Positions 1-64,000 of a stretch of DNA of 64,000 bases are shown here, piece after piece; the first letter of the stretch is position 1, and the number at the start of each line of letters is the position of its first letter. Under the pieces are notes generated by a model. The model saw nothing but the letters and a program-made list of their open reading frames with translations, made no database searches and had not been told where the DNA came from. The DNA lies in NCBI RefSeq assembly GCF_011745625.1, contig NW_027191471.1, positions 1 through 64,000 on the forward strand. The letters are read 5' to 3'. This DNA is from Cladosporium halotolerans (Eukaryota). Position numbers and translations under genes: made by a program.

Positions 1-92
1 CTGATTGCTGATTGATTTCTGATTGAGCGCCCACCTGACTGATTTGATTCCTGATTGAGCTTCACCTGATTCTGAATATTCAAGATTCAAGA
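1..92. repeat. Degenerate CTGATT/AATCAG-rich short-repeat tract at the window edge
   Basis: CTGATT occurs at 1, 8, 19, 39, 51 and 66, with a longer imperfect duplication (ctgattgagc..cacctga twice) and ttcaaga twice; it abuts the truncated end of the NACHT pseudogene. Confidence 0.6.
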
Positions 93-1116
93 TCTATGGG
101 TCTCATCCAGCGTTGTCGGGAGAGCATCCAAAGTCAGCTTTACGTATTTCGGGGCGCGGTGGACTTGAGCTTCTTCAACTCCTGGACCTGACAGTACGCG
201 TATTGGAACCTGTGAGAACTATTAGATATGGTCACTCACTTGAGCGTAGACCATTTATTAAGTCTTACATCCCGTCCGCCTTACTAGCGATTCTGTGTTT
301 ATTCAAATCGAGTGTTGCTGAGCTCAGCTCCCGAAATCTAGGATCACGTTGCAGCTGATTGGACACGTAAAGTCGTATATCGGCGTCAACGGCAGGCGCT
401 GGAGCTTGAAGCGGCACGAATTTCTGCATCAGCATCGACTCGCGAATTTGAGGGAGCTCACGACTAGTTACGAGTATGCTCAGGTTTGGTGCAGCCTTAG
501 TCAGTCGCTCGATGCACTCTAACACACCCTCGCGGGTATCTTGCTCTTCAGGCCATTCATCGAGTGTCCAGAAGGAGGAACATCCTCTTGAATGGCGCAA
601 ATGAGGCCAAAACCAACTTGTCCGGATCTTCCAGCCCATCCCTTCCTCTACGAAGGTAATGCTCTTGACGAAGCATGGACAGAGCTGGTTCCCTCCAGGC
701 TAGCTGTCTCACCAGCGAGTTCATGAGGTCTCTCTCAGATTGCTTACGCTTATCTGAGAAGGAGAAGTAGAAGAATGCACACGCAATCGCAAAGATGGCC
801 ACGCTATTTCCCGTATGCCTTCCGGTCGAGCGTACGTATGCAGGCTCAGCAGCTTCATGTCCAGCTCGAGAAGGGCATGTTCACAGCCTTGCACGCTCGT
901 TTTCGCAAGCGAAACGCTTTCTTCGTCCTCTTCTGTAATCCGTCTGCTGAGCGTGTTCTCGAGTAGCGCCCAAGTTTCGCTCAAATCTGTGATCGCGGTA
1001 TATGTGCTGCTCATGTCCGAGTCACAGTCTTTCCAATCGTTGTAGAAGGAGAGAAGCCTCTCGCATAGCCGGATGCCGAGAGACATAGCACCGGCTGCGG
1101 TTCCTGCGGCGTCCAT
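87..1116 (-). pseudogene. Degraded fungal NLR-like gene: N-terminal helical (SesA/HeLo-like) domain plus NACHT fragment
   Basis: ATG 1116 MDAAGTAAGAMSLGIRLCERLLSFY..., then a frame break near 800 to CAFFYFSFSDKRKQS...SLVRQL (post-Walker A NACHT); a frameshift in Walker B (LLLD/LDEWP, ~560); ILVTSRE and SKADGM, intron 268-210, FQYAYCQVQELKKLKS; a frameshift near 150; KYVKLTLDALPTTLDETHRS*. No Walker A and no C-terminal repeats. Confidence 0.85.
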
Positions 1117-2837
1117 GATGCCAGATGTGTGAAACAAATCAGATTACGAGGTATTGCTAAGAGAGTAGAGGGTGTGGAAATACAGGACAACGGCACCTTG
1201 TTTCGATCGGGGAATTTTTGGGATTGAAAAGTGTTTGGGACGTGTTCAAACCGGTGTAGCTGTCGGACAGAAGTGGTGCTTAGCCCAGCCTCGCTTGTTC
1301 TAGGTGCAGGCTTATTATCAGTGGCGGATGGTCGTGCCCCGCGGTAGAATAATGTGAGCATGCTGGAGCTGCAGACACAGAGGCAGCGACGTGGGACGAA
1401 AGAGCATTGCACTGGAACTCAGGCCACAGCGAGTAGCTTTCGTGCGTTCCTTGTGATGTTTCACATCCTCCATCATGCACGAGGTTGATGTGTGAGTGGG
1501 AGGTAAAACGACGAGGTGCTTATTGATAAGACGCTGTACCTTACATTACCGCAAGGTGAGAAAGCACGTGATGAGACGCATACCTTAGCATCCCGGCTTC
1601 CAGAAGCATGGGGCTTTGCGGGGAATGGAAGCTCTGCCGGACAGGCGAGCAGAGGACCAGGCAGTGCTACCTTAGGCACGCCAGGCGTTGGAACTTCACT
1701 TCTTCCCAAATTCCAGCAGTCGTCTGAGGGAGTACCACACCAACGCTATTCGGGCCGGATGGAGCGAGGGTTCCACAGGGTGACGGGTTCATTTCCAAGC
1801 TGGTGTCAAATAATACGAACGACTTTCACGCCTCCACGTGCGCAGAGAGGGGATGTGGCAGTGAGGGTTCGCCGGACCGGAGCACGGCTACGGGCACCAC
1901 CGACCTTAGCGTACAACAGCCCGCCGTCAAGCCGTCAAGCCGTGTGGCCGTCCAACATACCCGGACTTGGCGACAGCTGTCCAGTATGCCAGTAGTAGCA
2001 GACGCATAGAGTGTTGTTATAATTGGCAACGGAGGAGATCGATGCGCGGAGCTGCCCTCCGTGTCTTGCGGAGGATGGTGAATGGAGGAGATGGTTCGTG
2101 GGCTGTGGCCGGCTGGATGAGCCCATCTGGTGTTTGAGCACACATGTATGTAGCGTGATTCAGAACAGATTGGAGCACATCACCACATGTTGCAGCACAC
2201 GCTGCGTGGCCTCTCAATCTGAGCGGCCTCCTGCCAATCAATCCGCGGCGGGCTGCGTGTGCTGCGCCCCGTCTCGTCTCCGTCTGCGCTCAGCGTCCAG
2301 CCCGCGTGTCCGCGCGCCCCCTTGTGCTCCCCCCGGCCTCAAGCCTCACGGGCCTTTCCCATTCAATCGACGTCGCCGCCTTGGCACGCCTGAAGACAAC
2401 AACGCCGGACCTGACGACCGCCACGTCGACACCCGTGGCTTTCTGCGAACACCACTCCCACCGCCTACGCCCGCCCGCCAGTCGCACCGGCGCCGCCCTC
2501 TCGCCCTGCCGCTCGGCATCCCCGCCCACCTCCTCAAGCAAGGGCTTCTCCGCCGCTCCTCTCGCTCCGCACCACCTACCTTGCCCAGCGTTGGCGCCGC
2601 CTTGGGCACAACACCCACGCACCTACTCACGCCCTCCCTCCGCGCAGTCGCCTCCCACCTGCAACAACCCCGTCTCCGCATCTACGCCATCCCCGACCGC
2701 CTGCACGCCCGGACACCGCGCTCCGCCGCGAGAACGCGTCAGTGCTCGTGCCGCTACCCGGCCATCATCGACTGTCACTGACACCGAGCGCAGACTCGCC
2801 CTGATCGCTCCCGAAATCCACCACCGCTGCCGCAACA

Positions 2838-4121
2838 ATGGACGGGTGGCAGGTCGCACAGAACTACCTCGGCTTTGCCGTCCTCGCTGGAGGCATTGGC
2901 GGCTACTACTACTACACAACAAAGCGCAGCCAACCTGCCGCCACCGGCAACCGACGAAGATCGACCAATGACTTCAAGGCAAAGCCGGACCGTCGACTGA
3001 GCGTCCAACAGAAGGATGCGCCACAGTCAACTACAAGCGAGAAGGAAGGAAAGCAGAGCGACGCCTCGACCGCGAAGAAGAAGAAGGCGCCTAAGAAGCA
3101 GCAACCGCAGGAAAAGCCCAAGGCAAAGACAGAGCCGGCCCCGGCGCCTGAGGTTGTGGTGCACGAGGACAAGCCGGAGAGGGAGTCGGACATCAGTATC
3201 GCGCAATTCGCGAAGGGCATGACCCAGGCCCGCCAGGGTGCCAAGCTCGCTCCGCCCAAGAGCAAGGATAACCGTATCAAGACGGTCAAGCAAAGCAGCG
3301 CCCGCGACACACCCGTGCTCTCCTCCGGATCTTCTCAGGCTGGCGGTGAGACCGGTGCCGAAGCCGACGATGATATGTCTCCCGCCGCCTCTCCTGCCCT
3401 GAACTCTGGCGACGTCTCCGACATGCTCGAGCCTACTGCCTCTGGACCTACCTCTATCCGCCTGACTGCCCCGCTCAACCCTCAGAAAGAGCGCGCCCCG
3501 AAGCAAGCCAAGGAGCAGGTTGTCGAGTCCAAGAAGGCCCGCCAGAACCGCAAGAAGGTGGAGGAGCGCCGCATTCAGCGCGAGGCCGAAGAGAAGGAGC
3601 GCAAGGAACTCGAGGAGAAGCAGCGTCGCTCTGCGAGGGAGGCCCGCGGCGAGCCGGCCAAGAACGGCATTCCCGTCGCTCGCGCCCCTGCCAACAACCC
3701 GTGGGAGCAGAAGAACGCCGCTGGTGCTGCCACTGTCCAGACTGGTGCCACCGTCAACGGCTCCTCTACTGGCCCCCTCCTGGACACTTTCGACGCCGAC
3801 TCCACCAGCAGCTCCACCGGCGGCCTCGAAGCCAGCACTGCTGCCACTAGTATCAACGAGACCAGCACTGCCCAGTACGACAACGAGGACGCCCAGATGG
3901 CCCAGGCCATGAAGGAGAGCGAGGATGAGTCCGGCTGGACTACCGTCAGCGTCGGCAAGAAGCAACAGAAGAAGCGCAGCGACTCTGACGGCGATGTCAC
4001 GCCCATCGAGAAGCCCAAGGCTCCTCTGCCTGCCAAGCCTTCTACTTTCAACACCAACCTCTCCAAGCCCACTGGCTTTGCTGCGCTCAACGCCGACGAC
4101 CCTGAGAACTGGGACGCATGA
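2838..4121 (+). CDS. Uncharacterised protein (427 aa): N-terminal TM anchor, disordered basic region, coiled coil
   Basis: Long ORF with strong C-ending codon bias and a good ATG context (caacaATG); hydrophobic YLGFAVLAGGIGGYYYY followed by a basic tail; charged helix ESKKARQNRKKVEERRIQREAEEKERKELEEKQRR. Confidence 0.85.
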   Translation: MDGWQVAQNYLGFAVLAGGIGGYYYYTTKRSQPAATGNRRRSTNDFKAKPDRRLSVQQKDAPQSTTSEKEGKQSDASTAKKKKAPKKQQPQEKPKAKTEPAPAPEVVVHEDKPERESDISIAQFAKGMTQARQGAKLAPPKSKDNRIKTVKQSSARDTPVLSSGSSQAGGETGAEADDDMSPAASPALNSGDVSDMLEPTASGPTSIRLTAPLNPQKERAPKQAKEQVVESKKARQNRKKVEERRIQREAEEKERKELEEKQRRSAREARGEPAKNGIPVARAPANNPWEQKNAAGAATVQTGATVNGSSTGPLLDTFDADSTSSSTGGLEASTAATSINETSTAQYDNEDAQMAQAMKESEDESGWTTVSVGKKQQKKRSDSDGDVTPIEKPKAPLPAKPSTFNTNLSKPTGFAALNADDPENWDA

Positions 4122-5857
4122 TCGCGATAGGATATGAGAGAGCTCCTTACCATACGCACGCTTCCAGGGTGGCCACAGACACGCCGGCTTCGGCAGGACC
4201 TTACCTGACACCACACAGGTTACCTGCACAGCCCATCACTGCCTCGGGTCTGCGGATCCTTCATTCACCAAGCATACGCTTGTGTGATCTAGTCAGCAAT
4301 GGCCCTACTTTTCTTTCACTGTCTTCTTTTCTTTTCTCCATGTCGTTGTTATTCAAACTCGCGCTCATTTTCCCAACACCCCAGGACAAGCGAATCGCAG
4401 GCGCAAGAAGGACGGCCGGAAGGGGCGCGTGAAGTACAATCCCCGATTGCCATGCGTTCCTCAAACCCGCGCATCGAATCGGCGAGCGAGGATGGGCGTT
4501 TTGTTTCTTCTTTTTTCCGTGCCAGCCTCGCCTGACTTGTGGGGAGGCTTCTGTCCGTGTCTGACTACTACAGAAACAAAAAAATGAAATAGGAAAAAAA
4601 CGAAATGATGTGAGGAAAAGAGTCGCGTGTCTCCTGTTGTTGAAGTGTCAATCCTATTATTACACTATATCACTCGCTTGCCCACTTCGGGCATGCATAC
4701 ACATCCCGCCCTACTGTGGTCTCTCTATACCGACCGACTGGACATGTTAATAAGGTCGTTGTACTACTGGCGGCCAGGAAAATGCCGAGGCGACAATCAA
4801 ATGAATAACGTGCTCGTCGTGTCCTACAAAGTCCCCTAGCCCTCGTTCCCGCTCCTAATAGCACCCGCCCGCTATGCCGATCGGCCACTCCAACAGTTCA
4901 CGCCGACATCAGATCCGGGTAGACGCCAACGTGTGTGCTTCCTAACGTCTACAGACCCGCAGCCGATCGTGGCGTTTCCTTACCAGCACTATTGGAAGAT
5001 GACGCCGCTCGCGCGACGGTTGGGCAATGTCTCAGAGTGCAAGATGAGATTTTGAGATTGCTTTTTGGGCACTTTCGACGCGTGCGCGATGGTTTTGGTC
5101 AGTTAGGCGGGTTGGACAACGTGGCCGCGCCTCCTTTTCTCTGCGTGAGGTGGTGCGGTTGTTGGAGTTATAATAAGAGATGCTCGTGCCCCCTGCGGCG
5201 TGGGAGGAGGCTTGCTCGGTCGTTGATTTTGTTCGTCCATACCCACACTCCTTGTCCAATACCGTACTGGCATTGTTCGAATCTGTTCCCTACAAACCTC
5301 ACTCTTTGTCCGGCACACCATTGCGGCAGCGCGCCTTGTTTCGAACGCACACTTTCTTTAAGCACGCCCTCTAGCCGAAAGCTCGAAACAATCTGAAGCC
5401 GCCGCGGCTCTCCTAGTGCTCGCGGTGACGGTCAAAGAGAACAGCTGGCAGACGCGGGACTGCGGGCGAACCAACCATCAGGGCCGACCTGCTGCTTCCA
5501 GTCGCGCGAACCCCACTCTGACGCTGCTGAGCGAACCCTCCGGCCCCGAATAGCTGGCTCCCTTACCTTAATACAGCTGTTTACTTGCCTGTGCCCGCCG
5601 CACACCTCGTCGACTTCTGCACTGCACCACCGCCGCAGCCGACCCTCCTTTCCTCCTCCGCCCCTGAACGCACCGTCTGGTCTCGTCTGTCTCCAAGTCG
5701 CCAGCGCCAGCGTCAGCAGCTACATCCAGTCCTCCTCCTCGGCTCGATCTCACCTCATCCCAGCTCTCGCCGAGCCCGGTTCCCCAGCGCTGCAGCGCTG
5801 CAGCAACTACCACCACCGCCACCACCAAACCCACCACCCGTCGACCAGCAGCCCACC

Positions 5858-7003
<1,146 letters not shown>

Positions 7004-7505
7004 ACTGGACGCGGTGTTCAGGAAGCGAAAGCGAATGTGCAGCTATGGGAGAAAGGCAAAACTAGGGAGTTGAATTGTGATGGAAAAGTACGTGGGAGGG
7101 GACAACTAGAGAAAATACCTTTTATGCATCTAGCTACGGAGTACTGTTCTTATTTTTGAAAAAATGCAAAAGGATATCTACTTCATCGTCAACTCTTATC
7201 GCAGAAGATCGCCGTAAAGGCGCGTGCCTCAGCTACCTAGATACGATCAACGCTGCGTCCGCAAAAACCAAGAGCCGCAGTCACGAATAGCAATTCCGCG
7301 CGGGGACACACGCCTGCTTCGATCCTCAGCAAAATCAACAGCCCGGTAACCTATCGCTTGTCAACTTTCGTCAATCCTGGCAGCTGGCTGCGCCACCTCG
7401 CTCACAAGCGCCAAACAGCCGCCTTCTATTCGGCCGACTGCACCCCGGCGGCGTCTTGCCAACACTGCTTGCACATCAACTGCCTACGACCCGTCCATAC
7501 CGGGC

Positions 7506-7563
7506 GGCGAAGCAAGTGTTCGCCTTTAGGCAGCTTGCAGCCTAAAGGCAAGTTTGCTTCGCC
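7506..7563. repeat. Near-perfect inverted repeat (two 10-bp stems)
   Basis: GGCGAAGCAA (7506-7515) pairs with TTGCTTCGCC (7554-7563); GCCTTTAGGC (7522-7531) pairs with GCCTAAAGGC (7540-7549); 8-nt loop. Confidence 0.9.
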
Positions 7564-7718
7564 ATGCGAGGCTGAGCATGCGGCACATACCACTCACCTG
7601 GTGCAGGTCTCATAATGGCATGAATCATCTCAGCTTTCACTTCAACGCCCCAAGATAACTTTCGCTAATACCGACGGCCGTCCATACTTTCTCAGACGAA
7701 GACCAGCTGTCGCACACA

Positions 7719-8267
7719 ATGGCACCGCTGAACATCATCCTCGCCAACTGGAGTTTCATACACGCTCCGAACGTCACGGCAGGGCTCCATCAATTCATCG
7801 CCGAAAGAAACTTGGTGGCGGGCTACATCTCGAGCCACGCGCACGAGATTCTGGAGTGGATTTCGCAGCCTCGTACGTCGTTATGAAGAATTCCGGCCAG
7901 GATCTTTAAGAAGATGGGGCCGAGGTAGCTGACGTGCTTTCAGACATCGTAATCCTCATCACCGTCTGGTGGATCACTTTCACGATCATCATAACACTCG
8001 TCCTGTGTCTCGGGTTTGGGCCGGGCGGTGTCGTCGCTGGTAAGTAGAAGACCTTCTCGTCCTTAGCTATATCAATCTGACAACCCTCGAGGCTCTCTCG
8101 CCGCAGCGTTCCAGGCTTGGGCGTACGGCGCGTTCACTCCGGCTGGAGGGATCTTTGCGACACTCACGAGCTTGGGAATGGTTGGGATGCTGGCTCCTGC
8201 TGTTGCAGTTCTTGGAGCGGGGTTCGCTACGATGGTGGTTTCTGTGGTTTGGTATGTGATGAGGTAG
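7719..8267 (+). CDS. Small Gly/Ala-rich membrane protein, ISG12/IFI27 (Ifi-6-16)-like, copy 1 (141 aa)
   Basis: Exons 7719-7872, 7944-8039, 8092-8267; the spliced product contains LGFGPGGVVAG^SLAAAFQAWAYGAFTPAGGIFATLTSLGM with hydrophobic segments on both sides. Not in the ORF track. Confidence 0.8.
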
Positions 8268-8693
8268 GTGGGATTTCCGGAGTGAGGTTTCTTCATGTAT
8301 CTAAGGATAGGCGGCGTCTTACGAGCCATAGTTGCGAAGACTCGTCAGACATCCCATACCTATCGCCTTCACCTCAGGCAGGCATTGCATGAAAATCAGG
8401 CAATGAGGGGCGGCTCGGGCAGCTTCACGTACCTTAGCGAGGTGAGGCTGAGCGCGCCGGGGAAACATGGCAACCGTCTGATAGCTCTGTGAATCGTCAT
8501 CGGCTTGTCTTCCGCTGGCGAGATTCTAGTTGTGATAATCACTCTAGAGTCTTTACACCCTAGACAACACGTCTGTCTACCTTACCCTATGCCCAAGCAG
8601 CAGACAACGTGTCTCGTTGCATTCTTCGACTCAAGGACGACCGTCTTCTACAATCCCAACAATACAGCAGCGATCCTTCTTCGAATTTCGAAC

Positions 8694-9021
8694 ATGGTCT
8701 TAGTACTCTTCGTCATCGGCGGGGCCACGTTCATGGCTACAGTGGCGGCCATCGTCTCTCTCGGCTTCGGTGCATCTGGAATCGTGGCTGGTGAGTACTT
8801 CGAATCCATCCGCAACAGATTTTGCAGTAGCTCATCATTCTGTCTAAGGTTCCGCGGCCGCGGCTTTCCAGTCTGCCGTGTATGGCGGGTTCATCCCCGC
8901 CGGTGGTGTGTTCGCGGGTCTCACCAGTCTGGGTATGACTGGGCTGCTTGCGCCGGTTGCTGCGGTTGCTGGTGCAATTGCGGGAGTGTGCGCAGCGGTG
9001 ACTGCCGCGGTCAGTTTTTAG
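8694..9021 (+). CDS. Small Gly/Ala-rich membrane protein, ISG12/IFI27-like, copy 2 (89 aa)
   Basis: Exons 8694-8790, 8849-9021; LGFGASGIVAG^SAAAAFQSAVYGGFIPAGGVFAGLTSLGM; intron in the same codon and phase as in copy 1. Confidence 0.82.
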
Positions 9022-9446
9022 GGGAAGGTTTGAAGACCAAACAAGCTATAGTTGATGGATGGCCAGACTTCTCGCGTCCCTTCATCGACAGGTACCTCGA
9101 ATGCTCGCTGAAGTGTTGGGTTTGGCGAATGCTCGACGGAAATCGCACCTGTTTTAGGATCTTCTCTTCCGAATAAGATCTGAAGATCACAAACATTCAA
9201 TGGGTTCTACGAAATGTCAATCAGTCCAGTCTTTCGACATAAAATAGCTAAGCGCTCGCGAATTTCTATAAAACGATGATGTCGCTGCTCTGTGAGGTGA
9301 AGTGATCAAGCTGTTTCCCCCAGAAACGCGCTAGCAACAAAGCTTCAGCCAACCGCAATCCTCCATCTTCCGCTTCGACATTCACGCGCCGCCTAACATC
9401 ACTTCACAGGCTCTTTTCACGTTTTCACGTGTCAAAGCAAGTCACA

Positions 9447-12400
9447 ATGGCGCCAATGACGAGGCGGTCGCAAGCCGCTGCGGCCGCGGCTGCTGCCAGC
9501 ACTTCTGCACCTGCCCCCGCGCCCGCCGCCGGAGTCTCAAAACCTGTGACCCGCAGATCGCGTGCGACTGCTGCCACCGCCGCGCGCAAGGAGCAGTCAG
9601 ATTCTTGGGAACTTCTAGACCGGCAAACGTCGCGCAACGGGGAGGCGAACGAAGACGACGCGCAAGAAGACGAAGATTCCGACACCAATAACGCACCCGC
9701 ACCCCCACCCGCACCCATGTCCTTCTCTACCGCACGAACAATCACCCGCCCATCGGGCGCGGCCCAAACAGCCGCCAACTCTCTGCGCGACATCGCCGAC
9801 CGCGTTGGAAAAGAAGTGGAGATGTTTGCCGAGACGCTCGATCGCTTCTTTGACAACCTGCCCGCGGCGCAGGACCAGTACGACGCCGCGCACGACCTAG
9901 TCCTCGAGTTCAAGGGCATCGCCGAAGAAGCTGTCGAGGAGCTGAAGAAAGGCCACGAGAGGGAGGTGCGCGAGCAGCTGCGGGCAGAATGGAGCGAGCA
10001 AGCACATCTGAGCGCATTCGAGAGCACTATTGGCAGACCCAAGCCCCGAACCGCAGTGGGCGGCGCGGCGGCTGCGAGGAGGATGGAGCAGGTCGAGGAA
10101 CTACGACTATGTCAGGAAGAGGCGGACACCTGGGAGCTGTTCCGTGTTGTGCTGGAGATGCACTACAACCCAAATGCGGCGTCGCAAGAGCAGGAGAAGG
10201 AGGAAAAGCTGGCGCGGCTGGGGAACGTGCACAGGTATACTTCCGAGAGCGAGCTTTACGATCGCTTCCTTATCGAGGACGATCTGGCACGCGAGAGGCA
10301 CATGGTCAAGACTTGGCTGGAACAGACGGCGGAGAACCAGAAGAGCGACGTGCAGGGCATCGTGGATGAGCTCGAGGAGAGGGCAGGGACTGGTAAGGGG
10401 ACTTGGACGCGAGGTTGGATGCATACGAGAGAGAAGATCAAGGCGGAGAAGCGCATGAGGACTTGGCCGCAGCCGGACAGCTCGCCTTTGCCGCAGATTC
10501 GCAGGACGGACAACAGCGAGATGTTGGTTACCAGTCTTGACCCAGATGCGCCGACACGACAGGAACGAGCTCTGGAAAAGCAGGACGCGTATGTCGAGCG
10601 AGCTCTTTGGATCGCCTGCTACGAGATGCTGCGTCGCGGAAAATCCTGGTCTGAGATCTGCGACTGGTGTGAAGAACGCAGGGAAGGCTGGAGAGCTGTC
10701 GCGATGGGCAAGGCAATGGCTACGTCTGACACTGCGTCGAACATGGCTTGGAGAAAGATGTGCTACCTGGCTTCGTGCTCGGAAACTGCGGGAGATTACG
10801 AAGCTGCTGTGTATGGTTTGCTTGGTGGCAATGTCCAGGCTGTGAAGAAGATCAGCCGCTCCGTTGACGACCACCTATACGCTCACTACAACGCTGTTTT
10901 GATCCAGCAATTTGACCAGTATCTTCTGAAGAATTACCCGCAGCGCGTTCCTCAGGCACTCAACAAGCAGAGCTATGCCCGTGACAGCGTGGCTGATGCC
11001 AATGCGGCGCAGCTTGAAATTATGGAGCTGATCAATGGCCTGCGGAAGACGAACACGACAAAGCATGAGTCGAACACCCCTCTCAAGATGCTGCAGAGCT
11101 ACCTCCTGGCGAACGAGGCCGAAAGTCTGATTCACACTGTCGGCTCAGCCATTGCGCATGTTCCCAACATCACTGGCAACCCTGGCGACATGACGAACCG
11201 TATGAAAGCTCTGGTTCTACACGGTTCAGGGTTTCCCGAAGACAAAATTGTCACCGACTCAAGGAGCTTGCGTATTACCACGCACATCTGTCTCGTTTTG
11301 CAGGTCCTTAGGACCGCCGAGCTGCAAGCTGATGAGCAGGAGATCGAGGACAACGTCGTGGATGCCTATATTCAAGAGCTCCGCACAGCTGGAAAGCGCG
11401 ATCCAACACCATTGTACGCTTCGAGACTGCAGAAGGACCGCTACATGGTCGCCTTGTCAAGAGTCTTCCAGGATGTATCATCCCCGCGTGAGAGGGAGAC
11501 GATGCTGAGCCTTGTCCAAGGCTTCGGCTTAAACCCCAAGAACATTTTGTGGGAGTTGACGAACTGCCTACAAGATGATCTATTCGGTGATTCTCGCCGT
11601 GCCAAAGGCGTCCGCATTCTCGAGAGCACCGACGATCACTTGTATCCTGGACAGCAGATCAAGGTGGATGCCCTGCCGTCGTTTGTTAGGCCTGAAGAGG
11701 AGGCGTTCGTTTCGAGCTACCAATGGTTCCAGCAGCTTAAGGGGCACTGGAGGGAGACATTCTTGGCTCTTACGATGGGTCTTCGGGACTGTTTGTGTAA
11801 GTGCACTTGTCTTCGTCATCGATTTGAGCTCATATGCTAACCAATATGCAGTTACCGGCCGGTTCGCTTGTGCGCGTGCCATTGCCGAGTCCTACCCGTA
11901 CGACATGATGTCCAAAGAGAAGACCTACCATATCCTTGGGCGCTCCGTCAATATTGCGAACGATGATCGCAGCCGCTTGAGAGAAGCCGAAGACACCGCG
12001 CTGTGGGACCTCATGCACCGGCAGTCCCGTGCCTACTACCAGATGGAGCAGCTTGTGCACGCTTTCGAGGCATTCGCCCAGTTCCGCGAGGAGGAAATCA
12101 CCTATCGCGGCATGGTCCCCATGCCTTCCAGCGTCCCGACGACGCTGAAGCACGCCTTTGAAAACGTCGAAGCGACTATGGCGCCTCTCCTGCAGCCCAA
12201 TTTCCTCCTCTACCCCGACGAAGTCAATTCCGACGATGACACATTCATCGCGATCAGAAACTTGTACCTCCCCGAAGCCATCATCGCCTTCAACACCATC
12301 CTCCACTCCGCCAGCTACCTCATTACTCGTGACAGCCTGTTCGGATCAATGGAGTTGAGCGTCGCCGTCGCGAAGGAAGAGAACCAGCTCACGGGACCTC

Positions 12401-12603
12401 TCGTGCAATCCGGCAGGATGAGGGAGCTCATGAAGAGCTTCGCGCTCACTAGCAAGGCGATGCTTGTTCTCAGGAATCTCGGTCAGAAGAAGTGGAGGGT
12501 CAGGAGAGATCGTGAGGGCAGAGACCCGGGCATGTGGGAGATCGGGCCGCAGCTGAGACAGGGTGATGAAGCGGATGGTAGCACGGAAGATATGGAGGAG
12601 TAA
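9447..12603 (+). CDS. NUP84: Nucleoporin Nup84/Nup107
   Basis: Exons 9447-11796, 11852-12603; motifs LVTSLDPDAPTRQ, CYEMLRRG, WRA, WRKMC, YEAAVYGLLGG and C-terminal IRNLYLPEAII typical of Nup84/107. Confidence 0.93.
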
Positions 12604-13335
12604 GGTGTTTTGTTGTTGAGAAGTCAGTAGAGATAGAAAATTGCGACGCGTCCGCTCAGCGTCCGCCAGAAATGCATGATTACTCCTGGAACTTTTATTG
12701 TCACAAGCGTCCGGTGGTCTTCTGAAATTATGTGTTGCCTTGAAAAGAACAAAGTCTGCTTCAAGTATGTGGTTATCGTTGAACGGGAGACAATCATTTT
12801 TCCGTCGCCTACTCGAGCTGATTTGCGAAACATCATAAAACCCTTATGCGCAGAACAAGTCTGCATCGTGATTCTGTACAGCTGACTATATTCTTCGACG
12901 TGTGGTCGTTGTTCTGTTTTGAACGGCCAGTGGTGGCTAGACGTTGGCGGAAAGCAATTGCTAATAAAATCGTTTACTATCACCCAGCTCTTTAAATTAG
13001 ATCAGGTATCGATGAAATGGATTCCAGAATAATCTCTAAGCCCACAAAAATCTCATAAGGCTATGTTTCCAATGTTCGACAAATGCAATTGATGGTCAAA
13101 CCCGTCCAACACGCTCAGAGCATCGATCGCAGTGGTTCAGCGATGACGTCTTGAAGCCTCCAAGTGAACATGGATTCCTGCACAACACACCACACTCCAA
13201 CAGAACACACGGGTAGAAGGAGAAAAAGCAACAAAGCAAGGAACAAAACAGCATCCAATAAGAAGACTTCAGAATATCCAAGATCAGTCAAAACATCGAT
13301 CAATCGAGCCGCCGCCAAATCCTCCGGCCTCAAAA

Positions 13336-14322
13336 ATGCATCCAACCCAACCAACGAGCAAGAAAAAGAAACAAACCCCTCCGAACCCCTCTCCAGCACC
13401 ACCACCCTATTATCTCACGTCCGCACGCCCGCCCGCCTACTGTCATACCTGCGGTCGGGTCATTTCCTCCAAACGCAACGCTGCCTCAAAACCCGAGGAA
13501 ACCCAAGCAACAGCCCCCAAATTTTGCTCCGACCGCTGCAAGCGGCACAAACCTTCTTCTTCGCCATCCAGTGCTGAAGCTCATGTTGAGCGAGCGCTGA
13601 TAGCATTACTCTCCGGCCTGCCTCCTCCACCGCCTTACAAATCAGCTGGCGCCGAGCAAACTAAGCCCGCTGTGCATGCAGCAGAGAAGAAGAAAGGCGA
13701 GAAGCGCGTGTTGCTGCCCATGTCAATTCTGGAAGCTGCTGTTTTCGGACCACGGACGGATCCCGAGCGGGGTTATGGGCGGAGACGGAATCGGGCGTTC
13801 AGAGGCGTGAGAGAGGACGGGGAGTGGCGGAGTGTGGATATGGAGGATTCGGAGGATGGGGCAGACGGGGCGAGAATGGAGCCGATCAGTTCGTGGGAAG
13901 CTGGGGATTTTGAAGACGAAGAATTCGATATTGACGGAGACGGAGGTGTGAGTTTGGGGCGGGCAGACGGGAGCAGAGCAAATGAGGGTGGGGAGGAAGG
14001 AGGATCTATGCCTGAGACCCCGGAAATGGAGGCGAGGAGGAGGGCGGGGCAGAAGAGAGCAGAGGAGAGGGAATTTGCCAGGTGTGTTGTGAGAAGGGCT
14101 GTGGTGTTTGGGGTTGAGGTTGAGGGATGGGAGGATGTAAGTGGGAGTGGTGGTGGAGGGAAGAAGAGTAAGAAGGGTAGGGCAAAGGGAGACATTGAGG
14201 ACGAGGAGCTCGAGAGCGAGACGAAGACGAAGAGGCGGAAGTGTGAGGCGGTCATGTCGGGGCACATAGTTGAGCCATCGTTTGCCAAGGGCGATTGGAG
14301 CGTCAGATGGCGTGACGAATAA
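13336..14322 (+). CDS. Uncharacterised protein with a CxxCGR...KFCSDRC putative zinc-binding motif (DUF2256-like)
   Basis: 328-aa ORF; YCHTCGRVIS...PKFCSDRCKR; C-terminal KCEAVMSGHIVEPSFAKGDWSVRW. Confidence 0.8.
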   Translation: MHPTQPTSKKKKQTPPNPSPAPPPYYLTSARPPAYCHTCGRVISSKRNAASKPEETQATAPKFCSDRCKRHKPSSSPSSAEAHVERALIALLSGLPPPPPYKSAGAEQTKPAVHAAEKKKGEKRVLLPMSILEAAVFGPRTDPERGYGRRRNRAFRGVREDGEWRSVDMEDSEDGADGARMEPISSWEAGDFEDEEFDIDGDGGVSLGRADGSRANEGGEEGGSMPETPEMEARRRAGQKRAEEREFARCVVRRAVVFGVEVEGWEDVSGSGGGGKKSKKGRAKGDIEDEELESETKTKRRKCEAVMSGHIVEPSFAKGDWSVRWRDE

Positions 14323-14931
14323 CAGCCTTAGGTTTCGGTCGACACTGAGCGATAGAATAGACAAGCGATCTTGCTAGTTGTGGCCAATTGCCTGGACCCA
14401 AGCATGCACGCGACGTAGCGTTGTTAGCGACGGCACTTTGCGAACTTCACGCTTGATGTTACAGCACGTAAGGTATCAAGGACTCGATTCCTGGGTTGAA
14501 GTCACAGCTGTACAGTGAATGAACGACAACACTGAGAAAATCCAGCCACGGAGTCTTGAGCGTATATCCGTGTGAAGACTGCACATTGCGGCAAGCATGG
14601 CAGATGGGGCGAAATCTCGTATTGTCCAAGTGCAGATGAACTAAACGAAATTCCATAAATGCGAAAGGCGATATTTGGTCCATCCAGGTTGACATTACAC
14701 AACGATTTTCCATTCCACGTGTGAAGACTCCGACGGTGTTCGTGATGGATGAGGCCAAACAGGCGCTTTGAACGCAAGAGATTTCTTCAGCGGAGCTACA
14801 TTTCCATAAAACAGTAGCCGCCTGTTTTTTCCATCGCATCCGGCCCGGTCTTTCTTACGGGCTCAAAACGCCTGAAGTAAACCCCCGTCTCATTCGTACC
14901 ACAGCAACCAAGTCCAGCAGCAAAGCAGCGC

Positions 14932-15752
14932 TTACTCCTCGACAATGTTGCCCCTCTCGCTAACGTAAAGACCGTCCAAGAACTTTCGGATATCCTTGTT
15001 GCGAACGCGGCAGATCTGCTGGATGTCGGCGGCGGACTGAGAGACGTTCTCGAGGGAGTTGCCGGTGAGGACGAGCTCGTCCTTCTGGGTCTTGGAGGCC
15101 TCGACATCGACACCCTCGGCCATGGTGACGCGGCGGACGAGCTTCTCGCCGAGGAAGTTCCTGCGTATAGCATGTCAGTACTCCCTTCTGCATTCCTTGC
15201 GAACCTGTCGCAAATTCCTCCTGGGTCCCTCCATACCTGATCTCAACCACCCAGAGGCCGGTGTCGTTGTTCTTCTCAAGGTTGACGTTGATGGGGAAAT
15301 GGGCGTAGACGTAGCGCATCTTGTACTTGAAGCCCTTGGTGACACCAATGATCATGTTGTTGACGATGGAGCGGACGGTGCGCAGAGCGGCGACGTTCTT
15401 GCGGCTGCCGTGGTGCATCTCGATCTTGATGACATCCTTGGTGGGCTGCTGGAAGGAGACGGAAAGGTGACCAAGGTCCTTCTTGAGGGTACCGCGGGGG
15501 CCCTCGACGGTGACCTGGCGGGTCTTGATGTGCACCTTGACTGTACAGAGAAGGACATGTTAGTATCCTCCTGCTTTTTGTCTCCAATCCCTTTCATCCT
15601 CGCGCGATCCCAGCTCGTGCATTTTCGGTTCCTCGTTCGCGGCGGTTTGTCGCATTGGTCGTGGTGTTCGGGGTTGCTGGGTTTTTGGTTTTGGGGGACA
15701 ACGCACCTCCCTCAGGGACAGCGAGGGTCTCTTCCGAGTGAATGTACCTCAT
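14932..15752 (-). CDS. RPL9: 60S ribosomal protein L9 (uL6)
   Basis: Exons 15752-15707, 15540-15237, 15160-14932; [47 protein letters not shown]; extreme codon bias. Confidence 0.98.
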
Positions 15753-16108
15753 TTTGCCGGCGTGGTGCTGTGGGTTAGTTGGCGGATGTACTTGTCGCTG
15801 CCAGAGCCGTGATAGACCTTCGTCGCCGGCAGACTTGGCTGCCACAAATTCGAGAGTGGAAGCGAATTTGTGCCAAGGCGCGCTTCGGGAACGGCCGAGA
15901 AAGCTGCAGGCCTGAGGCACGACAAAACTTCGTGAGGCACTCCATCGACGCTCGTCAGCGGGGGAGGGCTGCGCATCGAGGTTGCCCCACGTCGTTGGAG
16001 CGCTGGTTTGCTTGCTGGTGACTGCATGCGCTGCTTGTTTCCCTGCACCGTCGCAAGTCCCGAATCCTACCATCCATACTCTCGGACCAACAACCCAGTA
16101 CCACAACC

Positions 16109-16711
16109 ATGAGCGCAAAGGTTCCGCGTAACTTCCGCCTGCTGGAGGAGCTGGAGAAGGGCGAGAAGGGATTGGGAGCGGGTGAGACATGCATTACCGG
16201 CCAGCCTTACGAAACACTTCACTTACACAACTAATAGAGGCATGCTCCTACGGCCTGGACGAGGGCGATGATCTTCTCATGACCAACTGGAACGGCACAA
16301 TCCTCGGCCCGCCTCACGTGCGCACACCCTGCTCTTCTGACCTCTCCAAAGCACCCAATCCCGCTGACCCAAACCTTCCCACAGAGCGTGCATGAGAACC
16401 GCATCTACTCGCTCAAGATCCACTGCGGTCCCGAATATCCTGACTCTCCGCCCGACGTCACTTTCATAAGCAAAGTCAACCTGCCCTGTGTCAACCCGAA
16501 CAATGGAAAGGTGAGCCAGCACTTTCGCGGTCCTTGCCCATGAATTGCGAGACTAACCGGACGCTGATAGGTGGATCTCTCCAAACTTCCCAGCATAGCG
16601 CAGTGGAAGCGTGACTTCACCATGGAAACCGTCTTGATCGAGATCCGACGGAACATGGCCGCCCCGGCCAACAAGAAGCTACCGCAGCCGCCCGAGGGCA
16701 CAAACTTCTAG
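16109..16711 (+). CDS. MMS2: Ubiquitin-conjugating enzyme variant Mms2/Uev1
   Basis: Exons 16109-16181, 16238-16317, 16385-16510, 16571-16711; [50 protein letters not shown]. Confidence 0.97.
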
Positions 16712-17348
16712 ACGAGCGGTCCGAGTGATCAGACGAGGGAAAGGACGCATGATACCTCTACAGTCTGCTATGGTGTTGGCTGGAGGAAAGTAGAAACGGG
16801 ACAAACGACCAATAACGACCTCTTTTGTTGCTGCTGCATAGCAATGGCGTAGATTCCCGGTTAGGGGCATTGAGTATACCAATCGCACGGAGGTGTCTTC
16901 TCGGCTTTGAATCTCTTCGATGTGGGTGAGTGAGCTCGAGGATAGGATCAAGTGCCAGTTACATGCATACATAGTGTGATTATCAGATCGATTCGGAAAG
17001 GCTTCACACGTGATCTCCGAAAATGATTGCGTGGGCACGAAATCGTACAAGTATAGACTATCAACCATCTCCGATCAGATCTAGCTCAGTGATGCTCACA
17101 CCGTTATCGATTGAGTCTTTGCCAGCACTCGAGGTAACTACTTTGGCAGACCTGGAGAACTGTGCCACAATATTGTCGACGCGATTAAACTGTTCGTCTA
17201 GTAGGTCTATGTCTATTGTTCCCGCCTCAGAGACGGTACTATATGTACAAAATCGCCAAATCTACCAACCGTTTATCCTCTATGCAATTGCCAGAAAACA
17301 CCTCGCTTATCCGAAATCTCAAGACATCCATCTCTTTTTTAATAACGA

Positions 17349-18425
17349 CTACGCACCGCTGTAGATCCTCGCCATGCTCGCCGCGCCCTTCGGCTCAATG
17401 AACAGAGCCTCCGCTTCCACCAACTTCGTGCCAGCCTCGCCGTCCTCAGTCAACTGCTCAATCCAGCCCTTGACCCACGCCTTACGGCCCTCAACCTTTG
17501 TCGTTTCCGCCTTGAGGACCACATACGAGCCCGCTGGGCACGGCGCACGGTAGTCGATCTTCAGACTCGCAGTGACACCGACCTTGTTCGGCAAGGCGGG
17601 GAAACAGGCGCGCGCGAGACCCTCGTCGAGCAGCGTCGCGAGAAGGCCGCCGTGCACAATGCCCGGGTGACCACAGAGCGAGGGGCCGAGGTATGCGATC
17701 TGCGTCAGGCGCGGCAGCTCTTCGTTCGGGTGCGCGAGGCTGAGAGGCGGGACTTCGATTTTGCCGGCGCCGAGCAGCACGCCGCCCGTCAGGTTGTGCG
17801 GGCGCATGGCGTCGGGGATCTTGAGGTGGGGGCGCGACTCGGCGACTCCGGGCTCGGCGCGCAGGCGGGCGGCGAGAGGGTGCGTGGTGATGTGCTCGTT
17901 TATTTGGAGAGTCTCGGGCGTCGCGGGCTGGAACATGGTGAGGGTCTCGGCGTCCGTCGGAGGGCTGACGATGCCATTGACGGTGTCGACGGCGGGGGCG
18001 GCGGACATGATGAGGCCGGCTGTGAAGAAGACGAGAACGAGAGAGGTGGTGACGAGGGAGTCTTTGAGGCGGGAGGAGCGAGGTGGTGTTTTTGGGAGAG
18101 GGAGTGGGGTGGTGCTGCTCGGAGATGCGAAGACGGGAGCAGCGGGGATTGCTTCGTCTGCGGGAGTGGTGGAGGAGGTTGTGCTTCGGTGGCGGACTGA
18201 TAAGATAGAGGAGAGAGATGCAGGAACCCGCGACTGCAAGGGACGGCAATGGCGGTAGTTGATATACTTCGCCGGGACTGCCACGCGACTAGGACGACCG
18301 CCACGCGGAACCGGCGACAGGCAGCGCTGTTGACGAGCGGCGACGGTGCTGAGGGCCCGAGATACTCCCGGCCGAGTGGATGGAAGTGAGGTCGAAGGCG
18401 CGGTGAGCAGCCTTGGCGCGAACAT
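17349..18425 (-). CDS. Hot-dog fold (PaaI/4HBT) thioesterase, probably mitochondrial (Fmp10-like)
   Basis: LCGHPGIVHGGLLATLLDEGLARAC, VTASLKIDYRAP, VEAEALFIEP; Arg/Ser-rich N-terminus resembling a presequence, plus one TM segment. Confidence 0.9.
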   Translation of the reverse strand: MFAPRLLTAPSTSLPSTRPGVSRALSTVAARQQRCLSPVPRGGRPSRVAVPAKYINYRHCRPLQSRVPASLSSILSVRHRSTTSSTTPADEAIPAAPVFASPSSTTPLPLPKTPPRSSRLKDSLVTTSLVLVFFTAGLIMSAAPAVDTVNGIVSPPTDAETLTMFQPATPETLQINEHITTHPLAARLRAEPGVAESRPHLKIPDAMRPHNLTGGVLLGAGKIEVPPLSLAHPNEELPRLTQIAYLGPSLCGHPGIVHGGLLATLLDEGLARACFPALPNKVGVTASLKIDYRAPCPAGSYVVLKAETTKVEGRKAWVKGWIEQLTEDGEAGTKLVEAEALFIEPKGAASMARIYSGA

Positions 18426-19077
18426 TACGGCCGGACGCAGGACTGGTAGGGCAGATGGGATGGATGGGAAGAGACCGGCTCGTTGAGCGGGCTGGTAAAT
18501 GCCGTTGCCTGGGGCGAAGGCTGAAAAATAAGATGCCGAGGCTCGTCGGAACGAAGTTTGGGCCAGGGACAGAAGAACGCGCTGAGGGCGTGGGCGGATT
18601 TGGAGCGAAAGCCGACATCACTTAACAAGACCCGGTCCGTCATAGGGGCCCAGCCTCACCTGTGTTCGTTAGTGTGTCGTAAGCAGCTATACATATGTGG
18701 CCCTTACTAAGAACAGCAGTATCGCGTCATCCCGTCTTCCGTCAGACAGTTGTTCATCCGGACTTTTATCAGCCTTTTAATCTTGGCTTATTCAGTAGCT
18801 GGTGCTAGCCAAGCCATGCAGTCCTGCTTGAACGTATATGCAGCGGTATACTCAGCCTCAGCGCAGAATCCGACCTGAACGGCCATGGAGCGACGCAGGT
18901 CATAGCGTCGCAACATCGATAATTGCGCTGGTGCATTGCAGGATCTCGAGGCGTCCACATCTGATATCGATAATCATTGCAAGCGAGACGGAGAACCAAC
19001 CAAAACATCTCGCAAGATCGATCAGTTGTATAATTCGCTACAATATAAAACAAGAAAATTCCCAGCCAACCACATTT

Positions 19078-20587
19078 CTACGAGTCGAAGCTGTACCTCA
19101 GCCACTCACCCACAGCCCTCAAGCTCTCCCATCTCACGCTCTCGTTCTCGTCCTGCATCAGCGCCATCACCCTGGCCTTCAAACCAGCCTTCTCCAGAGT
19201 TGACCGCTTCTCGGGGCACTGCTTCACCAAGGATGCTACATCGCTGCAACCGATCGCGAGCACCTGTTTGTCGTTCGCCCAGTCCTTGCTCAAGATATCA
19301 GCGAGCTTGCGCAGGTACGCGCCATTCTCGGTCGTAATGATGCTGAGAGCGTTTTCCCGCCAGAAGTCGGCGTTTTTGTGGGGCGGCGACCAGCGGAGAT
19401 GACCGGAGTCGAGCTCGCCGGCGTAGTTCTCGAGCGTCGTGCGAGAAGAGGTGTATTCTTCGAGAAGGTTGGAGAGGTTCTCAAGATCCTCTTGTAGGTC
19501 TTGGTCGGCGACCTGGCGGCCTTTCAGGTTCTGCAGGACGGCAGGAAGGCGGGCGGCGATAGCACCAGGGAGAAGGGTATCTTTGTTGGCGGAGAGGATG
19601 TTGTTGAGCGTGCCGAGGATCATGCGCGTCGTCTTCTCTTTCGGCGAGACGCGGAGCAAAGACGTGTACAGAGGAATGATGTCGTGATCCTCGTCGAGGC
19701 CTGGGCCAACCAGCTTGCCCTCGAAGCTCAGCTGCCAGATGACCAGAAGGATGTGGTATAGAAGCTGCAGGCCAACGCTGCCGCCGACCTTGACGTTACT
19801 CTCAGCCACGCTGCGCGTGCTGGAGGCCGTGCCGCTGCCATTGTTGAGAGTGCTGTCCGTGTCCCTTCCACCCGTCGCTGTGCGCAGGACATCCACCAGA
19901 GGGAACAAAGTCTCCTTCCTCTGCTTCCAGAAAAGCTGGCGTGATTTCTGCGTTCTAAGGAGCGCAGAGTATTCTTGGCATGCAATGTCCTGCAGGTTGG
20001 CATCGGATTGCTTGCTCAGCTGAGCAATGTAGGTGTAAGTCTTGGGGAGAGCATCATCGATCGCCGAGTTGGACTTGGGGTGTGCTTGCAGCGCGTGTCC
20101 GAGGAGAGTCGAGAGCAAAGCGGACGCAAGCAGGGGAATCGGGTCTTCTGGGCTAGGTGATTGCTTCAGAAGCGGGAGGAGAGGCTTGAATGGCTCGGGG
20201 TGCTTCACGAGCGACTGGGTAAGCGCTGGAATGTCTGTAGCCCAATTAGCGATACTGCAACAGGCTCATAGGCGCAATGGCTCTGTGCATACCATCTACA
20301 AGGTCACCAGCAAGCACCAACATGTACTGCAAGATATCGGTACGCTTCGCAGCGCTCTCGAATATGCTCTTCACATTGTCTCCGCCCAGCAACAATTGTG
20401 TGTATGTCTGTATATCCGCCTCGATAGTCTGCTTCCTTTGCTCCTTGCGGACCTTGTCTATGGCCTTGATCTTCTTTAGGTCCTCCTCGGTGATTGTTTT
20501 GGCTCGGACAGCGCCCTCCCAGCTGATTGGCCGCGCGCGGATGTTGTTCTGGAGGGAGGAGATGTACGCAGGCGGGTCGAGCGACAT
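19078..20587 (-). CDS. VMA13: V-ATPase V1 subunit H
   Basis: Exons 20587-20293, 20234-19078; NNIRARPISWEG, LQLLYHILLVIWQLSF, KEKTTR, LRWSPPH..FWRENA, VRWESLRAV. Confidence 0.96.
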
Positions 20588-20873
20588 ATTTGCGACGGAC
20601 GGAGATGTGATCCGACGCGAGGGCGTGTGTTGAGGGAGAATGGCCTGTCGAGATCGATTGCCTCGCTGGGTCCAAGTTGGTTGTCTGGAACGGGAGCTCG
20701 AGACAAGCTGCAGCCGCCTGACTGACGTCGCCTGGCCGTTGGGAGCTTCCCGTCTCCCGTCGCGGCTTGAAACTTTGAAGGAACAGAACATCAAGCAACT
20801 GCACGCCACTCGTTGTGCGAGCACATGTTCCGGAGCGGATACGCACCATAACACCAAAGGAATACAGGTCGCC

Positions 20874-23843
20874 ATGACCTCGCTCAAAAGGTCCCATGCG
20901 ACCATCACTCCAACCACCACACTGAGCAGCAAAACCTACCTGCGCACGCTCAAATCTGGCAAAGTCCAGAAAATCGTCCGCGAGCTCTATCTTCGTCAGG
21001 ACATTCCTTGCTCAAGTCAGCTTTGCACAGTATGCCTGGAGCAGCAGGCATCCGGATACCATCAGAAAGCGGCACCGTTTGTGCTCAGCGCGACTCCTGC
21101 AGCGACTAAGCAGTTCCCCCAGGGCCACTATCTGATTCCGGACACCAACGCCTTTCTCAATGGAATGGATCTGTTCGAAGCCGAAGGCGCTTTCACCGAC
21201 GTCATCGTCCTTCAGACCGTCCTGGAAGAAGTCAAGAACAGAAGTTTGCCACTCTACCACCGTTTGATAGCATTGACGAAAAACGATGGCAAGCGCTTCT
21301 ACGTCTTCTTCAATGATTTCAGGCTTGAAACCTACGTCCAGCGCGAAGCTGGCGAGACCATTAACGACCGAAACGACCGTGCTATTCGGAAGGCGACTGC
21401 ATGGTACAATGAGCATCTTCAGCAAGCCGCAAGTGCGCGCAAGAGCGTGAGGTGCCCTGCGGTTGTCATGATCAGCGACGACCGCGACAACATTCGCAAG
21501 GGCAAAGCTGAGAATGTCACGGCTTTTCCTCTGCGCGACTACGTGTCTCAGCTCCCGGAAGCGGACAAGCTACTGGACATGATCCCCGAGCGATCATCTA
21601 CAAGGGACGGCAAGGCGGAGCTGTTCTACCCCGAATACATGTCGATGAGCGCCATGCTTACTGGCGTCAAGGCTGGGACTCTTCACCAAGGCATCTTCAA
21701 CGTCTCGACGTACAACTATCTGGAAGGCAGTGTCCACGTTCCTGCTTTTGATCGCCAGCTCATCATTCAGGGCAGAGAGAACAGCAATCGCGCCGTCTCG
21801 GGAGATGTCGTCGTCGTTGAGGTCTTGCCCAAAGACCAGTGGAAGGCACCTTCATCAAAGGTGATTGAGGAGGACGAGGTCAACAAGAACGAGAATGCCG
21901 ACAACGAGGACGAGTCTGAAGGCATTGTTACCGAGCAGGAGCGCCGTGCTCTTCAAGAAGAAGTGAAGAAGACTCATGCTTCCGGACTTGAAAACCAGCC
22001 CAGACCTACCGCCAGAGTTGTTGGCGTCATCAAGCGCAACTGGCGACAGTACGTTGGTCACATCGACCGAGACTCAGTCCGCGGAGGGTCAAAGAACGGA
22101 CAAGCGCAGCAGACTGTTTTCCTCATTCCCATGGACAAGCGAGTGCCTAAGATTCGCGTTCGCACCAGACAGGCAGCTGATTTGCTCGGTAAGCGTGTGC
22201 TGGTTGCAGTGGACTCTTGGGGTCGCGACTCGCGCTACCCTGTTGGCCACTTCGTCCGTAGCTTGGGCGAATTGGAGACGAAGGGTGCCGAGACCGAGGC
22301 ATTGTTGCTTGAGTGGGACGTACAATACCGGCCATTCCCCAAGACCGTGCTTGACTGCTTGCCTGCTGAGGGTCACGATTGGAAAGTTCCTGCATCGAAG
22401 GAAGATCCTGGGTGGCGCGGTAGACGCGACCTCAGAGATCTGATCATCTGTTCTATCGACCCTCCAGGCTGCGTGGATATTGATGACGCTTTGCACGCAA
22501 AGAAGTTGCCAAACGGCAATTTTGAGGTTGGCGTGCACATTGCTGATGTTTCCAACTTTGTCCGACCAAACAACGCCATGGACAAGGAAGCTTCGTTGAG
22601 AGGAACTACTGTCTACCTTGTGGACAAGCGTATCGACATGCTTCCCATGCTGCTTGGCACAGATCTCTGCTCTCTCAAGCCTTATGTCGAGCGTTTTGCC
22701 TTCAGTGTCATTTGGGAGCTCGACCAAGACGCAAACATTGTCTCGGCAGACTACACGAAGAGTGTTATCCGCAGCAGGGAGGCTTTCAGCTACCAAGCCG
22801 CCCAGCTCCGCATCGACGACGACAGCCAACAAGACGAACTCACCCAAGGCATGCGCCGCCTTATGATGTTGTCCAAGAAGCTCAGAGGCAAGCGCATGGC
22901 TGCTGGAGCCCTGAACCTCGCCTCTCCCGAAGTGCGCGTTGAGGCCGAAAGCGAAACCTCAGATCCCATCGACGTCAAGACAAAAGAGCTCCTGGACACA
23001 AACCAGCTGGTCGAAGAATTCATGCTTCTCGCCAACATCTCCGTCGCCTCCAAAATTAATGATGCCTTCCCACAAACCGCCCTCCTCCGTCGCCACGCCG
23101 CCCCGCCCAAGACCAACTTCGAGGAGCTTTCCAACCAGCTGAAAGTCAAGAAGGGCATGGAGCTCCGCACCGACTCTTCCAAAGCCCTTGCCGACAGCCT
23201 CGACACCTGCGCCGAGCCTGCGAACCCGTTCTTCAATACCCTCGTCCGCATCCTGGCCACCCGCTGCATGATGAGCGCCGAGTACTTCTGTGCCGGCACC
23301 CTCTCTTATCCAGAATTCCGACACTACGGCCTCGCCTCCGAAATCTACACGCATTTCACCTCCCCTATCCGTCGATACGCCGACCTCGAAGTCCACCGCC
23401 AGCTCGCCGCCGCCATCGACTACGAGCCGCTCGACGCCAGCCTGCAGAGCCGCAGCAAGCTCGAGGGTGTCTGCCGCAACATCAACTTCCGCCATCGCAA
23501 CGCGCAACAAGCTGGTCGTGCGTCTGTCGAGTTCTACGTCGGCCAGGCCCTCAAGGGCCGCGTGTTGGAGGAAGACGGATTTGTGATGCGGATTTTCAGC
23601 AACGGATTTGTTGTTTTCGTGCCGCGGTTTGGCATCGAGGGCTTGATTCGCCTGAAAGATCTGGCTGGAAGCGAGAGGGATGAGGTCGATGGTGTTTTCG
23701 ATCAGGCGGAGTATAAGCTCGAGTTTGACGCGGTGGGCAAAGGGAAGAGGACTGTGGAGTTATTCCAGAAGGTCCGGGTGAAGATTGAGGATGAGTTGGA
23801 GGGAAGCACGGGGAAGAGGAAAATCAAGCTGGGGCTTGTGTAA
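20874..23843 (+). CDS. DIS3: Exosome catalytic subunit Dis3/Rrp44 (PIN-CSD-RNB-S1)
   Basis: KIVRELYLRQDIPC, PIN motifs PDTN and INDRNDRAIR, RNB motif SIDPPGCVDIDDALH, YTHFTSPIRRYAD. The likely start is ATG 20874 (MTSLKRS), not the track's 20640. Confidence 0.97.
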   Translation: MTSLKRSHATITPTTTLSSKTYLRTLKSGKVQKIVRELYLRQDIPCSSQLCTVCLEQQASGYHQKAAPFVLSATPAATKQFPQGHYLIPDTNAFLNGMDLFEAEGAFTDVIVLQTVLEEVKNRSLPLYHRLIALTKNDGKRFYVFFNDFRLETYVQREAGETINDRNDRAIRKATAWYNEHLQQAASARKSVRCPAVVMISDDRDNIRKGKAENVTAFPLRDYVSQLPEADKLLDMIPERSSTRDGKAELFYPEYMSMSAMLTGVKAGTLHQGIFNVSTYNYLEGSVHVPAFDRQLIIQGRENSNRAVSGDVVVVEVLPKDQWKAPSSKVIEEDEVNKNENADNEDESEGIVTEQERRALQEEVKKTHASGLENQPRPTARVVGVIKRNWRQYVGHIDRDSVRGGSKNGQAQQTVFLIPMDKRVPKIRVRTRQAADLLGKRVLVAVDSWGRDSRYPVGHFVRSLGELETKGAETEALLLEWDVQYRPFPKTVLDCLPAEGHDWKVPASKEDPGWRGRRDLRDLIICSIDPPGCVDIDDALHAKKLPNGNFEVGVHIADVSNFVRPNNAMDKEASLRGTTVYLVDKRIDMLPMLLGTDLCSLKPYVERFAFSVIWELDQDANIVSADYTKSVIRSREAFSYQAAQLRIDDDSQQDELTQGMRRLMMLSKKLRGKRMAAGALNLASPEVRVEAESETSDPIDVKTKELLDTNQLVEEFMLLANISVASKINDAFPQTALLRRHAAPPKTNFEELSNQLKVKKGMELRTDSSKALADSLDTCAEPANPFFNTLVRILATRCMMSAEYFCAGTLSYPEFRHYGLASEIYTHFTSPIRRYADLEVHRQLAAAIDYEPLDASLQSRSKLEGVCRNINFRHRNAQQAGRASVEFYVGQALKGRVLEEDGFVMRIFSNGFVVFVPRFGIEGLIRLKDLAGSERDEVDGVFDQAEYKLEFDAVGKGKRTVELFQKVRVKIEDELEGSTGKRKIKLGLV

Positions 23844-25323
23844 GGGAAGACGCGGCTTAGGAGTAGAATATTGGAAGCCTGTACGATCATATTTTATGTT
23901 TTCTCAATTTGCCGACAGCGATGGGTGATAACCACGCTGTCCAGTATCGCGCATGAGTGCCGATGTCTGATGTTGAGGCAGCATCCCTCCGGACGGCAAT
24001 GTGCATATAAAGAAATGTAAGCCGACGACCTCAGAAATCCCTCACTCCTCCCATGCGCAGCGTGTGAATCCAAACCGTCGCACTGGCCGTCAAATCTCAC
24101 GATGTGGCGACTTCTACACCACGCAAGGATAGCCTGCCGGATCGAAACACCATCTGCATTATCCGATCATACCAACGACATCGAGTGCAAAAGCCGATCA
24201 AGCTTCTGAGACCCGCAGCCACAGCATATGAACTCGGACCCATTAGGCCCACGGGCAAGGCGGCTAGGGCGGGAAGAAGGATGCGTTAGCCTGATGGCCG
24301 GCGTCTAATTGGAGGCGATGGGCACATCTGGGCGCGCCGTTGGCTCGCGACAGCGCACGGCGCTCTGCAATCTTCACTGCGGCAGACGATCTCGCGTCCT
24401 GCAGACGCTGGAGCCACGTCCGCCCGCCCGTCTCAGGCTGGCAGGGATAGGAAGGTAGGCACGCGGACAGGCGAGGCGACATCTCTGCTGGGCGTAGAGT
24501 GCCTCTGCGATGCTGCGCCGGCTGAGGAGCGACTTGCAGGCTGATTGTCACATGCTGGGAGGCGCGAGTGGAGGCGTGGGAGCAGCGCCGTCCGGCCTCT
24601 CACCTCTGCAGTGCACATATCCACCCACCCACGCCACCCACACGCCGCTCGGCCAAACCCACACAGGCCGCTGGCTCGCGCGGCGCGCCGTCCGTCCACG
24701 CTCGCTTGCTGCCCCTCACAGCAGCTGGCCCCTTTCCTTTTCCCGCAAGCCTGGGGAGACTGGCCCACGTCCGCGACGCCGTGAGGCCGCCTGCGACAAT
24801 AATACCTACCACCGCACCACGCTCGCCGTCCGCGCCCAGCGTCTGCCCGCCTCCATGCCCTCACCCTCGTCTGCGGTCTAGCGCCGCCACAATAATCGCC
24901 CTGCACACTGCGTGAGTACACACATCCCACTTCCAATGGCCCACCGAGCCTCCTCTCACCCCCAAGCCCGAACCCCTCTCCGAAACGTCATGCAGGGAAC
25001 TCACCGAGGCGGTCCGCCGCCGTGTGCCTCCATCCAGGCACGCAGCGCTTGCCGACAACCCTCGACGTAAATGTGGACTCCACAGCCCACTACAGCAGCC
25101 ATCGGACCAGCCCTCCATCTGCCTTTCTTTCCCTTCCCTCCCCTCCCCTCCCCTCCTGTCGTCTTACACACCGCCCACGCATCAGGCCACTGTGCTCTCT
25201 GCCTCACCTCCATACTATCGCTGGCAGAAGCTATAATGCTAACTGCACTGTCAATTGAACAGTACAGCTTTTCGACCTTTACCACGCTGGTATACCGCCC
25301 TCCCTGCGGCGGAATTGCTCTAG

Positions 25324-26598
25324 ATGTCTACAACTACTCCTGAAGGCGCTGCCGTCGGCCGCATTGACTCGCCCGTCAACGGCCTCTACTCCATCCCACA
25401 CATTCCCCACTGTTACGACAACGCGGACCCCGACAATTCCGCTCTCAGGCTCGTGCAAGCTTACGCCCCGGAGTGGAAAGACAGCAACGGCAAGATCAAG
25501 TTCAAGCGCTTCACAGAGGGCATCACAAACACGCTCACCAAGGCCACCATCGAGTTTCCAGGCAACACCGCCTCCGAGGTGGACCGAAATGCCATACTTC
25601 TAAGAGCATACGGCAAGGGCACGGATGTCTTGATTGACAGGCAGCGTGAGCTCAATGCCCACACGCTGTTGGCCAGCCGTGGTCTGGCTCCACCTCTCCT
25701 CGCGCGGTTTGAGAACGGCTTGATGTACAAGTATGTTGAAGGAGATGTGTGCTCGCCCGAAGATCTGAGGAAGCCCGAGGTATACAAGCAGGTCGCCCAG
25801 CGTCTGGGACAGTGGCACGGTGGCTTGCCAATCTCTGCCATCAGCGCCTTGCCTCGCCTCAACGGCAAGACGCCCGGTCAGAAGAGCTCGCAGGCAACCG
25901 AGCAGCAGCCGCAGCCCACACCAAACACCTGGACTGTGGTGACCCAATGGATCGACGCACTCCCGGCGAACACCCCAGAACTAGCGAAGAGACGAGATGA
26001 CCTCCGCGCCGAATTTACAACCATCGTCGAGAAGTTCTCTGACGTCCCAGGCCTCTTCGGCAAATCATACGTCTTCTCGCACTGCGACCTCCTCTCCGGC
26101 AATGTCATCGTGCAACGTCCCTGCGGCTCTCCCAAGGACTCCACTTCGCATCCTGTTGCGTTCATTGACTACGAGTACACGACGCCCTCGCCTGCCGCCT
26201 TCGACATTGCAAACCACTTCGCCGAATGGGCCGGCTTCGACTGCGACCACGCCAGCGTGCCGACCAAATCGCAGCGTCGCGAATTCCTGCGCGCCTACGT
26301 CGCCAGCTTCTACGAAAACTGCATCTCGGACGACGAGTCTATGGCAATGGAGATCGACCTGCGTGCGGCTATTGATCAGCTCTACGAGCAGGTCGAGGCT
26401 TTTCGCGGCTTGCCTGGCTTCTACTGGGGCGTTTGGGCACTGATTCAAGCGACCATTTCCCAGATCGACTTCGATTATGCGTCGTACGCGGAGATTCGCC
26501 TTGGCGAGTACTGGGCTTGGAAGGCGGAAGCCGATGGCTCGAGAGCGAAAGAGGGCAAGGAGATGCCGGTACGTGAGAGAAGATGGGCGGAAGAGTGA
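25324..26598 (+). CDS. Ethanolamine/choline kinase
   Basis: RFTEGITN, LLRAYGKGTDVLIDR, Brenner motif SHCDLLSGN, FIDYEY, FDIANHFAEW, FYWGVWALIQ. Confidence 0.95.
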   Translation: MSTTTPEGAAVGRIDSPVNGLYSIPHIPHCYDNADPDNSALRLVQAYAPEWKDSNGKIKFKRFTEGITNTLTKATIEFPGNTASEVDRNAILLRAYGKGTDVLIDRQRELNAHTLLASRGLAPPLLARFENGLMYKYVEGDVCSPEDLRKPEVYKQVAQRLGQWHGGLPISAISALPRLNGKTPGQKSSQATEQQPQPTPNTWTVVTQWIDALPANTPELAKRRDDLRAEFTTIVEKFSDVPGLFGKSYVFSHCDLLSGNVIVQRPCGSPKDSTSHPVAFIDYEYTTPSPAAFDIANHFAEWAGFDCDHASVPTKSQRREFLRAYVASFYENCISDDESMAMEIDLRAAIDQLYEQVEAFRGLPGFYWGVWALIQATISQIDFDYASYAEIRLGEYWAWKAEADGSRAKEGKEMPVRERRWAEE

Positions 26599-27589
26599 GG
26601 CTTTGCTTTTCCTGGGGTGTGAATGAGCTTTGCAAAGGCTGGATGGAAGGGATGCGAGCGCATGCTGGGTGCAATGATAACCAGCGCGTACACTACGCAG
26701 TGGCCGGGCATGGGGAACGAAGCCGATGCCCGCCCCGACGAAGCTCGGAGCTCTCGTGCCTTGAGCATGGAAGAGCAAGCACATATCAAGACGAAGAGGA
26801 GGGGATTATAAATCGGTGGGCTGGTATGATTTGAGAGGAATACAAGACAAGACAGGGTCCGCTCATTTCCTTGGACACGCACGGAGGGTTGCTTGATTTA
26901 TCTGTCAGTAGGGACGCTCTACTGAGTTCTCCCGTCCCGGTTCGGACGCCTGTTCACCACAAGGCGCCGCAAGGGCAACCGAACGAAAAGTATGTTTTTA
27001 TTTCTTCATTATCTGTTCAAAAAGAGGTGGGTTGCAGCTGGATCTTGTACATAGACATGCAAGCCTTTTATACAAAATGAAGGAAAAATCATTCATCATG
27101 CGTCATTTCTCCTCGGTTTTGTGCAAACTCGTGTCCGTCTCCATTATAAACACAATGCTGGCGTCGGTCAGTAGGCAAACCCCATCAACATTGTTTCCAT
27201 AGACGATTGAGGGCCGCAGCATCTTTCTGAAGTACCAGTAGCAGCAGCACGCGGTAAAGCAAGGTATCAATAACCAACGGGAACGTACACACAAAACTCA
27301 ATTGTCGTAACCAAAAGCGCCGCGGGCTGAGCCGAAGAGGCAGAGCCAGAGCATTCCAACTCCCTGCCCCAGACATCTGGTGCGCCGTCAAACGCCAGCG
27401 CTGTGTGAAACCCTTTCCTTCCCGTATGTCCTGTGTGCTGTGTGCGGCTTCCTTGGGCCCAACTTTTTCCCTCCAGCCAGCCGTCATCTCCAACTGTCTG
27501 CGAGCTCAAGCAGTATCGGAACTGCAGCTCCTCTCATCCGAACTCCTCTCACAAACAATCCACCCTAGCTCCTTCCTACTACTGCCCCC

Positions 27590-28095
27590 TCACCACCCCG
27601 CCCCTCTCTCCCTCCCATACGCCTCCCTCCTCCCCCTAACAACCTCCTGCTGCCCGTCCTGAATGCGCCTGTACTCCTGCTGCCACATTCCCACCCACGT
27701 CCCAAGATCCTCCAGCACGCCCTCCGGCCCTCTCGTCCACATCCAAACGCCCAGCAGCCCCAGCGCGCTCCAGAAGACGACGCGGAAGGCGAGCCGGATC
27801 CAGAAGAGGACGGTGTTGAGCAGCATGTTGAGGAGTTTGAGGGAGAGGATGAGGATGAGGAGCAGCAGGGCGAGGGTGGCGAGGTCGGGTTTCTGCGTGA
27901 GGGCGTTGGTGAGGGTTGTTGTGTAGGTTCTGAGGAGGGGGAGGTAGGAGGTTGTTGTCGAGAGGACGGGGGAGAGGTAGGGGCGGAGAGGGGAGGTGGG
28001 GGAGAAGAGGTAGCTGGACCAGTCTGTGGGAGAGGTGTTAGAGCGGGACTTGAAAGTGAAGGAGGTACAGGAGGCTTGCCTTGGATTAAGTCCAT
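27590..28095 (-). CDS. APQ12: Apq12-like nuclear envelope two-TM protein
   Basis: Exons 28095-28080, 28023-27590 via a GC-AG intron; MDLIQ^DWSSY...KPDLATLALLLLILILSLKLLNMLLNTVLFWIRLAFRVVFW...RGPEG. Confidence 0.75.
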
Positions 28096-28691
28096 CGTGG
28101 GCAGCTCGTGTGATGTGGTGTGTTTTGGTGAATGGTGCGCTGGGCGACGGCTGTGCGCGCGTAGACGTAGTCTGGGTGTGAATTTCCTTTAGACAGGATG
28201 GACAAAAAGTTTGTATTTATCTGCACAGCGGGGACGAGTGATGTTTTGGTGAGACAGGAGGGTTTTGGAGTGGGCGGTCAAGGTCGCGGGATGTGTTGTT
28301 GCATGCGCCGGGCGTCCCAAACAGAGTGCTGGACCCTGGTTCCTCCACATCTTATCGATAAGGCTGCCCGCTTGTGCCTGACGTCCCGCTTCGACAAGTG
28401 TGAGTGGCAGTGAATAATCGCGCGACGCCCATCGCCTTCCCACTGTGACTCGATTGGGCGGTGTCAACTAGAGGAACTCGGTCTTTTACGGGCAGTCACG
28501 ATCTTGCTGTGAAAGGCTGAGTATAAAGGGAGCCCCGGGAACTTGGCCTTCATTTTCCGCAGCACGCTCTTCAAGCGCATACCTTCCGCCACAGGCTTGC
28601 TGCAAGGGCTCCATCAAAAGACTCAAATTCTAAGCCCGATCGACTCAAATTGTAAACTCGACAAACTCGTTAACGCGCCACTTCGGCAACG

Positions 28692-31151
28692 ATGGCTTAC
28701 CAAAACGAGGCGCCCTACCGGGCTCAAGACCGCCATGAGGTTTCTGAGATGCTTCGCGGTCTGGAAGCCAGCCAGGGTAGAGGAAAAGACAAAGGCAAGA
28801 CAGGCTTCTCGGCCAAGAAAAACACCTACTCCGTCCAAGGATCGAATATCCAAGTCGACTCGTGGCGCATGCAGGACTGGGACTACAAGAAGCCTCACCT
28901 TCCCACCTACGCTCGAGGACTCTTCACTGCCAAGAACCGCGATGGTCAGTCGGAGATCGTCGTGAGAGGTTACGACAAGTTCTTCAACACCGACGAAGTC
29001 AACGAAACACAGTGGCGAAATGTCGAGAACAACACAAGAGGACCTTACGAGCTCAGTGTGAAGGAGAACGGATGCATTATCTTCATCTCTGGCCTTGAGG
29101 ACGGCACGCTTCTGGTGTGCAGCAAGCATTCGACCGGAGCCCGGACAGACACCGATGTCAGCCATGCGATGGCTGGTGAGAAGTGGGTTGAGAGACACCT
29201 CGCTACTGTTGGCAAGACGAAGCAGGACCTTGCTATGAGGCTACGCGCAATGAACGCAACGGCGGTTGCCGAGCTGTGCGATGATGACTTTGAGGAGCAT
29301 GTTCTCCAGTACACCCCGGAGCAGGCCGGCTTGTACCTGCACGGTATCAACCTCAACCTCCCAGAATTTGCGACTTATCCTCATCATCTTGTCGATCAGT
29401 TTGCCGACGAGTGGGGTATGAAGAAGACGATGTACTTGACCATGAGCAACATTGGTGAGGTTAAGACATTCCTCGATGGCGTCGCAGAGACAGGTAGCTA
29501 CGCCGGCCGTGACACCGAAGGCTTTGTCGTCCGCTGCCAGTCTAAGGCAAACACAAATGAGTGGCACGATTGGTTCTTCAAGTACAAGTTCGAGGAGCCG
29601 TACCTGATGTACCGGCAGTGGCGTGAATGCACAAAAGCCATCATCGGTGACCGTCAGCCCAAATACAAGAAGCACAAGAAGATCACCGAGGAATACGTTG
29701 ACTTTGCGCGGAGGCAGCTACATGGCCGGCCTGACCTTGCTCAAGCTTACAACGCCAACCACGGTATCATTCAAATGCGCAACGATTTCTTGAACTCTCG
29801 CGGTCTCAAGGGTTCGGATATCATCCGACAAGAGCAGGAAGGAGGTGATGTTGCAAATGAGGATGTCACGGGCGACGTTGTGCTAGTGCCTGTCGCCACA
29901 CTGGGATGCGGCAAGACCACCGTCGCCCTCGCTCTTTGCAAATTGTTCGGTTGGGGCCACATTCAGAACGACAACATTACCGTCAGGAAAGGTAAACCTG
30001 CCATGTTCGCGTCAAAATGCTCCGACTGCCTCACGGAGAGCCCGGCCATGGTGGCCGACAGAAACAACCACCAACGGCGTGAGCGCAAGCAACTCATTGA
30101 GGATGTCTCGAAGATCGTGCCCTCAGCTCGGTTTGTCGCACTACACTACGTGCACGACAGGAGCAACTATGACAACATCCGCCACGCCACGCGGAACCGC
30201 ATCTTGGCCCGCGGTGACAACCACCAGACGATCCACGCAAGCACGAAAGGCAACGAGATCATCGAAATCATGGAGGGCTTCATGCACCGCTTCGAGCCAG
30301 TCACGCCTGACACGTCACCCGATGACGGCTTTGACAAAGTCATCAACCTGAACGTCCTGGCCTCTTCTCGCGACAACCTCGAAACGGTCATCACCCAGCT
30401 CTACAACGAATACCCCAAACTCTTCCAGGGCCGCGAAATGCCATCTTCCACCGACATGGACGCCGCCATCGCCGCCGCCCTGAACGACTACACCGTCGAC
30501 ATCAAGCACACAATCAAGTCAGGCAACTCCTCCTCCAACAGCAAAAAAACCCAACCCAACGGCGCCCCGAACCCCTCCCAGCCCGCGCCGAAACCCAAAG
30601 AGCGCAAAGTCGAATACTTCGCCGTGCAGCTGCCCGCAACGCGCGTCGCCGCCGTCCTCGACGCCGTCTTCCGCGACGCAGACCCCGCGCAAGCCCAGCT
30701 GTACAACTCCCTCAAAGCCTCCGGCCGCCTGCAGCGCGAGTCCCACGTGACGCTCATCCACCGCGCCAGCGCCGCGCAGCACCCGGGCATCTGGGCGCAG
30801 CTGACGGACCTGCACGCACAAACCTCCGCGCCGACGCCCGAGCGCGCCTACGCGCTGCCGGACGCGAAGCTGGGGGTTGCGAGCGTGCGGCTCGAGAGGC
30901 TGGTTTGGGACGCGAGGATCATGGCGTTTGTGGTGCGGGTTGCGGGGAGCGAGGGCGAGAGCTGGCCTTGTGCGAACCGCACGGCGCACGTGACGGTTGG
31001 CACGAGTTCGCCGGCCGTGAAGCCGAAGGAGTCGAATGATTTGCTGGAGAGGTGGTTGAGGGAGGGGAGCGGGGAGAATGGGATTATGGAGGTGCCGGTT
31101 AAGGGGAGCGTGGAGCTTGAGGGGGTTGTGAGGGGGGTTTTGTCGAGGTGA
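28692..31151 (+). CDS. TRL1: Fungal trifunctional tRNA ligase (ligase-kinase-CPD)
   Basis: RGYDKFFN, motif I KENG, SKHS, EGFVVRC, FFKYKFEEPYLMYRQWRE, kinase P-loop GCGKTT, two CPD HxT motifs (SHVTL, AHVTV). Confidence 0.97.
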   Translation: MAYQNEAPYRAQDRHEVSEMLRGLEASQGRGKDKGKTGFSAKKNTYSVQGSNIQVDSWRMQDWDYKKPHLPTYARGLFTAKNRDGQSEIVVRGYDKFFNTDEVNETQWRNVENNTRGPYELSVKENGCIIFISGLEDGTLLVCSKHSTGARTDTDVSHAMAGEKWVERHLATVGKTKQDLAMRLRAMNATAVAELCDDDFEEHVLQYTPEQAGLYLHGINLNLPEFATYPHHLVDQFADEWGMKKTMYLTMSNIGEVKTFLDGVAETGSYAGRDTEGFVVRCQSKANTNEWHDWFFKYKFEEPYLMYRQWRECTKAIIGDRQPKYKKHKKITEEYVDFARRQLHGRPDLAQAYNANHGIIQMRNDFLNSRGLKGSDIIRQEQEGGDVANEDVTGDVVLVPVATLGCGKTTVALALCKLFGWGHIQNDNITVRKGKPAMFASKCSDCLTESPAMVADRNNHQRRERKQLIEDVSKIVPSARFVALHYVHDRSNYDNIRHATRNRILARGDNHQTIHASTKGNEIIEIMEGFMHRFEPVTPDTSPDDGFDKVINLNVLASSRDNLETVITQLYNEYPKLFQGREMPSSTDMDAAIAAALNDYTVDIKHTIKSGNSSSNSKKTQPNGAPNPSQPAPKPKERKVEYFAVQLPATRVAAVLDAVFRDADPAQAQLYNSLKASGRLQRESHVTLIHRASAAQHPGIWAQLTDLHAQTSAPTPERAYALPDAKLGVASVRLERLVWDARIMAFVVRVAGSEGESWPCANRTAHVTVGTSSPAVKPKESNDLLERWLREGSGENGIMEVPVKGSVELEGVVRGVLSR

Positions 31152-32137
31152 GGACGTATTGTTTGGGATATGGCGGATGAGGTAGTGGATGAGAGAATGA
31201 GAAATCACGATATCGACGTACGTTGTCTTGCGCCTTGTGCCGATGCTCTTCTTGGTATGAGTGCTGCAGGGTTGATGACAGTCGCTTGTTTGTCGCTACC
31301 TTCGACTGCAGCTCGCAGAGAATGAAACGAGTGACCGAATTGATATAGAGGGCTCTTGGGACCTGGTCTGCACAATGATTCGCGGTATGTTGTGACCTTG
31401 AAGGAGGTCTGGGCAAAAGTCCAACAAGAACGGGTAGTGTTCATCGTGAGCTCATGTCAAATTCAGACTTCATGCGAAACATCTTCGTCGACGAGGCTGG
31501 TGGACACGGTGAGGCGCTGTTGGTGGCCCAGAATAGAATATAGTCGCTCTGCAATCTCCGACTGATCGAAAAATCCTCTTCGTGGCAAGAAACGCGCTCG
31601 AGAGAGAAGTGGTTGAAGTCGTCGATGATGCTATAGGGTTAGGGTTGGGGTAACAGGATGCCCTCTTGCTCGTGAGCTTGACTTCACTCTCCTGAGCTCT
31701 CCACCTCGGTTGCAGATGTACCAACGCCCCGTTTTATCTTCACGGGCTTGTCTTCCGACAACGTGCAGGCCAAGCGCCATTGTGACTTCATGAGGCTCGG
31801 CTATAACCATCCTCAAAGGTCGAAGGGTCAATGGTCCGCGGAGCAGAAGCAGCCAAATCCTTGAAGCGGCAAGCGAGCAAGCGGACGTCAATCCGCAAAA
31901 CCGGTTTCACCAGGCGGCACAGCGAGGCACTCAGCCACAGCCCTATAGTACATCCTGCCCGATGCAGCTGGACGAGTGAAGATCGCAGCGGCGGTGACAG
32001 GCCAGATCTGCTGGCAATCATCACTTGAGTTGATTGTGCACACGTCGGGCGCCACAGCTCACATGGATGCAGCAGGGATTCCCTCCTCTGCAGCGAGCAA
32101 AGCCACTTCCCGCCGCCACGTTGGCGCCTCCCAGTGG

Positions 32138-32181
32138 CTGCTCTGCGCCTGCTCCGCGCCTGCTCCGCGCCTGCTCTGCGC
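32138..32181 (+). repeat. Tandem 11-mer CTGCTCYGCGC x4
   Basis: Four consecutive units read directly; a 20-bp direct repeat with one mismatch also lies at 32225-32244 and 32269-32288. Confidence 0.85.
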
Positions 32182-32666
32182 CGTCCCTGCAGCGCGTGCC
32201 TTGGTGCCTGCGCCCTCTCGCTTAAGGCTGCCGTTGTCATGCTACCTGAGGTATCGCCCATTCGCCTGAGGCTGCCGTTGCCATGCTATCGTCCACTCGC
32301 GTCACTGGCCGCCCGCGCCCTTGACCGCATCCACGCCCGGCTCTGCAGCAGAGTCGACGCGCCTTTCCCGGGTAGCCGACAACACGCTGACCCATGTCTG
32401 CGCTCGGGCGTGGACGAGGCCGGCGATCGTCTGTCCTCTGCATAGCCGGAGCGAGAGGTAGGTCTGGAGTGGCATCGCCTATCGGCCGGGCAATGCGAAG
32501 ATTGGGATATAGTGCTGCTCCTTCGTTTCTGTTGATCCTTGCTCCTCATCACCCAAAAACCGTCTGACCTTCAGTGTTTCACTCCCTACCGCCACATCAG
32601 CTTCCTCGTCTCACCGATCTTCGGGCTGGACTCTACCTCAGGACTGGCAGCCGGGACTTGGTGGAT

Positions 32667-34028
32667 ATGACTGGCATTCGAAGCCCGCGACGGTTGGCGA
32701 CCGCCATTCTGCTCAGTTCAGCATTAGTTCACGCTCAAGAATCCACCCCGGAGCCTACGCCGACCCAGACCGCATCTACCAGCGTTGCCCAGAGTTCATC
32801 AGTTTCTGGCTCGGCATCATCCACCACCACCGATGTCCCTTTGCATCTCTGGGGTGTCGCCAACTCGCTCCTATCCGAATACTATCCCTCCACCACCATC
32901 TCAGATGTCGCATCTCTCACCTGGCCCGATACGGTTGTCATAGATTCATCAACATACGTTCAATCGGCCACAGCATCACCAGCGACCATGGAAACCACAG
33001 CATCCTCGAGCCTCGACGTCAGCCGGCCTGTAACTACGGATGATGCCAACTCAAATGATGCACAGCCCTCAGATACGCCATCAGAGTCATCAGGCCGTCC
33101 TAAAGATCGCACACTAGGAATCGCATTGGGTGTGGCATTTGGCGTGCTTGCATTCGGCTTGGTGGTCTTGGCTCTGTTCTGCATGCACCGCCGAAAGAAG
33201 CGACAAAATGGCACCGGCATTTTCCCAGGCAGAAGACGCACAGGCTCGCCGACTGACAGCGAAATCGGCGAATGGCGCAGTCGTCATCCTCATATGGGAC
33301 TAGTCACGACCGCCGTGGGACCAATGTCAGAGACCCATAACCGACCGCCTCGCGAATGGGTAGAACGCTACAACCGTCTGTCCAACCAGTACACTCCGCC
33401 GGTACATATGCACCCAGCTTTCGTCAATCACCAACACACCCCAAGCGGAGGCGCATCGTCCGAGACGAATCCATTCTTCGCTCCAATGAACAGCTCGACA
33501 GATCACGCGGATCGCTATGGCGAGAATACCGACTATCACCCAGGCTATCCAAGGAGAGAGCACAACACACCTCCCCCGGTCCCCTACACGCCATACAGCC
33601 CGCCCACAAGGCGCTCTCGAAGCTCACGCAGACAATCCTCCAGCTCCGACGGCTTCTCGCGCCCACCGACTCCTTTCTCGCCCATGATGATGATGCAAGC
33701 ATCCTCCCCACCGGCGAGGCAAAATCCATTTACCTCGGTGGAAGACGCGCAAAGCAGCGAGGACGCGGCGCAGCGTCAGCGTTTGACACATGGACACGAC
33801 GAGCGCGACGACGTCGTCAGCCCGATCATCTCTCCCACCAGAAGTCCCGCGCGACGCAGCAACCCGCTCGTGCATTACCCCAGCTGGTCAGAAGTGAGCG
33901 AGTTTGACTTCTCCGGTGAGTCGAGTTCGGCGGCGGAAAGAAGTGCGCGAATGATGAAAAACAGTAGGAGTTCAGACGGTTTCGGGCGGGATAGAGAGAG
34001 CGTTGTGGGGAGGTCGGAGTTGCCTTGA
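32667..34028 (+). CDS. Type I single-pass membrane protein (signal peptide, Ser/Thr-rich ectodomain, Pro/Ser-rich tail; Mid2/Skg6-like architecture)
   Basis: MTGIRSPRRLATAILLSSALVHA^QES; S/T tract; TM LGIALGVAFGVLAFGLVVLALFCM followed by HRRKKR; tail motif VHYPSWSEVSEFDF. Confidence 0.85.
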   Translation: MTGIRSPRRLATAILLSSALVHAQESTPEPTPTQTASTSVAQSSSVSGSASSTTTDVPLHLWGVANSLLSEYYPSTTISDVASLTWPDTVVIDSSTYVQSATASPATMETTASSSLDVSRPVTTDDANSNDAQPSDTPSESSGRPKDRTLGIALGVAFGVLAFGLVVLALFCMHRRKKRQNGTGIFPGRRRTGSPTDSEIGEWRSRHPHMGLVTTAVGPMSETHNRPPREWVERYNRLSNQYTPPVHMHPAFVNHQHTPSGGASSETNPFFAPMNSSTDHADRYGENTDYHPGYPRREHNTPPPVPYTPYSPPTRRSRSSRRQSSSSDGFSRPPTPFSPMMMMQASSPPARQNPFTSVEDAQSSEDAAQRQRLTHGHDERDDVVSPIISPTRSPARRSNPLVHYPSWSEVSEFDFSGESSSAAERSARMMKNSRSSDGFGRDRESVVGRSELP

Positions 34029-34728
34029 TGCTCGTCTTCTGTTGATGGACTGTACATTTCTGATTACGAGGTCTCTTGCGCTGGCGTGAGAGTACATTCC
34101 TCTCTGGGATGGGTTCATGATACACGAATGATGCGATGGATTTACGGGTGTACGTATTGTATCAAAGACAATTCACGATGATCTTATCCAACTCACTTGC
34201 CTGATACCTACATCATCTCTCAACGAATCTGCGACAGCACGGATGCATAAGACTCAGTTTGCGCTGTCATCCCGTCAGAAGTGTGAGCGCGACACAAGTG
34301 TCCTCACGAATTCCAGACTTCACATACGCAAACTTTAAAACAGTACAGCCAAGATTCACAAGTTTGGCCCGATATGTCCTCACACGATCACGGACGCAAC
34401 CTAACAATGGCTTCCGCTTATGCATATCATCAGCGGCGAGCGCATCTAGTCCCAATTGGTCGCCTTCTTCCGGTCGCGGTATACGGGCATTGGCCACTAC
34501 TTCACATGGTCATACCAAATGCAAAACCTTATAGCAAACCGACACCCTCACAAGGCCAGCTCACTTACCACCATATCCTTCAAATATCCCGCCGCCTCTA
34601 CGCACCATGCCCTCTCCAACACCAAAAAAACAAGGCACAAGACGCACACAAACCCCTCGACCAAAAAGCCACCAAGGCCAAACCAAACCAAACATACGTT
34701 CAACCACATCCACCCCTCCGAAACAACC

Positions 34729-35391
34729 ATGCTCGCCCGCCGCCTCTTCGGCTTCCACGCCCAATCGCCCTACAACTCGGGCGCCGCCGCGCAAACCAAC
34801 CCCGACACCACAACCACCACGAAAACCACCAAACCAACAACCCCACCCCGCAGCCTTCCCATCCCAATCCCCATCCCGCGCCGCCCCATCTCCTCCACCA
34901 ACCCAAACCTCCCGCCCGCCCACCCACCAGCCAAGTCTCGCGCCCTGCCAGCAAAACTCTCCCAAACCACAATCTCCATCACCATCAAAACCGCCCCAAG
35001 CACTCCACCAAAACTCCGCATCCCCGTCGTAGCGCAAGACAGCGGAAGCGGACGCTGGATGCTCGGGCGACGCGCGGTGGAGCGCTGGGGCCGGAACCGG
35101 AGCGCGGCGGCGGCGAGTCTGGGAGCTGCTGAGGCGGAGCACAGGAGGCTTTGGGGGGTGCTGATGAGGGAGATTGAGGAGAGGCAGGGATGGGTTGAGA
35201 AGAGGGAGTTGGGGAGGTGGGGAGCTAGGGTAGAGAGTGGGGTGAGAGAGGAGGAGGAGGAGGAGGAGGAGGAGGAGGGGAGGGAGCAGGTGGTGGTGGG
35301 GGTGGGGGAGGAGTGTTGTTCGGAGAGGGAGGTGAGGGTGGGGGCTGCTTGTTGGAGGTGTCAGGAGTGGTTTCCTGAGGGGGTTTGGTGA
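34729..35391 (+). CDS. Hypothetical 220-aa protein (Pro/Thr-rich N-half, poly-Glu, C-terminal CC..CxxC)
   Basis: ATG in caaccATG context; open to TGA 35389-35391; ends CCSEREVRVGAACWRCQEWFPEGVW. Low complexity weakens support. Confidence 0.5.
   Translation: MLARRLFGFHAQSPYNSGAAAQTNPDTTTTTKTTKPTTPPRSLPIPIPIPRRPISSTNPNLPPAHPPAKSRALPAKLSQTTISITIKTAPSTPPKLRIPVVAQDSGSGRWMLGRRAVERWGRNRSAAAASLGAAEAEHRRLWGVLMREIEERQGWVEKRELGRWGARVESGVREEEEEEEEEEGREQVVVGVGEECCSEREVRVGAACWRCQEWFPEGVW
35248..35277 (+). repeat. (GAG)10 microsatellite encoding poly-Glu
   Basis: Ten perfect GAG units. Confidence 0.95.
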
Positions 35392-35742
35392 GGTTTGGGT
35401 TGGATTGGGTGATGTTGGTTAAGGCGAAGTGGGGAAGGCAGAGATGTTGGGATATCTTACCTCGAGGGAAGATAGGAGGCGACAGGCAGAATCGATAAAT
35501 CGGACGGAGTTAGATTGTTTGATCCAGTGCAGATATAGATGCTGTATGGTTTGTCAAATTCTTTGTTCTTTCTCATTCGAAGCCGTAATCTCGTCTGCTC
35601 GTGGGCCTTATCATGCTCTTATGTATGTTCGTCTCCGCGTCTCGATTTTGCCCCGTAACGCCTTCGCTATGCTCCTGCTCTTCCTTTTATCAAATCGTCT
35701 CGAATGCAAACCACCCAAGATTTTCCTCTTCATCCTCATGTA

Positions 35743-36766
35743 TCAGACCCTACCAGCCCGGCCAGCCTGGATAATCTCACCAGTCTGCCTGTCATCGGCC
35801 CTCAGCACCGGCCAACCCAGCCCGTCCGCTTTCGCAAGAGTCAACTCCAACTTCGTTCCCATGATCTTGAAGGCGCTTTTCTCCGTATCAATCGTGCCAA
35901 ACAAGGGCATGCTAGTCTGATAGCGCTTCTTATCCGTAGTCCTCAAGTCCAGATCAATCGTGCCCTGGTCCTTAAACTCCACCTTCGAGAGCTCCTTGTC
36001 GATCTTCTTCAAGTACAGACTGGCGATGACCGTCGTAGCAGTCTGGTAGAAATCATTCCGGACCTCCGACAGCGCCTCCTCAGTCTGCTCATCCTTCTTC
36101 CTGCCCACGAAGCAGTGCCGGCTCTTCGTCTTGCACCCGGGAATCCGCATGAACTCGTCAAACTCCAGCACCCGCCTCTTGCAGCACGTCCAGCCCTTGC
36201 TGCCTTCGTGGAACAGCGCCTGGCCCGGGTGGTGCACGCATTCCTCCTTGCTCCTGTCCTGGCCCTGCTTGTACACGCTCCCGCAGCCCTTGCGCTTGCA
36301 GGTCGTGTTGTCCGGGACGACGGCGTCTTCAGCGTCGCTCTCGTCCTCAGGCGGCGCGGGGCTCGCTGTCGGGCGAGGCGACTGGGCGGCTATGGGTTGG
36401 CGGGCGACGGGAGGAGGGAGGTTTTCGGTGTTGTTCGTTGGCTTGGGCGCCTGGGCTTGGATTTTGGCTTCGACGTCGGCATCGCTGGGTTTCTGCTCGG
36501 CGGGTGCGGGGGTATCGTCCACGGTCGTGTGCTTGCCGATGGTGCAGGGAGTGATTGTGAGGAATTCGTCAAACGTCAGGACGCGCGGTTTGCAGCAGCG
36601 GTAGCCCTTCTGGCCTTCGTGGAAGACGGGCAGGCCGGCTGTAGGTTTGGTTAGCGTTTGTTGGATGATGAGTGAGCTGGAGGCAAAGCGTACGGTGGTA
36701 GTTGCATGGCTCTTCAGGATCGGAAAATGCCTTGCCGCATCCGCGGTGGACACACTTTGTAGCCAT
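35743..36766 (-). CDS. CHORD-CHORD-CS Hsp90 co-chaperone (CHORDC1/Chp1-like)
   Basis: Exons 36766-36694, 36638-35743; CVHRGCGK..CNYHPG.PVFHEGQKGYRCC and CKRKGC..CVHHPGQALFHEGSKGWTCC; CS domain RNDFYQT...KLELTLAKAD. Confidence 0.95.
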
Positions 36767-36985
36767 GATCGCTCAATGCCGCGCGAGAGGAGGATGGATA
36801 TTGCGGTATAGCTGTTTCGTCGCAAACGGATCGCGGGGATAAAACTGCAAGGCCCACGAAGCACCCCACGTCACTCCAGGGCGGTGACCGGCGGCAAAAT
36901 CTGGCTGGGCTTCCCCTTCTGGGCGGCTCTTCCAATGGCGACACGGTGTCGCACGACATTTTGCTTGATATCAACGCCGACAAAC

Positions 36986-37387
36986 ATGAGGGTGTCCGCC
37001 ATCCTCCGTCAGCAGTGGAACCTGCGCCTTACCTTTTTTACGCGTCAGAATTGTTCGCTGTGCACCGACGCGAGGGAGGTCTTGTCCAAGGTTTGGGACA
37101 AGAGGCCATTCGAGTATACGGAGATCGACGTGATGGCAGCCCAGCAGCAGAAGTGGAAGAACCTTTATGAGTTCGACACGCCTGTGGTATGTCGTCGCCA
37201 AACCAATGGCTCACCGAGTGTGATATGCTGACGAGAAAAGCTCCATGTCGACAAAGTCCGCGAGAATAGCCACAATTTCGAGACGTCGCATGCGGCTGGC
37301 AAATTGATGCACCGCTTTACCGAGAAACAGGTCGAGCAGCTCATGGACCAAGAAATCATGAAAGAGCCCGATTCCTACTCGCCTTGA
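36986..37387 (+). CDS. Glutaredoxin-like protein (DUF836/YDR286C family)
   Basis: Exons 36986-37186, 37241-37387; LTFFTRQNCSLC (CxxC), YEFDTPV^LHV, KLMHRF. Confidence 0.9.
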
Positions 37388-37582
37388 AATTGGCCATCAT
37401 GGTTGCGTTTCCTCACAACGCCGCTCTGTTCGGCGCGCACGCTCCACATCTCGGCAACTCAGATGGAGCATGAGGGGCATCTCGCGTTGCGGGGCATTTC
37501 GTGTCCATCTTGAGCCTCCTGTGCTTGCGCTCATCGTTCTTGTGTTCCTCAATTCCAACGCCTCAGCTGAAGCTACACCAAA

Positions 37583-38458
37583 ATGCAAGCCGCGAACCGT
37601 CTGCAGAAAGCTCTCAAGGGCGGCGCTACCTTCGGCGCCTGGCAGATGCTGCCCGGCACAAACCTCAGCCGTGCCATTTGTCGAAGCTCACCCAATGTCG
37701 ACTGGGTACTGATAGATCAGGAACACGGCAACATCTCCGACGATTCAATGCACGAGCTTGTCGCCTCTGTCGCTGCATGCGGCGTCTCTCCCATAGTTCG
37801 TGTCCCCGACGGCCAGCACTGGATGATCAAGCGTGCTCTCGACGCCGGTGCCCACGGAATCCTTGTCCCGCTGCTCGAGACGGTCGAAGACGCGAAGAAC
37901 ATTGTCCGCTACTCTAAGTTCCCTCCCGTGGGTAACCGGGGTTTCGGAAGCCCGTTCAGCATGGAGAAGTTCGTCGAGCAGAGTGCTCATGGAAGTTCGG
38001 TGAAAGAGCTCTCGAGCATCGATTACCTGCAGCAGGCGAACGACAGCCTTGTTGTCGCCGTGCAGATCGAAACCAAGTCTGCACTGCAGAACGTGCGGGA
38101 CATCGCCGCCGTGCCAGGCATCGACGTGCTGTTCGTGGGGCCCTTCGACTTGGGCAACAACATCGGACACCCAATCATCGCTGCTAAGCGCGACCCCGAA
38201 CTGGTCGAGGCGATTGCGTCGGTCAACAAGGCCGCAGAGGAGGCGGGCAAGAGGAGCGGGATCTATTGCAATAGCGGAGAGGAAGCGAGACAATATGCGG
38301 ACCAGGGTTTCAACATGGTCAGCGCGATGACGGACATGGTTGCTGTGCCTAAGGCCTTCGGGCAGGCCTTCGATGCCGCGAAAGGAAGCTATGTCCACGC
38401 TGGTGTGCAAGGCATCAAGCAGGGCGTGGAGAAGATGACCGGACCATATGGCAAGTAA
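37583..38458 (+). CDS. HpcH/HpaI-family class II aldolase
   Basis: WVLIDQEHG, PIVRVP, KRALDAGAHGILVP, PPVGNRGFG, VQIET, DVLFVGPFDL. Confidence 0.95.
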   Translation: MQAANRLQKALKGGATFGAWQMLPGTNLSRAICRSSPNVDWVLIDQEHGNISDDSMHELVASVAACGVSPIVRVPDGQHWMIKRALDAGAHGILVPLLETVEDAKNIVRYSKFPPVGNRGFGSPFSMEKFVEQSAHGSSVKELSSIDYLQQANDSLVVAVQIETKSALQNVRDIAAVPGIDVLFVGPFDLGNNIGHPIIAAKRDPELVEAIASVNKAAEEAGKRSGIYCNSGEEARQYADQGFNMVSAMTDMVAVPKAFGQAFDAAKGSYVHAGVQGIKQGVEKMTGPYGK

Positions 38459-38875
38459 GGGATATAGAGGATTTTGCATTTACACAAGCAACGACATGAC
38501 GACAGTGTAATTGATCAATCGTGGTCTCCGTAGTATGCATTCGCAGACTTGCGATGCATGGGTTGCCCATCCTCAGAGTGAAAGAGCCAGGTTTGGAGCA
38601 TGGTAGTTCCGCAGCAGTAACTTTTATTCCATCGCAGTGGGATCGTGGCCTAGATGTATTCTGCTGTTGATGCCATGAGTATTCTGTTCGGATTCCATTC
38701 GTGTTCTTTTCTGTTTCCCGTCCTATTCTACCTACTGCTTAGTGTCTATCAATTAACGTCTGCCTCAGGCAGCAAGCGGTTCCAACCTCGAACCAACGCC
38801 AGCGTTTGCAACACCACTGACACCTTTCTCTTGCTAGCAATTGAACAATAGATTGACAACGAAAATTATCTCACA

Positions 38876-40039
38876 ATGGTCTTAGATATAGGCCAGCAAG
38901 ACGGCCCAAAGCCAAAGTGCTATTTTACCCACACGGCGTTGCCTTCTTACATTGACAACGCGCATCCACCTACGAAGAAAGAACCTTTTAAGACTACGCT
39001 AGAACAGCAGTACAGCCACACGGTATATATGAAATGCGAAGACATCTATGTACATTGAACAGGAGCGGAAACTGACATTCGCCTCTCTGAAGCTCACTCT
39101 CCTTCTGCCCGCCTCAGAAGCCCAGCAAGCCTTGCACGACAAGCTCGCCGCGAGCGATGGCGTCCTGCGCTACGCTCGCGTGTACATGAAGCTCATTGAA
39201 ATCATCTCTGGCGACTTCTTCAATTCCTACATCAAAGCTGGAAATATTGTCATGCTTTCGGAAGGTCGAGCGGGGACCGACAATGTCTTCTCGCTCTCGG
39301 ATGGGATTCTGAGAATGGAAGTCGACAAACCCACATTTGAGAAACTCGGACTTGAAGGCAAAGCAGTCGGCAGTGAGGGAAGGAAGCACGTCAAGGCGAG
39401 ATTCGGTGAGTGTCCGCGGCGCTTTTATAGAACAAAATCCTACGGCACTGAGCGATCACTGATTCGCCAATCGCAGTCATCGAACTCAATCTCCGCCTGC
39501 CATCGATGCTCCCTGGCAAGAAAGCTTTTGACCGCCTCATCTGGGCTTGCAAGAACGTCCTCGATTCGTCGCTCACCTGGCTCTTCTACGATCTCCGCTC
39601 CCCGACCGACGGGCAAGGCCCAATCGCAGCACACGCACCCACGGTCAAAGTTCTCGAGCCCGTCGCCGAGCCGCTCTCGAGTGTCTTGTGTCCCGCCTTC
39701 CCAGAGAGCATCGGGGAAGAAGACCGAGACGAAATCGCCGAGCTCCTCGAATGGATTCAGATGACGATGGCGCGCTCGCCGCGCGTGCTGCAGAGCGACA
39801 ACGTCGACCCGTACATCTGTCGCTACCGTCCAGCGGAAGACAGCGCGCCCGCCAACTTAGTACTTTACCAGTGGCACGGCTTCGTACCACCCGCGTTCGC
39901 AACCAAAGTCCTCCTAGCGGCTCTGAAAGCCACGGGCTCGAGCTGGTTTGCACTCGAGGGCGAAGCGTTCGGGGGTGCCAAGGGGTACACGGTTCTGAGG
40001 AATGGCGGGAACGTGATGACGTGGAAATATGCTGATTGA
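38876..40039 (+). CDS. RPP40: RNase P/MRP subunit Rpp40
   Basis: Exons 38876-39022, 39093-39405, 39477-40039; GDFFNSYIKAGNIVMLSEG, LRMEVDKPTFEKLGLEGK, LNLRLPSMLPGKKAFDRL, VDPYICRY, WHGF. Confidence 0.88.
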
Positions 40040-40092
40040 CTCATTGCCTTCGCCCGGAACGCGACAGTATAATACACTACAGATTACGGCCC

Positions 40093-43000
40093 TCAGAAAA
40101 CCGCCAGCCGCTCTAGCGTTCCTTGCAGAGGATCCAGGACCTCTTCGGCGCCGGACCAGCGATCGCCAGCAGTCTTGACCGCCTTCGCGAGCAGCGGGTA
40201 CAAATACGGTAGATGCGCTTTCTTGCCATCTCCATGCCCGGCTTGAGGCAAAGCCCGAGGGTGCAGTTCAATCTCTTCGGTCTTGCCGAAACAGAACAGC
40301 AGCTCCTCCAACTCCGAAAGCGGCTGCGGTGCTCGTCCTCGCAGCGGCTGGTCGGCGATGTAAGCGCGGATCGGGATGGCGAGTCGTAAGACCAGCAGCG
40401 GCGCAGCAACCTGCGACAGAACTTCGTACTCCTCCTGGGACTCTTGCGTGGTACTCAGAGACACAAGTTCTTCAAAGCAGACATAGCTCATCTGCTCACG
40501 CTGCGAAAAAGGGACACTAACCCTTCCCTTCCGGATTGCGCCAATCTTCTCCAGACCTGACTCTCCAGGCTGTGGGAACTCGCCTTCTTCCACTCTATGA
40601 ATAGTAGAAGCCTCGAATAGCGCACGCACAAAAGCTTCGCGGACATTTTGAGGGAGTTCTTTGCTTCCCAGACGAGGGATCATGACATTGCGCAGGGCGC
40701 GGTAGGCGGCGATGTCTTCATTCTGGTCTTCGTAGATTCGGCGGACGTCAGAGAACAAATGCAAGCCTTCGGCATTCACTATAGCTCCCGCGATAGCAAC
40801 GTACTCAGCCCACAACGCCGTGGCGGTGTTTCTGTTCGTGTCGGACGACTGTGTTCTATCGAGAACAGCTTGAGCGACAGCGACGGCAGCAGTAGTTGCG
40901 CGGCGCCATAACATAGAGCCTTTGTAGTCGATTTTCATGGAGTACTTGCGGGCAATGACGGTGCGCAGGCTCTTGACCGCGTTGAAGATCGCTTGGTCTT
41001 GGTACAGCTCTGTGTCGTCCGAGTAGTTGGTGATGAGCTGTTGGAGCCATTCGATCGATTCGCCAGCGAGGGCAACAAATGACGGGCGAGCGGACTTGCT
41101 GCCTTGGTCGGCCGTCTCGGTGTGCAGTAGGATGGCAGCAGCAGCGGTTGAAACCAAGCGAGATTTGCCTCCAGGTATGTCTGTACGCAGGCTTCTCCAT
41201 AGAGACAACGCTTTGCTTTGCAATGGACTCGGGCCGTGGACGTCAGCGCTGTAGAACGAGGCCTCGGATTTCTGCACGCAAGTGAAGATGTTGTCCACGA
41301 TCAGGCCCAGCTCGTCTGGCTTCAATTGCTCTTGTTGCAGTCGGTACAACTCGCTGGTCAAATCTGCGTAGGCAGAGAAGGCAGCTTGGCTGTCTTGCTT
41401 GCCGGCTGCTTGGTCAGGTGCTGGCGGAACATGGCTGGACCAGAACGAAAATGTTCGCTTCACAGGCTGGGCCCATGCTTGAATCGGTGTCTCAACCGTG
41501 TTCAGGACGGTAGTGAGGGTCCGGTAAACCGCGGCAGTTGTTATGTAGTTGCAATGGTCCAGTAAGCTCTCGAGCGCATTGACGAACATATCCCACAGAC
41601 GCGGGAAATCGGAGCTCGTCTCTATGACTCGGACATGTTGGGACAGGACGGAGGCTGTGCCGTCAAGAATCGTATCCGTCATTTCCATCGCGGTTTGAGT
41701 TTCACCCTTAGCAGCAGCGGTGTTCGAATCTGCCGACGTGGTTGTAGCATTATCACAGACGACACGAAAGACCACGGAATCCAGCAACACATCCCAGGAG
41801 CCGGCAGAGAGTTGAGTACCGTGTGACTTGCAGATGCTGCAGATGATCTGGAAAGCCGCCTTTCGAGCTTCCTTTTGGCCGGATCTTACAATGTCCCGTA
41901 GTTTCAGCAGGACAAGCAACCATTGAGCAGCGCGGTTTTTCTCAATGTTTTCCTTTAGTGAAACTTCAAGATCCGTAGAATGGTCATGCAGCTCTTCGAT
42001 TGCCGAAGAGTGTTCCTCGCCAAATAACGTATCGGAGAGGTTCCAAGTCATTGTGATTGTCGTCAAGCTCAAATTGAGGTCGTCTCGTTGTGCCATGAAG
42101 CGGTAGAGGAGCTCGATCAAGGCGGGGACTGCAGTTGAAGGCAGAAGACCGAGAAAGTCTGAGCAGATAAGTTGAACGGCTGCAAAAGCCTCACGACCGA
42201 GGCGAGTTGATATGAATTCATGTGAGACCTTCGCCCAATCGATCTGAGTTCTCTCGTTGTGATCACCGGTGGTTGAGTCTCTCTCGCTTTCGAAGATACT
42301 GCTTATGACAGCAAGAATCTTGTTCCAACCAGCAACTAACGCCTCTCCTGAGCGTTCTAGTATCGATTGAAGTGCATTGAGCACTTGTGCTTGAACTTCG
42401 ACGTCTGCCTGGGTGAGCTCTCCATCCTCGGCGTAGATTCCATCGACGAGCTGGGGCAACACAGCAAGAGCACGACGTTGGATGACCTCTCGCGTCTCTG
42501 TGTCCTCCTCTGCAACTTCGGCAATGCATTCAGCGCAGAGCTTGCAGATCAGATCTGCTGCAGCTCTTCGTGCGACAGCTGGTACGTTGCTTGCTACAGC
42601 CACTTTCATTGCTTCTTCGATAATGAGAGTCCAACCACTTTCTTCGGGTCCGTTCGTGACGAATCTCGATACGTTCAGAGCAGCTAGACTTCCCAATTTT
42701 GGAATGATGAATTGGTAGTCCCGAGCCTGCATCTCAGCCAGAGTACTCAGACCGGGCAGACCGGAGGTTCTTCTGCGGTCAAGCGTGGGCGTGGATGGAG
42801 GAGATAGCTGCTCTACTTGTGGAGACATTGCAGCCGTTGGGATTCTGCCACGTAAAAGACGGCAGAACGTCTCGAGAATATTCATGAATGCGTCGTTTGG
42901 GTAGTCCGAGGTACTTTCCAATAGTCTTGACGCAGCAGCTTCAACAGCTGCGACCTCCGAGCTGAAAGCATGCAACGCAGCAGGTGAATCCGCATCTTTT

Positions 43001-45117
43001 TGGTAAGAGTTTGTTCCTGGACGATGGGGCGAAGCGCTGCTGAGCACCATGTCAGCCTGTTTGAGGACATCAATGACCAGCCTGAATGCAGGCCCAAGAG
43101 TCGGCCCTAGGGCGATTGCGAGGTTCAGCAGAGCTCTTAGACAGAGCAGATTTCTGATCGTCAATGTTGGTCTAGGAGCATCCACCGACGAGCGACGATC
43201 CCGCTCAGCTGAGACGGTGGAGCCTTGACTGACTAGACTGTCAACACTGAGCAAGTGTCTGGGGTTGGAGAAGACTCGTGGACTCTCCATGCTGGGCGAG
43301 CGTGACGGCTCTGCCGTCGAGGCGCTCAATAATTGTGGCGGTACCGCCGCCTTTCCGAGTGTAGTCATCAAAGCGTCACGGGGTGTGCTCAACCTCAGTA
43401 AGCCAGCGACTTGGGCAAAGCGCTGATATGCCTTGATGAGACTTCGGTAGTATTGGTCGTCAAGGGCTGCGTTCAAGAAGGTGGAGGATGTTGCAAGCAC
43501 AGCGGGCCAACATGATTCTATCAATGCGGCCACTGCACTAATCTTGGGTTGCGACGGGCCCTCGATCTCCAGGGGGTTCAAAGGCACAGCTCGTTTCCTG
43601 AAGGATTGCGATCGCTCTGATCGAGTATGTATAGCCTCCGCATCAAGATGAGATTTTGGATCCTTTGAGCCTCTACCTCTGGACCTTTCGTGCTGGACAG
43701 TGAATGGCAATACAACCTTGGCTAGGTTGTCTGACAGGTTGTTCAGGCACTCAAGCACCAGGCTGTAGGCGTATGTCTCCGGCAGGTTCGGCGGCTCACT
43801 CTTGTCTAATTGTTCGATGCATGCTGTACGCGGAATGCTCCACTGCGAGCTGATGCCCGCTACGCTGGCCTCAGCCACGCCAAAAGCTGATGTAATGACC
43901 CCAGCCATGCCACCTGCTGCTTCCAGAGCCAGTTGTTCGGATGTGTCGTCTCTAGGTGACGTCGGACCAGTCGGGACCGTGGATTGCTGCCCTAGACCGA
44001 TTATGGACGGCTTCTCCGTAGAGATACGCACAAAGGCTGACATGATGTCTTGAACCACTGGTTTGCCTTCCTTGGCAGCATCGAACGCACAAGCTGCTGT
44101 CACCACAAGATTGGAGTCATCGAAAAAGTCGCGAAGCGCCTCAAGGAAGAGACAGCGTTTCCACATCTGAGACGAGTCCGGTTCAAGGCCATGTGCGAGC
44201 AGCCCCAAGGCTATTTCACACTCACCAACGAACTTTGTGAAATGCTTCGTCAATATGAGATTGACTATACGCACACAACGTAAGGTCACAGGGAAACTCA
44301 ACCTCTCCGACAAAGCCTGGGTCGCGAAAGGCATAACGTTCGACCTCACAATGCTGGCAAATTCCGCGTGTTTGTCAATCAAGCTCGGGTTCGCATCGAT
44401 GCAGGAGAACACAAGCTCCAGGCTGGCCTCTCTCGACAAAGACGTGAGATCGACGAATTTGGCTTTGCGGTCTTCGACTGCAAGCACGAGGTCGCGGAAG
44501 ATCCTGTAAGCATCATAGGCCGCAGGTCTGATTAACATTGGCCCTTCATCGCCGGGGATTTCTGCAACCGGCGCGACATCTTTGGCTTTGGCATCCTCTG
44601 CGGCAACCCGCTCGAACACAGTAGCAACGAGTTGCTGGAGAGTCGCTGCTGCAACGCCACTGACTGTCTGGACCTTGGCCGCCTGGAGTGAGGAACATAC
44701 TTGGAGCGCGCCACTCAGCAGGTCTCCTTTCAGGTCGTCGGCATAATTCTGGACCAAAGATGGTAAGGCTTGTAAAACCTTGAGTTGCACGTCGAGCCCA
44801 AGATCCGTGCATGCGTGAAACGCTTCGACTGCCTCCCCTAACCGGCTTTTGGGGAGTCCTTGAGAGACGACCAGACGCTGTAAGCAAGTAACGCCACTCC
44901 CCGCTAACTTCGGCGTGCGAGTTCCACAAGCTAGCAAGAATGGCTCAACGAAGGTCGGTCGTCGACTAAGATCTGCCGCGAGTTGTTGCTCCGATGTTAC
45001 CGAGAGTGACTTGAGCTCCTGTAAGGATTTCTCGGCGGCATGACGAAGTTCCGACTGTTTCCTTTTGGCCTCGGATATCAAAGTCGACAGCTCGTTCGCC
45101 AGGAGTGTCGCGCTCAT
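40093..45117 (-). CDS. MON2: Mon2/Ysl2 Arf-GEF-like scaffold (DCB-HUS-HDS)
   Basis: Single 1674-aa ORF; LISEAKRKQSELRHAAEKS, DVQLKVLQAL, LDKSEPP.LPETY, AGLLRLSTPRDAL, VQLICSDFL, DLNLSLT, YIADQPLRG. Confidence 0.95.
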   Translation of the reverse strand: MSATLLANELSTLISEAKRKQSELRHAAEKSLQELKSLSVTSEQQLAADLSRRPTFVEPFLLACGTRTPKLAGSGVTCLQRLVVSQGLPKSRLGEAVEAFHACTDLGLDVQLKVLQALPSLVQNYADDLKGDLLSGALQVCSSLQAAKVQTVSGVAAATLQQLVATVFERVAAEDAKAKDVAPVAEIPGDEGPMLIRPAAYDAYRIFRDLVLAVEDRKAKFVDLTSLSREASLELVFSCIDANPSLIDKHAEFASIVRSNVMPFATQALSERLSFPVTLRCVRIVNLILTKHFTKFVGECEIALGLLAHGLEPDSSQMWKRCLFLEALRDFFDDSNLVVTAACAFDAAKEGKPVVQDIMSAFVRISTEKPSIIGLGQQSTVPTGPTSPRDDTSEQLALEAAGGMAGVITSAFGVAEASVAGISSQWSIPRTACIEQLDKSEPPNLPETYAYSLVLECLNNLSDNLAKVVLPFTVQHERSRGRGSKDPKSHLDAEAIHTRSERSQSFRKRAVPLNPLEIEGPSQPKISAVAALIESCWPAVLATSSTFLNAALDDQYYRSLIKAYQRFAQVAGLLRLSTPRDALMTTLGKAAVPPQLLSASTAEPSRSPSMESPRVFSNPRHLLSVDSLVSQGSTVSAERDRRSSVDAPRPTLTIRNLLCLRALLNLAIALGPTLGPAFRLVIDVLKQADMVLSSASPHRPGTNSYQKDADSPAALHAFSSEVAAVEAAASRLLESTSDYPNDAFMNILETFCRLLRGRIPTAAMSPQVEQLSPPSTPTLDRRRTSGLPGLSTLAEMQARDYQFIIPKLGSLAALNVSRFVTNGPEESGWTLIIEEAMKVAVASNVPAVARRAAADLICKLCAECIAEVAEEDTETREVIQRRALAVLPQLVDGIYAEDGELTQADVEVQAQVLNALQSILERSGEALVAGWNKILAVISSIFESERDSTTGDHNERTQIDWAKVSHEFISTRLGREAFAAVQLICSDFLGLLPSTAVPALIELLYRFMAQRDDLNLSLTTITMTWNLSDTLFGEEHSSAIEELHDHSTDLEVSLKENIEKNRAAQWLLVLLKLRDIVRSGQKEARKAAFQIICSICKSHGTQLSAGSWDVLLDSVVFRVVCDNATTTSADSNTAAAKGETQTAMEMTDTILDGTASVLSQHVRVIETSSDFPRLWDMFVNALESLLDHCNYITTAAVYRTLTTVLNTVETPIQAWAQPVKRTFSFWSSHVPPAPDQAAGKQDSQAAFSAYADLTSELYRLQQEQLKPDELGLIVDNIFTCVQKSEASFYSADVHGPSPLQSKALSLWRSLRTDIPGGKSRLVSTAAAAILLHTETADQGSKSARPSFVALAGESIEWLQQLITNYSDDTELYQDQAIFNAVKSLRTVIARKYSMKIDYKGSMLWRRATTAAVAVAQAVLDRTQSSDTNRNTATALWAEYVAIAGAIVNAEGLHLFSDVRRIYEDQNEDIAAYRALRNVMIPRLGSKELPQNVREAFVRALFEASTIHRVEEGEFPQPGESGLEKIGAIRKGRVSVPFSQREQMSYVCFEELVSLSTTQESQEEYEVLSQVAAPLLVLRLAIPIRAYIADQPLRGRAPQPLSELEELLFCFGKTEEIELHPRALPQAGHGDGKKAHLPYLYPLLAKAVKTAGDRWSGAEEVLDPLQGTLERLAVF

Positions 45118-45553
45118 CCTTTCGTGATCACCAGGTTACACTCAGCATGAGCCGTTCATCAAGCCATGTCCAGGGTTCGGAGTCGCGATGCCGGTAGAGA
45201 TTCAAGGCCAGTGAGGAATCAAACGTGATTTTCCAAGATTAAAGGTGTCCTGCATGTACTACAGCAGCTGCGAGTCCTTCAAGCGATTTTTGTTCAGTTT
45301 GTGACAGGCACAATATCGTCTGTTCATCTCACATATCGAATGCAAGGTGTCTCGAGCGCACGGACCCTCCTAGGGTCGCTCGGAACCCGCCAAGAACGAC
45401 TTGAGTCGTGCCTGAGCCCGCCGCCGCCTCAAGCTGCATCATCGTCACTTGTTGCCAACAGACCGATCTGCCAAACACCTTGACCAAACCAATCCACCAA
45501 CAACACTTGCAATCTCATCAAAACAACGGACTTTTCGAAGACGAATAGCAAAC

Positions 45554-45904
45554 ATGTCAGGCGCAGCACAAGGTTCCCAGGACACAGCGAAAGCAGGCCT
45601 CGCTTCGGACTCAAAAGACAACAGCCAGCCGCTGCAACCGCAGAAGCCCGGCGCACAGCTCGAGGAGGATGACGAGTTCGAAGACTTCCCAGTAGAAGGT
45701 ACATATCACACAAAAAGATCATAGCACTGCCTACCAACGAAGGGCGACAAGCTAACCACCCGCGCAGACTGGACCAAAGAGGAGGAAGTCGGCTCCCAAA
45801 CGACCGCTACACACCTGTGGGAGGAGAGCTGGGACGACGACGACACGAGCGACGATTTCTCCGTGCAGCTGAAAGCCGAGCTGGAGAAAGCGAAGAAGAG
45901 CTGA
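45554..45904 (+). CDS. SEM1: Proteasome lid subunit Sem1/Dss1
   Basis: Exons 45554-45698, 45768-45904; [13 protein letters not shown]^DW...[24 protein letters not shown]. Confidence 0.97.
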
Positions 45905-46142
45905 GCGAGCGAAGCGGCCTTCTCACGACCGGAACGGGGCACTTTGACAAATCATAATCGGCACAAATGAAATGGGAAACATGGGATACGCATCAGCGTG
46001 GCGTCGGGCGCATACGAAGCTGCGGCAAGCAGCGCATTAGGAGGACGAGCGAGGAGTGAACTTCACGATGATGGAAAAGAAACGGCATGCTTTGCGCGGA
46101 CCGAGGGCGCCGAGTCTCGAATGGACGTGGGCGCGGTGCCTT

Positions 46143-47808
46143 TCATTGTTCGAGAGATATAACGTCCGGCAGCTCGGCGATGTCGAGCGTCTGCCTCGAC
46201 TCTAAATCTATGAGCCTTATCGTCCCGAAGTTCAGAATGCCCGCGCTTGTCGTGCGGTATCTCAGAGTTGTCTCGAAACATGCTCCTGCTGTGAGGGGCC
46301 CGATCCTCACATCAGGGGTGAGTGTGAGGACCTTCTGTCCTGTGGTCTCCTGCAGATTCGAATGGTGAGTTGACGCTGTCACTGCGGTATCGTTTGAACT
46401 CAGCCGTTTCTCAAAACGTGGCTTGATCGTTGTCGATGAGCGTCTTCGCTGCGCTGTCACGAGCGCGAACTTTCTGGTTCGATTACTTCGGTTGACGCAT
46501 TGTACGTGAATCGTGACGTCGGAGTTTTGCTTCGTAGTAGGAGGAGCTGTAAAGGTGAAGATTATCTCTCCCTCTTTAGAAGACATTTGGGAGATGTCGT
46601 GCATGGAGGGCCGAGAACTGCTACTTTGCGAAGCCTTTCGCCTGTGTGCACCGTAGCCAGCGCTGAGAGGCCGTGACCACTTGTAAGGCATCGTCTTGGT
46701 GCTGTGCGACATATCGACTTGAGTCTGCCATTGTGTCTCGATTTCGACGCGCGAATTCTCGTCGAAAGAAGCCGTTGCTTTCATGGTGATCATAGCGAGA
46801 TCCATGGTCTTGGTTGGTGAAGCCGCTGCGGGAGCTGATTTGTCAATCCGGTAGAGGAGAACTACCTCATCGCCAGCGTGCGAACGTTGCGGCCAGACGG
46901 CTCCGTTCAGGCTTTCAACATCCATGCCCTGGATCTCGAAGCGAACATCGTCGATTTTGAGAAATCCTGTGACGAGTGGCGAGATTTCCACGTGAAGGCT
47001 AGCAATCACCGAGTCCGCCATAGCCGAATATCCCATTCGCATGAAGAACGCGGGCACAGTAGGGAACGCCCTTTTGGTAGCACCACGCATCGGCCTAGCA
47101 AAATCTTCGAGCTGAGAGGATGGCGGAGACACTTTGGTGACTCTATTCTCAGAGACGTGGATCTGGCGTCCAGATGCGCCGAGTGAGGGATCATGGTGAA
47201 GTGATTCGAGGACATTCGCCGGTAATGGCTCGAAGCTCGGGAGGTACTGCGTCTTTGTTGTGGATGTGACGGTAGCAGGACTGCCGTTGACGTTCACATT
47301 GGCGGTGAAATATACTGCGGGCCGCTGTAGTCGTATTCGAGGCCTCACGAGATGCAAGACGGGTTTCCAGACAACGTAAGAGTGCTCGCCTAGAGATACC
47401 AGCTCGACATTATCGGTGGCTAGTGTTTTCGTGGAAGCAATGTCATGCTTTCCAGACGCCGCTGCCGAGTTTCCTGCACCATCGGGTACGGCATTTGTTG
47501 CATGAGCAGAGATGGTGAGATCGAGGTAAGGGAGAAGCTTTCGGACTGCGTCCTCGGAAATGGGCGTCCGCAGCACTATTTGAAAGCAGCTTTTCTCATC
47601 TAGAAAGGCTTGAAGTAAGCCACAGAACGCCTGTGAGACGGGAATGTAACCAACCGAAAAACAGATGCTTCCTGGTCTGCGCCCTTCGGACTTCTTCGGG
47701 ATTGCCGTTTCTCAAGAGCGCTGCAGCGTCAAAGTCGCCGGTACTGGGTAGGAGCACATCGACATAGGCGCCTTTTGAAAAAGCCTCGAATTCAGCTTTT
47801 ACGTCCAT
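46143..47808 (-). CDS. TRS65: TRAPP II subunit Trs65
   Basis: Exons 47808-47655, 47599-46143; RKHLFF^DE, RPRIRLQRPAVYFTA, YLPSFEPLPANVLESL, C-terminal LTPDVRIGPL.AGACFET.L..IRLIDL. Confidence 0.85.
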
Positions 47809-49914
47809 ATCTTGATCGGCTCAAGAAAGCAGCGCCCAATCATTGGCGGTTTAGGGTGGGATATGGGTGGATGTCGGTCGAAGGGGATAATGCCACAAGT
47901 CGAGGCTGTCCCGAGACTTCAGGTGAGACATCTCTTAAACATCTGCCTACTTGTACTTTCCAGATAAAATCTAGCATAATGATATGGGCGTAGATTCAGA
48001 ACAACATCTACATTGATTCACCAACTGTGATAGGTAGGAAGGAGCCGGACAATCGCCGCTCGTCGGTGTTTTCACCATCGTGCGCTGCTGCGGCTGCGCG
48101 GAAAGTCGGCTTGCACGACGCGGCAAGACGCAGATGAAGATCATCGAAGTTTGCGGTGAATGGTGACATTTTCAACACTGCCGACGACCAACGCGCGTCA
48201 TTGCAGATTGGAGCATGTGCGGACTTCCCTAATAATGCTGAGTATATTGTACGGCCTGGTGACGAGCGTGCCCAGGATTAAGTACGGGTACCACCTGCGC
48301 GAACAGATGGCACTGGCAATGACGTGTTCGCATGCGTTGGCGTACACGGCCGTGCAGCGAAAGTCATTTGCTCTCATTTACGGTGCAGTACATGTCGGGC
48401 CGTCGGTGTCACCAACTGTATGTAGCGTGTGCTGAGAGTCATCGCAGTACTCGCATCAGATGTGATACGCCGCTAGGTTTTGGTCCCTTTGCAGCGCTGA
48501 AGTCAAACGAAGGTTCAAACGCACTTTGCTACGACGGACATTGCGATGATCCAGACCCACCGTCGCGCTAGACAACCTTCTGCCATCTCCTTCCTGCCTA
48601 AAGCGCCGAATCTGAAGCCGAGGGCAGCCTGATAAGCCAAGCCTCTGCTATGGAGATCCGCTTGTGTCGACTGCAATGTACGCAAATTGACGCATGTCTC
48701 GCAAAGTCCCTGTGTTCAATGGAAGGACAGAGCTGAGATCAGAGCGCCAACACACCGAGGCACCGGCGCAGCGGACAGCAGACTCCGGGCGTGCAGGCCA
48801 CGTGGGTCCAGGATCAAACGGTCACCCCAGCAAGCAACGCGGGTGGTTAGGGCAGGATTTTACCGGGTGAACATGCTCGACACGATGCTTCCTGGTTGTA
48901 CCCAGCGTCTTGTAGCGATTGACAAATGCCGTGCCACGATTATGCCAGGGCCTGGCGCTCATGCAGCCCAGATGGCGCGATGTGACTGGGCGTCTTCTTC
49001 GTCAAGGCCGCCGGGTCACAGGCAAGGGCTAAGGCCTTGGGGATCCTCTGTGCTCGGCACCAGCGTCGCGGCTTCTAGGGTCCAAAATCCGACGTAGCGA
49101 GGTTGGACAATAATGGGCGATCCAGCAGGCGTGAGAAGCATTGAGCCACATTTTTTCCGCACTTGAACCAGCAGCATGTCGCTGAAGTGAAGTAGTGACC
49201 AGCGGCGCCGCACCCACGGCATCGTCCCGGAATAGGCATGTGGTGATGATGCGCGGGAACACTCGGGCCCCTACGCATGCGCGCCTGGGGCTCCCGGCGC
49301 GGCACCCTGCGCTTAGCGCCATCTCCTCCCCCCACTCCACTGGTACAAGAGTACGCGGAGGGCGGCCCTCTCACTCCCATCCGCCCCCTCGCTACGCGTA
49401 GAGGAGACCGCGCGCGGTATTGTTGGCGGTGCGAAGCCACATACACACACCGGCGGTGTGTACTAGCTTTGGCGCCTGCCAACTGTATTGCACTGAGACT
49501 GCCCGGTGTGAGGACCCTGATCCGCCCACTCGTCTTACTAAGGCCGACAAATCGCGCACCCTTTCCGACGACAACCAGACGGCGCAACTGAATCTCACGG
49601 CCACACTGTTGCGCAATCGACAGTACGAATAGACTCGGTGTTGAAGTCTCTACCTCGTCACAATCGTACACCGCTACAGCCTCGATCCCAGCCACTCCCG
49701 CAAGCCGTCGCACTTCCTCCTGTCTCAGCCAAGCGATCAGACGTCCGGCGCTCCAAGAAGAATTGCCGGCCAGACACATCTGCTGTGCGTCTCCAGGAAT
49801 CCGAACAGTGGCCAGGATGTGCGCTGAAGTGCACAACACTAGCAGAAGAGGCATACACACACAGTACAAAGAACCGCAGCGCGGACACCCGTCCTTCCAT
49901 TGACCCGACCGAAC

Positions 49915-50802
49915 ATGTCTATCTGGCGTGGCATACAGTCAGCAATCTTCTACTACGTGTCGTGCGCACCTTGTGCCGACGCATCGACTCGCAAGCAACG
50001 AAAGCGACAAGCCGTCCACGATGAACAGCTCCGGACAGAGCTCGAGGCCGCGCACCCGGATTACCCGTCGCAAGCGGCGCCTGGATCGGTAAATCCCAAT
50101 TGGCAGATCGAGATCGAATCCGGACCTCGATTGCCCAGGAAGCAATTGAGAGCTTTGGAAGGGGACATCAATCGGACAAGATCCAGGGACTTGAACAGAG
50201 TGGACAGCAGTGGCGGGCCGAAGGCATTGGGACGTAGGGACAGCAAGAGGGACCTGAAGCCGAGCGCTACGCAAAGCACCACCAGCAGTAAAGCACAGAG
50301 CTCAATGGACATATACAACACACAGCGCCACCTCATGGTCTACCAACGACCGGACGAAGAGCTCTGGGGCACCCCCTCGACATCTACTGTCAACCTGCCG
50401 ACACGGCCTGGCACAGCACGAACGAAAAGCTCAACCACCCCGCACCTATACCACCAAAAACAACATCCCGCCGTCAACGACCTTCATCCTCCAACAACAC
50501 GCAAAGTCACCTCGCGCGAAGAAGTCGCCTGGATGCTGCAGCCCTTACCAAGCGCAGCAGTGATGACAGGCAAAGAAGAACCGCACAGGGCGCGTAGCAG
50601 AACAAACAGCGACGTGAGCAGAAAATCGCCGAAGAGCAGCAAAAGCATCCCGGCGCCCCTCACACCCATCGAAGCCTACCATCCCTCAGAGGAGACCATC
50701 ATCCATACCCCCGACTCAGAAGAGGTCTTCGCCGAACCGGAACAGTGGATCTGGGAGACGACTAAGAGAGACGTCTCGGCGAGGAGGAGTTTGGAATGGT
50801 GA
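49915..50802 (+). CDS. Uncharacterised protein (295 aa)
   Basis: ATG 49915; motif-like blocks QSAIFYYVSCAPC, NPNWQIEIESGP, YQRPDEELWG, PAVNDLHPP, VAWMLQPLPSAAVMTGK separated by low-complexity linkers. Confidence 0.8.
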   Translation: MSIWRGIQSAIFYYVSCAPCADASTRKQRKRQAVHDEQLRTELEAAHPDYPSQAAPGSVNPNWQIEIESGPRLPRKQLRALEGDINRTRSRDLNRVDSSGGPKALGRRDSKRDLKPSATQSTTSSKAQSSMDIYNTQRHLMVYQRPDEELWGTPSTSTVNLPTRPGTARTKSSTTPHLYHQKQHPAVNDLHPPTTRKVTSREEVAWMLQPLPSAAVMTGKEEPHRARSRTNSDVSRKSPKSSKSIPAPLTPIEAYHPSEETIIHTPDSEEVFAEPEQWIWETTKRDVSARRSLEW

Positions 50803-51191
50803 TCGATCGCCTCTCGATTCGAAAGTTTCTTTCTTTGGTTCACACGACACGATATTTATCTCCTTTCATCATTTTTGGTTTAACAAGCGTTCAGAGCATG
50901 GAGTTCTGCCGGACATTGGATGGATATGGCGCGCGCATAGCCAGGCGCTGACGGCTTCTTGAGGACGCCTACAGGCGGTGCCTGTTTGTTTTAATTGTTG
51001 GGTTTTGATTTCTTGTTGGGTTCGAATATGTCGTACTGGAAATAGCAACCGCAGGGCTACAGTGGTTTCAGATTGAATGCAGTCCAAATTGGCTTCCGCC
51101 TGAATCTTTCCTTGACTTCAATTGAAACAATCTACAAAAGAAGAACCGCAGAAATGTGCTTCTTCCCCCCACCACCACCCCTTTTCATGGC

Positions 51192-52751
51192 TCAACGTCT
51201 GAATCTCTGCAAGACCGTCCTGATCCTAGATCTATTGGCCTGGTGGGTAGCTCGAACAAGATCGGTCGTAGCGACTTCGGTCGGTTCGTCGTGGCCACGG
51301 TCCCGGCTACAAGTTCCAGACGGGAAGCCAAACATCGACCTGGAGTCGTGAGCTAGAATTACGCGATGGAGTTTTGCATATTCGGCTGCACTCCATGTCT
51401 GTGACGCCAGATCCAGCGCAGTGAGGCCGGCGTTGTCTATGACTCCAATGTCTGCGCCAGAACCACACAGCAGCTCGACGCAAGCAATTGATGAGTCCAT
51501 TCCGGATCGCACAGCGTACATCAAGGCGGTACGACCATTCCCGTCAATAGCATTCGGAGATGCGCCCATACCCAGAAGTTCTTCGACGAGGGTCAGATCC
51601 GTCGTCTCAGCCGCTCGCATGAGAGCCGTCCGACCCCATTGTTTCCAATCTGGCGCGTCCACGGGCACGCTGTGACAGACGAGAAGCCGAATGCATGAGC
51701 TCCCATCCGCACTCGTGCCACGCCCGCACCAGCGGAAATCTGGCTCGACGACAGCGTGCAACGCAGCAATCAAGTCTGATGACACTGAGTGCTCCGAGCG
51801 GATCGCATGGTCTCCACCGCGTTCAAGCAGTAGACTCAACATTCTATGGTTCCGTTGCCAAGCTGCGAAGCATGCCAAAGGAAAATCCCCGAGAGCAAAG
51901 CCATTCCCAAGGAGATTTACGGCGCCAAGGCAACTCATAGACACCTTTTCTCCCAATGGCGCGACCGCTTGCTTGTCTAAGCAGCGGCGGACAATGTGTT
52001 CGTGGCCGCAAACCAGAGCCAAAGCGACTGGAGAGCTTGTTGCGACGATGGCGTTGGAATAAGCATACATGGGCTCCAGATTAACTTGTAACATGAACCC
52101 CGGTAGCACGAATCGCAACGCAGCAAACACATTCAGAGTGATCGGACATGTCAGTCGTCTTGCTCCAAGATCTGCGCCTGCTCTGTCCAGGGTGTCCAAT
52201 ATTGCCATGTCTCCTGTGACGCACGCAGCATGTGCTGCGGATCCAAGCAGCCCACAGCCTTGATTCACGTCGGCGTTGCTCCTAATCAGAAGCTGCACGA
52301 CGTCGACGTGACGCCCTAGTATGGCAAGACAGAGAGGGGTGCCGAAGAGGTTATCAGCCGCATGGATGTCAGCTCCCTGAGAGATCAAGAGTCGCACTGT
52401 GTCCGTCAATCCCCACCAGGCGGCATGATGGAGCGGAGTGAATTGGTTGACATCGCGATGGTGGACATTCGCACCTTGGGTGAGTAGGTAATGGAGACGT
52501 CGAATGCCTTGCCTGTGCGTACATGCTATCGTGAATTCTAGGTGGATCTGGTTTTCCGGAGGTTGCGTTGTTACGTGTGGAACATACTCGGAATGATAAT
52601 CTGTCAGGCCAAGTCAGCATATGACAGATTCTGTATGGGCCGATGAAGACAATGGTGCCCTAAATTGTTTCGTACTGTAAAAGTTACCGATGTGCTGGCG
52701 CGCAAGGCCGTCCGCTCGGATGTTCTCGAAGCGAAATCGACCTGAATCCAT
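51192..52751 (-). CDS. Ankyrin-repeat protein (494 aa) with an N-terminal HET-s-like amyloid signalling motif and no NOD domain
   Basis: Exon 1 52751-52676 (MDSGRFRFENIRADGLARQHIGNFY); intron 52675-52601 (GTACGA..GCTGAC..CAG); exon 2 52600-51192 with ~9-10 ankyrin repeats (TPLHHAA, GTPLCLA, GRTALMRAA, GRTALMYAV, GLTALDLA). Confidence 0.85.
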
Positions 52752-53100
52752 ACCAGTTGACGGACTTATAACATGCTAATTTCAGCAGCCTCTGAGTAAG
52801 CCGTGATGGTTGGTGCCTGTGCAAATAAGAGAATGGGTGAGCAGAGCAAACCATGGATGGATGGATGCGATGCAAAATCTGCCTCCAGACACAAGTACGT
52901 ACAGACAGTACAGTGAGCACGCAGATGCGCCACCAACCGGGGATTCCTCATCAGCGTCCAATGACAACAAGGAGACGTTTGTGAAATTTGGCATCTGTCA
53001 TCTGAGAGTTGGAATACGAATTGCTCAATCTCTTCATCATATACATACATGCCGTACCAGCACCAACAAATTCCAAAGCCGAATGACCGAATACCATCTC

Positions 53101-55488
53101 TCAAGTCCACAACCTGACCGTCCCATCAGCACCTGCGCTGACGCACCAAGCCTCTCTGGGATGCCAGTCAAGGTCCAGCACACCGAGCTCCTTGACGACC
53201 TTGTGGCCTCTCAGCACCTTCAGCGGCACCACGGTAGCGTTCTCCATGCTGTCTCCCACGACCTTGCCATGGAATACCTGCACAGAACCGTCGTCACTTG
53301 CGTCGGCGAAGAGCGGCAGTGAAGGATGGAACTTAGCGCTGCGGATAGCTTTGTCGTGGTAGCGGAGGACCTTGTACGGCGTCGTTCCGAGGTCCATGTC
53401 GTGCCACAGAAGTCTCCTGTCGTAAGAGGAGACGATGAGGTTGCTGCCGAGAGGGTGAAGGGAGATGGATGAGATCCAGCGGGCACCGGGCTGGAGCTCA
53501 CGCTCAAGCTTCTGCTGCTGCAGATCGTAGACACGAACACGCTGGCGGGTGGCGACAAAGAAAAGAGGCTTAGACGGGTGGAAAGTTGCAGTCTGAGCGA
53601 GACCTCGGAGGCGACGGAATGGGTGTTGCGAAAGGTGTTTGCTGAGGGTGTGAATGGCGACTGCGGTAGACGTCGCGCTGGTGTTAGGGCAGACGGTAGC
53701 GAAGTAATCGCCACGGCGGTGCCAGACGAAAGTCTTCGGCATCGAGCGAAGGGAAATTGTGAGATATACTCCCTGTGAGCCGTGTGCCGGAATCGGCCGG
53801 TGCCAGCTTGAAGGAGAAGGCTTGTCGGCGCCCGATGCAGTCTTGAGAGGCTGGTTCGCGTTGGGGTTGTTAAACCCGGCCGTGATAAGCTCAATGGCTT
53901 GAGTCTCGGCCTCGGGCGTTGTGACGGATGCTGAGGGGACGATGAAGTGCACGCTGTCGCTGCAGCAGGCAGCAAGAATGGGTGGGTCTGTAGTCGGCCG
54001 CCATGAAACAACATTCACAGCATCCGTTGTGGAAAGCTTCACTCGCTGGAAACAGTAGCCCGTCTTCAGTTCCCAAATGCGGACGGTACCATCGTCACCA
54101 CCAGATGCAAGATACTGACCAGAGGGGTCAATTGCAACAGTCCGGACTCTTCCGTCGTGGCCCTTGAAAACAGTAGCCACATGATCGGGGAACGGACGCA
54201 GCTCTGCAGGGTCGGGCAACTTTGGAAGCAAGCTCTCCGGGTCAATGTTGAGCTTGCTTCTCCGTACTCTAGGCGCGAGATATAGGTCCAGGCATCTTTC
54301 GAACTTCTCTTTGACAAACCTGGCGTACCCAGGAACTCTACGCAGGGCGGAATGGTCTTGGGGCAGATAGTCACGCGTGCGATCCTCCTCGTCTGCCTGC
54401 TCCCATGCTTCCCTCTCCGCCTTGTCAGGCAAGTACTCTGCGGGCGGGTGGTAACTCTCTTCGTATCCTGGCGGTGGGAGCTTAGGCGCAGGGACGTTCA
54501 TGATGTGATCAGGACGAGGAGCCTCATCAGCCCAGACATCATATGTCGCAAAGTCCTCTTGTTCATCCTTCTCCTTATCTTCCTCGGTAGGCTCACGGTA
54601 AGGCTGGATGCGACCCTCCTTGATCGCCTTGACCATCTTCATGACACGCTTGTGCTCGTGCATAGAGGGAACGAAACGTCTCTTCGGCTCCGGCGCAGCA
54701 GACAGCGGCATGATCTCCTGGTTGTGCTTGCCAGTAAACCACTCGACCATGTCCGGGTAGGGGTCATAGCCCTCTCCAGGTCGCTCGTTGCGCGTCAATT
54801 GTTTGAGGACCTCAAGCTCTTCGCGACTGAGGTTGAGAGGCTTGCCAGTCGCAGGATCGGTAAGGCCGGTCCAGCCTTCAGGTAGGTCAATGCTATCCAA
54901 GAGTGAATCGAGTGCTTCTCCCTTTGCGGGGCGAGCAATGCGCTTTCCATTGATGTCGTAACCGATGTGCGGGTATGCATCGTAGTATGAAAGCGGGATG
55001 TTGCCAATGGTGTTCACGCCGTCTGGGGCGTCAGAATCGTCAGAGTCGTAGTTGGGCTCGATCTCTTTGTACACGTAGCGCTCATTGCCGTTCGCGTCGG
55101 TCTCGATGGTATAGTTGGGCTTGTCCGCATCATCTGCTAGAGGCTTGACTGGTGTGCCGGAGGAGATAGATGCAATGTCCTTGGCCGTGTCGGTTCCTGT
55201 GAGCTTCTTGGTGTCTCTCGTCTTAAGGTCGCGAATCTGCTGTCGCACGTCCTCTTCCTCCTCATCTTCAGAAGATGGTATCTCGTCACTGTCTAGTTCT
55301 TCATCCTCGTCCTCATCCTCCTCAAACTCCTCTTCGCTTCCGTCTTCACTCGCGCCGTCCTCCGAGCTGCTTCCATCGTCGATTGCGCCGTCGAGCAATC
55401 CGTTTCCCAGGGCGTCGTCCTCCTCTTGCTGCTTTGGTCTAGGCACCTCCACGACCTTGCGCTTCTGTCCAGCACGTTGTGGTGCCAT
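53101..55488 (-). CDS. ERB1: Ribosome biogenesis protein Erb1/Bop1 (BOP1NT + WD40)
   Basis: [60 protein letters not shown]40 repeats ending [14 protein letters not shown]. Confidence 0.98.
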
Positions 55489-55846
55489 TTTTGGTTGTGA
55501 TACTCAAGAGTGGCCTGAGGAATATTTCAGGTCTTCACGGCCAAACGTCTTCTAGAAAAAAGCTTCAAACTTCGAGTTCCCTCGGCCTAGCGCCAAGATG
55601 CGCGAAGATCCCTGCGCGCAAGCGAACGGAAAGCGGCGCGGGCCTAGCCTTATCGCCGCTTTAGTGAGGCCTGGGGCTGAGGCTGACGGAGTCAACAGCA
55701 AAGTGGGGATGAAGGTAGCAGGCAGAAAGAGCATGCGGTATATTTCCTAATGAGCATCTTATAGCGACGCCTCAGGAGATCTGTCGAATATCAGTCAATT
55801 TCTTTCATGACAGAAGCGAAACTCTTGTATTCTTGCATGCGTTAGG

Positions 55847-57242
55847 ATGATTTTGGCCTCGCAAGAACAAACGCAAAGTGCTTTGGACGACATGCAGGTC
55901 AAGAGACGAGCTGCTTGCGATGAATGCAGTATGCCTCGCAGTCTTGATATATCAAACTTCAGCTATGTCTAACATTGTGTTATCGGTAGGATCTAAGAAA
56001 CTGAAGTGCTCAGGAGAGCAGCCATCTTGCGCCAGATGCGTGCGAGAAAACATCAAATGCACATATTCACCTCAAAGCCGAATGGGTCGTCCAAAGAAAC
56101 GTCAAAGGGCTGATGATAATATCGATAATAATTCTGGAGAGTCTGGGCTGCCTTTCACTCAGCTCGTCGACCCTGAGCTAACCAACTTGCAACCGGGTGA
56201 GCTACAGGCCTTCGAGAACAACGCCTTCACCAGCGGAAACGGGGGACCCCGTCCAGCTTCAACGGTTCCTGACGTGAACTCTGTCGTGGAACATGCTTTG
56301 CAGCCTTGGATGCTTCCAGGCGGCTTCGACTTTGATCTGGATGCCTTGAACAACCACGGCGTGGATAATGCCATCCTACCAGACCTGACGCCTGATGGCA
56401 GTTCTCATGATAGCCCGCCGGTCTTGTCATTACCTCCAGAGCTGCAAAACATTCCTCAAACGATCCAAATTTCTATTGTCACTCCTTCCAATGACACAGC
56501 TATCAGGGCAAACTCCTCTGACGATCAATCACCATTGGCGACCTGTGCCTGCCTTTCCACCCTCTATCTGACCCTTTCCAACCTCACTACAATGGATCCG
56601 GCCTTCCCTTTTCCCACCTCTCTCCATCCGCTTCGCGAAGCGATGTCGACAGCGTCTCAGGTGATGACTTGCCCAAGCTGCCCGAAACGATTCATCACCG
56701 GTCTGCAGAACGTCTCACTGTTAAACGCCCTGCTGATGTCGCTCGCGGACCGCTTTTCACGAATTCTGACCTCGATCTCAAACGAAGCCACCACTCTGGA
56801 AGCTCACAACGCCAGCGTGCCAGCGACCGAACAAAAAACAAAGACCTTCCGGCTCGCGGACCTCTCCACACCAGGCCACCTTCACACCGGCGGCATCGGT
56901 TGCGCAGCGGCCTTCAACCTATCCCTTTCGCCAGCTGAGTGGCGCAGCATGGTCAAGAAGGTCGTCCGCGCTGAAGTTCACGGGCCAGCAGATGGCAACG
57001 AGTGCTGTCCGTGCTTGCTCGGCCTGATTGCGCAGATGGAAAAGCGGCAGGACCGCTGGCATCAAGCTCCGCCTGCGCAGGACTTTCCTCGGGGCGGTGA
57101 TGGTGAGTTCTTGTCGAGGGATTTCCGGCTGGCTGGTGGATGTGGAAATGGAAGCGAGGAGGCGCGTGAGGAGGAGGAGCACGTTTGTTTGAAAATGTTG
57201 GCTGGGACGAGGAGGATGGTGGAGAGTTTCGATTGGACTTGA
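55847..57242 (+). CDS. Zn(II)2Cys6 transcription factor with an AflR-like C-terminal region
   Basis: Exons 55847-55928, 55990-57242; RRAACDEC^RSKKLKCSGEQPSCARCVRENIKCTYS..MGRPKK; C-terminal CACL...CPSCP. The start could instead be ATG 55892. Confidence 0.92.
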
Positions 57243-57463
57243 TGGGAGCGTATCTTTTTGCACTCGACTTTCCATGCGATTTCAGATCTGAATCAGGGCC
57301 AGAAGGGACGAGGAAAGAAGGTGACAGGATGGCCGCGCAAGATTCGATGCATTTGCGTCTTTCATGACATTACGATACAGTTAGTTCCTTGAGTGCCACG
57401 CTCGAAATACCTTCAACCTTCGTACAATTACACGGTGTCCATTTTTCCAGCAAATCCTCTTGT

Positions 57464-59137
57464 CTAATCTTCTTCCTCGTCGTCAAGCACGACCTTTCTC
57501 CTCTTTCTTGTCGCCTGCACCGCCGCGTCTTCATCATCGTCCTCACCCTTGGCGTCATCGTCATCGTCTCCGGCTCGTCCTCGCTTTGGGCTAGCCTCAC
57601 GAATGCCATCATCTTCGTCGTCATCGTCCTCCACAACTTCCTCCTCGTCGCTGCCAGCAACGAAATCGTCTTCCTCGTCGTACTCATCCGCCTTGCTCTG
57701 GAAGCCTCTTCGTCCGTAGTCCTCCTCAGACGAGTACTCCGAGTTGGCGCGGCGCTGGCGGGGTTTCCGCGCTTTCGCGCCGCCCCTACGCCCTTGTGAC
57801 TCGAATCCAAGCTCTTCGTCGTCTTCCAGCATTGATGCGTTGAGTCCTCCCCGGCCAGAGCTGAGGCCGTGTCTGCCCAGTGCACGGCCAGCGCGCTCGT
57901 TCTCGCGCTCCTCCTGCGCCTGTCGACGTCTCCTGGCGCGCGCTTTCTCGCGCTCAGCGAGCTCGGCTTGGCGACGTGCGAGTTCAGGGTCTTCGTCTAC
58001 GACCGCGAGGTCGCCGTTCGTACCCTTCACACGAGAGGCGTTGGAGGCGGCTGCGAGGGATGTCTGAAGTTGTGTAATAGCGTCGTCGACGACGGATGCG
58101 GATTGCATGATTCTGAGTCCCGCGGTGAGCTTATTGGAAACCCGGAGCGAGCCTACGGCGGGATAAGGCGCAACAAGATAGGTGAATGTGTCGGGATGGG
58201 AACCGTTCTTTTCACCCTGACCCGTGCCGACGCGCCCTCCCCCCTGGCTACTTTTGATGGAAGTGGGTGTGGGCTTAACTGGGTTGCGCTGGTGTGGTGC
58301 AAGTGGGTTGCCTGTCATTTCGTATTGTGTTGTCGGGTCCGAGGCGAGCTGCATAGTGAGGGAGCCATCGCTCCAACGGAGGATACGCGCGTTCGATTGC
58401 AGCTCAGAAGGATTATTCGGCGAGCGTCGCCAGCGAAGAGTGGTCATGGCGGTATTGTATGGCGAGAAAGTAGCGGACGTGGTTTTCTTGTGGTGGTCCG
58501 CAGTAGGAGGCTGGAAGTCCGCGGGCTTCCATGCTTGAGGGTGAAAGGACATGAAGTTAGGCACCGACAAGATGTACATCTGTTGGCGCGATTAGCTTGG
58601 TGGACCGATTTCAAGACTTCGGTTGCATACTTCGCCGTCGCTGGGTTCCGGGCCAGCTTGTCTGGGAAGATCGAGATCCATAACGATCTTCTCCTGCTCG
58701 TGCATTTCAGGTTCGTCCTCCTGACCAATATCTCCAATGCGATCCTGTCTTCCTTCATCATCGCCTGAATCAAGCTCCTCATCATCGAGCTCTCGCCGGG
58801 TTGGCCTGGATAGCTGTTAGCGACGATAGTCTTCGCACTGAAAGTGTCGCACATACGCAGGCGCAGGGTCCCCCGGAAGCTCATCATCATCACCGCCATC
58901 TCCAAACAGATCGTCATCATCTTCTATGTCGCCTTGATCCTCATCCTCGGCTTCGGCGTTGCTCCTTACTCTGTCCTGCCTGCGACCCTTCCTCTGAATA
59001 TCCTCATCCTCTTCCTCATCATCATCACCCTCCGCCTGAGCGGTCTTGACTTCGCTCGTCACTCCATTAGATTCGTCAAAGTCGTTCTCAATGGGAGGCC
59101 GATCAATATCTGCGCTGACTGCAGCAGCTGAGGCCAT
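57464..59137 (-). CDS. LEO1: Paf1 complex subunit Leo1
   Basis: Exons 59137-58857, 58805-58631, 58579-57464; acidic N-terminus, VPNFMS, TLRWR, LQSNARILRWSDGSLTMQ, YDEEDDFV. Confidence 0.93.
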
Positions 59138-59581
59138 TGTCGCAGTGAGTTTGTTGGTACCAGCAGTGGATGAGATGTCGTTAGGTAGATGATGCGGAAA
59201 AGAGAAGAGTATGGCTTCTCAATGCAATGCTTTCGCGCGCGGCAAATCGTCAACAAGCGCACGGTGGTGTCTGGCGCGGCCGTGAATGCCACTTGCTGTG
59301 AGGTCGCGCGATGGAAAGTTGCGCACGCGCCTCATGCGCGCCGCTTCTCCCTGGCCGCTCGTAGGGCTGAACTCCTCCACTCGACGTTTCACATGCCTGC
59401 CCGCAGCCCAGACCTCCTGACTTTCGTCCCGCCTGCACACATATCCGCCGCCTCTTACGCTTCATCTCCCATCACAATCAGACGACACGAGACAGGGGAC
59501 TGCAGCTTAGCATCTGCACACGGGTCAAGCACCTACAACTCCTAAAAAGCCCCTTCACCGCTCTTGCCCCGTTACACCATC

Positions 59582-61402
59582 ATGTCCTCTTGGATGAACA
59601 ACTTGTGAGTATCCCTAGTCTCCTTCTATTTCAATGCTCTTCGATGGCGAAGAACCACACGGGTGGAGGCGAACATTGGACAGTCTAAGAATTCCTACCT
59701 CTGCCTTTTGGGTTCGAAAGGAGACGGCCTTGCAGCTTGTCGAAGGCCCTGCCGTCTCCATTCTGAGGTTCTAGGAGAGATTCTAGGACATTGTCGAGGC
59801 AAGATCCAAGAGCTTCTCACGACGCTGGAAATCTCCGAAGCTATTATTACCAAAGCCAAAATCCTCGCATTCCGTACGCCTGGCTGCACTGGGGTTCCCT
59901 TCTGAAAAAGGGTCTCTACACCGCAACTCTTTACAGCGATCATCGAAGTTGCCTCACAAGCCACAGAAAGTACACTGTCAACGATGTTGGTGGTCCGCTA
60001 TCTTTACTTGGATAGGCAATGGGACCGGGCCTCCAGAAACATACGCAAATGACTTGCTCCCATGAAGTAGGATTCGCCATGCTGCACGACTGCATACCAT
60101 TGGTTGCTCGCGGGCGGCGGAAACGCGATGAGATGTGTCGATGCGACTAGAAATCTTTCTCTCGGTCGCTCACATTACATCTGACCTACCGCCTTCGGAG
60201 ATCTGGGCCCCTAGCCCTCGACTTTCCTATATAGGAAACGCCGGTGGTCACCTACTTGAGTGAAGTTCACATGCTCGGTACACAGCGGCTAACATCACGT
60301 GAAACAGGCGAGCCTTTGGGCGTGGCAGCAACCAAAACCGCACAAACCAACAACCTCAGAGCAGCCAGCCTCCGAGCCGCTCCAACACATCCTCACCTAC
60401 CACCTACAGTCCTTCATCGCTTGGCCCTCCTACTATTCCGCCTGCTCCAGCTTCGCCTTCACTCTCAGCCAGCATGTCTCACAACGAGACAGCTCATCAG
60501 TCAAACCAGATTCCGACCAACAAGACACCTCTTTTTTTCCGCGAAGAAAATGCAGGCTTCATTGCGCGTGGTAACTTCATGACCCTGGCTCTGAAGCCTC
60601 AGCTTGTCGAGGAAGGAGAGTGGCTGGCTCACCAGGGTAAGTCATTCATTTCTGGAAAGGCCCTGTCATGAATGGTCTGCTGACATCGCATTCAGTGTCC
60701 GAGCAGTACCGTGTCCTTGGTGGCATGCTCAAAATTGTTCAGGAGATGGACCCTACTCGTGGCACGTCGATTTGCAACACCCAGGCTTGTCCTTCCATGT
60801 CCGCAGGCTCGTAAGTTCGGTCGCTTCATCGGAAGTGCAACTCCAACGCTAATTCCCTTGAAAGCAACAACTACACCTGGATCGACCAAAATCGCAACCC
60901 GATGCCTCTTCCCGCCCCGACTTACATCAAACACATTCAAACCTGGGTCGGCGGCAAAGTTCTCGACACTTCCCTCTTCCCTATGGACCCCTTCACTTCC
61001 GCTCCCACTATCCCAACCCAAGCACAGGCACAGTCCGACCCCAACTACTGGCTCGGCAAGCCTTCCGGCTTCCCTCAGCGCTTCGAGACTGAGATCAAGA
61101 ACATGTACAAGCAGATGTTCCGCTGCTACGCGCACCTGTACTGGCAGCACTGGCTCGCCTTCTGGGATCTCAACTGTTACCGCGAGCTCAACACTTGCTT
61201 CGTTCACTTTATTAATGTCGCTCGCCTGTACAACCTGCTGAGCGAGAAAGATACCGAGCCGATGCAGCCGCTTGTGGACCTGTGGGTGAAGCAAGGCGTT
61301 TTGCCTAAGGTTGAGAAGCCTGAGGCTGGTAGCATTGGCCCTGCGCCTGGTTCCTCTGGCGGTAGCGTCGCTGGAAGTGCACCTGTCAGTGCTGCTGCCT
61401 AA
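59582..61402 (+). CDS. MOB2: Mob1/phocein-family kinase activator, Mob2 type
   Basis: Exons 59582-59604, 60308-60636, 60696-60810, 60865-61402; GNFMTLALKP..EGEWLAHQ, CPSMSAG..YTW, LPAPTYI, KQMFRCYAHLYWQH, ELNTCFVHF. Exon 1 is less certain than the rest. Confidence 0.9.
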
Positions 61403-61732
61403 GTCGCAACTGTTTGACGGCCTGAAGACTCAAGTTAACGTGGCGCTTGGTGTACGGTTTGAGAGACGTGGGACCTGACAAGGTGCGTTCGCTGAAGTTA
61501 CGGGGTTGCGGGATCTCGAGGAAGAAAAGACCCAAAGCTAAGGAAAACATCAAAGGACATGCATTTCAATCTGGAGTCGGATTTGTTTTGATGCAGTGGG
61601 CAGCAGAGCTACCACGTACAACACACATGGAATGAGATAAAGAAGCAGCTTAAGGGCCGCAAATGCAGAATGTTTACTCGATGTTTTACTCGATCAGGAT
61701 ATGTCTTCTTTTTCTTTCACTCCTGATGGACC

Positions 61733-62779
61733 TCACCGCCAACCCTCGGCCGTCCTTTTCTTCAGAGCACCGGCGGCACGGGCTTCCTTGCACCTCGCCG
61801 TGATCTCGTGCGAGTGGTACTTGCAAATATTCACATCCCATGGCATCTGGGTCTCGTCATTGAAGACAGCGCTGCCGGCGGCTGCGAACCCTTCAAGTAC
61901 ATGCTGGACGAACTCTCTCGGACCTTCCGAGTCGTCGTGCGGCTCGCAGAGACCGGTGCCACGACCTGAAGCACATACTTGTCAGTCGAAACTTCGTGGT
62001 TCGATGGTGTGATCGTTTTTTGCTTACCCTTCCAGATGTGCAAGTCGACAATGAGCAGACGCAGTTTGTCATTACGGTCGGTCTGTTCATACACTTCAGT
62101 TGCCAAGCCGGTCGGGTAGCGATCCTGGTGATGAAGAATCAGCTTGACGTGTCGCCTGACAGCTCACACGATCTGATTTCTTTACCGATTCAGTCACCTT
62201 CTCGATGATCCCCTCCACGACCGCATTGCAGAACCTCTCATCCCTCAAATCTAGTCCCAGGAGGTAAGCATGAGCCAGGCGCATCCATTCACGATCCTCA
62301 TGAATCTCGGTGTCACCATTGTCTGCATGATCCTGATCGCTATCGGCGTGGTGGCTGAAAAGCTTGCCAGTGTACAAGAACAGGCGGTAGATTTCGAAGG
62401 TTTCGTGGATAGCATTGTTGCCTTCCACGAGGTAGATGCGCTGCTGCTGCGCTCTTTCGTCGAGGATCGCGCGTGTCTTTTCTGGAAGCAAAGCTGTATG
62501 GACCGTGAAGAGATCCCGCTGCAGCCCAACGAAGATGAAGAGCACGTGGGTTTGGAGGCTGGGAGAGGATGTCAGACGATGGTCCTATGGTAACGAGGAT
62601 TCGAGAGCCGGTTGATACCCCGGGGCGAGAGAGTAGGACAGGCGAATGGTTGGTTTGACCGGAAAGTTAGGCATGGTATCGCTGGAGTGAGCGATGTCTG
62701 CTTTGTTCTTCTTGAGCTTGATAAGTACACCCGTAGGCTCGCTGCCTGTGGCTTGTCTCTTGCGGCGGCCTGGCGGCAT
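61733..62779 (-). CDS. BTB/POZ-domain protein (Dothideomycete-type, C-terminal CxYHxH)
   Basis: Exons 62779 (or 62674)-62619, 62558-62186, 62124-62028, 61965-61733; IFVG..FTVH..LL, FEIYRLFLYTGK, LAHAYLLG..LRDERFCNAV, EVYEQT..KLRLLIVD, PWDVNICKYHSH. The 5' exon is uncertain. Confidence 0.85.
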
Positions 62780-63179
62780 GCTAGCAGTGGCCCAGGTAAG
62801 GTTGTTGGCTTGGTTCTTGTGTTTGACTCGCTCGAGCACGACGGAAGGGAAGAGAAGAAACAAAGAATCCTCAATCTGATAATCACGTGCAATATGGACA
62901 CTGGTCATGTGAAGCATGTCGTTCTTGGCCTGCACGTGAATGCCACCTGTGCAGGGACACATGACCTATGGGTGATGCTGATACTGGTGACGCAAGGGTT
63001 GTGCTTGTCTATGATCTGGCTCCTCTAGCATCACGGTAGAAAACAGAGAACATGATACAGAATCGCCTCAAACATGAAGCGCTTCCAAGAAGGACCGTTG
63101 GCAGCCGATCTGTGAGAGAAATCTTCAGTTGTGCTCTGACCGCATGGAGTTCTGTATTTGCCTCCAGCAGCTAGCATGT

Positions 63180-64000
63180 TTATACATTCTTCATCTTCTG
63201 TATTTCCCGCAATGCCCTTTTCATGCCACCGAGCCTGGCCTTCTCCTTGACGATTGTCTCTCTGGCCAGCTTTCTCAGCATCTCTTTCCCAACCTTAACA
63301 TGCTCCTCCTGCCATCCCGCGAGTTCGCTCGCAACAGTCTGTTGCGTGTACCTCAACTCACATCCCAACGCTTCCATCTCTTTACGAGCTTTGTTTGCTT
63401 TGCTCCAAGCTTCCTGCGCAGCGGCTTTCTTGGTGTCTTCGAACATACCAAGATTCGGCGTCCAGCGGTTGCTGCGAGATAGCGAGTTCTGAGAGCGAGC
63501 GATGACGCGTTGCGACTGTTCCATAGATCCGATGAGGGTAGCAGGACGGTCGAGCGCGTTTTGTATCGCCGTTGAGGTGCTATGGATTGAATGCAAAGTG
63601 TAGTAGAAGCCCGCCATAGGGTTTGCCTCTGACAGGACAAGTGTGCGGGAGTAGCGTTCGAACGCCGTGATGTGGGGTTGTGGGAGGAAGACGAGAGTTG
63701 AAATAGCGTTTGAAGCGATGTGCGCAGACTCCATCAAGTCCACTTGCCGCATGCGGTATTGGTTCACGGTCCGGATTGCCCGCCGTGTGGTGCTTGTCAC
63801 GCCCTTGACTTGCTCGCGCGCATAGGCGACGAAATTGGAGACTTCCAGAGTATCTGTCACTGGCTCATATTCGTCTTTGATGTTGTCAACCCGAGACTCT
63901 GCCTTGCGTTTGCTGCGCTCAAGAAGCATTTCGCCATTGACTTCAGGTACCAAGAAAAACTCCCAAACAAGCTCATGGGTGGAGAAAGTGGCGTGTGTGA
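63180..64000 (-). CDS. 3' end of a PX-BAR protein, most like the fungal VPS9-ankyrin-PX-BAR (Vrl1-type) family; partial
   Basis: The frame is open to the window edge; HATFSTHELVWEFFLVPE resembles the end of a PX domain, followed by long amphipathic helices ending ELRYTQQTVASELAGWQE. Confidence 0.7.
   Translation of the reverse strand, partial: THATFSTHELVWEFFLVPEVNGEMLLERSKRKAESRVDNIKDEYEPVTDTLEVSNFVAYAREQVKGVTSTTRRAIRTVNQYRMRQVDLMESAHIASNAISTLVFLPQPHITAFERYSRTLVLSEANPMAGFYYTLHSIHSTSTAIQNALDRPATLIGSMEQSQRVIARSQNSLSRSNRWTPNLGMFEDTKKAAAQEAWSKANKARKEMEALGCELRYTQQTVASELAGWQEEHVKVGKEMLRKLARETIVKEKARLGGMKRALREIQKMKNV

Follow-up and report, generated by a model that had tools for sequence, protein, structure and literature searches.

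The 64-kb stretch of DNA analysed here (the window) contains, on its minus strand between positions 51192 and 52751, an expressed two-exon fungal gene. The coding part of exon 1 (52676..52751) begins with an ATG at 52751 and spans 76 nt, that is 25 codons plus 1 nt (phase 1), encoding MDSGRFRFENIRADGLARQHIGNFY. It is followed by a 75-nt GT..AG intron (52601..52675, minus strand) with the donor GTACGA at 52675, an acceptor CAG that ends at 52601 and two CTGAC branch-like sites inside it, and by the coding part of exon 2 (51192..52600, minus strand, including the stop codon at 51194-51192). Joined in frame, the two exons yield a product of 494 aa.

The junction was checked in transcript-like contigs from four runs. 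Two runs of one organism and one study (X15 and X16) contributed one contig each, of 1580 and 1558 nt, which extend from 51178 and 51185, respectively, to 52600 and resume at 52676, thereby skipping exactly 75 nt whose ends read CT..AC on the plus strand. Upstream of the ATG the contigs reach 52830 (X15) and 52812 (X16), so that the 5' UTR (52752..52830, minus strand) extends at least this far. The X17 run yielded an unspliced contig, from a relative, which lacks the T at 52679, a 1-nt deletion that would break the frame between the exons; the X20 run had no cover across the junction. The junction-exact contigs of X15 and X16 demonstrate that a ~98% identical relative transcribes exon 1 together with ~79 nt of 5' UTR and uses the predicted junction. 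The initial annotation had noted that the ORF track starts at 52409, where a bacterial-style ORF indeed begins at a TTG, and had proposed that the frame stays open past this point up to the acceptor and that a 76-nt upstream exon splices in frame. The stop-to-stop frame reaches 52613, and the contigs confirm the splice to the nucleotide; the alternative donor at 52687 is unused in both, and exon 1, far from being silent, lies within them. Among the 31 differences in this piece, the 26 that were listed comprised 16 synonymous changes and 10 others (pN/pS ~0.21), a ratio that shows the gene to be under short-term purifying selection.

Most of the product is built from ~11 ankyrin-like helix pairs (51333..52550, minus strand; residues 17-422 of the exon 2 product). 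Pfam assigned Ank_2 and Ank to exon 2 with an E value of 1.2e-32, the AlphaFold2 model of the product (mean pLDDT 77.1) displayed a continuous ankyrin array, and the best Foldseek matches were ankyrin and DARPin structures; all three approaches point to tandem 33-residue helix-turn-helix ankyrin repeats, the middle ones of which are degenerate. Behind the array, a disordered linker (pLDDT <50 for residues 421-445) leads to a predicted C-terminal helix (51198..51278, minus strand; AlphaFold2 helix 441-467). The protein thus carries the C-terminal superstructure-forming repeats (ANK/WD/TPR) of an NLR and lacks the central NACHT/NB-ARC: a Pfam search of exon 2 at E values up to 10 retrieved ankyrin families only, ~20 residues separate the N-terminal motif described below from the first repeat, and the AlphaFold2 array is uninterrupted. 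Nor is there room for a degraded NACHT, since the intron measures 75 nt and the flanking intergenic stretches ~350 and ~390 nt. No known oligomerising module was found in the protein. The fusion of the motif directly to ankyrin repeats, as initially described, is borne out by these data. From the N to the C terminus, the architecture consists of a ~30-residue disordered segment, ~11 ankyrin-like repeats and a C-terminal helix, without a NOD.

The N-terminal segment contains a 21-residue HRAM-like (r0-like) motif, GRFRFENIRADGLARQHIGNF, at residues 4-24 (52680..52742, minus strand), which is supported by a weak PF11558 match, by 21-mer ranking and by family conservation. Published HRAMs on NLRs mostly begin at residues 5-9, according to PMC9815663. 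The HRAM definition (PMC4518210) comprises an invariant glycine at position 19 in the beta-arch, a preferred positive charge at position 15, a large polar residue at each of positions 3 (N, Q or H) and 20, and hydrophobic residues at positions 5, 8, 10, 16 and 18, with T allowed at 10 and Q occurring at 16 in HRAM5 and at 18 in HRAM4. In the present peptide, Gly22 of the protein occupies position 19 and Arg18 position 15. Positions 5, 8, 10 and 18 are F, I, A and I and position 16 is Q, the HRAM5 hallmark, giving an HRAM5-type pattern (F, I, A, Q, I); family members vary at position 18. The polar residues fit in part, as position 20 is N but position 3 is F. Gly at position 12 accompanies Ile at position 8, a pairing reported for NLR r0 motifs (PMC4518210). 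With 4 Arg, 1 Asp and 1 Glu the peptide is more highly charged than the r0 motifs described in PMC4518210, so that stacking of identical copies would be disfavoured. A Tyr/Asn/Thr/His-rich tail follows the motif. The PP (NxGxQxGxN) and PUASM (FxGxGxQxxGxGxF) classes were set aside because their G/Q spacings, which were taken from PMC9815663 and compared as such and not as profiles, do not fit the peptide. The RHIM and sigma motif classes were also weighed as alternatives.

In the 21-residue frame of PMC4518210, the motif is identical to HET-s r1 at 8/21 positions and to NWD2 r0 at likewise 8/21 (I8, A10, G12, A14, R15, H17, G19 and N20). The r1 sequence used in the initial annotation agrees with that given by PMC4518210 in its supplementary file 2. 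Among the 75,385 21-mers of the window, the peptide ranked first against both HET-s r1 (score 34, next-best 30) and NWD2 r0 (score 36, next-best 28), and it also ranked first among 246,526 21-mers across 250 collected proteins; these rank tests are partly circular because the peptide was first picked for its likeness to r1. It is nearer to NWD2 r0, the receptor side, than to HET-s r2, and its scores against two typed HRAM5 examples were unremarkable (ranks 74 and 245 of 75,385). A loose HRAM residue pattern matched once in the window compared with 2.6 expected matches per shuffled window; judged from such counts, the loose pattern alone is not rare, and it is the specific similarity that is.

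Profile searches gave a fainter signal. PF11558 (HET-s_218-289) was the sole non-ankyrin Pfam match of the gene (E 0.19; 12.2 bits, cutoff 32.2); it lies in the same register as the motif and places Gly22 on Gly242. PF17108 (HET-S) matched one relative, P0047 (E 0.4; 11.1 bits, cutoff 24.3). No HET-s-type Pfam model reached its cutoff, and 12 of the 14 family N-termini introduced below had no match to these models at E values up to 10. It should be added that PF11558 matches only 38 of 155 published HRAM proteins (PMC4518210). PDB sequence searches with a 53-residue frame and with a profile of five N-termini yielded no HET-s chain at E values up to 10; a hydrogenase subunit, the single PDB match at E 1, was spurious. 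No usable match came from the ESM Atlas with residues 1-40 of P0047. The core strings were absent from 11 supplement files of PMC9815663, which do not include the motif instance sets, and 'ARQH' occurred there in an unrelated alignment only. The HRAM likeness is less strong than originally claimed, as the profile matches lie far below threshold. Kinship with HRAM r0 is accordingly graded as supported but below threshold on sequence comparison.

The motif is not peculiar to this gene. We assembled 14 N-termini (this gene, P0243, P0010, P0047, P0070, P0281, P0204, P0255, P0037 and L001-L005), in all of which the motif stands ahead of ankyrin repeats; all 14 proteins are ankyrin-only in Pfam, with no NACHT or NB-ARC, and the motif heads an ankyrin gene in each of five metagenome loci. 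P0243, an ortholog, was recovered in a representative-library search with a 45-residue unspliced translation as one of three matches; the remaining pair, a repeat protein and a beta-propeller protein from a bacterium, were spurious. When the exon 2 product alone was used to scan metagenomes, 53 pattern matches emerged, none of them confirmed. By-eye counts from the alignment gave G at position 19 in 14/14 members, R or K at 15 in 13/14, Q at 16 in 11/14, H at 17 in 12/14, and, at position 18, N in 7/14 and A in 2/14. Firm conservation throughout the family is confined to the second half of the motif, R-x-H-x-G-N/H/D-x-Y-N. In most members the motif begins 2-7 residues from the start. A relative of 78% identity keeps 21 of the 25 N-terminal residues, and 12 further relatives, whose ankyrin parts are only 26-35% identical, keep the motif in the same place and register.

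The neighbourhood of the gene allowed us to follow this divergence at one syntenic position. An ERB1/BOP1 gene (53101..55503, minus strand; Pfam BOP1NT and WD40) flanks the ankyrin gene in the window and serves as a synteny anchor in common with L001, in which the gene order Zn2Cys6, ERB1, ankyrin gene is syntenic with the window. Between the two loci, ERB1 is 89% identical and the ankyrin gene 30%, a pace of change that resembles that of recognition genes. Collectively, these data demonstrate that NOD-less motif-ankyrin proteins form a family that is conserved and diverges rapidly, and the motif-ANK layout without a NOD, for which the initial annotation had suggested a search elsewhere, is thus found in homologs together with a conserved motif. 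A search for NLR-sized homologs returned generic ankyrin similarity only. Among the matches listed in this search for longer homologs, none exceeded 45% identity and none combined high identity with wide coverage; those of wide coverage reached at most ~32% identity.

Several known systems resemble the protein in part. One is NWD2 of Podospora anserina, the NLR partner of HET-S, with which it shares a single 21-residue N-terminal motif that a short linker joins to a recognition domain made of repeats, along with the 8/21 residues of r0 (supplementary file 2, PMC4518210). It differs from NWD2 in lacking a NACHT domain, in carrying ankyrin instead of WD repeats, in having Q instead of V at position 16 and F instead of N at position 3, and in that no adjacent HeLo partner was found. 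HRAM5 (Daskalov, Dyrka and Saupe 2015) shares the Q16 hallmark, and its published examples read A-R-Q-x-I-G-N like this peptide; however, Q rather than F is expected at position 3 of the Q-type supergroup, and the published members reside on HeLo-type effectors and NLRs. Fungal NACHT-ANK NLRs have similarly fast-diverging C-terminal ankyrins, a short signalling-type N-terminal motif and no enzyme domain, but their defining NOD is absent from this protein and from all family members, and the ankyrin repeats examined here are not highly conserved among themselves at the DNA level (no tandem array). The HET-s/HET-S prion-forming domain (PF11558) is similar in the residues shared with r1 and in the alignment of Gly22 with Gly242; it has two C-terminal repeats in contrast to the one N-terminal repeat seen here, where a HeLo domain is also lacking and the profile score is far under the cutoff.

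HRAMs have a cognate partner with the same motif, present as two repeats on a HeLo-type effector and often encoded by the adjacent gene; none was seen in the 64-kb window or in three related loci. A motif model run over 1733 six-frame ORFs detected no second motif copy in the window, and no HeLo, HeLo-like, SesA, PNP_UDP or patatin ORF was present among the 53 scanned of the 98 window ORFs of at least 150 aa. The same effector classes and a second motif were likewise missing from L001, L002 and L004, where 118 of 152 ORFs of at least 110 aa were covered, up to 10 kb on either side. In L002, a NACHT ORF lies 1.7 kb upstream; it is missing from the syntenic locus L004.

The explanation that we tentatively prefer, at somewhat less than even confidence, is that the protein is an ankyrin sensor or adaptor without a NOD, which its N-terminal segment tags with a receptor-type amyloid motif. 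In this explanation the segment is akin to r0, the form of the HET-s-related amyloid motif that occurs in single copy on the receptor side, a kinship that is supported but below threshold, as set out above. The ankyrin array would be the recognition part, and the N-terminal rung would be unfolded in the soluble protein; in the AlphaFold2 model of P0281, residues 1-56 are unstructured (pLDDT ~30) beside a confident ankyrin array. The rung may turn cross-beta when many copies gather, be it on a multivalent ligand or on a fibril that an NLR with a matching motif has already nucleated. The ankyrin protein could thereby be coupled to an amyloid-templated pathway whose other components would be encoded elsewhere in the genome. 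Amyloid formation and signalling by the motif-ankyrin protein are thus what we infer, and it is relevant here that NWD2(1-30)-GFP nucleates [Het-s] without the NACHT domain, as reported in PMC4344463. The broader proposal, that NOD-less ankyrin sensors with a HET-s-like rung let amyloid-templated signalling of fungi, in immunity or cell death, be entered or tuned without NLR oligomerisation, is one that we consider rather unlikely; it would involve nucleation on a multivalent ligand, or the joining or capping of fibrils started by an NLR.

In the parts of the literature available to us, fungal amyloid signalling is described as running from an NLR N-terminus to an effector C-terminus, and surveys start from proteins with NOD or HeLo-type domains; a NOD-less motif-ankyrin protein would therefore be invisible to them. 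Annotation conceals the layout as well: the public gene model that falls in the same 90% cluster lacks the N-terminus and consists of the last 142 residues only. A literature search with the same partial sources retrieved no description of the motif-ankyrin layout without a NOD, which may still be published. If the motif templates, the question becomes how nucleation is controlled without an oligomerising ATPase, and the protein, with its single rung and its binding domain, would be a compact natural model for the study of ligand-driven amyloid nucleation or inhibition. If it does not, the family would be a warning that HRAM-like patterns can be conserved for other reasons, one that would matter for proteome-wide motif detectors.

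There is a substantial chance that the segment is instead a disordered short linear motif that is conserved for a role other than amyloid formation; in an ankyrin scaffold it might serve for docking, signal regulation or turnover, or direct localisation. Convergence would then account for its likeness to HRAMs, since either segment is short and rich in G, N, H and Q. That firm conservation is restricted to the latter half of the motif and to the tail rich in Y, N, T and H is consistent with such a role, as is a second conserved basic-acidic patch behind the motif in one subfamily. Asn at motif position 18 in half of the members is a misfit in a hydrophobic solenoid core, as are the H, A and S that the syntenic ortholog L001 has at 5, 8 and 10; the Pfam and PDB sequence tests were all below threshold or blank, and no partner gene lies nearby in the window or in L001, L002 and L004. 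Against this stands the uniform register: the best 21-mer against NWD2 r0 places G at position 19 in 14/14 members, and several of these outscore every window 21-mer, P0281 reaching a score of 39 with 9/21 identities. Moreover, two members read A-R/K-V-H-A-G-H, like canonical r0 motifs (ARVHAGH in L002, AKVHAGH in L004), and the place of the motif close to the start is that of NLR HRAMs. For P0281, AlphaFold2 gave no confident contact between the N-terminal peptide and the ankyrin groove, so that autoinhibitory docking was not borne out; this null result is weak evidence because few alignment rows cover the N-terminus.

It is unlikely that the protein works as a decoy or cap, its single rung docking on HRAM fibrils nucleated by an NLR and blocking or diverting them so as to dampen cell death. 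The charged peptide (4 R, 1 D, 1 E) would favour heterotypic over homotypic stacking, by extension of the charge complementarity described in PMC4518210, and self-nucleation could be weaker in the many members with Asn or Ala at position 18. However, the window and L001, L002 and L004 yielded neither an NLR nor an effector identified as cognate, a simple cap needs no large, fast-evolving ankyrin array, and sequence does not tell capping from recruitment.

A chance likeness to HET-s, with the first exon an unremarkable N-terminal extension, is improbable to a still greater degree. The loose HRAM pattern is common, the Pfam score of 12.2 bits is well short of 32.2, and the peptide had been picked as the best-looking one in the window; but this reading is largely refuted by family conservation, the motif being kept both in the 78% relative and in the 12 further relatives with strongly diverged ankyrin parts.

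Finally, the gene is most improbable as what is left of a decaying NLR after a recent loss of the NACHT. In favour of this reading, NLRs are where r0-type motifs are otherwise known and commonly end in ankyrin repeats, the ORF of the 78% relative (P0004) has an out-of-frame stretch and an early end, the X17 contig carries its 1-nt deletion and L002 has its NACHT ORF, but the gene is spliced, expressed and evolving at a pN/pS of ~0.21, the longer-homolog search listed no match above 45% identity, the NACHT neighbour is absent from syntenic L004, and all 14 members, including the syntenic ortholog, are without NACHT/NB-ARC and therefore do not represent a recently decayed NLR. The recent deletion of a NACHT in orthologs, raised in the initial annotation, is rejected on the same grounds, and an ancient origin from an NLR is compatible with the amyloid-tag explanation that we prefer.

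The motif-ankyrin gene encodes an expressed protein that has a conserved N-terminal segment and no nucleotide-binding oligomerisation domain (NOD). It lies on the minus strand and starts at an ATG at 52751 (purine at -3, G at +4). Exon 1 contributes 25 codons (MDSGRFRFENIRADGLARQHIGNFY) and one base up to the donor GTACGA at 52675. Two branch-like CTGAC sites lie within the 75-nt intron (52675-52601), which closes with CAG at 52601; the exon 2 frame is open from 52600 to the stop codon at 51194-51192, its stop-to-stop frame extending to 52613. The computed spliced product is 494 aa long. A bacterial-style ORF listing starts the gene at 52409, as the initial annotation had reported; the codon there is TTG.

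Contigs matching 51000-53000 were present in 24 public sequencing runs, four of which (X15, X16, X17 and X20) we compared in detail. X15 and X16, from the same organism and study and assumed to be RNA by guess only, yielded one contig each (1580 and 1558 nt), covering 51178-52600 and 52676-52830 in X15 and 51185-52600 and 52676-52812 in X16. Exactly 75 nt are absent from both, with ends that read CT..AC on the plus strand and GT..AG on the gene strand. Since an intron-free contig is a cDNA signature, the junction and exon 1 proposed in the initial annotation are confirmed in a relative ∼98% identical; the alternative donor at 52687, which had been raised against that model, is used in neither contig. 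The 5′ UTR within these transcript-like contigs holds a two-codon upstream ORF (ATG TTA TAA; 52766-52774, minus strand). X20 covers parts of exon 2 only. X17, from a more distant relative (∼4% divergent), gave an unspliced 724-nt contig (52337-52998) with 23 differences and five one-base indels. One of these deletes a T (52679) from the TTTT run that closes exon 1; with the same donor and acceptor, the two exons of this relative would no longer be in frame. The remaining four lie in the upstream non-coding part. In X15 and X16, a separate contig at 51000-51065, with a depth four to five times as high, adjoins the gene on its 3′ side and probably belongs to the convergent neighbour, an ORF at 49843-50802 (plus strand) without a Pfam match.

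Pfam analysis of the exon 2 product revealed ankyrin families only (Ank_2 and Ank at E 1.2e-32), in agreement with the proposed absence of a P-loop domain. The protein is not an NLR: a NOD was searched for and is absent. The intron and the intergenic flanks (∼350 nt to ERB1, ∼390 nt downstream) are so short that they leave no space for a decayed NACHT. AlphaFold2 (20-row alignment; mean pLDDT 77.1) predicted about eleven helix pairs between residues 17 and 422, weaker in mid-array, with a disordered linker leading to a C-terminal helix. The top PDB matches in Foldseek were DARPin fusions and ankyrin-B/R repeats. The first repeat begins about 20 residues after the motif. For residues 1-56 of the relative P0281 the AlphaFold2 pLDDT is ∼30, and the conserved N-terminal segment is thus probably disordered according to this model.

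The ankyrin part has few close relatives, a cluster at 98% identity (P0003 and its members) and a single protein at 78% (P0004). Other relatives among the best 120 of 794 matches (E ≤ 0.001) are below 50% identity, and those with wide coverage reach at most 35%. P0246 (142 aa; an NCBI and UniRef member of the 98% cluster) matches the final 142 residues of the product (51192-51620, minus strand) without a difference; this public gene model appears to start at an internal Met, missing the motif and most repeats. It covers these last residues only; proteome-based screens could not have seen the N-terminus. In P0004, a short stretch matches another reading frame at 52032-52079 (minus strand), which looks like a compensated double frameshift, and the ORF ends ∼90 residues early. 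The read-through ORF P0243, found by a representative-library search with the unspliced 45-residue translation, presumably shares one 8480-nt contig with P0004; it keeps 21 of the 25 exon 1 residues, and its intron-encoded part shifts frame.

Scanning the stored proteins for 21-mers resembling r0, the single receptor-side copy of the HET-s-related amyloid motif (HRAM) on NLRs, located N-terminal copies of the motif in three ankyrin-only proteins (P0047, P0070 and P0010). A model of five N-termini (A1), run over 361 stored proteins, added P0281 (E 2.4e-10), P0204 (E 1.7e-8), P0255 (E 2.6e-6) and P0037 (E 0.097), the last an NCBI hypothetical protein of Cladosporium fusiforme. The family profile A2 led to five metagenome loci, in all of which the motif lies at the expected place, either at the start of the ankyrin ORF or in a small ORF directly preceding it (E 5e-7 in L003, 3e-5 in L005, 0.2-0.9 in L001, L002 and L004). 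In several members, such as the 779-aa ORF of L002, a single ORF runs from the motif into the repeats. Proteins starting inside the repeats or at a GTG-type call (P0003, P0004, P0006-9, P0247-P0252, P0254, P0259, P0300, P0302 and P0325) were left out of the family count; P0322 has the tail of the motif only.

The conservation anticipated for homologs was borne out by 14 N-termini carrying the motif ahead of ankyrin repeats. All 14 proteins are ankyrin-only in Pfam (E up to 10), and the uniform absence of NACHT speaks against its recent deletion in orthologs. With G22 set as motif position 19, counts by eye on the alignment gave G at position 19 in 14/14, R or K at 15 in 13/14, H at 17 in 12/14, Y at 22 in 11/14 and N at 23 in 10/14; position 16 is Q in 11, V in two and M in one, position 18 is N in seven, I, L or V in five and A in two, and position 20 is N in six, H in five and D in three. 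The motif is followed by a tail rich in Tyr, Asn, Thr and His, which in this gene spans the splice junction and thereby supports it independently. Most members have the motif beginning 2-7 residues from their first Met, the published place of HRAMs on NLRs (PMC9815663). A longer subfamily shows a second conserved element after the tail, a basic patch followed by S-D-D/E-x-L (e.g. RKRKSDDTL, TRSDETL), at residues 48-60 of P0070, 54-65 of P0204 and 31-43 of P0322, and in the ankyrin ORFs of L002 and L004.

The published HRAM is a 21-residue unit in which position 19 is invariably G, positions 5, 8, 10, 16 and 18 are hydrophobic, position 15 is preferentially R/K and position 3 is N, Q or H (Daskalov, Dyrka and Saupe 2015, PMC4518210). 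According to the same source, Q at position 16 is the hallmark of HRAM5, and among the r0 motifs of NLRs a G at position 12 goes with I or L at position 8. In the peptide, F5, I8, A10, G12, R15, I18, G19 and N20 fit, Q16 is HRAM5-like and F3 is a misfit. The HET-s r1 repeat as given in the initial annotation matches the string printed in supplementary file 2 of PMC4518210. The peptide shares 8/21 residues with r1 and 8/21 with the r0 of Podospora anserina NWD2, including three (A10, G12 and H17) found in r0 but not in r1. Among known elements, it comes closest to the r0 motif found on NWD2-type NLRs, to which it adds the HRAM5-like Q16; published Q16 motifs read A-R-Q-F/W-I-G-N, whereas the peptide reads A-R-Q-H-I-G-N. 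L002 (A-R-V-H-A-G-H) and L004 (A-K-V-H-A-G-H) come near canonical r0 motifs.

A loose HRAM regular expression matched once in the window against 2.6 matches expected in shuffles, and the pattern alone therefore proves nothing. In ungapped BLOSUM62 comparisons over the 75,385 stop-free six-frame 21-mers of the window, the peptide ranked first against NWD2 r0 (score 36, next 28), 84th against the second HET-s repeat, r2, and first against r1 (score 34, next 30), the last rank being partly circular because the peptide had been picked for its likeness to r1. It was also top among 246,526 21-mers of 250 stored proteins. Across the family, the best 21-mer against NWD2 r0 places G on position 19 in 14/14 N-terminal pieces, with scores from 39 (P0281, 9/21 identical) down to 12 (L003); r0 scores exceed those for r1 and r2 in 12/14, a comparison biased by the choice of register on r0. 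The profile check suggested earlier stayed below threshold: the sole non-ankyrin Pfam match of the 53-residue frame was HET-s_218-289, with G22 on the G242 position, an E-value of 0.19 and a score of 12.2 bits (cutoff 32.2). The 25-residue peptide alone had no Pfam match, and PDB sequence searches did not recover HET-s chains. Pfam HET-s-type models matched two of the 14 N-termini at all and none at threshold. With the curated profiles below cutoff and a misfit at position 3, HRAM membership is not established.

Synteny between the window (53101-57242) and L001 (5207-9245) comprises a Zn2Cys6 gene, ERB1/BOP1 and the motif-ankyrin gene in the same order, and in L001, too, the motif tail is followed by a phase-1 intron. 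ERB1 is 89% identical (712/796), the ankyrin protein 30% (133/446); exon 1 shares 7/25 residues. Relative to the X15 strain, the exon 2 piece shows 31 differences, of which 26 are listed (16 synonymous, ten nonsynonymous, all ten in codons 238-461; uncorrected pN/pS ∼0.21). These values indicate a gene maintained in the short term and diverging very fast in the long term, which may resemble the behaviour of recognition genes.

What the initial annotation observed is confirmed. Its interpretation is partly supported: it stands as to the NOD-less fusion, its splicing and its conservation, and falls short in profile support; the proposed function rests on sub-threshold sequence evidence and family conservation. 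The N-terminal segment would form one cross-beta rung of r0 type. Strongly expressed NWD2(1-30)-GFP nucleates [Het-s] without NACHT, and the full-length receptor needs ligand (PMC4344463). By analogy, the ankyrin array could gate or concentrate the rung, which might either cluster on a multivalent ligand or join fibrils begun by an NLR whose motif is compatible. The sequence is equally consistent with the protein acting as a cap or decoy. In the main rival explanation, the segment would be a conserved linear motif that serves some non-amyloid purpose: the Asn found at position 18 in half of the family and the H/A/S of L001 at positions 5, 8 and 10 are poorly suited to a hydrophobic solenoid core, the peptide carries more charge than r0 motifs as described in PMC4518210, the HET-s-type thresholds are not reached, and neither a second motif copy nor an effector-type ORF was found among the nearby ORFs scanned. 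For the amyloid reading speak the same family conservation and the sub-threshold match.

In the available text of PMC4518210, PMC9815663, PMC12261475, PMC12258605, PMC3321046, PMC4344463, PMC4262963, PMC7889193 and PMC4986451, among other literature, we came across no account of a NOD-less protein that joins an HRAM-type motif to repeats; the published surveys, as described there, begin from NOD- or HeLo-bearing proteins. The motif-ankyrin layout is of real interest to the amyloid-signalling field.

The family model found no second motif copy among 1733 ORFs of the window or 1454 ORFs of the loci. Pfam detected no HeLo-type, SesA, PNP_UDP or patatin ORF in the window (53 of 98 ORFs of at least 150 aa) or in the loci (118 of 152 ORFs of at least 110 aa; up to 10 kb on each side in L001, L002 and L004). 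As 98 of 155 published HeLo-HRAM genes have an adjacent NLR (PMC4518210), absence nearby is weak evidence. In L002, a 1077-aa ORF with NACHT/NPHP3_N and without recognised repeats (5030-8260, plus strand) precedes the motif-ankyrin ORF by 1.7 kb on the same strand; in L004, which is downstream-syntenic with L002, cutinase and terpene-synthase ORFs take its place.
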